NCBI GenBank assembly: GCA_965215885.1
Contig: CBDCEW010000096.1
Coordinates: forward strand, 32,001-96,000
Length of the DNA: 64,000 nucleotides
Direction: 5' to 3'
Origin: Candidatus Moanibacter sp.
GTDB lineage: Bacteria > Verrucomicrobiota > Verrucomicrobiia > Opitutales > UBA2987
Part shown: positions 1-64,000 of the stretch, piece by piece
Position numbering within the stretch: position 1 is the first letter of the stretch
How the letters are laid out: each line of letters opens with the position of its first letter
Translations under genes and position numbers: made by a program
The notes under the pieces: model-generated
Database searches by the model: none
Told to the model about the DNA's origin: nothing
What the model saw: the letters and a program-made list of their open reading frames with translations, nothing else

Positions 1-304
1 TTGGTTTCAAAATTCTGTTTAGATGCCTTCTGAAATATGGTACTGCCTCTGTCTGGTCTGATTTTCGGCTCATACCCATCCAGAGAAGGTGAATGTGCTC
101 GGGCATAACCACGTATATAGGACAGAAAAGAACGTATTTAGCTAACGTATGCAGAAGCACCTCTCTGAATTTGAAATGAAAGCGCTCGTTCAACCACCCG
201 GTTTTCCGATCACGAATAGTCATAGACCAGTGGACATAGGCATATCCGTGATAAAACTCACGAGCTAATCGAGGCAGGTGTCTGCGTCTTGTCTGGCGTT
301 GCAT
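1..304 (-). CDS. REP-associated tyrosine transposase (RAYT/Y1 HUH family), 5' part; runs off the window edge
   Basis: Manual minus-strand translation MQRQTRRRHLPRLAREFYHGYAYVHWSMTIRDRK...CPIYVVMPEHIHLLW contains the RxLPR start and the Y-x-x-M-P-E-H-I-H HUH motif. Not in the ORF track because its stop lies outside the window. Confidence 0.8.
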   Translation of the reverse strand, partial: MQRQTRRRHLPRLAREFYHGYAYVHWSMTIRDRKTGWLNERFHFKFREVLLHTLAKYVLFCPIYVVMPEHIHLLWMGMSRKSDQTEAVPYFRRHLNRILKP

Positions 305-479
305 GGAGTGATGGTTGGATTCCTGTTTGTACTGCCAAGGACACTATCACACAGAGTCTTAGAACCTGGAAAAATGTCCAACAGAATTCAGATTTTGATC
401 TTCGTTTACCGTGTCTTTGCAGACCCGGCTACGACAAACCGAGAATTCGTAGCCGCGCCTGCAAAGGCGCGGTTCCAAC

Positions 480-791
480 CTACTCTCTCGGGCAAATCAA
501 AACATCCTCCCCCTCCACCCTGACATCGTAGCACGGTACCGGCTCATAAGCAGGTGGCGTTTCCTCCCCGGTCTTTACATTAAAACGTGCACCGTGCCGA
601 GGGCACTCGATCTCCTCACCATCCAGTTCACCGTCGACGAGCGGACCGAAATCGTGCGTGCAGACATCAGATATGGCAAAGTACTCACCTCCGATATTGA
701 ACAACCCGACATCCTCATCTCCGCAGGTAACGCGCATCTTCTCCCCGGGTTTAAGATCGGACACTGAAGCTACTCTGATGAAATTGGTCAT
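480..791 (-). CDS. Rieske [2Fe-2S] ferredoxin
   Basis: CTH...CPRHGARF Rieske motif; start placed at MTNF. Confidence 0.9.
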   Translation of the reverse strand: MTNFIRVASVSDLKPGEKMRVTCGDEDVGLFNIGGEYFAISDVCTHDFGPLVDGELDGEEIECPRHGARFNVKTGEETPPAYEPVPCYDVRVEGEDVLICPRE

Positions 792-998
792 GAGATTCCA
801 AGTTCGAAGTTCCTCACCAAACACAAGTGGAACAATGGAAGTTTGGAACCATCGAAGTTTGGAATAAAGGGAACAATTCGATGGCAGTATTGCCAAGGCT
901 GATGAGCAAAAAACTTACTTCAATTGGAATCGTCTTTCCGTTCACCCAATATTCCAACTTGCCCCTACATAGCTCGAAGAGCGACGGCGGATCTTCCA

Positions 999-2012
999 TC
1001 ATTCCAGTCCGGCAGCCATCGCGTCCAGCTCGTCCAAATACCCTTTTTTCGAATCTCCATCCCACAAAGCGATCTCGAAACCGTTCCGAGCGATTTGGAT
1101 AAGCTCCCGCTTTGTAAAATTGAGCTCCTGGTGAAGCGCATAGTACTCTTCGCTCAGGGTATTGCCAAACATAAAGGGATCATCGGAGTTTATCGTTACT
1201 ATTACACCCGCATCAAACAGCTTCCGGATGGGATGCGCCGACATCGACGGTACTCCTTCCACCGCCAGCTTAACGTTACTGATCGGACAGACATCCAAAG
1301 GAATCTTTTCCCGAACCAGGCGATCGACCAGGGTGGGATCTTCAATCGAACGGACACCGTGTTCAATTCGAGAAACTTTCAGTTCGTCCAACATCCTTGT
1401 GACAAAATCGGCCCCCATAAACTCCCCGGCGTGCGCCTTGGTAAACTTGCCCGCTTCTCTAGCCTTCTCCCATACTCCCGCTGTCCAATCCTCTACCGGC
1501 CAGTACTCGGGTCCATGCAGATCAATGCCATCCAGTTCTTCCCAATTATGGCAATTATCCACAACCTCGGCTCCCCGGCGCCCTTCCCGCGCATTGTGGC
1601 TCATTCCCATGAACACCCGCACTTCCAGCCCTTCCGGGGCCGCCTCTTTGATAGCGCGAATCAATTCCGGTCCCGATTCCTCGATCAACTCAAAGGTGCC
1701 GGTGTGAAAGCTGGTTTCGACATACTTGGCGTTTTGTTTGAAGCAGTTGCCAAGAACGATCTTGGCCGCACGGTGGTACTGCTCAACGGAATCAAAGCCC
1801 GTTCCACAGTATTCCACATAGAGGTCCATAAATTCGTCAAAACTCGCATACCGGAAGTCATCACTCCACATCTTGGGAGGACCACGGAATTTATCGGGAT
1901 CCGCTTCCAGCAGCATTTCTAAGGGGCAAGAGCCCTCCATGTGCAAATGCGTTTCAGTTTTGGGTAGACTCTGAATAAACTCGGCGAATTCGGGATCAGC
2001 TTCGTATGGCAT
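999..2012 (-). CDS. add: Adenosine/adenine deaminase family
   Basis: PKTETHLHMEGS, KAHAGE, RIEHG, CPISN and INSDDP motifs. Confidence 0.9.
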   Translation of the reverse strand: MPYEADPEFAEFIQSLPKTETHLHMEGSCPLEMLLEADPDKFRGPPKMWSDDFRYASFDEFMDLYVEYCGTGFDSVEQYHRAAKIVLGNCFKQNAKYVETSFHTGTFELIEESGPELIRAIKEAAPEGLEVRVFMGMSHNAREGRRGAEVVDNCHNWEELDGIDLHGPEYWPVEDWTAGVWEKAREAGKFTKAHAGEFMGADFVTRMLDELKVSRIEHGVRSIEDPTLVDRLVREKIPLDVCPISNVKLAVEGVPSMSAHPIRKLFDAGVIVTINSDDPFMFGNTLSEEYYALHQELNFTKRELIQIARNGFEIALWDGDSKKGYLDELDAMAAGLE

Positions 2013-2161
2013 AAGCAAAAATTTTTGGAAGTCTGCTTTCGCTCGACGCGGAATCAAGGAAATAACGCAATCAGTTTTTTCTTAAAAACGCGCCGGAACT
2101 TCTGGATGAGGCGTCCCTAGCAGATATTGACGATCGTTTGGAACAGAGGACCGACAGTTTC

Positions 2162-3103
2162 TTACTTCATCTCCTTCAAAATTTCATTCAAGATACGCGC
2201 CGCATTCTTCTCTGCCATGGCAGTGAACTCCGGCTGCAGATCCTCACCCGGCTCTCCTCCGGCGAGATCGCTCATACTCCTCACGATTAGAAAAGGCACT
2301 TTATTCGCCCAGCAGACGTGTGCTATGGCGGTCGATTCCATATCGACGCCGTCACTCTGCCAGGTATCGAAAATGAATTTCCTGAATTCCGAATTCTCTA
2401 TGAACAATGGACCGGTCGCCCCTCTTCCCCCAATTTTTACTCGCGCTCGATGACCCGTCGCATTGACCAGTTGGAGCCTCTCACTCGCTCGGGGGGCAAT
2501 TTGCAGAAGATCGGGGTCTGCCTCAAAATAGACCTTCTCTTTGTTTTCAGTCTCACCCTCCCGAATTACTCACACGGATTCGGGATGAAACATCCCGAAA
2601 TTTCCAAACTTCAGGCGCGCACGGGCCTCCGGTGAGACCTGATATACGCCGGGATCTCCCGACTTCTCATTGTAAAAGGCACCTTCGAGTTCGTAGTGCC
2701 ATTCCGCCGGAATCGCGACATCGCCTTTCTTCAGTTCGGGATTAATTCCCCCGGCAATGCCGGAGAAGAGGAGAGCCCTGATCTCGAACTCCGATAGTAC
2801 GAGTTGTGTCGTCATCGCCGCATTTACAACACTGATGCCAGTCAGAAAAAAGATCACTCGCTTGCCGTATGCGGTTCCGATGGAGAACTTCACGCCATTA
2901 ATACTTCGTTCTTCCAGAATCTTCTCCCCTTCGATCACCTCACGAATGGCCTTGAGCTCTCCGTCATAAGCCGCTACCACGGCAATGTAGGAATCTTCCG
3001 GTTCTTCGCCATACCCTTGCGTCGTTATCAGGGAAACACCTGTGATCGCCGCGATTCCACAGCCCAAGAACAATCTCCAACACAAGAGACGTTTCTTTAT
3101 CAT
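2162..3103 (-). pseudogene. MTA/SAH nucleosidase-family protein with signal peptide, interrupted by one in-frame TGA at 2570-2572
   Basis: GISVVNAA, FSGIAGG, DMESTAIAHVC and RSMSDLAGG motifs. ORFs 2570..3103 and 2162..2407 share a frame, and the 54 codons between them are open. Confidence 0.8.
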
Positions 3104-4302
3104 ATCGCTTCCTCCATAATCCGCTGCACATTATCCGGAGCAAAGAATTCTACAGGAGAGACAGCCGTAGTCACCAACCCCAAAAACTGTCGCGTCGCCT
3201 CGGCGTTTCCTCGAAGGGCACTATATAGCTGAATTGTCTCAGGCTTAGGCGGCTCAAAGCTCGCCATCTCGCAGGTAAAGTGATAAAAAGGGAGAGCCCA
3301 CTCATCACGTTTCCTCTGATACGACTGCAAGGCTTCTTCCATATCGCTCCTTCCCGAAAATGCATCGTCTACCGCCTCGGCAAGCAACTCAGCATCACAG
3401 AACGCATCCGTAATACCCTGCGCGCTGGTGGGGTCCTTCTTATAGCCGGCATCACCGACTAAGGCCCATCCCGGCCCATACGGCTTCCTGAAGAAATTCC
3501 TCGTGGCGCCGGAGTACCAGCCCTCCTCCCGCTTGCCTTCTTTCACCCTTTCAGCGAGATCCGGAGCCACCCTCGATAAAAGACTCATGTAACTCTCCTC
3601 TATGTCCTGACGGGCCTCTTCGAACTTACCTGGCAGCCAATTCCCTCCGATCAGAACGCAGCCTCCCGAAGTTGGCCAGGCGTAGATCGATTCATACGGA
3701 GGCAGATACACCTCCAGCCCTCTTAGACCCACCCCGCTCCAGTAACTCCAAATCGTCCCTTGAATGATGGGCCGCTTATGATATTCTTCCGCCTCAACGC
3801 TCCTCGCTACTCTAGAGGCCGGTCCATCCGCTCCAATAACCAGCCTTGCCTTCTCCTCGAACCTTCTGCCGCTGTCGCTTTTGCATTTCACACCGCAGAC
3901 TTGGCCTGCTTCAATCAGAACCTCTTCCACGGAACATTCCTCCCTCAAATCGGCGCCGGCCGAAACAGCGCCCTTAACCAATATAGTGTCGAGCAGAAAC
4001 CTGCGAGGAGCATACGCAGTTTCCACGCCCTCTACGGCAGGCGCTGATCCTTTAAGCGCAAACGCGCCAACATCGATCTCGTAATGAGTTACCGGTGGAC
4101 AATCGGTCGCTTCGAGTTCTCCCAGCAGGTTCCACCGCTTCAAATGTGCCACTCCCCGCTGATGAATCATATGTGTAGACATCCGCATTTCACTGGGAAA
4201 CGAGGCACGATCGAGCAGAAGAACCTTGTATCCCTTTCTGGCCAACAACATAGCCGTCGGCGAACCCGCGCATCGCGCTCCAACTACAATTACGTCATAC
4301 AT
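3100..4302 (-). CDS. FAD-dependent oxidoreductase/monooxygenase (geranylgeranyl reductase-like)
   Basis: MYDVIVVGARCAGS, IGADG and LVGDAG motifs. Confidence 0.9.
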   Translation of the reverse strand: MYDVIVVGARCAGSPTAMLLARKGYKVLLLDRASFPSEMRMSTHMIHQRGVAHLKRWNLLGELEATDCPPVTHYEIDVGAFALKGSAPAVEGVETAYAPRRFLLDTILVKGAVSAGADLREECSVEEVLIEAGQVCGVKCKSDSGRRFEEKARLVIGADGPASRVARSVEAEEYHKRPIIQGTIWSYWSGVGLRGLEVYLPPYESIYAWPTSGGCVLIGGNWLPGKFEEARQDIEESYMSLLSRVAPDLAERVKEGKREEGWYSGATRNFFRKPYGPGWALVGDAGYKKDPTSAQGITDAFCDAELLAEAVDDAFSGRSDMEEALQSYQRKRDEWALPFYHFTCEMASFEPPKPETIQLYSALRGNAEATRQFLGLVTTAVSPVEFFAPDNVQRIMEEAI

Positions 4303-4477
4303 CGACCGGATCCGGAGCACACTCCGGGTATTTCTCCTCCTCGTACCTTTCCACGAGTAACGACCACAGCTCCAGATCATCCTCTTCATTCGAATCCGGC
4401 GCTGCATCCATAAGCGCCTCGACGTGAGCGAGGGCCGTTTCATAATCAGCTTCGGTCTTTATTAATCTGCGTTTCAT
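4295..4477 (-). pseudogene. higA: HigA antitoxin N-terminal fragment (HTH lost)
   Basis: IKTEADYETALAHVEALMDA...LELWSLLVERYEEEKYP..PDPV ends before the HTH. Confidence 0.7.
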
Positions 4478-4489
4478 TGAACTTCCGTT

Positions 4490-4600
4490 CTAAATTGTTC
4501 TGGCGTCTATACGGTCATAATCCGCGTATGTACCAACGAATCGAACAAAAAACGATTGCAACAGAAAAGTTCCCATTTCGGTAACCACCTTTGCTGTAGT
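4490..4600 (-). pseudogene. higB: HigB toxin C-terminal remnant
   Basis: Minus-strand frame reads FVRFVGTYADYDRIDARTI* directly upstream of the higA fragment. Confidence 0.65.
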
Positions 4601-4760
4601 TAGGATTATCTACATCTCGAACAGCGAATTCTTCCAGCCAAAAAAATCGAAAATCACAACCATAATAGCGGGAACTCCAGTCCCTTTCCGCCCTTCTCCT
4701 CACAGTGCGAAACAGATGGTAGCGTGCGGAATGGAGTGATAGGCCTGCTGCCTGTCAGTG

Positions 4761-5260
4761 AGGAGTCTTCTCCACGTGAGGTGATCTTCGTCGTCAACTT
4801 TGTCGCGAGCTTTGTCGAAATCTCCCCGCCGGGAGCGAGGCTTTATCCAGCGGCATTCGAAACACATGGTGGAGAGGTAGAATCGACAAAGATTACGACG
4901 AGGCTCACGACCAAGTTTGGGAGGAGTTTTCTCCCGTGAGGGAATCTTCGTCGTCAACTTTGTCGCGAGCTTTGTCGAAATCTCCCCGCCGGGAGCGAGG
5001 CTCTTTCCAGCGGCACAAGATACACATGGTGAAGGGGAAGAAACGACAAAGATTACGACGAGGCTTACGACTAAGTTTGGGAAGAGTTTTCTCCCGTGAG
5101 GGAATCTTCGTCGTCAGCTTCGTCGAAGACCGGCTGAGGCAATGCGACAAAGTTCACGACGATGCTTACGAAGAAGTCTGCCAGGGCGTTTTAGTATTAG
5201 TTGGAACGGAGACATCTCAATCTTTGTTGTCAACTTCGGCGTAAGCTTTGTCGAACAGCT
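4761..5260. repeat. About 160-bp tandem repeat (2.3 copies plus decayed tail) built from head-to-head 12-bp cgacaaagctta-like subunits
   Basis: cgtgag recurs ending at 4780, 4940 and 5100. Each unit carries tcgtcaactttgtcgcgagctttgtcg and the inverted cgacaaagattacgacgaggct. Confidence 0.9.
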
Positions 5261-5316
5261 CGCTACAGTTCTGCCGGTGAGCAGAACTCCCAAGCTCCAG
5301 CAAAGTCTCAGTGCTC

Positions 5317-6831
5317 TCACAATTGAACCCACTCCTCGGCCTGCTCAAACGCGTGGGCGACGCGGTAAACGGTCGGTTCATCGAAATGTCTACCCACAAG
5401 CATCATTCCGATCGGAAGGCCATCGCTCATACCACACGGCACATTCATGGCGGGATGGTGTGTGCTGTTGAAGGGTGAGGTATTGGCGATCGTTTCAAAG
5501 GCTCGTTGCACGAATTCTTCACGGCTCGCATCAGGCCCGGGAAGAGGTGTGGCCTTCATTGGCGTCGTCGGAAGCAGGAGAAGATCGCATTCCGCAAGAA
5601 CAGTATCATAGGCTCGACGCAGTTTTGGTACGAGGTTGATCCCCTTACCGTAGTAGAAATTGCCATGCCGGTTGCGAATGTAGGTGCCCAGTAGAGCGAA
5701 GACCTTGATTGTATCGGCCAACTCTTCAGTCCTCTCTTTCAAATTCCTCAAATGGCTTCGCAGGCTGTTTACATAGAGATCGCGACGACCGGCTCCGAGG
5801 CCTTCGCCGTAAAGGAGTGTCTCCGTAACACCCGCCACGCCGATCGCCGTGCATATCGGTTCGGCTTCATTGTGCATGGGCACCGATATATCTCGCACAT
5901 CAGCGCCCAATCTCGACAGAATCTCCGACCCGGCATGCACTTTCGAGTCGACATCGGGGTCGGAGTTCCTATGGCCAAAGCCCTCACGCAGGACACCGAT
6001 CCTGATTCCATCTATCCCGTCATCAATCATCTCGGTGTAGGGATGAACGATCGGATTGTACTGCCTCGGATCATAGTCGTCCGGACCTGCAATCACTTCG
6101 AGAAGCAACGCGTTATCCTTCACGGTGCCCGTGATGGGCCCGGTGTGATCAATCGTTACCTCGACCGGCATGATCCCGGTGTAGGGAACAAGACCGTGCG
6201 TCGGCTTCATCCCATAGGTGCCGCTGAATGACGAGGGCATGCGAATTGAGCCTGCCTGGTCCCCGCCTATCGCCATTTCCACCTCTCCGGCCGCTACGAG
6301 AGCGGCGCATCCGGAAGATGATCCGCCCGCCGAAAAACCAGTTTTGCGCGGGTTCTGCACCGGACCCGAATCACTCGTGTGGCTTCCGCCCGATAGACAG
6401 AAACATTCGCAAGTCGCTTTACCCACGATTTCCGCGCCCGCCTCAAGCAGCCGCGTCGCCACCGTAGCATCAATCTCCGGCACGTACCCTTCCAGGATCC
6501 TGCTACCGCACATCATCGGCACGCCAGCCAGCATAATGTTGTCCTTCAAAACGACGCGCCGACCCGCAAGCTTCCCATTCGCCGCCCCTTTGACAGTGGT
6601 CTTGTAATACCATGCGTTGTACCGATTCTCCTCTCCACTCGGCCGGTAGCCCGCATCCCTTGGAAATTTCACGGCGGGCAGGTTATCAGGCATTTCGTCC
6701 AGTGCCCGGTAGGCCTCGATCATGGGCCCCAAAAGGCCGTGAAAAGATTCGGCATCCGCATCGCTGAGCTGCAATCCGATCTCCGCACCGACGGCCTTCA
6801 ATTCCTCGATGCTAGGATATTTGACAGTCAT
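5317..6831 (-). CDS. Amidase (amidase-signature family)
   Basis: LKDNI, GGSSSG and GGDQAGSIRMPS motifs. Confidence 0.92.
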   Translation of the reverse strand: MTVKYPSIEELKAVGAEIGLQLSDADAESFHGLLGPMIEAYRALDEMPDNLPAVKFPRDAGYRPSGEENRYNAWYYKTTVKGAANGKLAGRRVVLKDNIMLAGVPMMCGSRILEGYVPEIDATVATRLLEAGAEIVGKATCECFCLSGGSHTSDSGPVQNPRKTGFSAGGSSSGCAALVAAGEVEMAIGGDQAGSIRMPSSFSGTYGMKPTHGLVPYTGIMPVEVTIDHTGPITGTVKDNALLLEVIAGPDDYDPRQYNPIVHPYTEMIDDGIDGIRIGVLREGFGHRNSDPDVDSKVHAGSEILSRLGADVRDISVPMHNEAEPICTAIGVAGVTETLLYGEGLGAGRRDLYVNSLRSHLRNLKERTEELADTIKVFALLGTYIRNRHGNFYYGKGINLVPKLRRAYDTVLAECDLLLLPTTPMKATPLPGPDASREEFVQRAFETIANTSPFNSTHHPAMNVPCGMSDGLPIGMMLVGRHFDEPTVYRVAHAFEQAEEWVQL

Positions 6832-7150
6832 GGGAACCATTAGGCCCCAATCGGCCAGACGAAGCAAGTTGTTGTCTACAAAATTTGGAATGCCGGTCCC
6901 GCTCAGCACGATGCCCGAAGGAGAGCCAAGTGTAGCCGCGGCCGCCAAAGATTCACGATTCACATTACGACGGAAGATTAACCTTCAAAATACTTTCCCA
7001 TCGTGTCTCTCAATGATGTTCTGATGTCGGATACGTCGATTACCGAAGGTCCTAACTTCGACGTTCGGTGTTGGATGTTCGATGTTGGAGGTTCAATAAC
7101 TCAACTTCCAACGCCTTCCCGCCCTATCCCACCACCGAAAATCGCCTCTC

Positions 7151-7390
7151 CTAAACAGCGGCAGCAAGGACCTCGCACTCGCGTGCATCGACAGCCGCCC
7201 GGAATCCCCGGATATGCTCCGGTCCGGTTCCGCAGCAACCTCCAATGAAATACGCGCCGGCACCGAGCAGTTCGCCGATCTGAGCCTCCATCTCTTCGGG
7301 AGTCTGCGAGTAAATGGTCTGGGTCCTCTTATCCAGATGAGGAATTCCTGCATTGGGATAGGCCATCAATCGCTTTTCATCAAGAGCGAA
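7151..7390 (-). pseudogene. Homocysteine S-methyltransferase domain, C-terminal fragment
   Basis: AYPNAGIP...TPEEM...FIGGCCGTGPEHI; N-terminus absent. Confidence 0.75.
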
Positions 7391-7586
7391 CTCACTCAGG
7401 GCACTGCGTAACGGTGATCCTTCCTTCTCGCTCCCCCCGTAGCCGGATCGCTTTGCGATTCGGACCCTGTGCGACTTCGTTTTCAGGCCCCTGGCACTAA
7501 TATGTTTCGGAGTTTCGAAGTCCGGGTTTAGCGTGACCATCGACTACGACGTGCGAAGTGGCTGTTTTCCCGCTTCGCTGAAGGAT

Positions 7587-8111
7587 TCAGCCCGAGATAG
7601 CAATTCTCTGCGCGATCTGCGGAATCAATTTTGAAACCGCCTGGCGCGCCGAAGTTTGAAAATCTTCAATGATCCTGAAACCGGGTAGGGGAATCGAGTA
7701 ATGCCGCCCAACGAGGATACCCAGATTCTCCTTCGCTCCCGGCGCTTTCAGCTGAGCAGCGAGACGTGTTTCAAACTCACCTAACCGATTCAATCGCCAC
7801 TGGTGTAGGAAGATATTTAAAACCACCGCATCTTCGGGAACTTTTGCACCCAATCGGACGTAGACAGTTTCAATCGGAATCTCCGCTTTTTCAAAGACCT
7901 GGGTAACGCTATCTTTGAGATAAAAATATCGGTCATATTCGTCGATAAAGCGGAAATCCTGGTCAAAGGGTTCCGGTAACATATCGATTATGCGCACATA
8001 GAGCGTTTCTTGCACTCCAATACTTACCTGTTCTTGGTTGGCCACCGCAAATACTGAGTTCCCGGTCAGGAAAGCGGCAATTAACAACGATGTTGATAGT
8101 TTCTTATTCAT
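7587..8111 (-). CDS. Hypothetical exported protein
   Basis: 174-aa ORF with signal peptide (MNKKLSTSLLIAAFL..VFA) and AAGGAG RBS. Confidence 0.7.
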   Translation of the reverse strand: MNKKLSTSLLIAAFLTGNSVFAVANQEQVSIGVQETLYVRIIDMLPEPFDQDFRFIDEYDRYFYLKDSVTQVFEKAEIPIETVYVRLGAKVPEDAVVLNIFLHQWRLNRLGEFETRLAAQLKAPGAKENLGILVGRHYSIPLPGFRIIEDFQTSARQAVSKLIPQIAQRIAISG

Positions 8112-8244
8112 TTTTCTTCTCCTTATTTTGATGTTAGAGGCGTTCTGTCATTCAATATTCCTCCATTCGTCGCTCTCCCCCGCGTCTACTTTCAGAGCCT
8201 TCGGATTTCACATTCTATTGACGTTTCAGGTTCGCCATGTTGCG

Positions 8245-8419
8245 ATACCTGTTTTGCGTGTCTTTGATTGATGGCTGCCCTGGTCTTTTTCGCCTCGGCG
8301 AAGCCTCGCGCGAAGACGGGTGCCGAGGTGGAGCGCGTTCCCTGCTATGAACGGAATACCTCTACCAAGCCTTCCCCCGGCACAAGACCGGTTCAGCCTC
8401 AGAAACGTTAGACGCGTAC
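8245..8419. mobile_element. MITE family A (arms GTACCTGTTTAGC...GGCTGCCCCGGTCTTGTGCCGGGG), decayed copy
   Basis: Inverted arms related to those at 26773-28397, 58346-58391 and 63268-63320. Confidence 0.65.
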
Positions 8420-8435
8420 ACCCCGGGGATTGCGG

Positions 8436-8617
8436 CTAGCCCGGACATTTCACACACTTCGTAGCGAGACGGCGTAGATTGCTGCCTGTCAATGCCTTTC
8501 CGCAGAACGGCGGGCGACAGTGTGTTGAGACCCTCTGAGGTCGCCGGGCAAGGCAAGGCATTGACACGCGGCGAGATCCGTCGTCGTAGTAGAAGGTTTG
8601 TGAAATGTTCGGGCTAG
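8436..8617. mobile_element. MITE family B, 182 bp, terminal IR CTAGCCCGGACATTTCACA
   Basis: Terminal inverted repeats; same-length copy at 26574-26755; half-end at about 19933. Confidence 0.85.
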
Positions 8618-8665
8618 TCCCGGATCAGCCGAGACTCATCTCAGGCATTTGCGGGGCAGATTTGC

Positions 8666-8764
8666 TAGGAAGATGTCGGTGGTGAAATCGGCCCCGATCC
8701 ACGAACGCACATAAAGAGCAGGTCCCCACCGAAGAATCGCAAAGCGAGATCCGACAGATTCCTA
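8666..8764. repeat. REP/MITE family C with arms TAGGAATCTGTCGGA; contains an empty IS110 target
   Basis: taggaagatgtcgg at 8666 is inverted relative to tccgacagattccta at 8750-8764. Confidence 0.7.
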
Positions 8765-11206
8765 AAAACTATAAGTGACCGAAAACCTCGCATGCATCGG
8801 CAAACCGACCGCCAGGAGATCCCCATAACTCGCCGTCTGCAGATTCGAGTTGAACGTCTTCTCATCGAAGAGATTCAGCAAGTCCGTTTTGAATCGCCAC
8901 GGCCCCTTCTCATAAAAAAGAGAGAGATTGACGATCAGCTGATCACCAATCCTGATGCTGTCAACCATATCGAAATCATACGCTCCCTGCCACTGGGGTC
9001 CTCCGGCTATCCCGAACCCATTCTCAAATGCGTAGAGAAAATAGGCATTGAAGTAGAATAACGGAATGCCACTGTGCCGGATGTTCTGACGTCCGGGAGG
9101 AACTCCAAAAAAGGTCGTGAATCCAAGATCGTCAGCGATAATATCCGTACCGAATCCCAGCGGTGAAAGAATCACACCGGTGAGGGGATCGGGAAAGTCG
9201 ATCAGGGTTGCGTCCTGGTAGGTGAAATTGGCTACCATCCAGAATCGCTCGCCCGGTTGATAAGTCAGGTCCATTTCGAAACCCTCGACTTCGAGGTTGT
9301 CCGGCGCGGTCCCGAGAAAATTCAGCCGCACGCGCTCCTGATGGTAAGCCGCGAAGGTGAGAAGTAAGTCGTCCTTTATCGCATATTTTAGTCCCACTTC
9401 CCACAGCTCCGAGTTCGCATTCCATACTTCTCCTCCAAGGCCCTCCTCCGGGTTCCAGATAAGCCCGCCCACAAAAACGTTACCGACCAGCGTATGATTT
9501 TTCTGATAAGTGAAATACACGCTCAATTCTTCCTTTGGGCGGTAAACCAGGCTACCAGATAACGTCCACCAGAACGTTTCATCCTTGGCGGCAGCATCGC
9601 CTACAAATGGCACGGGTCCGGGAAGCGGATTTTCGATTTCACCCCATCCGTAGTCGCCCCGAGCGCTCGCATAAATGGTGAGCTTTTCTTCATAGAGTTC
9701 AATCTTGTGATTGTGAAAGAAACCGATCGTCTTGAGCGTGTCTTCCGATGTATTGAAGTTGTTGGGAAAATCAGCGCCCCCCGCTTCCGCCGTCTGGCTG
9801 GGCTTTTTGGGTATAACCACCTCGGCAAACTCGTTGAAAGTAGGAAACGGTATTCCTAGTTCCTGGCGTCGAATATCCCAATTGCGGCCCGTAGCCGGGT
9901 CCAATGTGAGATCGAAGATATTCCAGTGCTCGGCAAAGAACCGGTGGTAACTCTCATTGAAGTTATAGCGAAACGATACTCCGGTCGTGGTCTCCTGAGA
10001 GTAAGTTCCCTTTCCTCCAAAATTTCCCTGTAACTCGAATCGATTCTCAAAGACCCAGTCGTTCGGGACGTATTCGATATAGTTGTACTCGAAAACGTCG
10101 ATGTAGGTATTCCACTCCAGATAGGTGTGGTTAACCAGGGTCATATTGTCGTTAAGCTCGTAGGTCGCCTTCAAATGTCCCGTTACATTCACTCCCCTGT
10201 CCTGATCGTCGGGATCGCTGACCTGGCGCCACGGCTCGATCTTGACTTCCGTCGCGAGAGCCGCCGGCAAAATATACCCGCCCAGAATGTCTCCGAAAGG
10301 TGTGGGAATTAATATCGGAAAAGGTTGGCCGCTGAGATAGGTGAAATCGTCCACCAGATCCTGAGTCGGCCGGTTCAACCCGGTTACCGGGACCCACTCC
10401 TCGTAGTAAACCTCAGCGCTGAAATCGAGGCGAAACCTGTTGCTCGGACGCCAGGTAAGCGCGGTATAAAGAGCAAAATTGTCGGTTCCCGAAAACTCAT
10501 GCCATCCATCGGAAAGTTGCCCCGTGAAGCTCACACGGTATGCCAGCTGATCGCTGAAGGGTCCCCCTGCATCAAGTGTGAAGCTGTAATCATCCCAGCC
10601 CCGACCATCAGAAGAGATGTTACCAAAACGTGCGCCGACCGAACCGCGAAACTTATCAAAATAGGGCTTTTTTGTCGTATAATTGATATACCCACCGGTG
10701 TAACTTGAAACTCCCAAATTGGCGGGTGCCGGACCTTTTACGATTTCAATATTCTCTACCCCATTGAAGTTTGTGGGACCGGCGCTCTGCTGAAAAAATC
10801 GACGCATCCCATTCTGGTAGGCCTCCGATAAATCAGCTCTTACGAACGGCGTGCCTTGGAAACCGAAAGAGGTCACTACCCCGATTCCGGAGGAGAATTG
10901 TCGGATGTCTTCGACTAATTCGATCCCGAAAATCTCCATCTGCTCACCCGTTACAATCGCCATGGACCGAGGGATGTTAAAAACCTCGTCTGCGAAACCA
11001 TAGGTTGAACTGATTGGTTTGTCAGTGGGCACGATCATGGCCGATTGCAGGTTTTCGATGATGACATATTCACCAAGCTCCTCAATTTCCTCCTTGTCTT
11101 CCTGAGCATTCGCGCTCATCGCGAAAACAAATACGCCAACTGCGGCAATAGATATTAATCGCTTTGTCGGCGACAAATTATGATGTGTTAATTTCGCTTC
11201 TTTCAT
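8762..11206 (-). CDS. TonB-dependent receptor
   Basis: Signal peptide, plug motif (VENIEIVKGPA..GGYINYTTKKP), NLFDE and C-terminal VTYSF; start MKEAK with AAGAGG RBS. Confidence 0.92.
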   Translation of the reverse strand: MKEAKLTHHNLSPTKRLISIAAVGVFVFAMSANAQEDKEEIEELGEYVIIENLQSAMIVPTDKPISSTYGFADEVFNIPRSMAIVTGEQMEIFGIELVEDIRQFSSGIGVVTSFGFQGTPFVRADLSEAYQNGMRRFFQQSAGPTNFNGVENIEIVKGPAPANLGVSSYTGGYINYTTKKPYFDKFRGSVGARFGNISSDGRGWDDYSFTLDAGGPFSDQLAYRVSFTGQLSDGWHEFSGTDNFALYTALTWRPSNRFRLDFSAEVYYEEWVPVTGLNRPTQDLVDDFTYLSGQPFPILIPTPFGDILGGYILPAALATEVKIEPWRQVSDPDDQDRGVNVTGHLKATYELNDNMTLVNHTYLEWNTYIDVFEYNYIEYVPNDWVFENRFELQGNFGGKGTYSQETTTGVSFRYNFNESYHRFFAEHWNIFDLTLDPATGRNWDIRRQELGIPFPTFNEFAEVVIPKKPSQTAEAGGADFPNNFNTSEDTLKTIGFFHNHKIELYEEKLTIYASARGDYGWGEIENPLPGPVPFVGDAAAKDETFWWTLSGSLVYRPKEELSVYFTYQKNHTLVGNVFVGGLIWNPEEGLGGEVWNANSELWEVGLKYAIKDDLLLTFAAYHQERVRLNFLGTAPDNLEVEGFEMDLTYQPGERFWMVANFTYQDATLIDFPDPLTGVILSPLGFGTDIIADDLGFTTFFGVPPGRQNIRHSGIPLFYFNAYFLYAFENGFGIAGGPQWQGAYDFDMVDSIRIGDQLIVNLSLFYEKGPWRFKTDLLNLFDEKTFNSNLQTASYGDLLAVGLPMHARFSVTYSF

Positions 11207-11409
11207 TGTAATAAATCCTCTTCTTTTGGGTGGTTTCAAATGTGATTTTGCTTTCTGTATTTGCACTCCTTCTACGGGACGCGCTTTGCAAGAGCGTGCT
11301 CTGGCAACGTTAAGGTGGTAAACCACGACCTATTTTTCGCTCTCAGAATAGTTACGCAAGAGTGAATTCTATTCAGCTTATAGCAAATTAATCGCGAGCT
11401 GAAGGTTGG

Positions 11410-11500
11410 TCCCTGCGCACCCGACGAGTTTTCGGCCAGGCCTACCAGGGGTCAACAGATACAACAGCCCCACTCTTTCAATAAGGTACGGGCGCGGGGA
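11410..11500 (-). ncRNA. Candidate structured cis-regulatory RNA upstream of the TonB receptor (family unassigned)
   Basis: Closing stem tccctgcgcacccg/cgggcgcgggga encloses further possible helices (gagt/actc, gggg/cccc). Confidence 0.35.
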
Positions 11501-11589
11501 TAAAGGTTTCCCTTGAATTGAAGTTGACCCTTCAAGTTGCTCTGATTTCGTAAGTTAGATTATTTCAAGCGGTTTCCTACTCAATCCGA

Positions 11590-12639
11590 ATGTCTTCAGT
11601 CAACGAAAGCGAAAGTATCGTAGAGGATAAGGCAAGCAAAAATCGATCTCCCTTCGATTCTTTCTTTTTCGATCCTTTTCTGACGAATGAGTGGTTGGCG
11701 GTTTGTCCATCATCACAGGTGCTCGAAGGGAGTGTGAAAGAGGCTAGGCTTATGGGCGAACCCCTCGTGCTGTGGCGTGCCGAAGGAAACGTCCATGCCT
11801 GGAGGGACCTCTGCATCCATCGCGGTTCAAAGCTCTCCCTCGGAAGCGTGAGAGATGGCTGCCTCGTCTGTCCTTACCACGCATGGACCTACAATGGAGA
11901 AGGGAAATGCGTGCGGGTTCCAGCACATCCTGATCTTGATATTCCCGACCGAGCCCGGACCGTTACCTACCAAGCGCAAGACCACCTCGACCTCATCTGG
12001 GTATGCCTCGGTAAACCTCGATGCGATCCGCCACCCGCTATATGGTGGCGACGGGAAGGATTTAAGACGATTCCGGCGGGTCCTTACGAATTTGATGCTA
12101 TGGGAACACGTGCAATCGAGAATTTTGCTGATGTAGCGCATCTCTGTATCGTGCACGACGGAATTCTCGGAACATCAAAGAGACCGGAAATCGAAAATTA
12201 CGCGGTCAAAATGACAGAGGAAGGAATATCTGTGCCAGGGGTTAGAGTTTTCCAACCGTCAAAATATGGAGAGGGGGAAGGAACCTATGCGCTTTACGAT
12301 TACCACATATTCCGCCCTCTTACGATCCAGTTTAAATCCTCCGTTCCCGAAGGCACCGATGCGCCCCGCCTCTCTTCCTGGCTCACGGTTTCACCGGTCG
12401 ATCGAACAAGGAGCGTAGGCTGGATATGGATTATGCATAATATCGAAGGCGTGCCAGATGCGGAAATGGTAACGCTGCAGGATACCATCCTGTCCCAGGA
12501 CCTCGCCGTAGTAAACACCCAGCACCCCGAGCTCGTTCCTCTCGACCTCTCCGAGGAATTGCACCTCGCCTCCGATCGCACCGCTGTCGAATACCGTAAG
12601 TGGCTTCGCAAATTGGGCATGCAATATGGAACTTACTAG
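11590..12639 (+). CDS. Rieske non-heme iron oxygenase alpha subunit (VanA/NdmA-like O/N-demethylase)
   Basis: CIHRG...CPYHAW Rieske site, ENFADVAHLCIVH mononuclear Fe site, and PLDLSEELHLASDRTAVEYRKWL tail. Confidence 0.9.
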   Translation: MSSVNESESIVEDKASKNRSPFDSFFFDPFLTNEWLAVCPSSQVLEGSVKEARLMGEPLVLWRAEGNVHAWRDLCIHRGSKLSLGSVRDGCLVCPYHAWTYNGEGKCVRVPAHPDLDIPDRARTVTYQAQDHLDLIWVCLGKPRCDPPPAIWWRREGFKTIPAGPYEFDAMGTRAIENFADVAHLCIVHDGILGTSKRPEIENYAVKMTEEGISVPGVRVFQPSKYGEGEGTYALYDYHIFRPLTIQFKSSVPEGTDAPRLSSWLTVSPVDRTRSVGWIWIMHNIEGVPDAEMVTLQDTILSQDLAVVNTQHPELVPLDLSEELHLASDRTAVEYRKWLRKLGMQYGTY

Positions 12640-12640
12640 G

Positions 12641-13745
12641 CCGAAAAGCTACTGATTTACCGCAGTGAACTACGCAATATTTCTTGTAAGATTACTTTGC
12701 CAACATGAGCGACAGATCGGCAAAAGCGATGTCCCTCATTCTCGCAATTTTCTGGATCGTTCGAATTGGCCGGGTTCGTAATCGAGAAGGATCTGGAATC
12801 GAGAAAGAAACTTCGATTGGAAGATCGCACTTTGAAGGGCGCACAGCGGATACTGGCGTGAATCTTGGGGCAGGCCGGCCGCGGACGGCTTATGCGGTAT
12901 ACGTGTTCGTGATGATTCAGGGTTTTCTCTCTCGATGAGCTTGTTGCCCGGCTGATCCGTGAACCTGGTCGCTCAGCTGAGGACGACAGATTGGGGCTCC
13001 AGGAGCATGGGACGATTTCTCGACAGCACCTCGGTCTTCCGATGGGAGATTCTGAGCGGTCTTTTGATGCGGGCCAATCTCTTATTTTCGCAAGGGATGG
13101 GTTGATAATCCAAGCGAGTTTCAGATTTGTCTGGCCGCGGGCAAACCGAAGTCGAGGGCAGGAAACATCGGTTGCTCAAGCGGGGCCGCAAGGCGGCCGA
13201 ACTAACGGGGGAACTGCCATCTTGAAGAGGGCCTGTCGATTGCCTCCCACTCGCGTAGCCATCGCCAAGCGGGTTGTTGAGTATGCTCATGATATCAAAT
13301 CGGCCGACATAGGGCAGCCGGGCGAACGTTTGCCTGACGTAACTCTGAGCTGGCGCCGGCCATCGGAGATGATCAAGCGCACCTGTCATTGCTCGCCGCG
13401 ATGACGGATATCGGCGCGATGCTGAGCCTGGGGGTGCAGAACGAAGGGCAAGAAGTTGGTCTTGGCGTATCGCGAGGCACGGCTCCGCAGTGGAGTCGCG
13501 TTCATGGCGAATCGGCCGCCGATCGATGCGGTAGGCGATGAACGTCATAATGGCTTCTGCCGCATCGGATCTGGTGGACGGAACAGGCAGCCCGCTGACC
13601 GCTTTGAAGCTCAGAGAAAAAAGCACCACGGGATGAGTATGCCTACCAGTTTCAAGCGTGCAAATATACGTATTGTGCAGCAAGTCCCACGCCGATGGCA
13701 TTCGTCTCAATACCTGCTCAGCCGGCAGCGATGCGGCAGCCTACA
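12641..13745 (+). mobile_element. Micro-deletion-riddled copy of the IS at 58471-60387
   Basis: Collinear identical blocks, e.g. gaaaagctactgatt, aagaaacttcgattggaagatcgca and gctttgaagctcagagaaaaaagcaccacgggatgagtatgcct. Confidence 0.85.
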
Positions 13746-14726
13746 AGAGCGTCATCACCAACATGCTCACATCAGGGCCGGCAGGGGCCTATTGGAAGGA
13801 GTATCTAAACTTTTCAAGCAGCAGCGAACATTCATTGCTAACGGCAGCTATGCGCATCCTTTCCGGCGAGTCACGGACAGCGATGGTGATAAGCTGGAGC
13901 AAATGTTCAGAATCGCCTATCCCTGTCACGGAGCAATTGACTACCGACTCCGATTTATCAGCGCGGCCTCGGCCTGAACGGTCTCGCGGCATCCGCCTTG
14001 CAGTGCCAGTGTTATAAAGAAAAATATGAAATAGCCGGGTCCGCGGTTGCTGATGTCGTCGTCAAGAATCGGTCCAATGCGACGGCCAACCCATTGGCTC
14101 ATCTCAGGTTACCGATAACTCGGGAGGAGGTAGATTCTTCTCCTTTTATCGCCTTGCCCTTGAGGCAACTGCAGGTTCCTCCCTATTCGGACGGTGTCTG
14201 CGTTCTAATCGTGGCCACTCCGGAGAGAGCATTGGCACTCACTCCCAATCCATCCTGGATTCAGGGAATGGGTTGGGCCTCGGATACCTACTGGATGGGC
14301 GATCGTCCCCTGGTGCAACTCACCTCTCTGAAAATTGCAGCCAATCAGGCCTATGCGATGGCCCAAATCGGAAACCCCGCCGAAGAGATCGATGTCTCCG
14401 AAGTTCACGACACGACCGCCTATCACGAGCTTATGGCATATGAAGCCCTTGGATTTTGTGACGAAGGTAAAGGAGCCGAATTCATGCTTTCCGGCTCCAC
14501 GCGGAAAAGCGGCACGCTCCCGGTCAATCCTTCAGGGGGCGCACTCTCCTCGAACCCCGTTTTCGCCACCGGCCTGGTGCGGGTAGCAGAGGCCGCTCTT
14601 CAAGTCATGGGTAGAGCCGGTGAACGTCAGATTCCGGATGTTGAAAGGGCCCTGGCTCATGCCACCCATGGATTCGCTTCCCAGGGAAACTCAGTTTTTA
14701 TCCTCGGAAACGAGCCACTCTCATGA
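13745..14726 (+). pseudogene. Ltp4-like thiolase-fold protein, 5' end disrupted and frameshifted near 13950
   Basis: ITNMLTSGPAGAY...SWSKCSE in one frame joins PIYQRGLGLN...GGALSSNPVFATGLVRVAEAA...ALAHATHG in another. Confidence 0.75.
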
Positions 14727-15913
14727 GCGCGGGAAAAGTGGCAGTCATTGGCAGCGGCCAGACAGTTTACAGCTCCCGAAGCGAGTTCACTTATCCTGAA
14801 CTCGTGGAGCAGGCAACGAGCGCGGCTCTAGCCCAGGCCGAACTCACTATTGATGACATCGATGCCGTCGTCTTCGCGCTCGCACCGGACGCCCTCATAG
14901 GAGTCAACCATGGCGAGCGCTGGTGCGTCGACGCAATTGGAGCTCAGGGAAAACCATTTATGCGCGTAAACACAGGTGGCAGCACCGGCATGTCCGCGTT
15001 TCTCGCCGGATATTTTCATGTCGCGTCAGGACTTTTCCGGCGAGTCCTGGTGTCAGGTGCCGATCGCGTTGGGGAGAGCGGCGATTCTCAACAGATTCTC
15101 AACAAAATGTGGGACAAAAACTACGAGCGTCCCCTCCCCTTAAACGCCATCAATATGCTGGCCCTTCAGGCAACTCGCTACATGCATCGTTACGATGTCA
15201 CGGAAGAGCAAACTTCCCTCGTCTCGGTCCACGCTCACAAAAACGGGATGAATAATCCTCTCAACCAGATTCGTGTGGAGGTCTCCATCGAGGATGTCAT
15301 GAATTCTCGCCCAATTTGCTGGCCGATCAAACTTTACGACGCCTCCCCCGCATCGACCGGTGGGTGTGCCGTCCTCCTCGCCGCCGAGGCAGAAGCCGAG
15401 AGCGGCCCGTTGCCACCTGTCTGGGTTCGGGCTGTATCTCACGTAGCCGACACCTATTACATCGGCGACCGCATGGGACCTGCCGCCGTGAGCGATTATG
15501 CCGATTGCGATGCTCAGGCCGAATCTACGCGAAGGGCCTATCGCATCGCTGGCATCACTAACCCGCGGAAACAATTCGATGTAGCAGAGCTCTACTATCC
15601 TTTCAGCTGCGTCGGACTCCACATGGTCGAGGCCGTCGGTCTCGCCGAAAAGGGTAAGGCCCACAATCTGTTTGAAGAAGGAGTTTTCGATATGAACGGC
15701 GAGATCCCAGTCAACCCCTCGGGAGGTCTCCTCTGCGCACACCCTATCGCCGTGACTGGCCTCGTCCGGGTTGCCGAAGCCGCCTTGCAACTCCAGGGTC
15801 GCGCCGGTCAGCACCAGGTACCTGGTGCCAAAACCGCTCTCACCACCGGTATCGGCGGTACCCACGAATTCTATGGCACCGTAATACTCGGGGTCAGTCC
15901 TGAATGGCGCTAA
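14723..15913 (+). CDS. Ltp3-like thiolase-fold (SCP2-type) protein
   Basis: RVNTGGSTG (no catalytic Cys), ELYYPFS and VNPSGGLLCAHPI motifs. The last codons come from the IS end. Confidence 0.88.
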   Translation: MSAGKVAVIGSGQTVYSSRSEFTYPELVEQATSAALAQAELTIDDIDAVVFALAPDALIGVNHGERWCVDAIGAQGKPFMRVNTGGSTGMSAFLAGYFHVASGLFRRVLVSGADRVGESGDSQQILNKMWDKNYERPLPLNAINMLALQATRYMHRYDVTEEQTSLVSVHAHKNGMNNPLNQIRVEVSIEDVMNSRPICWPIKLYDASPASTGGCAVLLAAEAEAESGPLPPVWVRAVSHVADTYYIGDRMGPAAVSDYADCDAQAESTRRAYRIAGITNPRKQFDVAELYYPFSCVGLHMVEAVGLAEKGKAHNLFEEGVFDMNGEIPVNPSGGLLCAHPIAVTGLVRVAEAALQLQGRAGQHQVPGAKTALTTGIGGTHEFYGTVILGVSPEWR

Positions 15914-15987
15914 GATAAGCCAAAAATAATTGTAAAAAATATGTAAAAAAGCTTGTACTATGACCGTTAGTAGACTAATCTTGTTGT

Positions 15988-16997
15988 ATGAAAAATATGA
16001 CAAGATTCCTGCCTGGGTTTAATCACATTCTATGCGGTCGCCCGCCTAAGTCGGCCCTGGCACAAGTAAAGATCCTCGGGGCAAGCCCCGAGGCATTTGA
16101 TATTAGACTTTATGAATTAGAAACGAAGCAAGCTTCGGGGAATTAAACCCGAAGCGATTAAAAAACCATGAAAGCGGCATTTTGCGCAAATTCGTTGGGT
16201 ATTTGAAAAAAGCAGAGGTGGTTCTGTGCGACCGCGGTTATTGCTCTTATGCCAATCTGGGGCTGCTTCTAAACCATCAAATGGACGCGGTCATGCGCCT
16301 GCACCAAAGGCGCAAATGCGACTTCCGTAGCGGCCAAACACTGGGCCGATACGATCGGCTGGTGACCTGGAAAAAACCGCAGAGACAGCACGGGTTCAGC
16401 CCGGAAGAATGGGCTCAATTACCGGCCGAACTGACTCTGCGAATGGTGCGTTTCTTCGTTCAGATCAAAGGATTCCGTACCCGAAAGATCGATCTTGTGA
16501 CCACCTTTACCGACCCCCTCCAATACACCGTAGAGGATCTGGCCGATCTCTACTTCCGCCGCTGGTCAGTGGAACTGTTTTTTCGCGACATTAAAACGAC
16601 TATGAAGATGGAAACGGTACGCTGCCTTACTCCCGAAATGGTGCATAAGGAAATCCAGCTGTTCTTTATCGCCTATAATCTCATCCGCGCCCTCATGCAA
16701 CACGCCGCCACCCTCTATCAGCGTGACCTGCATCGGCTCAGCTTCAAGAGCACGGTCGACACCGTTCGGCAGTACTGCACCGCTCTGAACGCCACCCGCA
16801 AGCAACCTCGAAAGCAACAACGCATCATTGACGAGATGGTTCTGATTATTGCCGAGGAGACTGTTCCACTACGAGAACACCGCAGCGAACCACGAGCGGT
16901 CAAACGAAGACCGAAACCTTACCAATTACTAACGAAGCCGCGAGGGAAAATGAAAGTCTCGCGCTCGCGCAGAAACAAAGGCAAAAATCGTCGTTAA
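15988..16997 (+). pseudogene. IS4 transposase with central deletion
   Basis: Short N-terminus MKNMTRFLPGF, then a 98-bp insert, then DRGYCSY...LYFRRWSVELFFRDIK (YREK motif). Confidence 0.85.
16065..16162. mobile_element. 98-bp two-hairpin element (IS200/IS605 PATE-like), copy 1
   Basis: Hairpins cctcggggcaagccccgagg and cttcggggaattaaacccgaag; identical copy at 21709-21806. Confidence 0.8.
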
Positions 16998-17020
16998 TCG
17001 GGCTTATCTTAGCGCCATTC

Positions 17021-17112
17021 GGGTCAGTCCTTGATTCTTGACATTTTTCAATACCTCTGAGCCTTCTTTCCCAATACGAAATCGGAAATGTCAAGAATCA
17101 AGGACTGACCCC
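17021..17112. repeat. REP doublet GGGGTCAG...CTGACCCC
   Basis: 26-bp perfect IR gggtcagtccttgattcttgacattt / aaatgtcaagaatcaaggactgaccc. Confidence 0.85.
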
Positions 17113-17114
17113 GA

Positions 17115-17600
17115 GTGGCTGAAGAACATCCAACCATAGAGCAGCGATGGGACATCACCTACCGCCACTCCACGGGCGAGACTGCGGCCTACTTTTTTGA
17201 GAAACTGAAGGGGAGGCAATTCGTCGGGAAACAGTGTCCGAAGTGCCACAGGGTGCTCATGCCGCCGCGCGCTTTCTGCGACCGATGCCACGCCTCCACG
17301 GAAAAGTGGGTTGACGTAGAATCACACGGAACAATCGAGTCATCCACGATAATCTATCATCCCTTTAAGGGCATGCCGGAAGTCCCCTACGCATTGGCCT
17401 ATGTTCTGCTTCAAAATGCAGGCACAGCCATGTTCAACTTCGTGCGTGGGATTGACCTGACGGAACCGAGGGAGGCGGCCGGAAAACTGGAGATCGGAAC
17501 AAGAGTCAATGTCGCCTTCATCGACCAACCGGAAGGCGCCATGACCGATTTCTGGTACGAGATAGCCACAAAAGAACGCAAAGATCCTAACGCAGCGTAG
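17115..17600 (+). CDS. Zn-ribbon/OB-fold (DUF35) protein
   Basis: CPKC...PPRAFCDRC zinc ribbon followed by an OB-fold; downstream of the thiolases. Confidence 0.9.
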   Translation: MAEEHPTIEQRWDITYRHSTGETAAYFFEKLKGRQFVGKQCPKCHRVLMPPRAFCDRCHASTEKWVDVESHGTIESSTIIYHPFKGMPEVPYALAYVLLQNAGTAMFNFVRGIDLTEPREAAGKLEIGTRVNVAFIDQPEGAMTDFWYEIATKERKDPNAA

Positions 17601-17743
17601 CCGCAAAGAAGAAGAGAACCGCAGATGCACGCGAATGGACACGAATCACTCTCCAGACAAAGCCAAATTTCGAATTTGTCCGTTCCGACACCTTCCCTGA
17701 ATCACTCTTTTTTTGCGTTCTCTGCGTTCTTTCGTGGCTATGA

Positions 17744-19354
17744 TTAGATACCGTCTAAGCTTTCGCCCTGCTTCTTCAGACGCGAAATAAACCACTCCTG
17801 AAGCCCCCTCTTATTGACTTTCCCCGTATCGGTCAGTGGCATCTCCTCGTTGGTCATAAACGCGAATTGAGCCGGCACCTTATAAGCCGCCAACTCCGTC
17901 CGGCAAAATTGCCGCAATTCATCCACTGTCATTTGATCTCCCTCCCGGAAAACAACGGCAGCCGCCAGCACTTCATCTTTCTCCGAATCCGGAATACCCA
18001 CAACAATAGCCTGATCGATACTGGAGCAGGATAGCAGGACCTCCTCGACCTCAGCCGGCGCCACGTTTATGCCCCCGGTCTTCACCATTTCTTTGATCCT
18101 CCCGCGGAAGTGAAGATAACCTGCCTTATCAAAAAGGCCGAGATCGCCGGTGAGAAAGAATCCTTCTTTATCGAATGGAGAGTGTGACGAATTTTCGGGA
18201 CGGTGGTAGCCTTTCGTCACGTAACCGCGAATTTTGATCTCACCGACATCACCTTGCGCTAACGGACGGTGTGTTTGTGGATCGGCGATGACAACTTCGG
18301 TCCCCGGGAGCGGCCTGCCACAAGTGCGGGTACGGATCTCAGGGGAATCCCTACCGTCATTAACGGTGCTGTTGCCATAGCACTCTGTTAAACCGTAACA
18401 ACTCGCCACTTCCGTGGCCCCCAGTTCAATCAAATGGGGTACCGCTGGTGGCAGGGTAAGACCGCTTCGCAGGCTGGAGAGATCCCGCCCACCGCGTCCC
18501 GCGCACCCGTGCAAGGCAAGCGCCATATTCGGTACCGCGTAAAGCGCGGTGCAATGCTCGCGCTTGATCAGCATTAATGCTTCCTCGGGATCAAAACGAT
18601 GCTGCAGGACAATGCTGCTCCCATGCGTCATCACCGCAAAGAGCGCATTTCCACAAGCAAAAATCCAAAACAGTGATACGCCAAGCAGCATGCGGTCTTT
18701 TTCCGTCAGGTGCATGCGTTCACCGATTCCGTGCATATTCTCAATCAGCCCGTAATGCTGAACTGGCACCGCCTTAGGCCACGCCGTCGAGCCGGACGTA
18801 TACAACAGGTAGGCAACGTCGCCCGGTTCGACCGTCTCTTGAATCTGATCGATTACGCTGTCCGGGATGTCTTTTCCAAGCTCCCATATTTCCGCGAGCG
18901 AACGTATTCCAGGGCGCTCTCCACCACCCAGGCACACAATTTCGCGCAATTTTGGCACCGCCTCGTTGCGATTTTCCATATTCTGCACCATCGCCAGATA
19001 ATCGTGCTTTAGATAGCGATCGACCAGGACGAGCACCGAGGCTTCCGCATGAGCCAGAGCGTAATGCAACTCCCTCTGTCGCCACCAGGTATTCAGCCCA
19101 AGGAGCGTGCCTCCCAGCATGGTCACGGCAAAATCGACCAGAAGCCACTCCGTCTGGTTTCCCATCAGAAGCGCCACCGTCTCCCCCTTCTTGACCCCAA
19201 TTCTGTAAAACCCCTTGCCCAGATCACGCACCCGGTGTCGAAACTCCGAGTATATTAATCGCTCGTCGCCATAAACCAGAAATTCACGCTCCGGGTACCT
19301 CCGGACCATCTCGTCGAGCAATCCTGGCATAGTGCGACTATCCGGCATTCTCAT
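17744..19354 (-). CDS. Acyl-CoA synthetase (AMP-binding)
   Basis: YTSGSTAWPK, YGLTE, TGDLG, GRIKEMVKTGG and TGKV motifs. Confidence 0.92.
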   Translation of the reverse strand: MRMPDSRTMPGLLDEMVRRYPEREFLVYGDERLIYSEFRHRVRDLGKGFYRIGVKKGETVALLMGNQTEWLLVDFAVTMLGGTLLGLNTWWRQRELHYALAHAEASVLVLVDRYLKHDYLAMVQNMENRNEAVPKLREIVCLGGGERPGIRSLAEIWELGKDIPDSVIDQIQETVEPGDVAYLLYTSGSTAWPKAVPVQHYGLIENMHGIGERMHLTEKDRMLLGVSLFWIFACGNALFAVMTHGSSIVLQHRFDPEEALMLIKREHCTALYAVPNMALALHGCAGRGGRDLSSLRSGLTLPPAVPHLIELGATEVASCYGLTECYGNSTVNDGRDSPEIRTRTCGRPLPGTEVVIADPQTHRPLAQGDVGEIKIRGYVTKGYHRPENSSHSPFDKEGFFLTGDLGLFDKAGYLHFRGRIKEMVKTGGINVAPAEVEEVLLSCSSIDQAIVVGIPDSEKDEVLAAAVVFREGDQMTVDELRQFCRTELAAYKVPAQFAFMTNEEMPLTDTGKVNKRGLQEWFISRLKKQGESLDGI

Positions 19355-19978
19355 GGCTGATCCTCCAATCGCAGATACATGTCGATGATCGGGGGCTTTT
19401 CATCCGCCTCCCCATTGCCAATCGCACACCAGATTATGTTCAAAACCAAACAAATTTCCCGTGTTCGTTTCATCTTACCCATTTCTCCTTTGATCAACAG
19501 AACTGCAACAGCGCATCGAGACAAGCAAGGACCAATCGAACCGGCCTTCGATTCTTTAGATTCTATGTTCGTATTTCGGCGAAATACGAACAAACACCTG
19601 AAACGCTCAAACAGAAGATCCTTCCGATCGGTCAGATAGCCGCGTATGCCTGAACTTTCAGGCCTGACGGCTTCAAGTCAGCGGAGTCCCGGTGCGCACG
19701 ACGCGGCCCGATCAAACAGGGGTGAAACTTGCGGCGTCCAGGAAGACGAAAAGCTTCCGCTTTCCGCGACACCCTTCGAGCCGGATAGTAGTAGCGGAAA
19801 GCGGAAGCTTCTCGTCCCTGTTGCCACCCAATTAAGCCATTATAAGCCGCCCGCCAACCAGTTAATTACCGTAAGACTGTCGAACGGCATGGACATTAAA
19901 GCTCCAAGTCAAATTGGCCGATGCAACCCGAGCTAGCCCGAACATCTCACTACCGATTCCGCATCAGCGACAGACATC

Positions 19979-21226
19979 CTAGAGATTTCCCGACTCCTGG
20001 GTAAACCGTACCGGCATCCTCTTAATACCACCGTGGTGATAGGAGAGCAGGCGCTCAGGCGGTGCGGTTACTTCGATGTCGGGGAGGCGCCGGAATAAAT
20101 CCGTGAAAAGGATGCGCATCTCCAGTTCCGCCAACCTCGCCCCGACACAGAAATGCTGGCCGGCCCCAAATGCGAGATGGGTGGGCCCTTCGCGCGTCAT
20201 GTCAAACTTGAATGGATCTTCGAATATCTCTTCGTCCCGGTTTCCTGAAAGGTACCACAGGACAACTTTGTCTCCCTGCCGAATTTTCTTTCCCCGGATT
20301 TCCGTATCTGCGATCGCTGTGCGCCTCATATAATATACCGGTGTCACCCATCGGAGAATCTCATTTACCGCTCCTGTAACGAGGGAGGGGTCATCGAGAA
20401 GCCGTTGGCGTTGGTCGGGGTTTTCCGATAGGGCAAGAAGCCCACCGGAGATGCCGTTGCGGGTCGTTTCGTTTCCCCCAACCATGAGAAGAATGAACAT
20501 GGCGAGATAGCGTGATTGGCTCATCACTTCATCTTCAACCTTGGTATGAACCATCAGCGAAATTAGATCATCACCTGGATTTTCGAGCCGATCGTTCCAC
20601 AGACTCATGGCGTATTCTCCCATTGGCCTGTACAACTCATCGAGTCCCCCTTTATCGGCTATGATCTCCGGATCGAACTCGCCCACGACAATGTCGGTCC
20701 ACTCCAGCAGTTTATGGCGCTCTTCCTGCGGCATTCCGAAGAGATCCGCCAATACCTGTACCGGAAGTTCCTTGGAGACGCACTCCACGAAATCGCACTC
20801 GCCCCTCTCCGCGATCTGATCGATCAGGAACGTAACTCTGGTCTGAATCGGTTCCTCGAATCCATGCACCCGCCTCGGCGCGAATGCCGGAGCCACCACT
20901 TTTCGATGCTTGTTATGTTCCGGAGGATCCATGTTGAGGAGTTGGTAATCCTGGTTGCCGATTGTATCCGTCGGCACGTCCTGTAGAAAGAATCCGCCGT
21001 ACTTCAAATCAGATGAGAATTCCTTCGGATTCTTAGAAACGGCCGTGATGTCTTCGTACTTCGTGATCGACCAATATCCACGGCCGCTCTCTTCCTGCGT
21101 CCAGTGCACCGGATCTTCACTTCTCAAACGCGCGAAGATCTGGTGAATCGTATCATCGAGATACAACTCCGGATCAGCCAGACATACTTGATCGAGATTT
21201 AGCTCTTTTACTTTTTTAGAGATCAT
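19979..21226 (-). CDS. Cytochrome P450 (CYP125/124/142-like)
   Basis: GGNETT I-helix, EILR ExxR motif, and HLAFGAGQHFCVG heme site. Confidence 0.93.
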   Translation of the reverse strand: MISKKVKELNLDQVCLADPELYLDDTIHQIFARLRSEDPVHWTQEESGRGYWSITKYEDITAVSKNPKEFSSDLKYGGFFLQDVPTDTIGNQDYQLLNMDPPEHNKHRKVVAPAFAPRRVHGFEEPIQTRVTFLIDQIAERGECDFVECVSKELPVQVLADLFGMPQEERHKLLEWTDIVVGEFDPEIIADKGGLDELYRPMGEYAMSLWNDRLENPGDDLISLMVHTKVEDEVMSQSRYLAMFILLMVGGNETTRNGISGGLLALSENPDQRQRLLDDPSLVTGAVNEILRWVTPVYYMRRTAIADTEIRGKKIRQGDKVVLWYLSGNRDEEIFEDPFKFDMTREGPTHLAFGAGQHFCVGARLAELEMRILFTDLFRRLPDIEVTAPPERLLSYHHGGIKRMPVRFTQESGNL

Positions 21227-21298
21227 TTTCAAATTAGCGGGGCCGCCCACGCGTTATGGCTTACAAGATCAAAAGGGTGTGAAACTTCCGACAGGAAA

Positions 21299-21367
21299 GT
21301 GGGACAGGCTTCCAGCCTGTCGAAAGTCGTAGCAGGCATCCGCCGACAGGCTGGAAGCCTGTCCCAC
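21299..21367. repeat. REP doublet GTGGGACAGGCTTCCAGCCTGTC
   Basis: Two inverted copies of a GTGG-footed hairpin. Confidence 0.85.
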
Positions 21368-21708
21368 TCATGCAATTCCTCTGTAAAGAAATCGATAATC
21401 ATTCGCCCGAAAACCCCCGGCTTGCCGAGGTGAGCACTGTCGAACTCGGTGAAAACCGTGAGCCTGTCCGACGCAGTACACTCATTTTTCTACACCGATA
21501 TATGACCAGAGAATAGTAGATTCTCACCGCCCAGATCAAACTGATCAACGCTACAAATGTCACGTCTGAATTTTCAGGCTGGAATTCGGTTCGGCTGGTA
21601 TGCTTTGGGACCGTCCAATCAGTCGAGACCTCCGGCATGCTTCGGTTATTCAATAGCCTCTCCCAGAAGTAGATCGATTAGCTATTGAACAATCCGATTA
21701 TAATATCC

Positions 21709-21806
21709 AGTAAAGATCCTCGGGGCAAGCCCCGAGGCATTTGATATTAGACTTTATGAATTAGAAACGAAGCAAGCTTCGGGGAATTAAACCCGAAGCG
21801 ATTAAA
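21709..21806. mobile_element. 98-bp PATE-like element, copy 2
   Basis: Identical to 16065-16162. Confidence 0.8.
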
Positions 21807-21823
21807 TAAGACCCCGGTGAACG

Positions 21824-22698
21824 ATGAAGAATTTGTCGATAGTCGAATCCGCCCGCACTTCACGATCCTCCAGGATTCCCAACACCCGCCTCAAGCGGAT
21901 GCTCGCCGTTATTCTCGTTTCCCTCAAACGGTCGAAAAGCGCCGGTGCCTTCTACCTGAATTTTATAAAGCGGCTCCTCGACGGGGTTCTCGCTTCTGTC
22001 CTTCGCAATAAACCTGCTTTCGCGATGGCCGCCGCCGCCGCGTTCACGGTCAACCTCCCGCCACCGCTTTACGCAGTGGATGTCCCCTTCGGCGCCCAAC
22101 AGGTAATCAGCCTGGCGGATGGCGCCACCTTCGCCTTTGCCGTGGACGGGGATGGGGACATCGACGCGCTCTCGGCCTCGTTTCGTGACGACAAGATCGT
22201 CTGGTTTGACAATACCAATGGGGTTGGAACCGCCTGGACGGCTCGAACCATTACGCCCGCGGCGGATTACGCCTACTCCGTCTTTGCCGGGGACGTGGAC
22301 GGGGATGGGGACATCGACGCACTCTCGGCTTCCCGTAATGACGATAAGATCGTCTGGTATGAGAATACGAATGGGGTTGGAACAGCCTGGACGCCTCGAA
22401 CCATTGCGACCGGGGCGGATTTCGCGTTCTCCGTCTTTGCCGCGACGTGGACGGGGATGGGGACCTCGACGCCCTCTCGGCCTCTACTTATGACGATAAG
22501 ATCGCCTGGTATGAGAATACCAACGGGGTTGGAACAGCCTGGACGGCTCGAACCATTACGACCGGGGCGGATTACGCCTACTCCGTTTTGCCGCTGACGG
22601 GGACGGTGACGGGGACATCGACACGCTCTCGGCCTCGCTTTCTGACGACACGATCGCCTGGTTTGAGAACCGTGGAGGACAGTTTGGCCTCACGACCA
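21824..22698 (+). pseudogene. FG-GAP/VCBS repeat protein, frameshifted and truncated by IS1380
   Basis: About 153-bp tandem units encoding DVDGDGDIDALSAS..DDKIxWYEN, with several frameshifts. Confidence 0.85.
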
Positions 22699-24552
22699 CT
22701 AATCCTAAAATAAGCGCGTTTAAAGGTTGAACAGGAAACTTCGTTATTCCTAACGTTATTTGCCATGCTGGCGGTAGTTTTGCCGCCGCCACCCTTGGGC
22801 TGGTTTCATGTTTTGCTTTTTTTGAGTCATATCCGTTCTGTTTTAACGTTAGTTCTGTCCCCTTTTTTGGATACGCCGACAGTCCTTCCGTTGTGGCTGT
22901 GCGTTCGCGGTTACTTGATCTGCTACCCAGGCGACATAGATCGGAATCGCTCCCAGGTGCTGATAAAATCTCCCATCCACTCGTTCCAGCTTAAAAGCCG
23001 ATAAACAATTCGGCGCCCGCTTCGGATGATTTGCGCGGGGAGCAAGATGATGGCGTGAAGGAAGCGCCGAAACTCCATCTTCACGATCTCCAACCCCCGC
23101 TGGCGGTTGGGCATGAGTAATCCATACCACGCCTTCAGGTTCCAGGCCAATGCTGTCATTACCATATAGGCCCAATTGCTCAAAAGATCATCCACGGGCA
23201 TACGCATCGCATTAACCCCGTTTTTGAGTTGCTCAATAACGTTCTCCTGATCGCAGCGTTGATTCGCAAAGGCGACCACCTGCTCCTTAGTCAGGTCCCT
23301 ACGATTTGTGATATAAAAAAAGTAGCGGATCTCATCAAAGAGCACTACTTCGCCCTTTTGCACACTGATGTTCTTACGCACCACCACCATCCGATAGGTC
23401 TTTTTGCACTTGTTGGGCCGATAGTCCAACTCGGCCACACTTTCTGCCTCCAGCACCTTGTTTTCAAAACCCTTCTGGTGCACGATCCCTTCCTTCACTC
23501 GCGGCGCTTTAGCTCTCGATTCGGTCGCTATTTCATGCTTGGGCAACCGCTCCAGTTCGCTCCAGGCCGTCTCTCTGAACTCCTCGGCCAGTCCCACCAC
23601 TTTGGGATGCGCATCCATTCCGAAGATAAATCCCGTTCCTTCTTCATCCCACCGATCGAAGTTTTCTGTCAACGAAAAGTCCGTATCCCCTCGCAAGCAG
23701 ATTTTCCCCGCATGCGCACGCACAAGTTCCACCGCCCGATCAATCCACTTTACGCATCCCTCATGGCTAGTCTCATTGCCCGGTCGATTCACCATGTAGA
23801 GCACTTCCCTGGTATTTGCCAAACTCACGATCAGCGGTGCATAGCCCCAGATCCCCTTATAGCTTATTCCCATACCCCCTTTGCACTTCCCTCTCGTCTG
23901 CGCTATCGTCCCGTCCACATCGATGAACGCCTCCTCCATGAATCCTTTTGCCTGCTTGTTCCACACCCCTTGCCGTATCCGGTTGATCCCTTCCATCAAT
24001 TTTTCGATCGCGCCTTCATCAAAGCGTCGGGTGAAGTCTCCACTGGTCGTCGGATCCGGTATCCTCTGCGCTCCTAAGGCATTCAGAAAAACCTCGTCCT
24101 TGCGGCGCAATTCGATGTCTTCGAGCCGGATCCCTCCCAATAATGCGTTGTAGGCTATGTTGAGCACATGATCACTCTCATGATACGGCAGGTGGCGCTT
24201 GAGCAACTGCACGCTCTGGTCGAGCTCTTCCACCAACCCCAGTCTCTTCACCATCAGGTGAATCGCTCCTATCCCTCCACAACTCACCCCTTTGCCTCGT
24301 TCGGCCGTCTCGTAGTGGATGTTGCTCGCTTTGAACATCGGTTTGGCCTGTTCAGGCCAGCCCCGATTTCTAAGCCGATGCTTTATTCTTCTCTTGCTAT
24401 TGTGGAGGTTCTTGCGGTATCTTCTTTTCACTCGAAACGTCCTTTTTTCTGGGTGGTTTTTTTGGTCGATTAACAGTTTTCCCAGTATCTAAGCGCGTTT
24501 CGAGCTTTTTATTGCGTTAGGTATATTCCAATCACACTTGTTCGAGGTCTAG
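22699..24552 (-). mobile_element. IS1380-family element
   Basis: Imperfect IR ctaatcctaaaataag / cttgttcgaggtctag; both flanking genes truncated; no TSD seen. Confidence 0.75.
22923..24431 (-). CDS. IS1380 transposase
   Basis: IDVDGT, LRGDTDF and RCDQENVIEQLK DDE motifs; PDPTTSGDF. Confidence 0.9.
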   Translation of the reverse strand: MKRRYRKNLHNSKRRIKHRLRNRGWPEQAKPMFKASNIHYETAERGKGVSCGGIGAIHLMVKRLGLVEELDQSVQLLKRHLPYHESDHVLNIAYNALLGGIRLEDIELRRKDEVFLNALGAQRIPDPTTSGDFTRRFDEGAIEKLMEGINRIRQGVWNKQAKGFMEEAFIDVDGTIAQTRGKCKGGMGISYKGIWGYAPLIVSLANTREVLYMVNRPGNETSHEGCVKWIDRAVELVRAHAGKICLRGDTDFSLTENFDRWDEEGTGFIFGMDAHPKVVGLAEEFRETAWSELERLPKHEIATESRAKAPRVKEGIVHQKGFENKVLEAESVAELDYRPNKCKKTYRMVVVRKNISVQKGEVVLFDEIRYFFYITNRRDLTKEQVVAFANQRCDQENVIEQLKNGVNAMRMPVDDLLSNWAYMVMTALAWNLKAWYGLLMPNRQRGLEIVKMEFRRFLHAIILLPAQIIRSGRRIVYRLLSWNEWMGDFISTWERFRSMSPG

Positions 24553-24762
24553 GCTGTAGTCGAGCGACTTCAGCTTAGTTCCCTTAGAGATTGCAGCACT
24601 CGCGTTCGCAAGGTTCTCAACACTGCTTGCCGCAGCCCGTGGGAGATGATCGGTAATTGCATGTTTGGAATCCCACTCTTGCACTAATGAGTCTGCTATT
24701 CCATAGAACGCCAGCGTCTTCTGATAGACGTGGAGTTTCTCGTGATTGAAGGTAGCGCTCAA
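24553..24762 (-). pseudogene. Four-helix-bundle (23S IVP-like) protein truncated by IS1380
   Basis: FNHEKLHVYQK...DHLPRAAASSVENLA. Confidence 0.75.
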
Positions 24763-24814
24763 GTTTCAGTGGAGATTAGAGCACAGTATTGGACCGCGCA
24801 AGTAGAGATGAAGA

Positions 24815-25005
24815 ATCGACCAAGTTTGCGACAAAGCTTACGATGAGGTTTGAGAGGGTAAGATTTCCCGAAACTTTGTCGCGAGCTTTGTCGTTAGCTT
24901 CGTCGACATCTTTCCGGTCGCAGCCGGTTCATTCCGGCCGCCCGAGGAGAAGAAAGTAGAATCGGAGAATCGACCAAGTTTACGACGAAGCTTACGACAA
25001 AGACT
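24815..25005. repeat. cgacaaag/ctttgtcg 12-bp subunit repeats
   Basis: Same family as 4761-5260; also at 47845-47912. Confidence 0.8.
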
Positions 25006-25092
25006 CCCTAACGAGGCGAAGACTTCAGGTTCCGTTCTCGGCATTCTTGATGTCTCTCGATTGCCGGGATTGATTGCAAGGGAAGATAACGA

Positions 25093-26526
25093 GTGACATC
25101 TCGACGGGATTTCATAAAATTGACCGGATTAATTGTTTCCAGCATGGCTTTCCCCGCGATCGACTCTAAGTCGGGATTAGTTAAGAGTAGACCGAATATC
25201 CTCTGGATTCATGTGGACGATATTTCTCCCCACACGAGCTGTTACGGGGAGACGGCAATAGAGACGCCTAATATCGACCGTCTGGCACGGGAAGGCGTGC
25301 TCTTCAGAAATGCATTTTCAACCTCACCGGTATGTTCTCCGGCCCGTTCGGCGTTGATCACGGGGATGTACCAGACTTCGATTAATGCTCAGCATCATCG
25401 TTCCTATCGCTATAAAGTGAAAAATGAGCTGCCCGAGTTCGTTGAAACGCTACCCCGGACGTTTCAAAACCATGGATACTATACCGTCCTGGCTCATGTA
25501 CAACATCCAGCCAAACAGCGATATTTTCCGGCAAATCCGAAGAACCTGGGAAAATCAGACTACAATTTTGAGTGGGATACCGAGATCTACGATTCAGGTG
25601 GCTCTCCCGGACTGCAGTTCAATGATTGGAAGGGCTGGACTCCCGATAATCCATTCTTCGCGCAGGTGCAACTGCGAGGGGGGAAATGCCGACCAAAAGA
25701 CATCGCGGATAGCATCAACCGGAAAAGCATCCGATACCCTCCCTATTATCCCCACCATCCGATTCTTAGCGAGCGTTGGGCCGATTACCTCGCGTCTTTA
25801 ATCCATCTCGACAAGGAAGTAGGTCTGATTCTGGATCAATTGGAATCCCGCGGTCTCAAGGAAAGCACGGTAGTCTTCTTCTTCTCGGATCACGGTCTCG
25901 AGCATATTCGACACAAGCAGAGCCTCTATGACGGCGGCATCCAAATTCCTCTGATCGTACGATGGCCGGCAACCGTGACGCCGGACACAAGACGGTCCGA
26001 TCCAGTCCTTCAGATCGATATCGCGGCATCTTCTCTGGAAGCGGCAGGTATACCAATTCCCGCACGTATGGAAGGCGTTCCCCTATTCGGAGCCAACTCT
26101 CGCACACGAGAATTTATCGTTGCGGCACGCGATCGCAGCGGAGCAGATATCGACCGGATACGCTGTGTTCGCACCGAACGGTTTAAGTACATTCGTAATT
26201 TCCACCCGAACAAACCGTATTTTGAAAATAGCAACTACATGTATAACAGACGCATGTCGAAGGTCATGCGAGAGCTACACGAAGCAGAGAAACTTGATTC
26301 CGTACAAGCGGCGTTTATAGGGCCGCATCGACCTGCTGAGGAATTGTATGATCTGCAGGTTGATCCATACGAGGTGCATAATCTGGCCAAAAGTCAAAAA
26401 TGGCGCAAACTCCTTGCCGACATGAGGAAAATCCTGACTGAATGGATCTGTCAAACCGGTGATATGGGCCAGCATCCAGAGCGCAGGGACGAGATCGACG
26501 AAAATACATGGTACCACCGCACATGA
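25093..26526 (+). CDS. Sulfatase with Tat signal
   Basis: SRRDFIK, PNILWIHVDD, CSPARSALITG and SDHG motifs. Confidence 0.92.
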   Translation: MTSRRDFIKLTGLIVSSMAFPAIDSKSGLVKSRPNILWIHVDDISPHTSCYGETAIETPNIDRLAREGVLFRNAFSTSPVCSPARSALITGMYQTSINAQHHRSYRYKVKNELPEFVETLPRTFQNHGYYTVLAHVQHPAKQRYFPANPKNLGKSDYNFEWDTEIYDSGGSPGLQFNDWKGWTPDNPFFAQVQLRGGKCRPKDIADSINRKSIRYPPYYPHHPILSERWADYLASLIHLDKEVGLILDQLESRGLKESTVVFFFSDHGLEHIRHKQSLYDGGIQIPLIVRWPATVTPDTRRSDPVLQIDIAASSLEAAGIPIPARMEGVPLFGANSRTREFIVAARDRSGADIDRIRCVRTERFKYIRNFHPNKPYFENSNYMYNRRMSKVMRELHEAEKLDSVQAAFIGPHRPAEELYDLQVDPYEVHNLAKSQKWRKLLADMRKILTEWICQTGDMGQHPERRDEIDENTWYHRT

Positions 26527-26573
26527 AACGTCTTCGCGCACAGAAAACACCGAAGATCTCAAAGATTCTCGGG

Positions 26574-26755
26574 CTAGCCCGGACATTTCACACACATCGT
26601 AGCGAGATCGCGTAGCTTGCTGGGAATCAATGCCCTATCGCAGTCCGGCGGGCGACAGCGTGTTAGAACCTTCTGAGGTCGCGGGACAAGAGAAGGCTTT
26701 GAGACGCAGTGAGATCCGCGATCGCAGCAGATGGTTTGTGAAATGTCCGGGCTAG
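26574..26755. mobile_element. MITE family B, copy 2 (182 bp)
   Basis: Perfect terminal IR ctagcccggacatttcaca; collinear with 8436-8617. Confidence 0.87.
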
Positions 26756-26972
26756 GAATTTGCCGGACGTTAGTACGTGTGTAGCGTGATTTGAAGCTGC
26801 CCCGGTCTTGCGCCGGGGTGCCGCACGTTTTACAGCTACAATCAGTCAATGGCACCGCGCTTACCCTCCGCCCCTTCTCGCCCCAGTGCGCCCGGACTGG
26901 GGCGAGAAGGGGCGGAGGGCATGGAAGCATCCGGTGTATAGCAAGAAGCGTGCACCACCCCGGCGCAAGACC

Positions 26973-28346
26973 CATAAGCGCTAACTTGTTTGCTGACCTG
27001 GGAATCTGACCTCTAACTGTGGTCGGCGTTGCCGTGGAGACTCTGCTAAGCCTTGAGCTATATCGTTCCAATTTTCTATCACTTGTCGCAAAGGCACAGC
27101 GGGATCGACGGCCCGCTGGAGTTGATGGAAGACGAAGGCAAACTCACGCCATCGACTCTGCTGTTTTTTCCGGCTCCAGGACATATCCCCAGGGGGAAAT
27201 AGAGATCGCACTTTGAATGATCTTCTCGGTGATCAGGGCCGCGAAGAGCTTGCCATAGAGCCACGCCTTGGCGCTTTCATCGTCATACTTAGGCAGATGT
27301 CCTAACTGTGCGATCTGTTTGAATCGTTTGAAGACCAGTTCCACCTGCCAGCGGATACGATACCATTCGAGCACCTCCAGTGCGGAAAAGAGCGATTCAG
27401 GAAAAGTCGTCAGCACCATGACGTATTCGGCGTAATAGAGCGTTTCGGGCATCAGCTTCTCGCCCCGCCTGCTGGCGATTCGCCGCAATCTCTTGTGGGC
27501 CATGGCGATCGCTTGCTCGCTTTTGCGGATGGCACACACCCGCGCTGGCAACGGGGGCTGATCCGATGCGGGCACCATGACTGGCCAAGCGCCCACCTTG
27601 CCACCGGCCCCGATCTGCTCCAGGCAGGCGGTCAGGTTCAGAACCTCTCCCCGAGGATCGAGCAGCCGTATGTTGTGCGGTGCCAGCCGTATACTTACAA
27701 AAGCCCCTTGGGAGGCTGCATATTGAAGCCCGGAAGCCTGGCAGTATCCCCGATCGGCGATCACGTAGTCACCTGCTGCCAGCGGAAACTGTCTAAGCGA
27801 CTCGCCGGTGCCTTCACCTTGCGCTGGCGTAAGTTTGAAAAAATCGCACGCCATCGAAGGAACTCGCAAGCTATAGTGCACACGCCACAAGCTGCCCGTC
27901 TTCCCGGGTTCCTTCACCATCGTCGCATCGATCAGACGAAACTCCCGTTGCCCCACCGCCCCCAAATCCAGGCCACGCTCGCGAAACAATGCCACGCACA
28001 GCGAATAAAGCCAGTCCTTGCACTTGCGCAGCCGCTTCAGCAACGCTACGTCTGACAGTTCCGCCAACTGCGCCTGGCGCGCACGCACCACGGTTTCGCG
28101 CAGCGAATACCCACATGCCAGGTGCACCATCAGAATCCTCAGCAACTTCCCAGGTGCCTTGTCCCGGCGCAATCCCTTCAACGCGTTGGTCTTCTTAGCC
28201 AATTCTTTCCATTGCGGCGGGAAAAAAGACATCAGCACGCTCCAGTCTTCATCCATCATGGTCGACCTCCCTTCAATTCTGCTAACCTGTTGCGGAAGTC
28301 CACAGCAGGAAATGCACTATGTCAAGCAAACAAGTTAGCGCTTATG
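26973..28346 (-). mobile_element. IS4-family element
   Basis: IR cataagcgctaacttgtttgct; 11-bp TSD ggcgcaagacc at 26962-26972 and 28347-28357. Confidence 0.92.
27144..28259 (-). CDS. IS4 transposase
   Basis: LIDAT, IADRGY and YRIRWQVELVFKRFK motifs. Confidence 0.92.
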   Translation of the reverse strand: MMDEDWSVLMSFFPPQWKELAKKTNALKGLRRDKAPGKLLRILMVHLACGYSLRETVVRARQAQLAELSDVALLKRLRKCKDWLYSLCVALFRERGLDLGAVGQREFRLIDATMVKEPGKTGSLWRVHYSLRVPSMACDFFKLTPAQGEGTGESLRQFPLAAGDYVIADRGYCQASGLQYAASQGAFVSIRLAPHNIRLLDPRGEVLNLTACLEQIGAGGKVGAWPVMVPASDQPPLPARVCAIRKSEQAIAMAHKRLRRIASRRGEKLMPETLYYAEYVMVLTTFPESLFSALEVLEWYRIRWQVELVFKRFKQIAQLGHLPKYDDESAKAWLYGKLFAALITEKIIQSAISISPWGYVLEPEKTAESMA

Positions 28347-28430
28347 GGCGCAAGACCGGGGCAGCCGGCAATCGAATGCAGGACGCTAAACAGGTACGGA
28401 CGTTACGTCCGACAGAAAACTGAGGTAGTC

Positions 28431-28436
28431 CGTCAA
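28431..28436 (-). promoter_or_regulatory. -35 box TTGACG of the IS110 circle-junction promoter
   Basis: Lies 17 bp from the -10 TATAGT (30110-30115) only when the ends are joined at the core. Confidence 0.8.
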
Positions 28437-28467
28437 GGGATTTTTTGAGTTTTTTCTCATGTTGTGT

Positions 28468-29778
28468 TTACAAGGCGTTGGCATTTGCTTGCTGAAGTCT
28501 TTTCCACACCGGTGAACCGGTGCGTTGGAGCGATTGGAGATACTTTTGCTCATCGTAGCGTTCGCTATTTTGCCAACAGCGAAACAGAATGCGGGTCCAC
28601 TTGAGAGCGAGGGCACGAAGAATGGTTTGGCGGGGTTTGCCCTGTTCTTTTTTGATCTGGTAAAAGGCCTTTGCCCAGGCACAGTTTCGGATCGAATGTT
28701 CGGCAAATTCAACGAAACTTTGCCGCACGAAGGTAGGAGCCGCCCACCGCCAGTTGACCATTCGTTTCGGTTGTCCGGTTCTTTTGTCCTGCCCGCTGTT
28801 GATCGTGACCGGAGCGGATCCATTCCACTGGGTCATGTTCTGGGCCGTTTCGAAGTGCGAACGATCGGTCCCGAACGCGCACAGCAACCGGGGACTCATG
28901 ACCTCGCCGGCTCCGGGAATGCCACTGAACACGGCTGCATCGGGATGGCTTCTGAATAGCTCCCTGATACGCTTCTCATACGCTTTGATCTGCGGGCACA
29001 GGGTCAAAAGCTGTCCGGCCAACGTCTGTGCTTTTCTGCTGGATGCTTCAATGATGGCTGCATCTTCGGTCAAGGCTCGTGCGTTACCGATCAATTCGAG
29101 ACGCTCCTGGATTTTGGCGTCACTGCGACAGTTGTGCTTATAGAAGAACTTTCGCAAGACACCCTCCGATGCTCTGTGCAGCTTCTTGAGGGTCGGCCAA
29201 CGCAATATAAAGTGCAGGCACAGGCCACTGCCTAGATCATCGAACAATTTCAAGACCAAAGGGTTATATTGCTTCAGACAACTGCCCAACTGCTGTTCGA
29301 GGCTGGTAGCCTGATCGACGAATCCACGGCGGTCCTCGCACAACAGGTTCAGCTCCCGTGTTTGGGCCGTGTCAGGTATGAAACATTTGGTAAAAAGCTC
29401 GGGATGTTTGAGGAAAAACTCCGCGTGTATTTGCGCATCGACCGGGTCGCTCTTGGCCCCTGATGGATACAGCGCCCGGCGATAATCCTTCGCCCTGGCC
29501 GCATGCACTGGATAGATATCGACAAACTCCAAGCCCATCAGAAAGTTGATCAACCCTCCTCGCTTCTGGTCCACCACCATGGCCATGCGCTTGCCCACGC
29601 TGGCATACTTTTCTCTCATCTCTACGGCAAATTCGTGCAAGCTGACCGCATCCTGCGCCACCTGTCGATGGGTCCCTTTTCCCGTTTCGCTCTCTATGAT
29701 CCACAGATCGTTTTTCTGATCCGCCCAATCAATTCCTATCACCACACTATATCGATTTGTTTTTTCCCTTTTCTGCAT
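28468..29778 (-). CDS. IS110 DEDD recombinase/transposase
   Basis: GIDWAD, KSDPVDA, IPGAG and APVTINSG (catalytic Ser region). Confidence 0.93.
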   Translation of the reverse strand: MQKREKTNRYSVVIGIDWADQKNDLWIIESETGKGTHRQVAQDAVSLHEFAVEMREKYASVGKRMAMVVDQKRGGLINFLMGLEFVDIYPVHAARAKDYRRALYPSGAKSDPVDAQIHAEFFLKHPELFTKCFIPDTAQTRELNLLCEDRRGFVDQATSLEQQLGSCLKQYNPLVLKLFDDLGSGLCLHFILRWPTLKKLHRASEGVLRKFFYKHNCRSDAKIQERLELIGNARALTEDAAIIEASSRKAQTLAGQLLTLCPQIKAYEKRIRELFRSHPDAAVFSGIPGAGEVMSPRLLCAFGTDRSHFETAQNMTQWNGSAPVTINSGQDKRTGQPKRMVNWRWAAPTFVRQSFVEFAEHSIRNCAWAKAFYQIKKEQGKPRQTILRALALKWTRILFRCWQNSERYDEQKYLQSLQRTGSPVWKRLQQANANAL

Positions 29779-29820
29779 CCCTTTGTTCCTTTAGTTTGTC
29801 TTTTTGCTTTTTTCAAAGGC

Positions 29821-30103
29821 ACTGGATGTCCAGGCGAAGTCCTTATAGTTGGATCCTGTTATGAGGATGTAAACTGAGTGTTCGTTTTCGGTCATCCAGG
29901 CAGGCCGTCCACTCGAAATTCTGTCGGAAGTCCTCTTCGGACTGATTCCTAAGTTCGTAGTGGACGGCTGCCTTTGAATATTTTCACCCTTAGCCAAACA
30001 ATCTCTTTGACCCATCGCCAACCACTGATCGGCCAAGTTATTCACAAAGGGGCCTCGCCGAGTTTTTCCTGCGGCTCCACTCGGCCCCTTGGATGAATAA
30101 CCT
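29821..30103 (-). ncRNA. IS110 bridge RNA: 5' hairpin, target-binding loop and donor-binding loop
   Basis: Three stem-loops whose internal-loop strands match the target and donor junctions (see findings). Confidence 0.88.
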
Positions 30104-30121
30104 GGAGCTACTATAAGATTC

Positions 30122-31270
30122 CTATGGCATTCCAAGCTCCTGACAGAAGGTATTAAAGGGGAGAATGCGTTGTCCCGTTTCTTCGTCACCAAAGTCGTTA
30201 TGACCGATGTGAACGAAGAAGAAACGGGGAATGTCGGTGCGTTGTCTGAAGTATTCAAACCTTGAGGAAGCTTTGGATTCGTTGAGCTTGCATTCTACAG
30301 CGAACTCAGCCTTCCCATCTCTTAATACGACAAAGTCGACTTCTCGTCTATCCGTATCACGGATGAAGCGAAGCTCCATTTCGAAGCCTTCTGTGTCTTC
30401 GATGTAACAGCAGTACTTTAGCAGTTGGCAGGCCACGAGATTTTCAAAACGGGCGCCCGCGTCGGATACTCGAGTCCAATCCCAGAAATAGAGCTTGTTC
30501 TCTTTCTTAACCGCACGGATCTTCTTGTGACCAAAGGGAGGAATACGGAAGACTGTATAGAGCCGCTCCAATATCGAGATCCAGCTCTCTATTGTTTCAT
30601 GGGCTACCCCTAACAGAAGACTGATCGAACGAATCGACAGAGGCGACCCAACACATTCAGGTAGATGATTAAGGAGGAGTTCGATTTTGGATACGTCACG
30701 CACCTGCTCCAATTCTCGCAGATCGTCATACACGACTCTTGCCGTGTATTCACGTAACCATCGTCTATGAAATCTGGCAGTCGCTCTAAATAGTGGTTCG
30801 GGAAACCCTCCAAATGATAGTAGCTGCTCCAGGTCGGAAATGGTAGGGCTTCGAGTGAGTTCCATGAGCGAGAGCGGGAAAAGCCTGAGAAAATGGTAAC
30901 GACCCTGAAGCGAATCACCACCTCTTCGATAGTAGTCGAGACGCGCCGAGCCGGTAACCAGAAATGAGATTTTGCTCTTATGTTTGTCGTAGTACCCCTT
31001 GACTAGATTTCGCCAACCTCCGAATTTGTGAATTTCGTCAAATATGACCAATGGCTGCTTCGATGGTAGATGGCCGTCGAGAATGCGCTTTCGGTCAGCC
31101 AGCGAATCCCAGCTGAGGTAGGCAGGATGAGATTCTTTTGCGTTTTCCGGCCGGAGACATTGCAGGGCCAAGGTTGTCTTACCCACTTGGCGTGGCCCTC
31201 CCACAATGACCATTCTGTTTTCCAAATCGGCTTTGACTGCTTCCAAGAGATATCTCTTAACTGGAATCAT
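30122..31270 (-). CDS. AAA_14 ATPase with DUF4143 domain
   Basis: GPRQVGKTT, FDEIH, TGS..DSLQGR, GGFPE and EVDFV...VECK motifs. Confidence 0.92.
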   Translation of the reverse strand: MIPVKRYLLEAVKADLENRMVIVGGPRQVGKTTLALQCLRPENAKESHPAYLSWDSLADRKRILDGHLPSKQPLVIFDEIHKFGGWRNLVKGYYDKHKSKISFLVTGSARLDYYRRGGDSLQGRYHFLRLFPLSLMELTRSPTISDLEQLLSFGGFPEPLFRATARFHRRWLREYTARVVYDDLRELEQVRDVSKIELLLNHLPECVGSPLSIRSISLLLGVAHETIESWISILERLYTVFRIPPFGHKKIRAVKKENKLYFWDWTRVSDAGARFENLVACQLLKYCCYIEDTEGFEMELRFIRDTDRREVDFVVLRDGKAEFAVECKLNESKASSRFEYFRQRTDIPRFFFVHIGHNDFGDEETGQRILPFNTFCQELGMP

Positions 31271-31537
31271 AGTATGAGTAATTTCGAAACCACTCTAAGA
31301 TACTCATGAGTAATTTAGAGTAAAGTCTAAAATACCCATGCTATCCATCTGTGCAGACCCTGGAAGAGTTATGTTCTCGGGGTCTGCCAGAGATCGTCGA
31401 ATCGGAAGCCTGTCCTGAGCCAGTCGAATGAATAAACCCCTTTCCCGGCCTGAGCTTGTCGAAGGCCTACACGTGTGGCGGATGATAACGGCACTTGCGC
31501 TTACTGACCGGCAACCTCAATTTCATCGGATCGAGCC

Positions 31538-34500
31538 ATGATTAAACCATTCGCAAACGAAGCAGGAACCAACCGTGTCAACATCACCGTAGACGGCCTT
31601 AACCCGGATGCTCCCGTGCCGGTTCCCGTGCGGTGCGGAGTTCCCCTCCCGAAGGGTCGGATTACGGATCCATCGCAGATCGCTCTGCGGGATGAGGCAG
31701 GACAACCCGTCCCTTTTCAACCCGTGGTGACCGGGTATTGGCAGGATGAATCGCTGAAATGGGTGAACTTGGGATTTTTGGCAGAGGGCGCTTCTTACGT
31801 TGCCGAGATCGGAACCGAAAACGTCGAGGATATCGACGAGTCGCGTATTGTGGTGGAAGAGAGCGATGAGGCGATCGCCATATCCACCGGCCCGCTCAAA
31901 CTCGAAGTTCCGACGACGGGCGCGACCTGTTTCCCCGGCCGGGTCTGGATCGACCGCGACGGGGACGGGGTATTCTCCGACGCCGACTTGGTGAACGAGG
32001 GCGGGCCACTGTGGGTTCGTATTGAGGGCGAAACAGAGGGAACATTCCGGGCGCGCACCTGTAGCGCGAAGCTTGAGACCGCCGGGCCATTCCGCACCAT
32101 CGTTCGGCTGGAAGGGCAATATGTCCGAGAAGACGGCGCGGAGGTCGACCGCTGGGTGTTGCGAATTCAAGTCTACGCGGGCTGCGATTTTCTGACCGTT
32201 CAGCACAGCTTCATGAACACCGTCGATGTGCGGCACACCCACACCATGGCAGTGGGGCTCGAATTCTCCGTGACCGATACGACGGGTGCCTCGGTTGTGA
32301 TGGGGATTGACGGTAAGAACGTGCCGGCCACCCCATCGGCGACCCTCTCGGCTGTTCAAGTGAACGCGCAAACGCCAACCTTCCCAAAATTCGACCAGTT
32401 CGAACCGGTCTGCACGGTCACCGCAGACGGGGAAACGGTGGCGACTGGCGCCAAATCGGACGGCTGGTTGAGCGTCGAAAGCGCCGGCGGGACGTTCACA
32501 TGCGGGTTGCGCGACATCTGGCAGAAGCACCCGGGCGGATTTGAAGTCGACCTGCACCGCGGGACGGTGGCCGTCATGATCGTTCCGGACACCGGCGAGC
32601 CCTACGATTGGAAGGCCGGGCGCAAACCGGAGATGACGGCACGCACCGGTGGCCCGTGGCGCAGCTTCGGCGACGACGGGATCGGATTTACGGACGAGAT
32701 GATTATTGGATTCGGTGGCGACGCCGTGGCGGAACAGGCGCGGGCGAAGGCGTTCTGCGCCGTTCCCCACGCGCTGGCGGATCCGCGATGGCTGGAGCAC
32801 ACCCGGGCACTGGGCCACCTGCCGGCCTGTGACCGGGAGGCGTTTCCGGAGGCGGAGCGCCAGCTCGACCGGCTCGTGGAGTGGATCTGGCGGCATGCCC
32901 ACGAGTATTTTCACTGGTACGGCATCGCTTGGGGCGGGATACAGACGCACTACCAGCCGCGCAGCGAGCATTGGTCGGACCTCACGGAGCGGTATGCGTG
33001 GCTCAATGCGGAGGCGGACACCGCTGCGGGGGTGCTGCAGCACTACGTGCGCACCGGCAGCCGCAAGGCGTTTCTGCTCGGGCGCTCGATGCTCCGGCAC
33101 GACCAGGATGTCGGCACCTCCCACCGCTCCGGCTACGGCCGGCGCCACTACGTCTACGCCTGGGGTCAGCGTGGAGACTGGTCGCACACCTACCTCTACG
33201 CCCCATCCATCTACTACCACCTCACGGCCTGCGAACGGACGCGCGATTTTATCGAAATAACGGCCGGTGTCACCGAAGCCGCGAGCGACAAGGGCAGCTT
33301 GATTCGGACCACCCACAATGTCATTCGCTGTGCGCTCTGGCTCTACGAAATCACAGGGGATGAGAAGTGGAAGCGCAAGGGCGCAGCGATCATGGCCAAC
33401 ACGCTCGTGCTCCAGGAGGCAGACGGGCTATTCGGGAAGAGCGGTCTGTTTACAAATATCTACCTCCTCTGGGCGATGGAGCTCTACGACCGGATGATCG
33501 GCGGCGACGAGGTGCGCCAGGCGCTGATGCGCTGCATGCGGGCGGAAATTACGATGCCCGGAAGGTTGGAGATGAACTTGTGGGTGCACTCGATCGGTGA
33601 AGGGCTGGCGCAGGCCTACCGCTATTCCGGCGGCGACACCAGCTTCCTCTGGCCGGGCTTGCGGGACTTGGCGAATATCCGGTGGGATCGGATTTACGAG
33701 CGGTACGACCCCGTCCTGCGATTCCCGCGCTGCGGCTACGAAGTGCTCGGAGCGAACGGCGAGGTCCGGCACGACAGTTTCGTCGGCATGCACGAGACCG
33801 GGTTCAAGCTGACCAAGATGCCCTTCCTCTTGTGGGCGGCGCGCGACGCCGGGCTGACCGAAGCCGAGTTCTCCAGGAAAATCGATACCGGCGCCACAGG
33901 TGTCTTCTTCCCGGGCATTCAGCCGTCGGAGCCGGTGCGGTGGAATGTTTTCGAAACCCTGGACCTGCCCGGCTGCAACACCGCGCCCGTCGGAGATGAT
34001 CCGTTTAACCTAGACTGCGATGTGAATATGTCCGGCCTGCCGTGGGGCTGCACGGTCGCTTTCGGCGGGGTGCCGTTTGGCCTCCAACCCGCCGCGAGTG
34101 CCGACGACTATGCCGTCATCTGCCTGGCGGCCGAAGGAATCCGCGCGGATACGCGTGGGCGTGGCGGCATCGCGCCTCTACTTTCTCGGGCAGGTTGTCG
34201 CTTATGCCGGTATGGAATACGATCGTTTGCTGGGTAAATACGTGGTGGAATTCGACGACGGTTCGACCGAAGCGGTCGAATGGCGCAATGTCCGCAATTG
34301 CGAAGCCTTCGGCCTGGAGCACGTCGCCCTCGACGCTCCCCTCGCTCAAATCTGGGCGCCCCGCCTCTTCGATACCGGCAGCACCGACCTCGTGCACATC
34401 AACACCCTGCGGGTGGAAACCGACGGGCGCGCCGTCATGGCCGTCCGCTTCGAAGCCGCCGACAATGACGCCCGGCCGGTCCTGCTGGCCGTGACCGCCG

Positions 34501-35150
34501 AGCGAGCGGAACCCGCGCCGGCTGCGGAACCCGTAGCCCGTGTGCGGTTCGACCGAGAGAACGACCCGGTTCGTGTTGAACCGGACGACGGATTCACACG
34601 AAAGAATGGTTATCTTGAATCGCGGGGCGACATAACGGAGGGCACCTTCCGGATACCCGTCGCCGGACCGGGCGCCTACCAGGTCGAGGCCGTGCTGGAG
34701 AGCACCCAACCCTTGCTGGTGGATATCTCAGACAGCCATGGTACCGTCGTGCAAGGGTGGCAACTGCTGGGTGAATGGCCCACCGGCCGATCGATCCAGC
34801 ACATCGCGTTCGAGGCCTCGACGCCTGCGGATTCAGCAGAGCTCAACCTCCACATTCATGCCGGACGCGGGACCCGCTGCTACCACTGCGAAGAGGGCGG
34901 GGGAAATTCCTGGAGCCTGGGGTGGGTCTACGATCCCCGCCTCGAAAAATGGGTCATCCTCCGCGAGGAGTACCTACCGCCGGTGGATACCGAAGTCGGC
35001 GGTTCGCGCGAAAACCCCAGGGACGACGGCACCGTCTCCGAGGTCTGGTATCGCCAACGGGAAAGGTGGCTTCCGGACGACGATACCGAGAGGCTCTTCG
35101 GCCCCAAGTGGCGGATCCATGAGATCGTTGTGCGGAAGCTTGGTTTCTGA
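31538..35150 (+). CDS. Large glycan-active protein (YetA/exo-rhamnogalacturonan lyase-like), split by one frameshift near 34125-34135
   Basis: PVRCGVPLPKG..YWQDESLKW N-terminus and GPFRTIVRLEG. ORF 34077..35150 continues the protein (FGGVPF...RLYFLG). GC-rich coding bias. Confidence 0.6.
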
Positions 35151-35296
35151 GCCGCCTGGGTGCGATCAAAGCGCAGGCATTAGAAAGTTATACGCGTTTT
35201 TTGCGCTTGGAGCACATCATAATCGATTGGACCGGATAGACGCATCCGAAAATATTATCGTTTTTCCGATAATATTTTATTGACTTTCAATAAGAC

Positions 35297-35950
35297 ATGA
35301 TCCATTTTCCCTTCATGTACTGGTCCAAGACTTATATTCGCACGCTGCACTTCTGCTTCCGCGCTCTTTGCTATGTCGGCTGGGCAGCACTAATCTGGGG
35401 CATCTGCTTCACCGTCTATCACGCCTTCCAGGAGCCGCGCGAAGAACCGACGGGTGTTATGACGTTCGTCCCGGCGAAGCTTTCTGGCATCGATGCGCGA
35501 GCCATCTTTGCTTCAGCAATCGACCGGCAGCAACCAGTAGCGCTTGTGCGCAGCTTCGCAACACTGAGGTTCCACAACCCTGAAGATCCTTATTTTCTCT
35601 TTGGAAACGGCGTCTACATTGTGTGGATAGTGGTCATACTGGGTGTCGTCCGCCAATTTGAGCGACTCTTCGATTCACTCAATCGGACCAAAGTATTCGT
35701 TCGAGAAAATATCGCTCGTGCGCAGCTAGTTGGCCTCCTTCTGATCGGAGGTCATGTGTTTCACGCTCTTTGGCAATGGGGGCTATCCTCGCATTATGTT
35801 GGCATGATATCCAGTTCGAGCATCCAAGTAGCTTCAGTGGGCTTCCACCCAAACTGGCACGGTATTGTTGCAGGAGCGCTCGTAATCGCGCTTGCTGAGA
35901 TCTTTCGACAAGGCGTCGTAATAAGCGAGGAAAACGAACTAACCATTTGA
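35297..35950 (+). CDS. DUF2975 membrane protein
   Basis: Four TM segments and C-terminal AEIFRQGVVISEENELTI. Confidence 0.85.
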   Translation: MIHFPFMYWSKTYIRTLHFCFRALCYVGWAALIWGICFTVYHAFQEPREEPTGVMTFVPAKLSGIDARAIFASAIDRQQPVALVRSFATLRFHNPEDPYFLFGNGVYIVWIVVILGVVRQFERLFDSLNRTKVFVRENIARAQLVGLLLIGGHVFHALWQWGLSSHYVGMISSSSIQVASVGFHPNWHGIVAGALVIALAEIFRQGVVISEENELTI

Positions 35951-35957
35951 TTCTGCA

Positions 35958-36182
35958 ATGCCTATTCAAGTTCATTTAGACCGGATTCTTCTCGAGCGCA
36001 AAATGACACTGTCCGAACTCGCCAAGCGTGTCGACCTCACCCTCGCCAATCTGTCGATCCTCAAAACTAATAAAGCGCGCGCTATTCGATTCAGCACTCT
36101 GGAAGCGCTGTGCCGCGAGCTCGATTGTCAGCCGTCTGATCTGCTGAAATATGACAACGTGCCAAGCAATGATTCCAGATAG
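35958..36182 (+). CDS. Cro/C1 HTH regulator (YozG-like)
   Basis: LANLSILKTNKARAIRFSTLEALCRELDCQPSDLL; usual partner of DUF2975. Confidence 0.92.
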   Translation: MPIQVHLDRILLERKMTLSELAKRVDLTLANLSILKTNKARAIRFSTLEALCRELDCQPSDLLKYDNVPSNDSR

Positions 36183-36373
36183 GAATCGCCGGTTCGAACA
36201 TTCGTTTGGTGTCGCGGGAACAATCTCCGCGCTCTTTTTCGCAGCTGTGTTCTCGTTTCCGACGGTGACGCAGCTAGTTCAACGACTTGCTCTAAGTGCG
36301 AGATGACGGTGTCCACGAGATAAACGTCCGATCGAGAAAATATTAAGCCCCAGGGTTCCGCGCATCCGCGCCT

Positions 36374-37156
36374 TCAATCCACCACCACCTGGCTCTGCCA
36401 CCAATCGTCATTGGGCTTCCATTCAGGATCCAGGTACTCGGCGTGTTGTCTCTTGAACTCGGGCATCAGATCGTATTCCATCTTGTGAAGCCGCGCCCGC
36501 TCCTTCTCCCGATACTTGGCCCAGCGATCCGAGCTTGTCTGAATCGGTCCGTGGACTGAGTAGAAGGAAAGGTAGGCCACAAACGGCTCGTCTTTGTGTT
36601 CCTCGATCCAGTTGGCCGTTTCCATTCCCAGACGAATCGGGAGCGACTCGCCAGGGGGGCCATCCTCGAGATACGGGTTGTTGTATGGCGAAAAATAACC
36701 GCCCGGGGGAGATCCGACTCTGAAACCGCCTACGTTGACCTCGAAGCCGAACTGCTCGGGATGATTGCCCTCGTCCCCGAGATGCCACTTGCCGGCAAAG
36801 AATGCCCGGTATCCGGCGTCTCGAAGGACCTGGACAAAGGTGATTTCGTCTTTTCGCAGGCCATGCTCGTAGTCAGGTGGAAGCAGCTTGTTCTGACGCC
36901 CGAGCTCCCGCCACGTTTCACCGGATCGTGCCCCGATCCAGTCGGTGACGCCGTGGCGCGGGGTGACTTTACCTGTCAGGATACTCGCACGGGAAGGACT
37001 GCATACCTGGCATGTTGCGTAGCCCTGGGTGAACTGCATGCCCTCGTTGGCGATGCGGTCAATGTTGGGACTCTCGTAGAACGTGCTGCCTTCGCAGCTG
37101 AGATCGCGCCAGCCGAGGTCGTCTGCGAGGATAAAGACGATGTTGGGTGGGGTCAT
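36374..37156 (-). pseudogene. Sulfatase with large in-frame internal deletion
   Basis: PNIVFILADDLG, CSPSRAS and GKWHLG present, but the protein jumps from ...WAKYREK to a C-terminal tail with no SDxG region. Confidence 0.75.
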
Positions 37157-37312
37157 TCAGTACGGTAATTACCCTCTGTTGTGAACCTATTGCGGGCATA
37201 GGCAAGACAGCAGCCGAACGTCGACTCTTGCATTGACCGGCTTTTGCTGGCAAGAGCCTGTTCGAACAGACCACTTCTAGCCTGGAGTTTAATCGACAGA
37301 AAGTAAGGAAGC

Positions 37313-38659
37313 ATGAGCAATCGTCGTCCAAACGTAATCGTGTTTTTCACGGACCAGCAGCGATGGGATACAACCGGGGTCCACGGCAACCCGATGGATC
37401 TGACGCCCAACTTCGACCGAATGGCAGGTTGCGGCACCCATCTGGCGAATTCAATAACGTGTCAGCCTGTCTGCGGTCCGGCCCGATCGTGCTTTCAGAC
37501 TGGTCTCTACGCGACAACGACCGGTTGCTTCAGGAACGGCATCCCCCTGCCGAAAGACGCGACGACACTGGCGCATCTGTTCAAAGATGCGGGATATAAT
37601 ACCGGTTACATCGGCAAGTGGCATCTGGCGGATCAGGAGCCGGTGCCCGAGGACCAGCGGGGAGGATACGACTTCTGGTTGGGATCGAACGCGCTCGAGT
37701 TTACGTCCGACGCATACAATCTCGTGATGTACGACGGTGATAACCTGCCGCAGAAGCTCCCTGGGTATCGAGTCGACGGTGTGACCGATGCCGTCATCCG
37801 GTATATCGATGAGCATCAGGCAGACCCGTTTTTTCTGTTCGTGTCTTTTATCGAGCCCCACCACCAGAATCACCTCGACGACTATCCTCCTCCCGACGGC
37901 TACAGGGAACGGTATACCGGCGGCTGGATCCCGCCCGATCTCGCCGCGCTGGGCGGATCCACCCACCAGCACCTCGGCGGATACTATGGGATGGTCAAAC
38001 GTCTGGACGAGGCACTCGGACGCCTGCGGGACGCACTAAAGAGCCTCGCGCTGGCTGAGAATACGGTGCTCCTTTTCACCTCTGACCACGGCTGCCACTT
38101 CAAAACGCGAAACAGCGAATATAAACGGTCCTGTCACGAGAGTTCCGTTCACGTTCCGACGGCCCTGTATGGCCCCGGATTCGAGGGAGGTGGACGAGTC
38201 GATGAACTGGTCAGCCTGATCGATCTGCCTCCGACGCTGCTCGACGCGGCCGGCATCGACGTGCCAACGGAGATGCAGGGGCGTTCGATTCTGCCGCTGC
38301 TGAAGAGAGAAACGGATGACTGGCCGGAAGAGGCCTTTATCCAGATCAGCGAGGCCCAGGTCGGGCGCGCCGTCCGGACGGCGCGGTGGAAATACGGTGT
38401 CGATGCACCCGAAAGGTACGGTCGGCGGGACGCCGGATCGGACACCTATGTCGAGCAGTATCTATACGATCTACAGGCGGATCCGTATGAGTTGGCAAAC
38501 CTCGTGCAATCGGAAGCGCACGAGGTGGTGCGTGAGGTGATGAGGAAACGGCTCGTCCGCCGGATGACAGATGCGGGTGAGGAGGCGCCATCGATTGTAA
38601 AGGCGGAAGTCGGGCCCAGCGGACAGAGGAGGGTGACTGAGGAGGAAGCTCAGTCTTGA
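37313..38659 (+). CDS. Sulfatase
   Basis: PNVIVFFTDQQR, CGPARS, GKWHL and TSDHG motifs. Confidence 0.92.
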   Translation: MSNRRPNVIVFFTDQQRWDTTGVHGNPMDLTPNFDRMAGCGTHLANSITCQPVCGPARSCFQTGLYATTTGCFRNGIPLPKDATTLAHLFKDAGYNTGYIGKWHLADQEPVPEDQRGGYDFWLGSNALEFTSDAYNLVMYDGDNLPQKLPGYRVDGVTDAVIRYIDEHQADPFFLFVSFIEPHHQNHLDDYPPPDGYRERYTGGWIPPDLAALGGSTHQHLGGYYGMVKRLDEALGRLRDALKSLALAENTVLLFTSDHGCHFKTRNSEYKRSCHESSVHVPTALYGPGFEGGGRVDELVSLIDLPPTLLDAAGIDVPTEMQGRSILPLLKRETDDWPEEAFIQISEAQVGRAVRTARWKYGVDAPERYGRRDAGSDTYVEQYLYDLQADPYELANLVQSEAHEVVREVMRKRLVRRMTDAGEEAPSIVKAEVGPSGQRRVTEEEAQS

Positions 38660-39678
38660 GTGTAAGGAGGTTTGCAAATACGTTGATGGATGCCGGGGGA
38701 AGACGGAAGTCCGCGTGAAAGACATCGAGAGCATCGGATTCTACACTGATAGGCCACAGCCATGAAGAAGATGGAATTGGCGGATAGATGGCTGCCGCAA
38801 CCTTGGCAGAACACTCGTGAAAGCAATCGTATACACAAAGTACGGACCACCGGACGTTCTTCAGCTCAAAGAGATCCCGAGACCAACTCCCAGGGACAAT
38901 GAAGTGCTGATAAGAACCTATGCAGCCACCGTGCTGGCTGGGGACTGTGAATTCCGAAGTTTTGCATTCCCGTGGTGGTTCTGGCTTCCCCTGCGACTCT
39001 ATGCGGGTCTCTTGAGACCAACCAGGGTCAATGTATTAGGACAGGAACTCGCCGGAGAAATTGAAGCCATCGGCAAGGATGTAACACTATTCAGCAAAGG
39101 CGACCAGGTCTTCGCGGCAACCGAGATCGGTTTGGGAGCTTACGCGGAGTACAAGTGTATGCGCGAAGACAAGGCACTGGCATTAAAACCGGCCAATATG
39201 ACTTATGAAGAAGCCGCCGCCGTCCCTACCGGAGGGCTTAACGCACTGCACTATCTTAGAAAGGGAAATATCCAGAAAGGTGAGAACGTCCTCATCAACG
39301 GAGCCGCCGGCAACATCGGGTCTTTCGCGGTGCAGCTTGCCGGATACTTCGGGGCGGAAGTGACGGGAGTGGACAGCACCGAGAAATTGGAAATGGTGCG
39401 TTCGATCGGCGCAGACCACGTCATCGATTATACGCAAGAGGATTTTACCAAAAGCGGTACGACCTATGATGTCATTTTTGACGTAATTGCCGGAAGTTCG
39501 TTCTCAGGGGTGATGAAATCGCTCAAAAGAAACGGACGCTACCTCATGGTCAACCCCCGGCCAACCAACATGATTCGCGGACTGTGGACTTCAATGACGA
39601 GCAGCAAGAAAGTAATCTTTGCCTTCGCAAGCTACAGGACTGAAGATCTGATCTTCCTCAAAGACCTTTGTTGAGGCG

Positions 39679-41572
39679 CACGGTATTTTGATTCTCGGAG
39701 CATTAGGTGATGATATTGATGGCCTTATGTAAGTTAAAGACGAAATCATCACAGAGTGCGGGAGTGGATTCAGCGCCCATGGAAGACTTGAGGCTGAGAA
39801 CCAGTTGCCTGCATGCAGCAAGAATTCTGGCTGCGTTATGATTACGGATCATACATCGATCTTCATCGAAGAAGCGATCCCTGGGGTAATGATTTTTATT
39901 TTCGATCGACCAATGGTTGCGAATTTTCGAGAGGAACTGTTGAGGGCTCAAATCGGCGGGATCGAGACTGCTTACGTAGTAAGAGCGTTCAGAGGAAGGT
40001 TCAGCTTTGTTTGGATAATGGAAGGTGCGTTGCACACAGGCGAACTGGCGGGCATGGGGCAGGCCGGCAGAGGGAGCGCTTAGAGAATGGGTTGCTATTT
40101 GACGTATTTCGAGTCGCCCATGGTCATTGTCCACGGTTTGGTGGAGAAAAAGGGGGTGGAGCTGAAGAGATTCTGAGCGTATTGATGCATGTTGGGCTGA
40201 TTGTCTTTAATTTGAATAACATAGTCAGCACTGAGTTCTTCGACGACGATGTGGGCAGTTTCTTTTTGATTATGCATGGCGTCGAAGGTGAAGGTGGAGC
40301 CGTCCAAAATGGGCATCTTTCGCAAGAGAGTCTGGGCGGCGGTGATCTCGTTGGATTTATCGGCGGTAGCGACTTGGGCTAAGGTTTGAGCGCTTTGGTG
40401 ATCGACTGCGGCCACCAGGTGCAGAGCCTTTGATTCTTCGGTGTTTGTGCCTTTGAGGGTCTTGCCGTCGACGGCAATATCGCGGGGCAAACAGCCGTCT
40501 TGTAAGCAGATGAATTCGGTGAGGGTTTTATCGAAGAGCTCGGCCTTTACGTTTTGCAAGACCCGATAGAAGACATCATAGCAAGGGGCCTTATAGCGGC
40601 CTGTTTTGGGGTTTTTCCAGGAGCGTAAGGCGCGCAATTGGGCTTGATTGAGATGATGGGCCAGGCGCACGATGCCCTTGAGGGTCTGTTTGCCGCACAT
40701 CGTGCCGAGCACAATCATGCTCAGGACCGTGGCGAGCCGATATCTAAGGCCCGCTTTACGACGGAAGTCTTCTATCTGATTGAAGCGTTCCCACAGGCTG
40801 CTCATCTGTTCCACTTTGAGGCAGACCGCATGGGAGTTATCGGTTTCATTGAGCGCCTGGCTCTGTGCCGCGGGCAATGGCCCTGAAGCGCGCAAAAGCT
40901 CAAGGGCATTAGCCTTGAGGGGTTTGACCCAGATCTGCTTGGGACGCTCATGGCGTTGATAGAAATCTTCGCGTTGGCGGCCATATCCCGCGCTCAAGCC
41001 CAAGGGCGTCCACCCGCTCGCTTCGTAGCAAGTGCCCCGGTGAATCTGTGGGTCCACGAACGTTTCCGCTACTAAGGGACGATAGCCAAAAGCCTCCTGC
41101 CAGTGATCGGCTAAGACTCTCAGGCACATACCCAACGTCTTGGAGGCCAAATTTGCAAGATCCACCCCGGGCAAAATCAGAAAACGCCGGTTCTGTACTA
41201 CCAGTTTCAATCGTGCATGCCGTTGCGCCCCGTCCCACCCGATCCATTCGTCTCGATCCTTCAGCCGGTAGGATGCGGCCCCCCACAAGAGCAGGCCCAT
41301 CCATTGCCCGTCGATCTGCGCCACATAGCGCAGGGTCTCTCCTGCGCTGCCCGCACTGTGTAAATAATGATGTTGTTTCAATAGATCATTGAATCGCTCC
41401 TGCTCTTCGGGCAGGACCAGACGCAGAGTTAAACGATCTATCGAAGGATTCAGTTGGTAAGATTTTTTGTCTTTCATCCCATCTTAACATGACTGATTCC
41501 CTCGGGTTTGTTTAGCTCTTTTTTTATCTTCTTGCTTATCAGCTAGTTGCTTCCTGGAATCCTTTTACCCTG
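39679..41572 (-). mobile_element. ISAs1-family element
   Basis: CAGGG/CACGG ends; 10-bp TSD tgttgaggcg at 39669-39678 and 41573-41582. Confidence 0.9.
39703..41477 (-). CDS. DUF4338-fused ISAs1 transposase in two frames (shift near CCCCCTTTTT at about 40146-40155)
   Basis: N-terminal HHYL..RFLILP..NLAS..ETFVDP..GTCY (DUF4338), then AVDGKTLKG, KSNEI, DAMH and IKDNQP; second frame has IRNHWSIEN..EDRC. Confidence 0.85.
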
Positions 41573-41728
41573 TGTTGAGGCGGGACAGCTGAATTCCGTC
41601 ATTGATAGAAACTATCCTTTGGAACAGACTGCCGAAGCACACCGTTATGTCGACACCGGGCAAAGAAAAGGAAACGTAGTCATCACACTGGAGCATGATG
41701 ACGGGAACTGACGATCGCTGAAAGAATC

Positions 41729-41793
41729 ACTCCGACAATTGAATAGTAACACACTGTCATCGCGAGCCGACCGAAGGGAGGCGCGGCGATCCA
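41729..41793 (+). repeat. 65-bp repeat with an inverted partner at 55253-55317
   Basis: 63 of 65 positions identical by eye. Confidence 0.85.
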
Positions 41794-41815
41794 GGTATAT
41801 GCAACGCCTGATGGC

Positions 41816-43291
41816 GTGCCTTCTCAATCACGCTCTTCGCACCGGCGCGCTCTGAACGGGTTAACGACATTGACAGCCACCCAGACAAAGACGGGCGAAG
41901 CGCCGGCCGCGATTCTCCCCAACATCCTCTGGATCTGCACGGACCAACAGCGCTACGACACAATCACATCGCTGGGCAATTCGCACCTGCGCACGCCCAA
42001 CCTCGACAGACTGATCAAGTCAGGAGTCGCTTTCACGCACGCCTATTGCCAGTCACCGATCTGCACGCCAAGCCGGGCCAGCTTCCTGACCGGTATGTAC
42101 CCCGACGCGGTCCACGGCTGCATGAACGGCAACGATTACTGGGATGACGCAGCGCCTCTCATCACAAGGACTCTGGCCGAGTCGGGTTACGACTGCGGTC
42201 TGTCTGGCAAGCTTCATCTGTCTGCCGCCATCGGGCGAATCGAAAAGCGTCCCGACGACGGCTATCGGGTCTTTCACTGGTCTCATGACTCCGAGGACCG
42301 GTGGCCCGAGGGCCACGCCTACAGCGACTGGCTGAAAGCTCAAGGCAAAGACTACAACACGCTTCGCAAGGAGCACGGGTTCATCCCCGCTCCTCTGCAC
42401 CAGACGACCTGGTGCGCCCGGATGGCGGCCGAATTCATCCGGGAGAAACGAAACGGGCCGTGGCTCTTCAGCTTGAATTTCTTCGACCCCCACTCGCTCG
42501 GCGGCAAGTTCTATCCGCCAAGGAAGTATCTCGACCGGTTCGACGTCGAATCGCTGCCCGGCCCGCAATTCCGCGACTCCGACCTCGCTGCGCAAAAGCG
42601 CCTGGAAGGGGTCGACTTCCAGACAGCGGCCATCAAATACGATAAGAGGGAGGCTCAACTCTATCAGGCACAGTACTGGGCCCTGATCGAGATGATCGAC
42701 GAGAATGTCGGCCAGCTGATGGAGGTCCTGGATGAGACGTGCCAGCGAGACAACACGATTGTCATCTTCATGTCCGACCATGGCGAAGCGTTGGGCGATC
42801 ACGGCCTCCGCCGAAAGGGCTGCCGCTTCTACGAGGGCCTGGTCCGCGTGCCGTTGATCGTCTCCTGGCCGGACCGCTTTACACAGGAAATTGAAAGTGA
42901 CGCCCTCGTCGAGCTAACCGACATCGTCCCCACCCTCCTGGAAGCAACGGGCCTCCCCGTGCCCGAAGAGATGCACGGAAGATCACTCATGCCCATTCTT
43001 GACGGAAGATCTGATCCATACGATCATCGCGATTTCGTTCGCTCGATTTACTATCGCGCCCTCACGGGTACAAGCTATGCCTCAATGATTCGCACGCGGG
43101 ACCATAAACTGGTGATCTATCACGGGCACGGGATCGGCGAGTTGTTCGACTTGAAGAAAGACCCTCACGAGCATGAAAATCTATGGGATGACCCGGCCCA
43201 CGCCGATATCCGCTTCAAACTGGTAACAACCGCATTTGACGCGGCAGCCTTCGCCGCGGACCTCGGCCCTCGTCGCGTGGGTGGAGGGTAA
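41816..43291 (+). CDS. Sulfatase
   Basis: PNILWICTDQQR, CTPSRAS and MSDHG motifs; true start uncertain. Confidence 0.9.
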   Translation: MPSQSRSSHRRALNGLTTLTATQTKTGEAPAAILPNILWICTDQQRYDTITSLGNSHLRTPNLDRLIKSGVAFTHAYCQSPICTPSRASFLTGMYPDAVHGCMNGNDYWDDAAPLITRTLAESGYDCGLSGKLHLSAAIGRIEKRPDDGYRVFHWSHDSEDRWPEGHAYSDWLKAQGKDYNTLRKEHGFIPAPLHQTTWCARMAAEFIREKRNGPWLFSLNFFDPHSLGGKFYPPRKYLDRFDVESLPGPQFRDSDLAAQKRLEGVDFQTAAIKYDKREAQLYQAQYWALIEMIDENVGQLMEVLDETCQRDNTIVIFMSDHGEALGDHGLRRKGCRFYEGLVRVPLIVSWPDRFTQEIESDALVELTDIVPTLLEATGLPVPEEMHGRSLMPILDGRSDPYDHRDFVRSIYYRALTGTSYASMIRTRDHKLVIYHGHGIGELFDLKKDPHEHENLWDDPAHADIRFKLVTTAFDAAAFAADLGPRRVGGG

Positions 43292-43393
43292 CGGAGATTC
43301 TGTCTGTTTCCTTCTGCTTTTTGCGTTCTTTGCGATCTTTTGTGGCCATTCAAAAGCAACACAGAAAACCAATCGATATTCCAGAATAGCGCC

Positions 43394-43861
43394 ATGGCAG
43401 AATCCGCATTCAACCGAGTCGAGCAGTTGCTCACCTCGCGTAACATCGCGTTCGACGTATCGCGGCACAAGCCCGTCTTTACAAGCGAGGAGGCGGCCGC
43501 TGTTCGAGGCGTCCCCTTGTCCAGTGGAGCCAAGGCGCTCATCTGTAAAGGGGACGATCAGTTCGTCATGTTCGTCGTGCCCGCCGACCGGAGACTGGCC
43601 GGCAAACAGGTTCGCAAACGACTGGGTTGGCGGAAGTTCCGATTCGCGAATCGGGAAGAGGTGCTCACCCTCACCGGCCTCACTCCCGGCTCCATTCCCC
43701 CTTTTGGCAGCGTCTTCGGGCTCCCAACCTACTGCGACGAGAGGCTCAGCGAGAACACGACCATCAATTTCAACGCCGGGGACCACACGATCTCAGTGAG
43801 CATGCGCTACCTGGACTACCTCGATGCGGAACAGCCCGAATTGGGCACTTTTGCTGAATAG
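43394..43861 (+). CDS. YbaK/ProX aminoacyl-tRNA deacylase family
   Basis: AKALI, GSIPPFG and FNAGDHT motifs. Confidence 0.9.
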   Translation: MAESAFNRVEQLLTSRNIAFDVSRHKPVFTSEEAAAVRGVPLSSGAKALICKGDDQFVMFVVPADRRLAGKQVRKRLGWRKFRFANREEVLTLTGLTPGSIPPFGSVFGLPTYCDERLSENTTINFNAGDHTISVSMRYLDYLDAEQPELGTFAE

Positions 43862-43972
43862 GAGGGCGGATCTTTTCTCTCCGGCAAACATGCTCGCGAC
43901 GTTCCGGCTCACCGCCGAAGCGCTCTTCGACCCCGATCGCGACGGCTCGAGAAGCGAATCCATATCATCTCC

Positions 43973-44989
43973 TCAATTCTCCCACGGGTGCAGGATTATC
44001 TTCCCGCATTGGTTGCCGGCCCTCGTTTCCATCGCCTCTTGTACTTTGGAAAAGGGAAAGGTGTGGGTAATCAACTTATCGAGTAAAGATTTTGCTCCGC
44101 GAATCGTCCCCATCATCGCCTGTGTGTCGCGCTGATGGTTCCAGTGCCAGCATCCGTGCACTGTCAGCCCCTTGCCGTTGATTTCTTTCGCGTGCATGGG
44201 GCCTCCCCAACCCGGTGTGGCAATCTGGCCTCTTCTCGCGGCAGCTTTCACCAGAAAATCCGGCCCCGTATCGACGCTGCTGCATTCGACGCTCTTGGGC
44301 ACGCCTCGACCGTCGGTTAGATCCATTATTTCCTCGAGCGCACCGTCACCTGTTGGATCGATGACGGCTTCTACCCCCAGGTCCCTGGCGAGGCCGATGC
44401 GGTAGGGATTCATGTCAAGGCCGATCACCCTTGCGCCCCGGAAGAGGGCGATTGTCGCGGTGCCGAGTCCCACCGGACCGAGGCCGGAGATCAACACTGT
44501 ATCGGTTGCCGTGACTTGCATGGTCTGCATCGCGTTAAATCCGGGCCCGAAGCCGCAACACGCCATGCTGGCGTGGTCGTAGGTCAGATAGTCAGGAATG
44601 GGTACCAGGAGCCAGTCCTGTTGCACGCAGTATTGTGCCAATGTGGAGGTGCCCGTTTCGTTGCCACAGATCGCTTTTGGATCCTTTTTGTTCTGGCAGT
44701 AGATGTGATCACCCGAGGTGCACAGATCACAGACACCGCAGCCGCTTTGCGGCATCACCACAACACGGTCACCAGTTTTTACCATACTTACTGCGGGACC
44801 GATATCGGTCACCTCGCCCGCGGCCTCATGACCTCCGAGAGGTCCGGTACCGCCCTTAAGAAATCGATGAAACTCCGTGCAAAGAGGAGCGGCGTGGATC
44901 TTGATTTTTACGTAATTCTCTGCCACTTGAGGATCATCAGTATCTTCAAGTCGGCATTGACTTTTAGCTGTTACTACAAGTTGTTTCAT
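43973..44989 (-). CDS. Zn-dependent dehydrogenase (MDR)
   Basis: GHEAAG, CGVCDLC..C and GLGPVG motifs. Confidence 0.92.
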   Translation of the reverse strand: MKQLVVTAKSQCRLEDTDDPQVAENYVKIKIHAAPLCTEFHRFLKGGTGPLGGHEAAGEVTDIGPAVSMVKTGDRVVVMPQSGCGVCDLCTSGDHIYCQNKKDPKAICGNETGTSTLAQYCVQQDWLLVPIPDYLTYDHASMACCGFGPGFNAMQTMQVTATDTVLISGLGPVGLGTATIALFRGARVIGLDMNPYRIGLARDLGVEAVIDPTGDGALEEIMDLTDGRGVPKSVECSSVDTGPDFLVKAAARRGQIATPGWGGPMHAKEINGKGLTVHGCWHWNHQRDTQAMMGTIRGAKSLLDKLITHTFPFSKVQEAMETRAGNQCGKIILHPWEN

Positions 44990-45226
44990 TTCATTCCCTT
45001 CCATCTATCTTTGCACTCGTCAAAAAAGCGCCGGAATACGGCACTTGTTGCCCAACGACTTGCCCATTGCCAGTTCAGGTCACTATGATGGAATGGTAAG
45101 CTTAATCAGGACAAGAGAATTATTGAAGCCCGGCGAAAAGTTGACACCACGTATAAGGATTAGGGCATCGTTTTTATTGGCAGTGTCTCCGCCTTCGCAG
45201 ACGCGCTGAATGAAAGGTCTTTAAAA

Positions 45227-46528
45227 ATGAATATCTCCGAACTGCACGCTAAAGCGGCTCGTCTGGAGCGGGAACTGCAGGAGTCTGGAGCACGGGATAT
45301 TCTGGCGCAAGCGACCCACGACCCCGGGGCTGTCACCGCCGAACTCGCCCGCACCCGGGCCTACGCGTTTGACGCCGCGACACTGTCGCTCGAGGACGTG
45401 GTAGCGAGCTGTGCCGATTCACTTGACCGATACGGATTCTGTGTCGTCGACCATGTAATTCCAGTCGACCAGGTAGATGCCATTCGCGAGGAAGCAGTGG
45501 CGGCGCATCCGCTTATTGAACGAAATATTCAAGGCATCAAGGATCTCTTTGCTCAGGAGGGGGCTAACGCAGAGGAGTTGCTCAATGGGCAGGCCGCGGC
45601 TGAGAACGTGGAGTTAAGGCCGGTGCGCCGGGCTGGGCATCCACCGAAACCCCCCAACGATGTTATCTGGATGCCGCAGTACGCCCGCCATTTAGCCACC
45701 CCTGTGATTACCGCCGTGGCACGCCACGTCCTGGACGATCACCTTCGGATCGCACAGCTGCATACGCGTTTCATTAAGACCGACAAAGAGTATTACAAAG
45801 GGAGGGCTGACACGGTCATGACCGAGCGCGGTAGAGACAGACGTGAATGGCACACGGACTGGCCCCATGACCTGTCCGCCTACGGAAAGGACGATCCCGA
45901 CTTAAACGTGGGTTGTATCCGCCAACCCTTCCCCGACTTAACCATGTGCCTGGTAATGATCTGGTATTTAACCGACGTGGATGAAAGCTCGGGCGGCACG
46001 TGGATCGTACCTGGATCGCATAAGGACAAGCGTAATCCACGAGGGCCGGCTGATGATATTACAGTCGCTGCGCCCATCCCCGGGGACATGCAGGTAACAG
46101 CGCCGGCGGGATCCGTCTATATCCAGGATTCGCGGTGTTGGCATGCATCGGCCCGGCACAATCCGAGTGGCCGGGAAAGAGTTGCCGTGGTGAACCGCTG
46201 GTGCCCTTGGTGGTTGTCTGTCGACGACTTCGCACCCGGAGAAAAGTACAATGTCAACACGGTTTGCCGGCCGCTGGCACACGAGGAGTATCTGGCATTG
46301 CCGCCTGACCTGCGACCGTTGATGCGGCACCTCTGCCCCGATGAGCATGACACGCTGCAGCAGCCTGTGCTCGATCGCGCCGAAGCAGCTCATTTGCGTA
46401 CAAGGACGGGATTTCAGCAAGAGAAGGATAATCCCGACTGCCTCGCGAAAGCCAACGCCCACATCCGCGTGCCACTTCGGCCGCAGCCTCATGAACGTAT
46501 CGCCGGTGCGCCCGGCGGGGAGTTTTAA
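45227..46528 (+). CDS. PhyH-family Fe(II)/2OG dioxygenase
   Basis: WHTD, GGTWIVPGSH and WHAS motifs. Confidence 0.85.
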   Translation: MNISELHAKAARLERELQESGARDILAQATHDPGAVTAELARTRAYAFDAATLSLEDVVASCADSLDRYGFCVVDHVIPVDQVDAIREEAVAAHPLIERNIQGIKDLFAQEGANAEELLNGQAAAENVELRPVRRAGHPPKPPNDVIWMPQYARHLATPVITAVARHVLDDHLRIAQLHTRFIKTDKEYYKGRADTVMTERGRDRREWHTDWPHDLSAYGKDDPDLNVGCIRQPFPDLTMCLVMIWYLTDVDESSGGTWIVPGSHKDKRNPRGPADDITVAAPIPGDMQVTAPAGSVYIQDSRCWHASARHNPSGRERVAVVNRWCPWWLSVDDFAPGEKYNVNTVCRPLAHEEYLALPPDLRPLMRHLCPDEHDTLQQPVLDRAEAAHLRTRTGFQQEKDNPDCLAKANAHIRVPLRPQPHERIAGAPGGEF

Positions 46529-46588
46529 ATCCGCCGCATGCCCTACGGACGGAGAAAGTGAAAGCGATTTCTTATCAATAATAACGCA

Positions 46589-46651
46589 CAGATCAACTGG
46601 TTCCAGGCCGGTTCCGCCCTCAACCTGATCAAGAACCAGCAATCAGCCTGA
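46589..46651 (+). pseudogene. Aconitase C-terminal relic
   Basis: QINWFQAGSALNLIKNQQSA* resembles the aconitase QIEWFKAGSALN terminus. Confidence 0.6.
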
Positions 46652-46695
46652 TGAGTTCGAATCCAAAGTAGTGTTCTTTTTGAAACTTTAGAAAG

Positions 46696-47799
46696 ATGGG
46701 AAAGATCTACAAAGCAGCAGCGATCGGGCGGACGGGGGCGGGAAAATTCGGGCACGGCCTGCACCTCCCCTACAAACTGTTGCCAAACGTGGAAATGGTC
46801 GCCGTGGCGGACGAGCACGAGGAGGGCCGGGAAAAGGCGCGCTTTGATTCCGAAGCGCAACGGGGCTACGCGGACTACCGGGAGATGCTGAGGAAAGAGG
46901 AATTGGACATCGTCAGCGTCTGCCCGCGATGGCTCGATCAGCGGCTGGACATGGTTCTGGCCTGCATCGAGGCGGGTTGCCACGTCTACTGCGAAAAACC
47001 GTTCGCGATCAGCCTGGAGGACGCGGACCAAATGGTCGAAGCGGCCGACGAGGCCGGGGTCAAAATTGCCATCGGACATTTTCACGGCGCCTACATGCCC
47101 GGCGTGGCCAGTTTGAAGCGCGAGATTGAAAACGGGCGCATCGGCCGCCTCATGTCCCTGCACGCGCACGGCAAGTACGACCACCGGGGCGGCGGCGAGG
47201 ACGCCATGGATCTGGGCACGCATAAGTTTGACCTGATGCGCTACCTGGCCGGGGAGATCGATTGGATGTTTGCCCGAATCACCGTCGATGGGCGCGAGAT
47301 CCAACCGGGAGATGTGCATGAAGCAACGGAGCCGCTGGGGCCGGTGGTGGGCGACTGGATCGACGCTTATTTCGCGTTTTCAAACGGGGTCGCAGGGTTC
47401 TTCGACTCGCGTCGGAACCAGATCGGGCGCAACGACCGCTACGGCCTGGAGATTGTTGGGGACGCTGGCACGATCTCCCTGCGCGGGGGAACGGTCGATA
47501 CCCTCATGATTTATCCCTACCCGCTCTGGGAGCCGTGCAAATCCGAACAAGCATGGGAACCGCTGGAATTAGCAGGGCAAACCGGGAAAACGATCGCGGA
47601 CGGGCACGTGCTCGCGATCGAGGACCTGATCGGAGCCATCGAAGAGGACCGAAACCCCATCTGCAGCGGACGCGATGGGGCAAAGACGATTGAAATGGTG
47701 ATGGGCTGCTACGAGTCCCAGATCACCGGAGCCCGTGTGTATCTACCGATGAGGAATCGTTCACATCCGCTGGTGCGGTTCAATTTAAACCACCGATGA
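46696..47799 (+). CDS. Gfo/Idh/MocA oxidoreductase
   Basis: HVYCEKPFA and DLGTH motifs. Confidence 0.9.
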   Translation: MGKIYKAAAIGRTGAGKFGHGLHLPYKLLPNVEMVAVADEHEEGREKARFDSEAQRGYADYREMLRKEELDIVSVCPRWLDQRLDMVLACIEAGCHVYCEKPFAISLEDADQMVEAADEAGVKIAIGHFHGAYMPGVASLKREIENGRIGRLMSLHAHGKYDHRGGGEDAMDLGTHKFDLMRYLAGEIDWMFARITVDGREIQPGDVHEATEPLGPVVGDWIDAYFAFSNGVAGFFDSRRNQIGRNDRYGLEIVGDAGTISLRGGTVDTLMIYPYPLWEPCKSEQAWEPLELAGQTGKTIADGHVLAIEDLIGAIEEDRNPICSGRDGAKTIEMVMGCYESQITGARVYLPMRNRSHPLVRFNLNHR

Positions 47800-48025
47800 C
47801 TTGGAGCAGCGAAGCCGCAACCAAAAAAGAGGGGGAGATGCAGCCGAACCTTTGTCGTAAGCTTCGTCGTCAACTTTGTCGTCGTTGCTCTCTCGAGGAG
47901 GCTTACGATGAAGAATCACGCACCCTATTCCAAACCTACCTTCAAAAAATGCGCTCGCGAATCCATCCGTTTTAATCGGTGGTTAACATCCGTGTTCATC
48001 TTCCCCGCAAACACTACCGAAACAA

Positions 48026-49138
48026 ATGAGCATTAAAGTCGGCATTGTCGGGTTGGGCGGGATCGCGGCTCGGCACGCCCAAGGTTATGATCACCTCGAC
48101 GCCGTTGAACTCGTCGCCTTTTGCGATATCAATCCCGAGGCGCTTAAGAAGCGAGCGGATGAATTTGATGTTACGGGCCGCTACGACGATTACCAAAAAA
48201 TGATCGATGCGGAGGACCTCGACCTCATCAGCGTCTGCACCCAGGCACCGATGCACGCGCCGGTGGCAATCGCCGCAGCGCAAGCGGGTGTCCACGTGCT
48301 CTCGGAAAAACCGCTCTCCGTCGATTTGGAACGCGCGGATCAGATGATTGAAGCGGCCCGCCAGGCCGGGGTAAAACTGGCCGTCAGCCACCAGTACCGT
48401 TTCAGCCCCGCGGTCCGCCGCGCCAAGAAGATGGCGAATTCGGGCAAGATCGGGAAGTTTCGTTCCGTCCGGGAAATCGGTAAGGGCCGCGAGGCCGGTT
48501 TTGAGCTGATGGAGATGGGGGTGCACTATTTCGACGAAATGGATTTTCTGATGGGCGGTATTGAGTGGGTCCACGCCCAGATATCTTACCAAGGGCATTC
48601 GGTCACCGGGGACGATATCATGCACAGCAGCAAACTGTGCACGACAGACCGTCGGGATAACGGGATGGTGGCGGGAGACACCATGACGATCCACCTCGGC
48701 GGCCCCAACGGCGTGTCCGGTATCATCGAACTTTACAAGCGGGAGTCCAGGCACGGGTGGGTGTGGGGTCCCCACCTGCTTGGCGAATCCGGACAGATTA
48801 TGGTAAAGCCTCGGCCCCATACCGGGATTGACGAGATGTGGTTTTGCCCCTTCGACGTCTCTTTCGCCGCCCATACACCGCCTTGGGAACGAGTGAAGAT
48901 TCCCCAGGAGGATTACATTATTGAAGGAAAGGCGTGGGGGCCCCAGCACTCGATCTGGAGCGTCCAGAATATGATCGAGGCGATTCGCAACGATTCTGAA
49001 CCCGAGCTCGGCGGGCAAAACGCCCTGACTTCGCTCCAGTGCGTCAGCGCGGTCTATGAATCCCACTTCACCGGATCCCGCGCTTATCTGCCGTTGCGGG
49101 ACCGCCGCCACCCCCTCGTAAAGCGTCTTGCAAGCTGA
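48026..49138 (+). CDS. Gfo/Idh/MocA oxidoreductase
   Basis: GIVGLGGIA, HVLSEKPL and EMGVH motifs. Confidence 0.9.
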   Translation: MSIKVGIVGLGGIAARHAQGYDHLDAVELVAFCDINPEALKKRADEFDVTGRYDDYQKMIDAEDLDLISVCTQAPMHAPVAIAAAQAGVHVLSEKPLSVDLERADQMIEAARQAGVKLAVSHQYRFSPAVRRAKKMANSGKIGKFRSVREIGKGREAGFELMEMGVHYFDEMDFLMGGIEWVHAQISYQGHSVTGDDIMHSSKLCTTDRRDNGMVAGDTMTIHLGGPNGVSGIIELYKRESRHGWVWGPHLLGESGQIMVKPRPHTGIDEMWFCPFDVSFAAHTPPWERVKIPQEDYIIEGKAWGPQHSIWSVQNMIEAIRNDSEPELGGQNALTSLQCVSAVYESHFTGSRAYLPLRDRRHPLVKRLAS

Positions 49139-49319
49139 TTTCCGCTCGGCATCCCTGCCGATTAACCAAAGCGCTCGTAGACGAAGACCTGAAAAAGGTG
49201 GTCATCGACGGTGGACGCGTGGGTCTCGAAAGGAAGCGGAGAATATGACGATCGGAGCCAATACGCCCTCGATCTTACAAGAAATTTGACCCCGACAATT
49301 CAACTACCATACTTAAATT

Positions 49320-50177
49320 ATGGTTGAATGTAGTCCGATCAGTTCCGGCGAAAAGTTCTGCGAAGAGAAGGCTCGACAAGTCGTCGATGATTTCTACCGC
49401 GATGGTTTCGCGTATATCCCCAGTGTACTGAATCCGGAGGAAATTGAAGTCCTGCGCAATAGAACCGATGCATTGCTCGACGATCCGATTCTCGCTACGA
49501 GAGAAAATCCGGATCTGAGCGATAAACGTTACGTTCAGGTAAGCCGACACAGCGAATCGGGAGAGGAACTCCCGTTTATCCTACGAAATACCATTGAACT
49601 GGATCCTGTTTTCCGGGACATGCTGATACGCGAGCCGATCCTCGGTCTGGCTGAAGCTATTGTGGGACCTGACTGCAAATTCTGCGGCCAGAATGTTCTG
49701 CGTAATTTGCCTAGTGTAGCCATCGAGCGTTGGCATGTCGACGGAACCGTGCATTTTCCGGTACCCGAAGAGGTCCCGCGCCACGACCCGCGGATACGCC
49801 CACCGGTTCTCTGGTTCACGGTTCAGATCGCCTTGAGCGATATCGAGACCATCGACCATGGCCCTACTCAGTACGTCCCGGGTAGCCACTATTCGGGGCG
49901 GGGTCCCAACAGCCAGGAAAATCCCGAATTTGAGGGACAGAGACCCGTCTCGATTTTCTGCAAAGCGGGCGACAGCTACCTGCAGGATCCACAGTGCTGG
50001 CACCGAGGAGCGCCAAATACATCCGATCGAACGCGCTATCTTATGCAGTCGCAGTACGCCGTCGCATGGGCTTACCGCCGTTTCGGCTGGATGAATCGGG
50101 TCCCCGTTCACGAGAAAGACTTGCGGACTTCAAACGAGCGGCTGCTGAAAGTGCTCGGGCGGAGACGGCCATTGTAG
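49320..50177 (+). CDS. PhyH-family dioxygenase
   Basis: WHVD, GPTQYVPGSH and WHRG motifs. Confidence 0.9.
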   Translation: MVECSPISSGEKFCEEKARQVVDDFYRDGFAYIPSVLNPEEIEVLRNRTDALLDDPILATRENPDLSDKRYVQVSRHSESGEELPFILRNTIELDPVFRDMLIREPILGLAEAIVGPDCKFCGQNVLRNLPSVAIERWHVDGTVHFPVPEEVPRHDPRIRPPVLWFTVQIALSDIETIDHGPTQYVPGSHYSGRGPNSQENPEFEGQRPVSIFCKAGDSYLQDPQCWHRGAPNTSDRTRYLMQSQYAVAWAYRRFGWMNRVPVHEKDLRTSNERLLKVLGRRRPL

Positions 50178-50294
50178 ACAGTAAGTCCAGGAAGAGCTGA
50201 ATCGGAGATAATTGTGCATGTGCTCAATAGCAGCTCCTTGCTTGAAATCCGGAAAATTGGCAATAGAACGCTCTTGGTCCTCTAGGCATCACCC

Positions 50295-51272
50295 ATGCAC
50301 TCCTTCCCACCAAAATCTGAGCTGACGATCTGTTTCGCTCACGTAGCCTATCAATTGGCATCGACCTTCCAGAGTCTTGAAAAGGGACTTCGGCATTTCC
50401 AGACATGGAACGCCGAGGAGACGCAGGCACGCATCGGTGAGGCCGATATTATGGTAGTTTCCGGACTTTGGAGCGACGACCTACTGCCGGAAGCGGCAAA
50501 GCTTCGCTTCATCCAGTCCATCGGAGCCGGCTATGACCAGTTTCCGGTCGACTTGCTGAGGGAGAGAGGAATTCGCCTGGCGAGCGCGCAGGGCGTAAAC
50601 CGGAACGCCGTCAGCGAGCATGTCTTCGCCCTCATCCTGGCGCTGACCCGGAAAATTCACATCGAGCGCGACAATCAGGGCAAGCGCCACTGGCGCCCGA
50701 TGATCCAAGAGATTGCGCAGAGGGAGGACGAACTGGCGGGAAAGACACTCGGTATCGTCGGATTGGGTCATATCGGGTCGCGTGTGGCGCGACTGGGAAA
50801 GGCTTTTGATATGCGGGTTATCGCGATAAAACGGCGGACCGCGGAACATGACGGGACAGCCGACCTCGTGCTCCCTCCCGACCAGCTTCCGGTGCTCGTC
50901 CAGCAGTCGGACTTCGTCGTTCTGACCTGTCCGCTGACAACCGAAACCCAGGGATTGATCGACCAAACGGTTCTGGGAAAAATGAAGCGCTCTGCCTATC
51001 TAGTCAATGTTGCACGAGGGGCTTGTGTTGATGAATCTGCTCTCATCGAAGCGCTTCGCTCAAAAAGCATTGCAGGAGCGGGCCTGGACCATTTGGTTGA
51101 CGACCCTCTCCCGGAATCGAGCCCCTTCTGGGATTTGAAGAACCTGATTGTGACGCCACATACGGCGGGAGAGACGCAGCTTTACGAGCGGAACGTGATC
51201 GAGATCCTGCTCGAAAACATCGATAGGCTCAGCCGAGGAGATGCCCGTCTGAGAAACGAAGTCTTGTGTTGA
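50295..51272 (+). CDS. D-2-hydroxyacid dehydrogenase
   Basis: GIVGLGHIG, NVARG, GAGLD and TPHTAG motifs. Confidence 0.92.
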   Translation: MHSFPPKSELTICFAHVAYQLASTFQSLEKGLRHFQTWNAEETQARIGEADIMVVSGLWSDDLLPEAAKLRFIQSIGAGYDQFPVDLLRERGIRLASAQGVNRNAVSEHVFALILALTRKIHIERDNQGKRHWRPMIQEIAQREDELAGKTLGIVGLGHIGSRVARLGKAFDMRVIAIKRRTAEHDGTADLVLPPDQLPVLVQQSDFVVLTCPLTTETQGLIDQTVLGKMKRSAYLVNVARGACVDESALIEALRSKSIAGAGLDHLVDDPLPESSPFWDLKNLIVTPHTAGETQLYERNVIEILLENIDRLSRGDARLRNEVLC

Positions 51273-51428
51273 GCTCCGTAAGTCGGACAGTGAACATTGA
51301 ACATTCAGTCCCGGCTTGCCGGAATAGTGCGGACCTTTAGTGTTCGAAACTGATGGACTTCAATTTCGAACGCTTAAACTCCAAAATGTGATCAAAATTC
51401 CAGGTTCCAATTGAGAATAATCTAAGAA

Positions 51429-52289
51429 ATGTCCCAAACAGAAATCGACCTAACGGAAACCACACCAGCTTCTCAAACAATGGGGTACACAACCCTCACA
51501 TCTGAGCAGAAGGAATTCTTCGAGAACAACGGCTATCTGCGGATCAAGAATGCATTGCCCTCGGAGGTCGTTGCCGAACTTGATGCCGCAATCGATGAGA
51601 TCTACGCCGACGAAGAAAGGGAGGGCCGTCTGGAAGAAAGAGGAAAGTTGAATATCCGTAATTGCTTTACCCGGCACGATGCCTTTTTCAAGCTGCTCGA
51701 CTGGCCGGATACGGTGCCGCTCGCCTGGGGAATTCTCAACTGGAACATCGAGTTAAACACATCGAATCTGATTGTCGTCCCACCCCAACCCGGGCCGGCT
51801 CCCGAGTTTGCCTCGCGCGGCCTTCATCGGGATGGCGGCACTTCGCACCAGGAGATGCAGGAACCGCATCCCCGAATCCTGCTCAAGATCGCCTACGCCA
51901 TCAGCGATCAATCTGATCCGACCACAGGCGCAACGATCCTGGTACCGGGAAGCAATCGACTCGTCGGAAAACTTCCCGTCGACCCCGATACCGGAAAAGC
52001 GTTCGGAGCGATTTCGATGAACGTAAAAGCGGGAGACGCATTCATCTTCGAGCAGCGCACCTGGCACGGCATCGGCCATAATTCCACCGAGCAAGCAAGG
52101 AAAACGATCTTCATGGGATACGCCTTTCGATGGGTCAAACCGATGGACTACATCACGATGCCCCAGGAGCTCATCGCGAAGTGCAATCCGATACAGAAAC
52201 AGCTCCTGGGCGTTGTCGGCGATCCCCTGGGTTACTATCTTCCCAAGGATGAGGATGTGCCGTTGCGGGCGTTGGTAGAGGGGTGCTGA
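51429..52289 (+). CDS. PhyH-family dioxygenase
   Basis: LHRD, GATILVPGSN and WHG motifs. Confidence 0.9.
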   Translation: MSQTEIDLTETTPASQTMGYTTLTSEQKEFFENNGYLRIKNALPSEVVAELDAAIDEIYADEEREGRLEERGKLNIRNCFTRHDAFFKLLDWPDTVPLAWGILNWNIELNTSNLIVVPPQPGPAPEFASRGLHRDGGTSHQEMQEPHPRILLKIAYAISDQSDPTTGATILVPGSNRLVGKLPVDPDTGKAFGAISMNVKAGDAFIFEQRTWHGIGHNSTEQARKTIFMGYAFRWVKPMDYITMPQELIAKCNPIQKQLLGVVGDPLGYYLPKDEDVPLRALVEGC

Positions 52290-52450
52290 TGGAACTTTCG
52301 AATCATTCACGCAAAGCAAGTTCTTAGGAGCTTTCAGGGGAAAGGACGAAAACCACGGAGGACTTGACTATCAACCATGTAATTCCCAAATTCGATTGTT
52401 GCATAACCTTTATAAAGATTTATAACTATATAGTTTTAGCAACAATTGCA

Positions 52451-53068
52451 ATGGCAAAATACATAAGAGAACAGGTCTTGGACCTGGTAGGAGAGCAGAA
52501 GGGTCTTGTCCACCGAAAGGACCTCGAAAAGCGAGGCATTCCGACGGTATACCTGACGCGGCTGGTGCGGCAGGGAAAACTGAAGCGAGTCACACGAGGT
52601 CTTTATCTTCTGGCAGACATGGATGCTGACGCTCTCTCCGACATGGAAGGGAGCAGCTTCATTGCATGTATGCAGGTGCCTGAGGGTGTTCTGTGTCTAC
52701 TGTCCGCACTCCAATATCATGACATGACGACGCAGCTCCCGCACGAAGTATGGATGGCCATCCCTGCGGGTTCATGGAAGAAGAAAATCGACTATCCAAA
52801 CATCCGATATTTTCGATTTTCGGGCCAGTCTATGCGTGAAGGTGTCACGACAAAACCAACGCGAGGTTACGAACTCAAATTTTTCAATCCAGCTAAAACG
52901 GTAGCTGATTGCTTTAAATTTCGGAATAAGATCGGCCTGGATGTTGCGATTGAGGCACTACGTGACGGTTGGCGAAACAGAAGATTCACGATTGACGAAC
53001 TCTGGCGAAACGCGAGGGTCTGCAGGGTTGAAAATGTGATTCGGCCATACGTGGAATCGCTTCAATAG
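52451..53068 (+). CDS. abiEi: Type IV TA antitoxin AbiEi
   Basis: RVTRGLY, CLLSALQYH..TTQLP and KTVADCFKFRNKIGLDVAIEAL motifs. Confidence 0.9.
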   Translation: MAKYIREQVLDLVGEQKGLVHRKDLEKRGIPTVYLTRLVRQGKLKRVTRGLYLLADMDADALSDMEGSSFIACMQVPEGVLCLLSALQYHDMTTQLPHEVWMAIPAGSWKKKIDYPNIRYFRFSGQSMREGVTTKPTRGYELKFFNPAKTVADCFKFRNKIGLDVAIEALRDGWRNRRFTIDELWRNARVCRVENVIRPYVESLQ

Positions 53069-53076
53069 CCGAGCAA

Positions 53077-53240
53077 ATGTCTGACAAAACGAAACGGCTC
53101 GCAGCTTCGATACAACAGAGGCTTCTGAACATCGCTGGAGAGAATTCCTGCTGCCTTTGATCGACGCTTTGAATGTAGAAGACGATTTCAAGAAAGTCTG
53201 GAATGGAGGAGGCCCTTGGGTCGAATTTACTTGGACTTGA
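53077..53240 (+). pseudogene. abiEii: AbiEii toxin relic (N- and C-termini joined by deletion)
   Basis: MSDKTKRLAASIQQRLLNIA, then out-of-frame REFLLPLIDAL..VWNGGGPW. Confidence 0.65.
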
Positions 53241-53493
53241 TATGACCGAAAATCGATACGAGAAGGTCATCCTTGCCTTCGAGGATCAGGACAGAGACAT
53301 GAGTTTGAAAGAAGGAGGGAGAGGATCAGATCCGAACGACGAAGTCGTCCGGCTACAGGAGGAATACCATGACAGAAAGCTGAACACTGACACCAGAAAC
53401 CCGTGAATCCGTGTCAACTTTTCGTCAGGACTCGAAACCTGACACTTGAAACCAGCAAATCAGTCTCAGCTTCTGATCCGGACTGAACAACCG

Positions 53494-54897
53494 ATGAGCA
53501 ACCGCCCAAACATCATCTTCATCATGTCCGATGACCATGCCTCCCATGCCATGAGTTGCTACGGGAGCCGGATCAACACGACTCCAAACCTCGATCGCAT
53601 CGCGACGGGCGGGATGCGCTTCGACAACTGCTTCTGCACAAATTCTATCTGCTCACCGAGCCGCGCTTCTATCCTGACGGGAACTTACAACCACGTTAAC
53701 GGCGTCACGACGCTATCAACTCCAATGGATAACCGTTTGCAGACTTTTCCCAAGTTGCTGCAGGAAGCTGCCTATCAAACCGCGGTATTCGGAAAATGGC
53801 ATCTCGGGGAGGGACCGAAACACTGCCCGGAGGGATTCGACGATTGGGCGGTTCTCCCTGGACAGGGCCTTTATCACAATCCGGAAATGATCTTCAAGGG
53901 GCCTGGAGGTGGCGAACGAAAAACCGTCAGGGGATACGTTACCGATATTATTACCGACATGTCCCTCGATTGGCTGAGAAACAGGGATAAGGATCGCCCC
54001 TTCTGCTTCCTCTGCCACCACAAGGCCCCCCATCGGGCATGGGAACCGGATGAAAAGCACGCCCACCTCTACCTGAATGAGGAAATACCGGAGCCGGATA
54101 CGCTCTATGACGATTATGCCAACCGGGCGTCGGCGGCCAAAGCCGCGGAAATGAGAGTCGGGGTCCATATGAGCCCACAAGACCTGAAGTGCCAAATTAA
54201 CCACGCCTTGCCGGAACAAGAGCTTCGGAAGTGGGCCTACCAGCTCTATATCAAGGACTACCTTCGGGTCGTCGCGAGCATCGACGACAATGTCGGCCGA
54301 ATCCTGGACTATCTCGAAGAAGAGCGCCTGACTGATGATACGATCGTCATCTACACTTCCGACCAGGGTTTCTTCCTCGGCGATCATGGTTGGTACGATA
54401 AGCGATTCATGTACGAAGAATCCCTCAGAATGCCGCTAATCATTCGCCACCCGAAGCAGATACCGTCAGGCAGTGATAGCAGGGACATCGTCCTCAACGT
54501 CGATTTCGCCCCCACCCTGCTCCAATTGGCCGGTCTCGATCCGCCCGAGGAAATGCAGGGCCATAGTTTTCGCTCCATTCTCCAAGGCAATGATCCGGAA
54601 TACCGGCAGACTTCCTTCTACTACCGCTACTGGATGCACAAGGCCCATCACAATGTTTACGCGCATTACGGTATTCGCACAGAGAGGTATAAGCTCATCT
54701 ATTATTACGCCGATCCTCTCGACCAACCGGGCTCAATTGGCGAACCCGAGGATCCCGAATGGGAACTGTTTGATCTCCAGAAGGATCCACACGAACTGAA
54801 TAACGTCTACGCCAACCCCGATTATCAGGAGATCGCCGCTGATCTGAAAACCGAACTCGATCGTCTACAGCGATCCGTCGGCGATGTTCCCTGCTAA
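53494..54897 (+). CDS. Sulfatase
   Basis: PNIIFIMSDDH, CSPSRAS and TSDQGFFLGDHGWYDKR motifs. Confidence 0.93.
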   Translation: MSNRPNIIFIMSDDHASHAMSCYGSRINTTPNLDRIATGGMRFDNCFCTNSICSPSRASILTGTYNHVNGVTTLSTPMDNRLQTFPKLLQEAAYQTAVFGKWHLGEGPKHCPEGFDDWAVLPGQGLYHNPEMIFKGPGGGERKTVRGYVTDIITDMSLDWLRNRDKDRPFCFLCHHKAPHRAWEPDEKHAHLYLNEEIPEPDTLYDDYANRASAAKAAEMRVGVHMSPQDLKCQINHALPEQELRKWAYQLYIKDYLRVVASIDDNVGRILDYLEEERLTDDTIVIYTSDQGFFLGDHGWYDKRFMYEESLRMPLIIRHPKQIPSGSDSRDIVLNVDFAPTLLQLAGLDPPEEMQGHSFRSILQGNDPEYRQTSFYYRYWMHKAHHNVYAHYGIRTERYKLIYYYADPLDQPGSIGEPEDPEWELFDLQKDPHELNNVYANPDYQEIAADLKTELDRLQRSVGDVPC

Positions 54898-54962
54898 CGA
54901 CCTGCCTCCTTCTCGACAGACCTACCCACCGGCGAAGGGCACAGGGCGAAGGACAGGGCGAA

Positions 54963-55240
54963 GGGGTCAGGCTTATTATTGTTGTGTCCCCCGAGATTCA
55001 GAACCGGAAACAAGGAAAGGTGACGAACGAATTATCGGTATGGGCAATACCCCAGCAATCATTGTGACACTACAATAATAAGCCTGACCCGAATGGCACC
55101 AACTTAGGGCAGGAATCGCTCGCAAGCGAGCTTCCTACGACGAGCGTAAGTCTTTGTAGGAAGGTCGCTTGCGGCCGAATCGGGAACATCGGTGATCACC
55201 GTAGTGATCCCTTAAGTTAGTGGCGTTCAAGCCTGACCCC
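54963..55240. repeat. REP doublet GGGGTCAGGCTTATTATTG with a MITE inserted in its right arm
   Basis: Inverted arms at 54963 and 55068-55090, resuming at 55229-55240. Confidence 0.8.
55091..55228. mobile_element. 138-bp IS4-type MITE
   Basis: IR gaatggcaccaacttaggg / cccttaagttagtggcgttc; 11-bp TSD aagcctgaccc; internal GTAG-type REP pair. Confidence 0.82.
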
Positions 55241-55343
55241 TGCTCCTATTCGTGGATCGCCGCGCCTCCCTTCGGTCGGCTCGCGATAACAGTGTGCTAC
55301 TATTCAATTGTCGGAGTCATAGCTATGGATTTTCCTAATTGAT

Positions 55344-56165
55344 CTATATCCCAAGAATCCGACGCGCGTCGGCGGGAGTGGCAACTTCATGTTGGAGCTG
55401 CTCAACGAGATTCGCGGCAACCTCAACCATCTCAGCGTTACTTTTTAGAAGGACCCCCTTCCGGAGATAGAAATTGTCTTCAAAGCCGACCCGAATATGT
55501 CCGCCCAGAATAATGCCCATTGTTATCATAGGCAACTGTGTGCGCCCCACGCCCATGACGGACCAGGGAATGCCGGGCGGCAACTTACTCTTCATAAAGA
55601 GGAGATTTTCCGGCGTCGCTTCGATGCCCCACTCCGGGCCCATACACAATTGTACAAATGGCGGGTCCTCAAATAACCCCTCGTCAATCAACTGGAGCGC
55701 CTGTCTCACATGTCCGACATCGAAGACTTCAATTTCCGGCTTAACCCCGTACTCGCGCATGCGCTGGGCGGCGACCCTTCCCCAATCCGGCGAGTTTTCA
55801 AAGATCCGATTCCCAAGGTTCAACGAACCGACATCAAGGGAGCAAAGATCAGGCTTTAACGTCACGGGCTGAAGGCGTTCCTCAATCACATTCTCACCCG
55901 ATAGATTCAACCCGCTCGTCGTGAGGTTGATGAGGATGTCGCTCTCTTCCCGAATCCGGTCAACGACTTCCCTGAAAAGTTCGATCCTAGAGCATGGTAT
56001 TCCCGTTTCGGGCTCGCGCACGTGGATGTGAGAAATCGCCGCACCAGCCTTAGAACATTCAATTGCCGCATCAGCAATTTCCTTCGGCGTATACGGCACC
56101 GCCGGATTCATTCTCTTCGTAGGCTGTGAACCCACCACAGCTACCGAGATGATGGTCTTTCCCAT
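55344..56165 (-). CDS. Beta-keto acid cleavage enzyme (BKACE, DUF849/Kce family)
   Basis: [27 protein letters not shown] and HIRVGFEDN motifs. Confidence 0.92.
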
Positions 56166-56186
56166 TTCCGTCTTCCCCGTCCCTCC

Positions 56187-57323
56187 TCAAATTCCAAGGT
56201 CCCCGAGGTTGTAGTCTTTCAAAATGCCTTCCCTCGCGCCTTCATTCCACCGGTTGACGTCCTCCTGTCCGACCAGGGGCTGATAAATGTAGCGGGGTTC
56301 GAGAGGGAAGCGCTGCTGCCGGGCATCGATGCCCAAAGCAATCAAACGCGACCTCTGACGGATCCGCTCCTCGTCGTAGACAACCTCTTCTCTTCTAAAC
56401 TTCGTTCGAACGTTGAGCACAGAGGCGCGCCTGTGAAACCCGAAGTTGAACGTCACTCGCTTGTCCGGCGAGGTGTTGGCGAAAGAGCCGTGCAAAGTCT
56501 GGCGGTTAGTAATGACTACGTCCCCTGGCTCGCACACAATCGGGACAACCCCTGGCAGGCGGTCAGAGCCGTTGTTGGCCTCGATCATCGCTCTGATGTC
56601 GAGTTTGCCCTGTTTGTGTGATCCGGGGAGTACCCAAACCCCGTTCGCCGCCGTGCTTCCGAAAAGCTGAGCCATAAAATTGAACCCGTGAGTGCCTTGG
56701 TTCCAGTCCGGATTGTCCCATAGTGTGGTCCCGTCCTGGTGCCAGGCTACGGATGTTCCCAACCCCGAAAGCTTGACGATGATGGACTCGGCGAACGGGG
56801 TGAAATCCTGTCCGTTGATATGTTCGGCCATGGACAACAGCTGCGGGTGGCCGTAAAGCCGGAAGCAAGAGTCCATAATCTGCAGGGGACCATCGATCGA
56901 GGAAATCACAGAGTCCGGAGCGTCACTGGGCGGCTGCGGCTCCGCCATCCTGGCCTGGTGGCGGCCGCCGTGTTTTGACGTGCCCCCAACTGGGTCGCTC
57001 AACGGCTTGGCAAAATGGAAAGTCGGCAGCGCAAACTCAGCCCCAAGAGCTTTCCGGCCCTTCGCATCAACCTTCGCGTTCTTTGTGTGTGGCGCCCGCT
57101 CAAGCACGCTCTCAAATTCCTCTTTCAGGTCAATGAGCTCCTCGTCGCTCAGGACCCCTTCCAACACATAAAAGCCGTAAAGCCAGTAGGCATCCAGGAT
57201 CGCCTCGTCCAACGTACCGTCATCGTTGAATCTGATTGGACCGCGATTTCCAAGCTCGTAAGCCATCCGCTCGCCCTCTCGAAAGTAAAGGGCCACCGGA
57301 TCTTCAGTTTCATTTGAGATCAT
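56187..57323 (-). CDS. PhyH-family dioxygenase
   Basis: WHQD, VWVLPGSH and LHGSFAN motifs. Confidence 0.88.
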   Translation of the reverse strand: MISNETEDPVALYFREGERMAYELGNRGPIRFNDDGTLDEAILDAYWLYGFYVLEGVLSDEELIDLKEEFESVLERAPHTKNAKVDAKGRKALGAEFALPTFHFAKPLSDPVGGTSKHGGRHQARMAEPQPPSDAPDSVISSIDGPLQIMDSCFRLYGHPQLLSMAEHINGQDFTPFAESIIVKLSGLGTSVAWHQDGTTLWDNPDWNQGTHGFNFMAQLFGSTAANGVWVLPGSHKQGKLDIRAMIEANNGSDRLPGVVPIVCEPGDVVITNRQTLHGSFANTSPDKRVTFNFGFHRRASVLNVRTKFRREEVVYDEERIRQRSRLIALGIDARQQRFPLEPRYIYQPLVGQEDVNRWNEGAREGILKDYNLGDLGI

Positions 57324-57339
57324 AATCTCACCTTTTTCT

Positions 57340-58056
57340 CTACATTCTGCTGGGGTCATTCCCACCGTAGACCCGCTCGCCGCGCACCAGCACTCTCGTG
57401 CCATCATCCTTCCGGTTGAACTCGTCCACGCTATGATAACCCAGCGTCATACTCATACGCGTTCCTTCGGTCAGATTCTCCCCGGCCCCGTGCAGCATCA
57501 GTCCATCCATCGCGAGCAGACCACCGGCCGGCATCGGAAGTGGGAGCGACTGCTTCTCAACTATTTCTAAAAATTCCTCACGCTCACGAATTTCAGCAAC
57601 ATTCGAAAAAGCCGGCAAATGATGAGACCCCGGGACGATGCGGGTACACCCATTCTCCAGATGGGTTTCCTCAAGGTAGACCAGAACAGTGAGTATCGGA
57701 CGCGACCATTGCCGGCAGTCGCGATGAAGCTCAAGCGAAGCCTTTGAACCTCGATCGCGGAGATAGACATGGTTGTGTCGATAGACCATGAATTCGATAT
57801 TCGGTCCCAGGATCGATTCCGCGGGCTCGAGAATCTCATCGCAGACCACAGTCTCTCGGAAGACGCCACCCCGGCCCCAGACGTTGGAGATTCGTATAAC
57901 GCGGCCATCCTGACGGGAAACCGGTTCGACTTCGTCCCGAATTTCCTTCAAAGCCTCCTCCTTCAAAGCTTCTACCTGTTTTTCAGGCAACTGCTTCGGA
58001 AGTTTAACGAAGCCGTTGTGCCGGAAAAGCTCGATTTCCTGAGCTGTCAGTTTCAT
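57340..58056 (-). CDS. PhyH-family dioxygenase
   Basis: LHRD, NGCTRIVPGSH and LHGAGEN motifs. Confidence 0.9.
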   Translation of the reverse strand: MKLTAQEIELFRHNGFVKLPKQLPEKQVEALKEEALKEIRDEVEPVSRQDGRVIRISNVWGRGGVFRETVVCDEILEPAESILGPNIEFMVYRHNHVYLRDRGSKASLELHRDCRQWSRPILTVLVYLEETHLENGCTRIVPGSHHLPAFSNVAEIREREEFLEIVEKQSLPLPMPAGGLLAMDGLMLHGAGENLTEGTRMSMTLGYHSVDEFNRKDDGTRVLVRGERVYGGNDPSRM

Positions 58057-58470
58057 AGTGCCCTCCATTGTTCCCGCTCTTGATTTCGCAGGACGGTACT
58101 CGGTGTTGCATGTTCGCTGTTCTGTGCCGACCGCAATACTTTGAATGCTAGTTTTATGTACTCCAGAATGTCCAAGAAATCTAGACTCAACCGGTTAGCA
58201 TTGGCAATTCTTTCTCCAGCTGGATACTGAATTTGGAACACGCATCGATTTCGTAATATCCTCCCGGAATTTATACACGCTTCGGATTGTCAGAGTTCCA
58301 TCCCGTGGAACGCAGTGACTTGGTTTAGCAACCTGTCGGACTTGCATGTAATTAACGTGTCTTTGATTACTGGCTGCCCCGGTCTTGTGCCCATAATTAC
58401 GAAATTGGGTTGGAGAACCCAAAGTAAATGTTATTCAGGCACTTGCAAGATTCTATTGATTACATAGTAT

Positions 58471-60387
58471 GACCTTATCCGAAAAGCTACTGATTGGCCG
58501 CAAAGAGGCGCAAAAGGCGCAAGAAAAACTTGAGAAAAATCATTTTTTGGCTTGATAAAAAGTGTCGCAACATGCTAGTGTTTAACAACCTAAGATTAAG
58601 AAAGGAGTTAAACATGCCAACATGTGCGACAGAGGAGAACAAAAGCGATAAGACGCCCCTTAGCAACCTCATTCTGCCGGTTCCAGACACGGATTTCCGT
58701 GATTTTCTGGATGAAGTTGAAGAATTGGCCGGGTTCGCGGCGCAAATCATCGAGGCGATCGAGAAGGATCTGGACGCCCATGCGCGTGAGAAGAAGAAAC
58801 TTCGATTGGAAGATCGCAGGTTCTTTGAAGGGCGCACAGCGGAGCTGCCGGAGCTGGACATCGAGGAGGAGAATATTCTGGCTGCTGAATTGAATCTTGG
58901 GGCAGGCCGGCCGCGGATGCCGGCTTATGCGGTATACGTGTTCGTGATGCTTCGAGGGTTTCTGGGTTCGTTGACCACGAAACCGGCACGGCGGTTTGTG
59001 CGCGAGTCGATGAGCTTGTACGGATTTTTGCAGAGCGGGGGACTGAGAATGCCGGCGGTGACGACGATTCTGGAGAACGTGAACCTGGTCAGCCATACGA
59101 CCCGCGAGTTGATCTTTGATAAACAGATTGGGTTTATCCTCCAGGAGCAATGGGACGATTTCGGGAAGCTGACGATCGACAGCACCTCGGTGAAAGCAAA
59201 CAGCTGCTGGCCCACCGATGGGAAGATTCTGAGCGGTCTTTTGATGCGGGCCAATCGTTTGGGTCAGAAGTTGCATGTCTTCGGGCTGGAGGATTTTCGC
59301 AAGGGATGGGTTGGGCGTTGGCTGGAGGAAATGGACAAGCTGGAGTTTCAGATTTGTCTGGCCGCGGGCAAACCGAAGTCGAAGGGCAAGCTGAAGAAAC
59401 ACTACCGGCGGTTGCTCAAGCGGGGCCGCAAGGCGGCCGACTCACTAACGGGGGAACTGAGCCATCTTGAAGAGGGCCTGTCGATGGATTCACTGCCTCC
59501 CACTCGCCGGGAGCTTCTGGAGCGGGCATTGAGCCAGATCAGGGGCGATATTGCCGACGCCAAGCGGGTTGTTGAGTATGCTCATGATCGGGTGTTTCAC
59601 GAAAAGAAGCTACCGTCCACACAGAAGGTCCTGAGCCTCTCGGACGGATCGGCGGCCTACATCAAGAAGGGCAGCCGCAATCCAGTGATCGGGTACAAGC
59701 CACAACTGGTTCGCAGCGAAAACGGTTTTGTCACCAGCCTGATCGTACCGCAAGGCAACGCGGCAGACTCCATTGAGCTGGCGCCGGCCATCGGCGATTC
59801 GATCAAGCGCACCGGTGTCATTGCTGAACTGGTCAGCACCGATGACGGATATGCTTCGGCGAAGGGACGCAAGGAGGTGCTGAGCATGGGGGTAAAGCAG
59901 ATCAGTATCAGTGGGGCGAAGGGCAAGAAGTTGACCACCCCCGAGGACTGGGAGAGCGAGGCGTATCGCGAGGCACGCCGCGATCGCTCCGCAGTGGAGT
60001 CGCTGATGTTCACGATTAAAGATGGATTTGCCTTTGGCGAACTCGGCCGCCGCGGCATCGATGCGGTAGGCGATGAACTGCTCGAGAAGGTTCTGGCCTA
60101 CAACTTCTGCCGCATCATACTGATGAAGAAACGCCGAGGGGAGGAACTGGAACAGGCAGCCTGAATCTGACCGCTTTGAAGCTCAGAGAAAAAAGCACCA
60201 CGGGATGAGTATGCCTCCAGACAGCGGCAAATATACGTATTGTGCAGCAAGCCACGCCGATGGCCGCTCAATACCTGCTCATCGGCAGCGCCGGCAGCCT
60301 AAAACCCGAAACCTGCCAGCCATAGGCTGGTCCGCCCGTGGCGGAGAACCTTAAACCGCCCGCTCGAAAGGCTTTTCGAATGGGGTC
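58471..60387 (+). mobile_element. IS5/ISNCY-like insertion sequence
   Basis: 17-bp IR gaccttatccgaaaagc / gcttttcgaatggggtc; 6-bp TSD tagtat. Confidence 0.9.
58614..60164 (+). CDS. DDE transposase
   Basis: TIDST..AN..WPTD, STDDGY and RSAVESLMFTIK motifs; AAGGAG RBS. Confidence 0.9.
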   Translation: MPTCATEENKSDKTPLSNLILPVPDTDFRDFLDEVEELAGFAAQIIEAIEKDLDAHAREKKKLRLEDRRFFEGRTAELPELDIEEENILAAELNLGAGRPRMPAYAVYVFVMLRGFLGSLTTKPARRFVRESMSLYGFLQSGGLRMPAVTTILENVNLVSHTTRELIFDKQIGFILQEQWDDFGKLTIDSTSVKANSCWPTDGKILSGLLMRANRLGQKLHVFGLEDFRKGWVGRWLEEMDKLEFQICLAAGKPKSKGKLKKHYRRLLKRGRKAADSLTGELSHLEEGLSMDSLPPTRRELLERALSQIRGDIADAKRVVEYAHDRVFHEKKLPSTQKVLSLSDGSAAYIKKGSRNPVIGYKPQLVRSENGFVTSLIVPQGNAADSIELAPAIGDSIKRTGVIAELVSTDDGYASAKGRKEVLSMGVKQISISGAKGKKLTTPEDWESEAYREARRDRSAVESLMFTIKDGFAFGELGRRGIDAVGDELLEKVLAYNFCRIILMKKRRGEELEQAA

Positions 60388-60634
60388 TAGTATGCCAGAA
60401 TGGAGTTTCAACGATTGTTGTGTGTGGGTTCGTTAGAGGTAGAGAGCTTTTCCTGCAGGTTTGTTTTCAGTTAGAAACTTGTTGAGTATTAATCAGTTAC
60501 AAAAGCGCTTTGAACGGGGAGTTGATTTCTGGTGGCAATTGAGTAGAAGCGAAGGGAGCTGGAGAAAGTTGGTATTGGCATTGTATGTAAAATAAAGTTT
60601 GCAGTTTTGCCTCCTTTCCATACTGTGCCGGTGC

Positions 60635-61351
60635 ATGCAAGAAGAGCTTTCGCGTAAAGAGAGGGAGGTGGTCGAAGCGGTACGGCGGGATCGGGTAAGC
60701 ACGGTGTGGAGGCTGATGAAGGAGCAGAGGGTGTCGCGGCGAACGGTCTATCGGGCTTTGCAAAAATATGGCCATTACTCCAGTTACAATGCCAATTGTG
60801 GCTACCTGAGCTTGAAAGACATTCCGCGCTTTGACGGGGCCGGTTTGTGGCGTTTTCGCAAGGGGCGCTTTTCGCGCCACGGCACCTTGGAGGAGACCGT
60901 GGAGGCGGTGGTGGGAGCTTCGCTTTGCGGCTACACGGTGGCTGAGTTGGAGACCCTCCTTGGGGTACGGGTGCACAACCCCATAAGCGTGCTTTGTAGA
61001 AAGAAGCGGTTGAGTCGATACTATGAAGGGCGTCACTGCGTGTATGTCTCGGCCGGGGAACAGGGCGGGGCCGAACAGAAAAAGCGGCGGCAAGGGCGAA
61101 GAACAGCGGCACAAGTTCAGGCAGGGGACCCCGGGGGCGCTTTGCAGGCAGCTCCCGAAGGGCTCGAAACGATGGTCGTGATCGCTTTGCTGGTCGCCTG
61201 TATCGGCCATCCCGAGGCCGGGGTCAAGGAGCTTGTCGAGCTTATGCAAGAGCAGGGAGTAGAGCTGAGCGGGGAGCAAATTGAGCGGGTGATGGCGTTT
61301 TACTCGCTCAAAAAAAACCGGCCCGATCGCGGTAGCGGAGCTGTTACATGA
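60635..61351 (+). CDS. Transposon ORF1 (putative DNA-binding), ending past an A8 run
   Basis: Basic HTH-like ORF (VSRRTVYRAL); A8 run at 61310-61317. Confidence 0.65.
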   Translation: MQEELSRKEREVVEAVRRDRVSTVWRLMKEQRVSRRTVYRALQKYGHYSSYNANCGYLSLKDIPRFDGAGLWRFRKGRFSRHGTLEETVEAVVGASLCGYTVAELETLLGVRVHNPISVLCRKKRLSRYYEGRHCVYVSAGEQGGAEQKKRRQGRRTAAQVQAGDPGGALQAAPEGLETMVVIALLVACIGHPEAGVKELVELMQEQGVELSGEQIERVMAFYSLKKNRPDRGSGAVT

Positions 61352-61352
61352 T

Positions 61353-63170
61353 TTGCGGGCAGAGGCTGAACGGGCCCTGCAAACGGTGGGGGCTGTGCCT
61401 GCGCAAACGAGTTATCGCTTCGATGCCCGGGAGGACGAAGAGGGTCCTTCAGAGGTGCGCAAGACCCTGCGCCGCAAGGTGGTCAGTTTCTCCTATGGAT
61501 GCTTCCAGGCGGTGGAAGTTGTGCGCGAGCAGGGGCAAGGGAGCCACCGCAACAGCTACCGTTCTGCTCGCCTGGAACAGATCGTGCCCTCGCATAGTCG
61601 CTACGCTTACGATCTGATTGCCTATGTGGGCAAGCGATGTTTGTGCGAAAGCGCCACCCTCAAAGAGGTGCACAGGGAACTGCGCGAGGGCCCGGGGCAG
61701 CTGCAGATTGCTCAAAGCAGCCTCTATGAGATGCAGCAGAAGTTTCTTTTTTATCTGGGTCGGCTGCACGCCGCGGCCGCTCCGGTGCTTAAAGATTACC
61801 TGAGCGCTCGCCCTTGCCTGCGCTGGCTGGTGGATGGGACCGTGGAACCGCAGACGCCGGTTTTCTTCGCTGTTCAGGAAGCCGACGAAGGGATCCTTTT
61901 GGGCAGCTGGAAAATGCCTTCCGAACAGAGCGAAACGATCAGTGGCTGTTTTGCCCGGGCGGCCCGGGCTTTTGGCCAACCCCACCATGTCTATCATGAT
62001 TTAAGCGCTCAGATCAGCAAGGCCTGCGAGAGCGAAACCTTCCAGGCCCCCCATGGCGTCTGCCATTATCATTTCGCCCGCAATGTGGGCGAACAGCTTT
62101 ATCGAAAACCCCAGCAGATGCTCAACGGGCGCTTGCGGCAATTGAAGCTCATGGAGCGCATGCGCGAGCAACGCAAACACATCACCGCAAAGCTCCGTGA
62201 CGCCCTCCGTGAAAAACACGCCCTCGTCCTGGCCGATTTGCTCACCGCCAAAGCGCTCGCAGTGCCCTTCGATCCCACCCTTGCACGGGAACTGCTCATG
62301 GCCCTGCAATTGTGGATTTTGGATTATCCCTGCGACGGTCACCGCCAGGGCTTTCCCTTCGATCCTTACCTGCTTTATTGGCATCGGCGGGTCGTGCGCG
62401 CCCATGCCGCCCTGGAGCAGTGGCTTGCCCGCGCTCCTGCCAGTTGCTCTGTTCTGCGAAGCTTCTTTCATCTTTCGACCGGGTTGAAGCAGTATCTGGC
62501 TGATGCCCTCGTCATCGAAGCCGCTACTATCTATGAAAACGCTTTTTGCATTTTCAGCGCTTTGCGCGATGCCCTTTGGCTCAGCGCCAGCGGCCCCTGC
62601 CCTTTAAGCGACCCTTATCTGTTGCAAGCAGGACAAGCCGCTGAGCTCACCGAGGCTCTCCAGTTGCTGCGTGCCCAATATCGCCAAAAAGGCGCCTCCC
62701 TGACCAACCCCTCGAAAGCCAAACTCTACCGCACCGTGGTCACTCATCTGGACAAATACTGGCAGCGGCTGCTTCCCCCACCGGCCCATCCAGACAGCGT
62801 ACGCACGACCAATGAGCTGGAAGGCACCTGGCGCACCTCCAAGCGCAAACGCCGTCAAACCCACGGGCGCAAAAATCTGACGCGCGACTTTGAAGCGCTC
62901 CCCGAAGAATACATGCTCCTGCCCAACTTACACAATCCCCGCTATGTGGAGCTGGTTTTAGGCAGTATCGATAATCTGCCCCAAAAGCTTGCCCAGGCTG
63001 CACAGAAAGCACCCCCCTTCAGTCACTGGCGGGCGAACAGAAAAACCCTCGCCGTGGGTCGATTGCCCAAAAAGCTCCTGCGAAAAGAAAACTTCCTTGA
63101 GGAACTCTTCGAAGTCTGTAATCGCCAGGATCAATCCTTAAACCCGCAACCCCATCGGATTGCCTCCTGA
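61353..63170 (+). CDS. Mutator/IS256-like DDE transposase (unclassified)
   Basis: LVDGT, VYHDL, CHYH (CxxH) and RTTNELEG motifs. Confidence 0.75.
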   Translation: MRAEAERALQTVGAVPAQTSYRFDAREDEEGPSEVRKTLRRKVVSFSYGCFQAVEVVREQGQGSHRNSYRSARLEQIVPSHSRYAYDLIAYVGKRCLCESATLKEVHRELREGPGQLQIAQSSLYEMQQKFLFYLGRLHAAAAPVLKDYLSARPCLRWLVDGTVEPQTPVFFAVQEADEGILLGSWKMPSEQSETISGCFARAARAFGQPHHVYHDLSAQISKACESETFQAPHGVCHYHFARNVGEQLYRKPQQMLNGRLRQLKLMERMREQRKHITAKLRDALREKHALVLADLLTAKALAVPFDPTLARELLMALQLWILDYPCDGHRQGFPFDPYLLYWHRRVVRAHAALEQWLARAPASCSVLRSFFHLSTGLKQYLADALVIEAATIYENAFCIFSALRDALWLSASGPCPLSDPYLLQAGQAAELTEALQLLRAQYRQKGASLTNPSKAKLYRTVVTHLDKYWQRLLPPPAHPDSVRTTNELEGTWRTSKRKRRQTHGRKNLTRDFEALPEEYMLLPNLHNPRYVELVLGSIDNLPQKLAQAAQKAPPFSHWRANRKTLAVGRLPKKLLRKENFLEELFEVCNRQDQSLNPQPHRIAS

Positions 63171-63507
63171 CAACGACTCCAGTGCCCTCCCTCTGCTCCC
63201 CATTTTCTTCATGCTCTAACCAGAGAACTCCACGCAATTTGCGTGCCAACCGAAATTCAGAACGATGGGCACAAGACCGGGGCAGCCAGCAATAGAAGGG
63301 AAAGAGGCTAAACAGGTACCTGCCGTACGGCAGACCTTTCTACCCTCGTGGTAATTCGACGCGGATTGGAATTTCGAACCGTATGAGGAAGATTGTTTGC
63401 CCGCTAAACACGCGAAAGGGAATGTAAAGAACCACGAAAGCAGGTTGATTCAGGGCGTAGGCATCCACATTGAATTTTAGTTTCGGCTTGCCGGGATGTT
63501 TTGCGGG

Positions 63508-64000
63508 CTAGGTTTCCATAATCCTACGGACGATCTCATCGATCGAGAGGGCGGCGATTTTTTCGGGTGCGAGCCGATTGGGGTGGAGTTGAGGTAGTTC
63601 GACAAGTCTTTCGGAGAGGCAGAGGTGCCGATTTGCACCTACTTCGTCGATGCGGGTGACAGGTGTAAAGAGGGGAGTGCTGTTGAGCACTTCCGGCTTT
63701 TCACGAATAATTCGGAGTATCGCCAGCACAGCGTCGGCGAAGCGGTCCAGTTCCGATTTCGAGTAACTCTCGGTCGGCTCGATCATGACGCCATATCTCT
63801 CGGGCCAGGCAACAGTGGGAGCATGGAATCCAAAGTCGAGAAAGAGCTTACCCACGCGCGTCATGGCATCGGCTTTGCGCACGTCTATCTTTTCGAGGCG
63901 ATCGAAGTCGGCCGCTTCGAGGGTGAGAATAAACTCGTGCATGCGCGGGACCTCGCCCGAGCCGGCCGGCAGGGTCGGGTATTCCTCTCCGAGGCGCTTA
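63508..64000 (-). CDS. gcvPB: Glycine dehydrogenase (P protein) C-terminal part
   Basis: [43 protein letters not shown]. Confidence 0.88.

Follow-up and report, generated by a model that had tools for sequence, protein, structure and literature searches.

An IS110-family element probably guided by a predicted bridge RNA to the arms of a multicopy palindromic repeat

In the window, which is the whole stretch of 64,000 nucleotides analysed here, the 15-mer tccgacagattccta occurs exactly at 8750-8764, where it forms the right-hand arm of an inverted-repeat element of 99 bp. The same 15-mer is obtained at a second place when the flanks of an IS110-family insertion are joined via one AG. This raises the question of what brings the insertion sequence to a palindromic repeat, and of why that repeat overlaps stop codons. 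The features of the window that bear on both points are collected in Table 1.

Table 1. Features of the empty and the occupied repeat in the window
Feature	Position	Strand	Basis or remark
Palindromic MITE-like repeat element, 99 bp, main size class	8666..8764	.	arm search
Unoccupied IS110 target TAGGAATCT-GTCGGA	8750..8764	-	CT core 8757-8756; both predicted bridge-RNA target guides match
TonB-dependent-receptor-like gene; stop is first triplet of repeat arm	8762..11326	-	Plug, TIGR01783
Left arm TAGGAATTTGCCGGAC of 37-bp hairpin element; loop GTTAC split by IS4 element	26753..26768	+	arm search
IS4-family element in hairpin loop; transposase ORF 27144..28259(-)	26773..28397	-	NF033592 131.6 bits, cut-off 115
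Right-target half CT-GTCGGAC	28407..28415	-	flank reading
IS110-family element of 1700 bp, duplicated CT core excluded; terminal inverted repeats absent	28416..30115	-	10 copies, flank divergence
TTGACG in right end	28431..28436	-	17 nt upstream of TATAGT (30115-30110) if circularised
IS110 recombinase gene, 436 aa: DEDD_Tnp_IS110 + Transposase_20	28468..29778	-	Pfam
Predicted bridge RNA core, two internal loops, upstream of recombinase gene in left end	29812..29978	-	fold
Left-target half TAGGAAT-CT; TAG 30124-30122 is ATPase gene stop	30116..30124	-	flank reading
AAA_14/DUF4143 ATPase gene, co-oriented with IS110, stop is the arm's TAG (cta 30122-30124)	30122..31270	-	domain matches

The empty site and its repeat family

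The preliminary description had placed the 15-mer at 8750-8764 within an inverted repeat, and this arm was found to pair with 8666-8679 (14-nt inverted repeat, 86% complementary, 71 nt between). The degenerate left arm, taken as 8666-8680, departs from the 15-mer at 3 positions, and the right arm is exact. Read on the minus strand, the 15-mer is TAGGAATCTGTCGGA. Its TAG at 8764-8762, cta on the plus strand, terminates the TonB-like ORF 8762..11326, whose protein ends in ...SVTYSF with F as the last residue. The Plug domain of this protein scored 23.2 bits, just under the Pfam cut-off of 23.9, and the match to TIGR01783 was partial and below cut-off. The TAG had been said to act as a stop at both sites, and it does so likewise for the ATPase ORF 30122..31270 at the occupied one. 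A looser variant reported after the P450 stop at 19979 turned out to be weak, being motif-like given one indel; it is absent from the arm listing because it has more than 3 ungapped mismatches. Behind that stop, 19925-19981 was observed to hold a degenerate arm (reverse complement TAGGATGTCTGTCGC) followed by CTAGCCCGAACATCTCAC, a terminus like that of a 185-bp repeat described below. This arm is apparently too diverged to be an IS110 target.

The host genome (G000) has 6.36 Mb in a 90% complete assembly. In it the 15-mer, proposed earlier to be a multicopy sequence, is abundant, with 124 exact copies versus 0.011 expected. At one mismatch 165 copies were observed versus 0.49 expected, and at two mismatches 206 versus 10.5. 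This abundance far exceeds chance. The inner 13-mer AGGAATCTGTCGG (AGGAAT-CT-GTCGG) has 256 intact genome copies, and the form [TC]AGGAATCTGTCGG[AT] has 171.

Allowing up to 2 mismatches, 495 arms were found, of which 236 form 118 convergent pairs. The between-arm spacings of these pairs are sharply grouped: 7 nt in 20 pairs, 36-37 nt in 10, 59-60 nt in 11 and 67-69 nt in 58 of the 118. The elements thereby defined have sizes of about 37, 67, 90 and 99 bp, all with one common 16-bp terminus. The element at 8666-8764 is a member of the 99-bp class, that of the 67-69 nt spacing. With its small size and its terminal inverted repeats (16-bp arms, 118 convergent pairs), the family is MITE-like. No recurrent spacing of convergent arms between 0.4 and 5 kb, as expected for an autonomous IS with the same termini, was detected in the genome apart from that caused by IS110. 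An IS630-like element (DDE_3) was considered as the mobilising partner and rejected, both of its copies being without the repeat termini. A link to RAYT was discarded as well: of 29 Y1_Tnp matches none has arms on both sides, and the two with an arm within 2.5 kb lie about 2 kb off. The 29 Y1 transposase matches themselves comprise 9 IS200-like copies of 152 aa, almost identical to one another, and about 20 proteins that are longer and diverged.

Other small repeats adjoin the family. A palindromic repeat of about 185 bp is present at 8436-8620 and 26560-26752, the complementarity of its arms 8436-8501 and 8552-8617 being 74%. The genome contains many copies of it, and copies of 89-92% identity occur in a genome of another genus of the same family (G006). 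Its end reads ...CCGGGCTAG, and it is often adjacent to GGAATCTGTCGG arms. It may represent a structured RNA or else a second family of MITEs. When orthologous DNA of 8300-9500 was sought among 40 relatives as an empty-site comparison, none was found; the neighbouring 185-bp repeat alone gave matches, and these in G006 alone. At L039:2364-2620 of G006, an inverted-repeat element (AGAAAATGAAACTGAG ... CTCAGTTTCATTTTCT) adjoins a 67-bp element, and its start also comes after arms of the host genome at C79:77992, C94:47830 and C104:121726. This neighbourhood points to what look like nested small repeats. The space between two genes of like orientation at C84:3112-3209 (L045) is taken up by a 99-bp element, whose first TAG serves as stop codon for the gene upstream; 9 nt past its last base there is an ATG.

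The IS110-family element and its predicted bridge RNA

On the plus strand, the 1700-bp element is flanked by GTCCGAC-AG and AG-ATTCCTA. The occupied site had been described as the right arm of a hairpin whose left arm starts at 26753. Both arms are present, but a 1.6-kb IS4-family element that had gone unmentioned lies between them, bounded by the 8-bp duplication GGACGTTA at 26765-26772 and 28398-28405. Without both insertions, the site becomes a 37-bp hairpin of 16 + 5 + 16 nt. The repeat family has also been struck by a second, unrelated IS, in the loop. The terminal-repeat core of the IS4-family element was seen at 110 ends in the genome, mostly in short derivatives; other palindromes (ctgccgtacggcag, cccggcaagccggg) adjoin many of these ends, and GGAATCTGTCGG arms adjoin about a dozen, which suggests a loop-seeking IS.

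Public data were inspected as Logan contigs of 4 runs from 3 studies, placed on 25800-31400; their depths are sums over organisms and were left unused as copy numbers. In these contigs the IS110 element appears as a separate unitig, and loose ends match other known flanks (junctions of C84 and C102). None of the 4 runs has a contig that bridges the element, and therefore an empty allele of the occupied site was not seen.

BLAST searches of the host genome returned 10 full copies at 99.8-100% identity, plus a 211-bp fragment and, where contig C84 begins, a partial copy with the same junction as the full copy on that contig. The recombinase scored above the Pfam cut-offs for both domains (PF01548, 64.5 bits, cut-off 29; PF02371, 38 bits, cut-off 21.3). 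The NCBIfam model NF033542 gave 119.2 bits, below its cut-off of 140 though aligned over positions 1-341 of 343; the protein is a divergent IS110 family member. It matched the IS621 and ISCro4 structures weakly. A search of genome_contigs for related loci, based on the recombinase, returned no relative. Among 301 genomes of the phylum, the search gave only relatives of at most 41% identity, in 8 other genomes.

A CT core is present at both junctions in all 10 copies of the host genome and in all 16 intact copies of G006. Nine of the 10 full copies lie in [T/C]AGGAATCT-GTCGG[A/T] (YAGGAATCT-GTCGGW), and AGGAAT-CT-GTCGG is common to these nine. The question posed earlier, whether other copies sit in unrelated sequence, was thereby answered: 8 of the 9 other full copies share the motif of the window. 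In the orientation of the IS, the left flank is TAGGAATCT (TAGG) in 6 copies and CAGGAATCT (CAGG) in 3, and the right flank is GTCGGAC in 6, GTCGGTC in 2 and GTCGGAA in 1. On-target copies directly behind a long open frame number 2 of 9 in the host genome and 5 of 16 in G006, the same pattern as for the arms generally.

The tenth copy, C84:54652-56355 (L022), was found at CAGTTTACT-TATGGGG. Its site (...CTCAGTTTACT-TATGG..) fits the guides of the predicted donor loop (loop 2), not those of loop 1, and resembles the element's own donor junction. This copy would fit a donor-like off-target event, consistent with the same mechanism. C84:1-491 repeats the junction of this copy, and at C84:52017 the gene tail of C84:3112 is found again in inverted orientation. 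The beginning of the contig thus has the look of an inverted copy of 52-56 kb, perhaps produced by the assembly.

The termini of the element, TATAGTAGC... and ...CTCAGTTTT, are unlike the repeat arms. If the ends were joined in a presumed circular form, TTGACG-17-TATAGT would make up a promoter across the RE-LE junction. The bases of TTGACG are also present in the element of G006. A promoter rebuilt across this junction is described as a principle of IS110 elements in the report on IS621 (PMC11208160).

The left end is predicted to contain a two-loop bridge RNA. Folding of 29978-29812 gave -66 kcal/mol versus -37 ± 3.9 for shuffled sequences (z -7.5), and none of 200 shuffles was as stable. 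In the target loop (loop 1, minus strand), the LTG TAGGAATC lies on the 5' side at 29951-29944 and the RTG TCCGACAGA on the 3' side at 29928-29920, around an inner stem at 29942-29930 of 4 bp (GTCC/GGAC). The 5' side equals the top strand TAGGAATC and the 3' side is the complement of TCTGTCGGA, so this one loop spells both target halves, UAGGAAUC and UCCGACAGA. The LTG is imperfect beside the core, where the guide ends in A and the target has T. In loop 2, the LDG CTCAGTTTAC (29878-29869) and the RDG CTATAAG (29848-29842) correspond to the two ends of the element, the right one (...CTCAGTTTT-CT) and the left one (CT-TATAG...). In bridge RNAs of the IS621 type both guides take in the core, as reported in PMC11208160. 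Comparison with the fold of the G006 sister, in a 2-sequence alignment, revealed 2 compensatory base pairs. An Rfam scan of 28300-30300 with E up to 1 found no family. The bridge RNA had been proposed to be programmed against a multicopy palindrome; LTG and RTG can be read directly, and both the sites and the sister guide agree with this proposal as far as sequence goes.

Further evidence was provided by G006 (8.3 Mb), the one genome among the 40 relatives in which both the repeat and the IS are present. It holds 734 arms at up to 1 mismatch, and its recombinase, with 27 matches, is 79-80% identical. Nineteen loci in which the recombinase match is full-length or nearly so were taken; 3 are truncated at the left end and 16 are intact. 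Fifteen of the intact copies lie in TAGGAGTCT-GTCGGAC, one in TAGGAGGCT-GTCGGAC and none in TAGGAATCT. The G006 LTG is TAGGAGGC, with UAGGAGGC in place of the host version, and the RTG TCCGACAGA is unchanged. The exact 15-mer variants occur 222 times (AAT), 198 times (AGT) and 50 times (AGG) in G006, versus 124, 4 and 1 times in the host genome. By simple arithmetic, the chance that 16 random choices all miss AAT is p about 4e-5. At position 6 the guide has therefore changed in step with the arms that are used, and the sister element represents a case of natural retargeting, to a variant of this repeat that differs by one base. No such agreement holds at position 7: the G006 LTG has G, 15 of the 16 sites have T, and the 50 perfectly matching AGG sites carry a single copy. 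Both elements also lack a match at the base adjoining the core. Judging from these guides and sites, simple pairing does not predict the reading of every loop base.

Targeting, stop codons and alternative readings

The proposed mechanism can be put as follows. The left end of the element (28416-30115, minus strand) would encode a bridge RNA whose target loop would be complementary to both halves of AGGAAT-CT-GTCGG, and this sequence forms the terminal inverted repeat in a palindromic MITE-like family of about 500 arms. Such complementarity would lead to recombination at the CT core inside the arms, and since the guide would spell the palindrome end, the element would land there almost every time. 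It is very probable that the element is guided in this way to the multicopy arms by its own bridge RNA; RNA-guided recombination is here deduced from the guides and the sites. The sequence at 8750-8764 would then be one of roughly 170-250 unoccupied targets.

Since the targets are palindrome arms, the recombinase might instead read the palindrome by protein-DNA contacts or by DNA structure (hairpin or cruciform), the complementary stretches of the left end being incidental or auxiliary. A stem-loop encoded by the target is reported in a 2026 preprint to add specificity for ISPpu10 (10.64898/2026.03.19.712850), and the mismatch of the G006 LTG at position 7 with most of its sites would be in line with this reading. 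However, the occupied arms have very different distances to their partners, some being without an obvious partner arm, so there is no constant hairpin to be read, and the co-change of guide and sites at position 6 between both elements also argues against it. Recognition of the palindrome without a guide is thus considered improbable. A motif copy inside the element, at 29937-29951, could hint that the arms are debris of IS110 (solo ends or footprints) and that their co-location is trivial. Yet this copy is the guide itself, split by a stem; the termini of the IS differ from the arms; about 500 arms stand against 10 IS copies; and the arms build inverted-repeat elements of their own, of 37-99 bp and in 118 pairs. 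An origin of the arms from IS110 therefore has hardly any likelihood left.

Guidance by the bridge RNA leaves the position of the repeat itself to be explained. The palindromes had been claimed to sit just after genes, at stop codons, and this was borne out genome-wide: 108 of 329 TAG-starting arms terminate an open frame of 150 codons or more; the two remaining frames give 3 and 13, and among 4260 random TAGs 111 (2.6%) do so. Five genes with such an overlap were compared with relatives without the element, and 4 of them end at the same residue. The infB-like and the sodA-like genes of the host keep the same last residue in all 8 family members, with one sodA orthologue off by a residue, and the stops of the relatives are TAA or TGA. 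The first of three G006 genes shares its last residue with two congeners, where the TAG is native; the second ends as its host orthologue, and the third has a variable C-terminus. From this comparison, the TAG of the arm is usually at the native stop position. The repeat family, which has a high copy number in two genera, thus provides more than 100 genes with a stop in its native place.

The chances are even that the repeat inserts at the TA of TAA or TAG stops, its own next G rebuilding TAG, without selection for a hairpin behind genes. The frame bias and the conserved ends, with a native TAG in the congeners in one case, speak for this idea. A within-genome search for empty sites with joined flanks gave two usable comparisons, both versus the paralogous site C83:55244-55302, and the paralogous empty site ...C-TA-G... 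against the occupied C-TA-[GGAAT...ATTTC]-TA-G is also in its favour. The downstream flank of one G006 element was compared with congeners, and no alignment was obtained. On the other hand, when arms were selected by the inner 12-mer, A was kept in 445 of 504 arms and T in 313 of 504 only. The end dinucleotides are unequal in many pairs (AAA/TAG 11 times, CTA/TTG 7 times), so a strict TA duplication fails. The variable C-terminus in one of the five genes, and the failure to find an autonomous element with these inverted repeats, also count against insertion at TA.

A wider reading would link both points. The repeat would be aimed at stops, with its own TAG replacing the native stop of more than 100 genes, and IS110 would exploit this geometry, its bridge RNA and recombinase being expressed by read-through. 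As the target is asymmetric, insertions behind such genes would be co-oriented with them. The insertion would split the hairpin between gene and IS, and transcription of the host gene would cover the bridge RNA and the recombinase as long as the element is integrated. If true, read-through would give the weak expression needed for excision, which is beyond the reach of the split junction promoter. This wider reading as a whole is regarded as unlikely. As regards the preferred reading, guidance by the bridge RNA, an insertion leaves TAGGAATCT joined to the gene, so that the coding sequence is untouched, and we infer that the landing sites are neutral or 'safe'.

Comparison with known systems

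In every feature that can be tested by sequence, the element appears to work like IS621. According to the report on this E. coli element (PMC11208160), which has Choi 2003 among its references, its natural targets lie in multicopy REP palindromes, and it shares with the present element the DEDD and Tnp domains, the CT core, and the left-end RNA with target- and donor-binding loops and the promoter across the RE-LE junction, the last two being predicted here. Unlike IS621, with a protein of 328 aa, the recombinase has 436 aa, and the two proteins match weakly, in the C-terminal domain only (E 1.7e-4). The left end is longer here, about 340 bp, as is the right target guide with 9 nt. The lineage differs as well, and what is targeted is the terminal repeat of a MITE-like family.

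REP sequences have long been recognised as targets of IS110 elements, as reported in PMC11208160, PMC1525189 and 10.64898/2026.03.19.712850. Elements described as inserting into REP include ISPpu10, ISPa11, ISPpu9, ISPsy8 and ISRm19/22 (PMC1525189; 10.64898/2026.03.19.712850). As in these accounts of the ISPpu10 group, the present insertions are found in identical intergenic copies of a palindromic repeat, outside coding regions, often in convergent pairs. In contrast to that group, a third of the TAG-starting arms overlap a stop codon here. No constant 5' stem-loop was seen beside the target, unlike for ISPpu10, and the repeat has no RAYT association. By analogy with IS621 and ISPpu10 at REP, this way of targeting is already known, and the known picture of IS110 would be unchanged. 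One IS110/IS1111-type element is reported to target a different mobile element at its terminal inverted repeat. There the target is a large transposon, whereas here it is a miniature, non-autonomous repeat in hundreds of copies.

The repeat itself resembles RUP, Correia/NEMIS and ERIC in being short, in having terminal inverted repeats and hundreds of copies, and in adjoining genes. MIRUs overlap the stop and start codons of flanking genes. RUP is reported to insert at TA (PMC2229807). Unlike in bacterial MITEs and REP-like repeats, no partner transposase was found here and the end dinucleotides are not a clean duplication. One 16-bp terminus is used over at least four size classes, which differs from RUP, Correia and ERIC. 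The case offers a clean natural example of what would be bridge-RNA targeting outside the proteobacterial model elements, with a guide that can be read against roughly 250 genomic sites. To the known systems it adds a natural retargeting pair and a repeat family overlapping stop codons, the latter possibly of wider interest.

Follow-up and report, generated by a model that had tools for sequence, protein, structure and literature searches.

IS621 of Escherichia coli, a member of the IS110 group, has a 177-nt bridge RNA, and formation of its circle junction reconstitutes a promoter (Durrant et al. 2024, PMC11208160). The catalytic residues of its recombinase are D11, E60, D102, D105, and S241–G242, and the handshake position that follows the core complement of the right target guide is known from the same element (Hiraizumi et al. 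2024, PMC11208158). Bridge recombinases have also been described for ISCro4 / IS622 (bioRxiv 10.1101/2025.05.14.653916). ISPpu9 and ISPpu10 of Pseudomonas putida are multicopy IS110 elements that insert in repeated extragenic palindromic or stem-loop sequences (PMC12288879; bioRxiv 10.64898/2026.03.19.712850), and natural targeting of REP sequences by IS110 elements is already known. For ISPpu10, a palindromic context of the repeat is reported to raise efficiency. Published accounts of the mechanism date back to 2024, and the element described here is a fresh example of it, not a new kind of system.

The DNA analyzed was a stretch of 64,000 nt, referred to here as the window. We consider it highly probable that positions 28414 to 30117 constitute an intact insertion sequence of the IS110 group, probably mobile at present, with a left end that specifies a bridge RNA of about 280 nt and a gene for a 436-aa serine recombinase of the DEDD-type/Tnp kind. 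The features discussed below are as follows.

28414–30117, minus strand: complete IS110-family element of 1704 bp, counting both terminal CT cores, with limits identical across 10 copies
28468–29778, minus strand: gene for the 436-aa recombinase, with PF01548 at residues 14–173 and PF02371 at residues 283–374
about 30034–30104, minus strand: 5′ hairpin of the bridge RNA, from the fold
29900–29972, minus strand: target-binding stem-loop (TBL), from the fold, the alignment, and the covariance model
29822–29899, minus strand: donor-binding stem-loop (DBL), from the fold and the covariance model
29944–29951, minus strand: left target guide (LTG) plus core C, TAGGAATC
29920–29928, minus strand: right target guide (RTG), TCCGACAGA, made up of 6 nt of right target, the core complement AG, and one A at the handshake position
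29869–29878, minus strand: left donor guide (LDG), CTCAGTTTAC
29842–29849, minus strand: right donor guide (RDG), ACTATAAG
30118–30124, minus strand: left target half TAGGAAT, whose TAG terminates the AAA_14/DUF4143 ATPase gene at 30122–31270
28408–28413, minus strand: right target half GTCGGA, in the host flank
28416–28424, minus strand: left donor half (LD), CTCAGTTTT, located at the right-end tip
30110–30115, minus strand: right donor half (RD), TATAGT, which doubles as the −10 box of the putative junction promoter
28431–28436, minus strand: −35 box TTGACG of that promoter, in the right end, 15 nt before CT and 17 nt from TATAGT after joining

The element and its recombinase

Read on the minus strand, the left end of the element began with CT (30117–30116) followed by TATAGT, and the right end finished with CTCAGTTTT followed by CT (28415–28414). 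The non-coding left end was 339 nt long, and no inverted-repeat pair was found between the two ends. The genome that contains the window (6.36 Mb in 105 contigs, 53% G+C) carried 10 full-length copies with no more than three base differences, plus three fragments. Look-alikes of RpoB in a protein atlas belonged, with equal scores, to clusters of Bacteroidota, Planctomycetota, and Verrucomicrobiota. These 10 copies were located at 10 separate loci with different outer flanks, and every one of them had the CT core at both ends. All eight of the gene copies listed were open frames without stops. The IS110 element proposed in the preliminary description was confirmed base for base, and the near identity of the copies and their open frames agreed with its claim that the element is intact.

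The recombinase matched PF01548 (RuvC-like DEDD) with 64.5 bits against a cut-off of 29, and PF02371 (Tnp) with 38 bits against a cut-off of 21.3. Residues D17, D111, D114, S328, and G329 were invariant in all 30 aligned homologues. The second DEDD residue was D70 in the window protein and in its three to four nearest relatives, whereas E occupied this position in 26 of the 30 homologues, as it does in IS621; we regard the substitution of D for E as conservative. Residues D17, D70, D111, D114, and S328–G329 are named here as candidate catalytic residues. The solved IS621 and ISCro4 proteins were only faintly similar, with E values of about 1e-4 and alignments limited to residues 251–413. The top-scoring solved relative was ISCro4 / IS622 (PDB 9t56; E 9.1e-5), a member of a distant clade, to which the Tnp domain and the SG loop could be aligned; S328–G329 corresponded to its ESG, and D111/D114 to its D-x-x-D. 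For IS621, whose protein has 326 aa compared with 436 aa here, the E value was 1.7e-4 over residues 251–410.

The bridge RNA and its guides

When the left end (29779–30117, minus strand) was folded as RNA, it gave a 5′ hairpin and two stem-loops with internal loops, the arrangement that had been read from the minus-strand non-coding end in the preliminary description. The minimum free energy was −121.4 kcal/mol (z = −5.61), and none of 100 shuffled sequences folded as well. Two extra small hairpins were located between the 5′ hairpin and the TBL. In an alignment of 12 left ends, the target loop was framed by invariant ACGAA ... TTCG and the donor loop by invariant ACGAA-CTCAG ... CTATAAG-TTCG; the guide positions of the target loop were variable. 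Two-sided changes preserved 17 of the 22 pairs predicted from this alignment by RNAalifold, which did not predict the donor-loop stems; only a 4-bp CGAA/TTCG helix was added there by hand.

A covariance model of 153 positions and 26 pairs matched 78 of the 83 sources searched. The five misses, counted from the table (L036, L049, L052, L090, and L091), had shortened matches or lacked the upstream region. In the 84-row alignment produced with this model, 94.7% of the cells paired, double changes were present in 24 of the 26 pairs, and the covariation score was 0.528, compared with 0.16 for shuffles and 0.03–0.06 for slid partners; having been fitted to the model, this alignment favors the structure. 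A compensatory pair was also found in the inner TBL hairpin, which was GTCC/GGAC or GTCG/CGAC when the RNA from the window was compared with that of the sister element in genome G118 (see below). A search of Rfam 15 with window positions 27000–31500 at E values up to 1 gave no matches, which means only that no curated model reaches this region. Two acidobacterial relatives had an additional match (L020:1152–1212 and L022:1163–1227), which was confined to the target loop and lay some 150 nt upstream of the complete bridge RNA. Because the LTG of this extra loop was unlike that of the main loop, these elements are suggested to be possible dual-target elements.

The position of the RNA bears on the branch of the family to which the element belongs. 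Guide RNAs of the IS1111 type sit downstream of the recombinase gene. Assignment to the IS1111 / seekRNA branch instead of the IS110 branch would be compatible with the two Pfam domains, which both branches share, and with the habit of targeting repeats. However, the model matched the window exactly once, at 29821–29974 (minus strand, 130.8 bits), in the left end and upstream of the gene, and the 53 nt between the stop codon (28468) and the element end (28414) leave too little room for a downstream guide RNA. We consider this assignment exceedingly improbable and treat the element as a member of the IS110 branch.

All four guides had been claimed to match the target and donor junctions of the element itself, and each of them did. 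The LTG was identical to the left flank plus core C at 8 of 8 positions, and the RTG was the reverse complement of T-CT-GTCGGA at 9 of 9. The LDG agreed with core C and with all but one of the nine positions at the right-end tip, and the RDG was the reverse complement of CT-TATAGT at 8 of 8. At the second core position the LTG had A, not T. Position 9 of the LDG, just before the core, was A where the donor has T (donor T7), and the base following the core complement in the RTG was an A, able to pair with donor T7. The base following the core in the RDG was G, which could form only a G–T wobble with target T7. These matches are beyond chance, because the target was common to nine of the 10 copies and because guide–flank matching among the homologues exceeded that in 10,000 of 10,000 permutations, as described below.

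The element resembles IS621 in having an RNA in its left end with a 5′ stem-loop followed by target and donor loops; in the reading of the bottom strand by the LTG and LDG and of the top strand by the RTG and RDG, with the core within each pairing; and in its CT core, circle-joint promoter motif, DEDD plus Ser-Gly set, and use of a repeat as natural target. It differs from IS621 in the length of the RNA (about 280 nt) with its two additional small hairpins, in an RTG that reads six target bases past the core compared with four in IS621, in the A at core position 2 of the LTG, and in the second acid, D here and E in IS621. The IS621-type bridge RNA architecture named in the preliminary description is supported by the domains, the position of the RNA, the loops, the strand rules, the way the guides covary with targets, and the promoter motif at the junction. 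As far as sequence can tell, no feature that defines an IS110-group bridge system is missing from the element. In the seven text supplements of PMC11208160, two 20- to 21-nt loop stretches and one 24-aa protein stretch from the window had no occurrences; forms written as RNA or with gaps would escape such a search.

Guides, flanks, and target repeat

A total of 1588 protein relatives were detected. The closest were 79, 79, 70, and 59% identical, and the rest were at most 49% identical. Eighty loci, 34–46% identical, were fetched from named genomes, whose titles included Verrucomicrobiae, Pirellulaceae, Acidobacteria, and beta- and gamma-proteobacteria. The ends of each element were located by means of its own donor guides, and the LTG and RTG were then compared with the flanks in one fixed register; donor-guide matches are not independent evidence here, because they were used to find the ends. 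Among the 74 model hits considered, a left boundary was found in 48 and a right boundary in 30, and merging of identical guide pairs left 42 left and 26 right comparisons. The mean agreement between an LTG and its own left flank was 4.10 of 7 positions, compared with 1.97 for other pairings (42 distinct guide pairs), and that between an RTG and its own right flank was 3.85 of 6, compared with 1.65 (n = 26). None of 10,000 permutations reached the observed LTG or RTG mean. Scores of 2 of 7 or lower were obtained in 14 of the 42 left-flank comparisons; part of these probably reflect register or boundary errors, as in L089, which was visibly shifted by one base. The target guides of homologues thus track their insertion sites. 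With this comparison and the fold (z = −5.61), two of the checks proposed in the preliminary description were run, and both supported it.

In a number of relatives (L021, L039–L041, L044, L050, and others) the RDG ended in TT and the RTG had TT at the core position. These elements appear to use an AA core, and other members of the clade appear to use CC or CG instead of CT.

In the genome that contains the window, nine of the 10 copies were inserted in the target [T/C]AGGAAT-CT-GTCGG[A/T]. The left flanks of these nine were TAGGAAT (six copies) and CAGGAAT (three), and the right flanks were GTCGGA (seven) and GTCGGT (two). Empty sites, recognized as the uninterrupted 13-mer AGGAATCTGTCGG, were present 256 times, compared with 0.2 expected. 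This 13-mer is the tip of a dispersed repeat with the consensus CTAGGAATCTGTCGGACTTAG, so that the natural target is the 16- to 20-nt tip of a dispersed repeat family. Convergent pairs accounted for 96 of the 256 empty sites (48 pairs), and 31 of these pairs spanned 96 nt; the repeat therefore looks REP-like or MITE-like. The element resembles ISPpu9 and ISPpu10 in its multicopy insertion into such sequences, but the host group and the repeat family are different, and the arrangement in convergent pairs is that of the repeat found here. Within the window, the repeat tip CTAGGAATCTGTCGGAC occurred at 8749–8764 (minus strand) and 26753–26768 (plus strand). In the genome as a whole, this tip was common to several different repeat bodies.

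Protein relatives were also sought in 201 genomes of the same order. The only close relative was in G118, a genome of 8.3 Mb from the same family, whose protein was 79% identical and had eight matches listed, making this sister element multicopy as well. Another of these genomes, G116, had a protein match of 34% identity with one in-frame TGA. The element in G118 had the same ends and the same RTG as the element in the window, and its LTG was TAGGAGG. Its left junctions were TAGGAGT-CT in six copies and TAGGAGG-CT in one, and one copy had no readable left end; thus, all seven readable junctions were in AGGAG[T/G]. The right flanks were GTCGGAC in seven copies and GTTGGAC in one. Empty sites in G118 comprised 591 of the AGGAAT type and 237 of the AGGAGT type, the former being 2.5 times commoner; the corresponding numbers in the window's genome were 256 and 7. 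Because its insertions were all in AGGAG although AGGAAT sites outnumber them, the sister element, judged from these junctions, picks the site variant that agrees with its guide and is the rarer of the two. By our own arithmetic, the probability of six of six insertions in AGGAGT by blind choice is approximately (237/828)^6 = 5e-4, a value to be read with the sites not being fully independent. The flanks of the copies, the abundance of empty sites, and the contrast with G118 bear out the earlier claim that the element has its own target specificity, and this natural variation of the guides suggests that the element may be programmable.

The tenth copy (L009, contig C84:54652–56355) was at a site, CTCAGTTTA-CT-TATGGG, that is unlike the usual target. 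It is the donor loop, and not the target loop, that this site matched: all nine LDG positions and the core agreed, as did 4 of 6 positions of the right donor half. When every genomic CT was scored against the nine LDG and six RD positions, no free site reached 13 of 15; the best free site scored 12, and 30 sites scored 11. With L009 taken out, its rebuilt site would reach 13 of 15, so that no other site in the genome would have mimicked the donor as well before the insertion. We see about an even chance that the donor-binding loop directed this natural insertion. Donor-loop recombination is known so far from cell-free and plasmid experiments, according to a recent report (Xie et al. 2026, bioRxiv 10.64898/2026.08.31.748434). 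Among the IS621 off-targets described there, L009 fits the LD+RD and LD-only classes, and it differs from them in being a fixed natural insertion in a genome and not a read from an editing experiment. A 5.9-kb inverted duplicate with 99.66% identity at the start of contig C84, where locus L011 occupies C84:1–491, had the same right junction as L009; either a true duplication or an assembly or strain effect could account for it.

Several other features were noted near the element in the window. An IS4-like element with a DDE_Tnp_1 domain (26947–28366; gene 27144–28259, minus strand) had six near-identical copies in the genome, and here one copy of the repeat tip lay on each side of it, the two being inverted relative to each other. 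At about 26815–26970 there was a palindromic insert of 157 nt. The target tip was considered as a terminal repeat of this neighboring element and was rejected: by BLAST, the six IS4-like copies shared only about 26947–28366, and the tip therefore lies about 47 nt outside the IS4-like element. A 460-aa open reading frame at 40095–41477 (minus strand) had a DruA-like PF14236 domain (E 1e-25) together with DDE_Tnp_1_assoc and DDE_Tnp_1. Four sulfatase genes, one of them short, were present at 25093–26526, 36374–37156, 37313–38659, and 41816–43291, with a PcRGLX-like lyase gene nearby (31538–34237). This region is a polysaccharide-degradation neighborhood interrupted by at least four transposase genes.

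Junction promoter, transcripts, and proposed cycle

Joining of the two ends across the circle junction, and only this joining, forms a −35/−10 pair, TTGACG-N17-TATAGT. The same layout was found in 21 of 27 homologous elements with at least 9 of 12 matching positions and in 17 of 27 with at least 10 of 12. A sigma-70 scan of the integrated copy (28300–30300) gave no sites, compared with a mean of 1.3 for shuffled sequences. At the level of motifs, these results suggest an IS621-like sigma-70 promoter at the circle junction.

The element was present in 20 run rows from nine studies, one of which contributed two metatranscriptome runs, and contigs from DNA runs spanned the whole element. In the contigs of four public runs, which drop rare forms and are informative only for the parts that they cover, neither circle joints nor empty sites were found. 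The two metatranscriptome runs gave contigs at 29829–30062 with a depth of 21.5 and at 29823–30123 with a depth of 13.7, for both of which DNA carry-over is possible. Contigs for the middle and 5′ part of the gene had depths of 2.6–5.9, with a single figure per contig, which is a poor measure; another RNA contig, which extended over the gene's 3′ part and the flank, had a depth of 17.5. One RNA contig ran 6 nt into the host flank. The break between RNA contigs near 29823–29829 coincided with the 3′ end of the modeled RNA. Because there is a single depth for each contig, because the gene-and-flank contig was also deep, and because DNA carry-over and the read-through into the flank must be considered, these contigs give a weak hint of bridge RNA expression.

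An RNA directly upstream of the gene and on the same strand, with one contig reading through from the host flank, might also be expected if the left end were mainly a cis-acting 5′ leader for translation or stability of the recombinase, with the protein picking the target. Such a leader would have no need of loop strands that follow the flanks, and the guide–flank matching that exceeded all 10,000 permutations argues against it, as does the association in G118 of a single-base change in the LTG with seven of seven insertions in the rarer site variant. We regard a leader function of this kind as highly improbable, and the evidence points instead to a guide function for the left-end RNA.

A cycle for the element can be proposed on the model of the published IS621 scheme. 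Excision would leave the two ends of the element joined through a single CT, and the joint would create the TTGACG-N17-TATAGT promoter, from which the RNA would be transcribed. The RNA would be bound by the recombinase. In its target loop, the LTG would pair with the bottom strand of [T/C]AGGAAT-C and the RTG with the top strand of CT-GTCGGA; the donor loop would pair in the same mode with the joined ends CTCAGTTTT-CT-TATAGT. Tetramers of the recombinase would then catalyze strand exchange at the CT cores.

A real element that has become a silent passenger, its copies being recent duplicates and its RNA or recombinase no longer made or active, would show no circle junction in the contigs of the four runs, no more than a weak hint of expression, and no promoter-like site in the integrated copy, and its second catalytic acid might have changed from E to D. 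However, the substitution is conservative and was found in the closest relatives too, the 10 copies with at most three differences and open frames in the eight genes listed occupy 10 loci with different outer flanks, and the sister element in G118 is also multicopy. Loss of activity is therefore judged unlikely, and we favor an element that still moves.

The window element is a cleanly documented natural example of a bridge-RNA system in a large clade far from IS621. Three of its aspects may interest those who engineer bridge recombinases: the right target guide, which is longer than that of IS621; the pair of sister elements facing the same repeat family, which provides a natural single-base switch of specificity; and the fixed insertion at a donor-mimic site. 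If L009 was indeed directed by the donor-binding loop, then donor-loop recombination, of the "half-match" or LD+RD kind, would shape where bridge elements land in wild genomes too. For genome biology, the element is another IS110 member living on the dispersed repeats of its host, and the known mechanism is unchanged.

Follow-up and report, generated by a model that had tools for sequence, protein, structure and literature searches.

The joined ends of an IS110-group bridge-RNA insertion sequence in the genome of Candidatus Moanibacter sp. very likely constitute a junction promoter (Pjunc), the activity of which is predicted from the DNA. The element lies in the window, i.e., the whole 64,000-nucleotide stretch analysed, and its features are collected in Table 1. 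The joined ends read TTGACG-17-TATAGT; the -35 and -10 boxes are contributed by opposite ends, the spacing falls within the 16 to 18 bp of the Pjunc layout, and the boxes point inward. The promoter layout was confirmed, and the junction-promoter reading is supported in silico.

Table 1. Coordinates of the element and of its promoter, RNA and protein features in the window
Feature	Position	Strand	Basis or detail
IS110-family element, counted with one CT core	28414..30115, 1702 bp	minus	10 full copies share the exact stretch
17-nt spacer, GACTACCTCAGTTTTCT	28414..28430	minus	ends in the CT core (28415-28414)
-35 half, TTGACG, in the right end	28431..28436	minus	G006, family A and family B have TTGAC(A/G)
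A6 tract, 4 nt upstream of the -35 box	28441..28446	minus	sequence
Recombinase gene, 436 aa	28468..29778	minus	PF01548 and PF02371
Left-end non-coding region encoding the bridge RNA	29779..30109	minus	fold and guide segments
Donor-binding loop guides	29842..29878	minus	CUCAGUUU (29878-29871) and ACUAUAAG (29849-29842)
Target-binding loop guides	29921..29951	minus	UAGGAAUC (29951-29944) and UCCGACAG (29928-29921)
Predicted start of transcription (A, 7 nt past the -10 box)	30103	minus	inferred from sequence
-10 half, TATAGT, first six bases of the left end and also the right donor half-site	30110..30115	minus	sequence
CT core copy, left flank (target side)	30116..30117	minus	sequence and copy comparison

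Element, ends and target sites

The genome under study (G000, 105 contigs) contains 10 full copies of the element (1704/1704 nt, 99.82-100% identity), along with one partial copy at the start of a contig and one 193-nt fragment. On the minus strand, the element comprises three parts: 337 nt of non-coding left end, an ORF of 436 aa and a right end of 54 nt. The ends were identical in all 10 full copies, from CT/TATAGT to TTTTCT/, where the slash marks the boundary. The target of nine copies was AGGAAT-CT-GTCGG(A/T)C, and the ends of these copies were blurred because the target sequence is common to those sites. The tenth copy (C84:54652-56355) was located at a different site, CAGTTTA-CT...CT-TATGGGG, with unrelated flanks. 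Its similarity to the other copies stopped exactly at both CTs, which fixed both ends to the base. The terminal sequences, TATAGTAGC... and ...CAGTTTTCT, do not form inverted repeats, and all 10 copies were flanked by CT. When the C84 site was emptied in an open-frame test, the frame spanned the join with 0, 1 or 2 CTs alike.

The element has the characters of the IS110 group, namely, a DEDD domain, a serine Tnp domain, no terminal inverted repeats, a guide RNA and site-specific insertion. The recombinase matched PF01548 (DEDD_Tnp_IS110; E = 1.2e-17, residues 14-173) and PF02371 (Transposase_20; E = 2.3e-09). In an alignment of 22 homologues, D17, D20, D111, D114 and S328 were invariant, as was the S328-G329 pair, and the second acidic position, read from the same alignment, was D here against E in the consensus. 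The similarity to the solved recombinases of IS621 and ISCro4 was remote (E = 1.7e-4, by phmmer, and 8.8e-5, respectively) and covered the C-terminal part only, residues 251-413, indicating that the clade of the element is far from the studied ones. A search of positions 27000-31500 against Rfam returned no family at E up to 1.

The target, AGGAATCTGTCGG, is present in the window as an occupied copy at 30123-30116 / 28413-28402. Unoccupied copies in the genome numbered 134 for the 15-mer and 256 for the 13-mer, the latter against approximately 0.2 expected by chance in 6.4 Mb. Only nine copies of the target word carried the element, and the sequence around the word was little conserved. Some target copies formed palindromic pairs, as read from the listing, and several were located just upstream of tRNA genes. 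The target word looks like a REP-like repeat.

The site of the C84 copy (locus L010/L114, outside the window) resembles the joined ends of the element itself (ACCTCAGTTTA-CT-TATGGGGAGCT). By analogy with what is described for IS621 (10.64898/2026.08.31.748434), this site would fit a donor-donor "half-match" off-target insertion. The left flank of this copy carries TTTCCA 16 nt from TATAGT (9/12), and a weak promoter might therefore persist there even in the integrated state. Its right flank (99.7% over 1500 nt) also follows the partial copy at the start of C84. A contig of the metagenome run X2 had a loose end at window position 30117, where the left end adjoins another flank; a few bases upstream, this flank has a target word that is intact and unoccupied. 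A related strain with one more off-target insertion is the probable source of this joint.

Near the element, a DDE_Tnp_1 (IS4/IS5-like) transposase gene (27144-28259, minus strand) is located within 26796-28398 of the window. The gene lies between inverted repeats, which pair 26971-26994 with 28325-28348 and 26796-26814 with 28347-28365, and the left arm is split by about 156 nt holding two hairpins. The genome has about 28 occurrences, 83-92% identical, of the outer 48 nt (28351-28398), and the IS110 element lies about 15 nt outside this repeat. Elsewhere, outside the window, a further copy on contig C104 (near 324316) stops about 30 nt short of a tRNA-Arg gene, on the upstream side, and its outward TTGACG faces the tRNA. 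This insertion may have cut the tRNA-Arg gene off from its own promoter.

Promoter layout of the joined ends

The sequence-only reading had placed TTGACG in the right end, followed by exactly 17 nt ending in the CT core, and TATAGT at the start of the left end. All of these were found in place, with a further CT directly preceding TATAGT. It had also proposed that the joined ends give a promoter directed into the bridge RNA and that this layout supports the boundaries. The direction and the support for the boundaries both held: the guides in the left-end RNA match target and donor, and the 17-nt spacer arises only if the junction has exactly one CT. The claim that the promoter is assembled only on the excised circle is better put as assembly only when the ends are joined. 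The hexamers were indeed split in all 10 integrated copies, but a head-to-tail tandem would join them as well.

The joined 1702-bp circle, scanned by script with the same rules as the linear region, contained exactly one sigma70-like site on either strand, and this site was at the junction (10/12, spacer 17). In the linear region 28200-30400, no sigma70-like site was detected on either strand, versus 1.4 +/- 1.0 in shuffles. Sites of at least 10/12 occurred 403 times in 12,723,680 position-strands genome-wide (3.2e-5). At this rate, and with about 18 start positions that place the junction between the hexamers, approximately 6e-4 sites are expected by chance for this element alone. Each hexamer is common by itself, yet it is hardly credible that two near-consensus hexamers were brought together here by chance, given this expectation and the recurrence of the same layout in the relative G006 and in two further families, A and B, in which the ends were set independently.

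The flanks of the 10 integrated copies provided no matching partner hexamer. The best -35 candidate upstream of TATAGT reached at most 4/6, in 2 of the 10 copies, and the best -10 candidate after TTGACG reached at most 3/6. Other IS families build hybrid promoters with flanking boxes, and the right-end TTGACG could be such an outward -35 box, forming hybrid promoters with flanking -10 boxes and activating neighbouring genes. Its outward orientation and the copy near the tRNA-Arg gene would agree with this. However, insertion is site specific and the flank is thus GTCGG, in which the best -10 match was 0-2/6 in nine copies and 3/6 in the C84 copy, making this explanation very improbable.

The A6 tract upstream of the -35 box is possibly UP-element-like. 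Across 16 junction types from relatives (described below), the 10 nt upstream of the -35 box were about 56% A by our own count, in positions outside the search pattern. Presumably, such an A-rich tract upstream of the -35 box resembles the proximal UP-element consensus.

Bridge RNA guides and relatives

Folding of the 325 nt between the predicted start and the ATG gave -117.2 kcal/mol (z = -5.93), and none of 100 shuffles was as good. In the predicted fold, two 5' hairpins are followed by the target-binding and donor-binding stem-loops with internal loops, and the first stem begins at nt 2 counted from 30103. In the target-binding loop, UAGGAAUC has the same sense as the left target and UCCGACAG is antisense to CT plus GTCGGA. 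In the donor-binding loop, CUCAGUUU has the same sense as the left donor half-site, CTCAGTTT, which is located in the spacer, and ACUAUAAG is complementary to CTTATAGT. Since ACUAUAAG is antisense to CT plus the right donor, the -10 box is also the right donor half-site. This guide logic is the published bridge-RNA logic, which confirms the CT core and the ends.

The protein was found in 2 of 41 genomes searched (G000 and 40 relatives), i.e., in G000 and in G006, which belongs to the same family but another genus and has 26 protein matches at 75-80% identity. The relative in G006 is 79% identical in protein, and the element is about 80.6% identical in DNA. TTGACG-GACCACCTCAGTTTTCT was present in all 10 loci read in G006, with one substitution in the spacer and 17 nt to CT, and CT/TATAGT was present in nine of them, the tenth being truncated at the left end. 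The target in G006 is AGGAGT-CT-GTCGGAC. The RNA guide there is changed from AGGAAUC to AGGAGGC, and its A-to-G change follows the AGGAGT target.

A contig search with the single protein returned no relative. An alignment-based contig search returned 80 loci with 35-47% identity, mostly in Verrucomicrobiota and Acidobacteriota assemblies. Two families from named assemblies of these phyla, with ends set where copies diverge, had the CT core and the same layout at about 45% protein identity: family A (eight loci) with TTGACA-17-TATAGG and family B (nine loci) with TTGACG-17-TATAGT. The ends were set without a motif only in G000, G006 and families A and B. Judged from these motif-independent ends, the junction-promoter arrangement is kept in the relatives.

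A wider, pattern-anchored count covered 82 loci, 63 of which had enough flank on both sides. TTGACN-N5-8-CTCAG followed the stop codon in 45 of the 63, with an implied spacer of 17 in 37 loci and 18 in 8. A -10 hexamer was present in the left-end zone, likewise in 45 of the 63, and both boxes with the same core dinucleotide were present in 32, giving 16 distinct junction types. These wider counts are circular at the pattern positions (TTG..., CTCAG, the core and TATAG), as the pattern was drawn from the first families.

The four guide segments were located at homologous places in the four families with motif-independent ends and changed with target and donor. The left-target guides, in the same sense, were UAGGAAUC, UAGGAG, CGUCCC and UCGUCC, and the antisense guides for CT plus the right target were UCCGACAG, UCCGACAG, UCCCGGAG and CGACGAG. 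The left-donor guides, in the same sense, were CUCAGUUU, CCUCAGUUU, CUCAGACC and ACUCAGAUG, and the antisense guides for CT plus the right donor were ACUAUAAG, ACUAUAAG, CUAUAAG and CUAUAAG. Guides that track target and donor in four families indicate that the promoter points into a real bridge RNA.

The double role of the -10 box bears on an alternative explanation, in which the conserved hexamers belong to the recombination site, where they would help to recognise the donor or to bind the recombinase and would resemble a promoter only in sequence, and the element is expressed by read-through or from a weak internal promoter. The donor guide ACUAUAAG is the complement of TATAGT, and the donor-binding loop repeats the CTCAG found in the spacer. 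A gene in the same orientation (30122-31270) lies upstream, its end 6 nt away from the element; read-through is described as enough for IS621 excision (PMC13626964), and ISPpu9 is described as having no junction promoter (PMC12288879). Conservation of the -10 box could come from recombination alone, in its capacity as right donor half-site, so that only the -35 box and the spacing are free of this objection. The -35 box, however, is 18-23 nt from the junction, outside the guide-matched stretches. Moreover, TTGAC(A/G/T), a spacer of 17 nt (sometimes 18 nt) and the A-rich tract are kept, in contrast to the variable first 6 nt of the spacer, and the element has no other promoter-like site. On balance, this alternative appears unlikely, and the junction promoter is the preferred reading.

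In the same four families, TATAG was constant to the right of the core and the four bases to the left varied (TTTT, TTTT, ACCT and ATGT). This pattern would be explained if promoter function and donor recognition were locked onto the same six bases in this deep-branching clade, a proposal from the sequence comparison that we put forward only tentatively.

Transcription, mechanism and known systems

Host promoters were compared with the -35 box at the tRNA genes of G000. TTGAC was located upstream of 11 of 45 tRNA genes versus 6.4% of random windows (p = 1e-4); the 11 cases include the IS right end itself, and two apparently stem from a duplication of the region upstream of a tRNA-Asp gene. The strict E. 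coli-type two-box consensus was not enriched upstream of these genes (1/45 versus 2.7% of random windows). The host thus appears to use a TTGAC-type -35 box.

Junction words of 20, 24 and 30 nt were absent from the G000 assembly, and exact junction words were absent from G006. The sole match with one mismatch in the search of these two genomes was the left boundary of the C84 copy, which matches because its flank resembles the right end. All 24 public runs with the element are kept as contigs; the Logan contigs of the four examined contained no joints, and contigs drop rare forms. None of the sources searched, i.e., the assembly, the run contigs, G006 and the metagenome contigs, is expected to hold a rare circle. 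An exact junction 20-mer in one metagenome contig had AT-rich flanks matching neither end and was rejected as a chance match.

In the RNA library X18, a contig over the left end extends 8 nt beyond it, into the target flank (to 30123), indicating that it came from an integrated copy or from DNA and not from the junction. Contigs of two RNA-library runs from one study break at 29823-29829. In these two runs, left-end contigs exceeded ORF contigs in word depth, although contig depth cannot rank the parts. The co-oriented upstream gene encodes an AAA_14/DUF4143 ATPase, and the target word includes its TAG stop codon. Low-level read-through from this gene into the bridge RNA is plausible.

The proposed mechanism is as follows. 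In the integrated element, the -35 box TTGACG with its A-tract at the far right end points outward, and the -10 box TATAGT lies 1.7 kb away at the left end. Lacking partner boxes, the integrated element would be nearly silent except for read-through from neighbours. The recombinase would then join the right and left ends via a single CT, in a circle or a head-to-tail tandem, and bring the boxes 17 bp apart. The housekeeping RNA polymerase of the host would start near 30103 and transcribe the bridge RNA, probably reading on into the recombinase gene. The resulting burst of RNA and enzyme would drive insertion into the next copy of AGGAAT-CT-GTCGGAC, by which the promoter would be split again. 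Circle formation, promoter activity, the start site and cotranscription of the recombinase are inferred.

A sigma70 promoter needs double-stranded DNA. Two preprints argue that excision is mainly single strand or copy-out (10.64898/2026.08.31.748434; 10.1101/2025.10.25.684509), and by analogy the intermediate here may be single stranded. If excision proceeds in either of these ways, the promoter would need second-strand synthesis or the tandem form.

Junction promoters are described in the IS3, IS21, IS30 and IS110/IS1111 families (PMC12288879). For IS621 and five orthologues, Durrant et al. 2024 describe an RNA that starts from the junction promoter (PMC11208160). Hiraizumi et al. 2026 describe the IS621 junction promoter again and state that read-through suffices for rare excision (PMC13626964). 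As described for IS621, an IS110-group element of E. coli, the present element has the -35 box in the right end, the -10 box in the left end and the CT core between, so that the predicted promoter spans the joined ends. It also shares with IS621 a left-end guide RNA upstream of the recombinase gene with target-binding and donor-binding loops, and a target that is a repeated short genomic sequence. In contrast to IS621, the left end is 337 nt rather than 191 nt, and the predicted fold has two 5' hairpins before the loops rather than one 5' stem-loop (PMC11208160). The IS621 promoter is reported to start RNA, whereas the element studied here is known from its sequence.

ISPpu10 of Pseudomonas putida is described as having a strong Pjunc, and the same source describes none for ISPpu9 (PMC12288879). 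The present element resembles ISPpu10 in its weak or absent native promoter, in a hybrid promoter on the joined ends (strong in ISPpu10, predicted here) and in its REP-like repeated targets (PMC12288879). ISPpu10 differs in host and sequence, and its minicircles and promoter activity are reported as measured (PMC12288879). A junction promoter is also cited for ISEc11 (PMC13626964 and PMC12288879), and the promoter split between two ends is shared with ISEc11 and the IS1111 group; the guide RNA of that group is described as downstream of the recombinase gene (PMC12288879), whereas here it is upstream. The circles and tandems of IS3, IS21 and IS30 similarly take the -35 box from one end and the -10 box from the other (PMC12288879). 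Unlike the present element, these families are described as having DDE transposases and inverted repeats and no guide RNA.

Judged from its sequence, the element is an ordinary example of the switch already published for IS621, ISPpu10 and ISEc11, adding little beyond annotation and opening no new question. The analysis provides base-exact assignments of ends, target, donor and guides for an active-looking, undescribed bridge-RNA element, which has 10 copies in G000 and, in the relative G006, about 26 protein matches. If the -10 box and the donor are locked together, natural donor reprogramming would be confined to the left half-site. The layout holds very far from IS621, in Verrucomicrobiota and Acidobacteriota assemblies, which supports the switch being old and widespread in the family.
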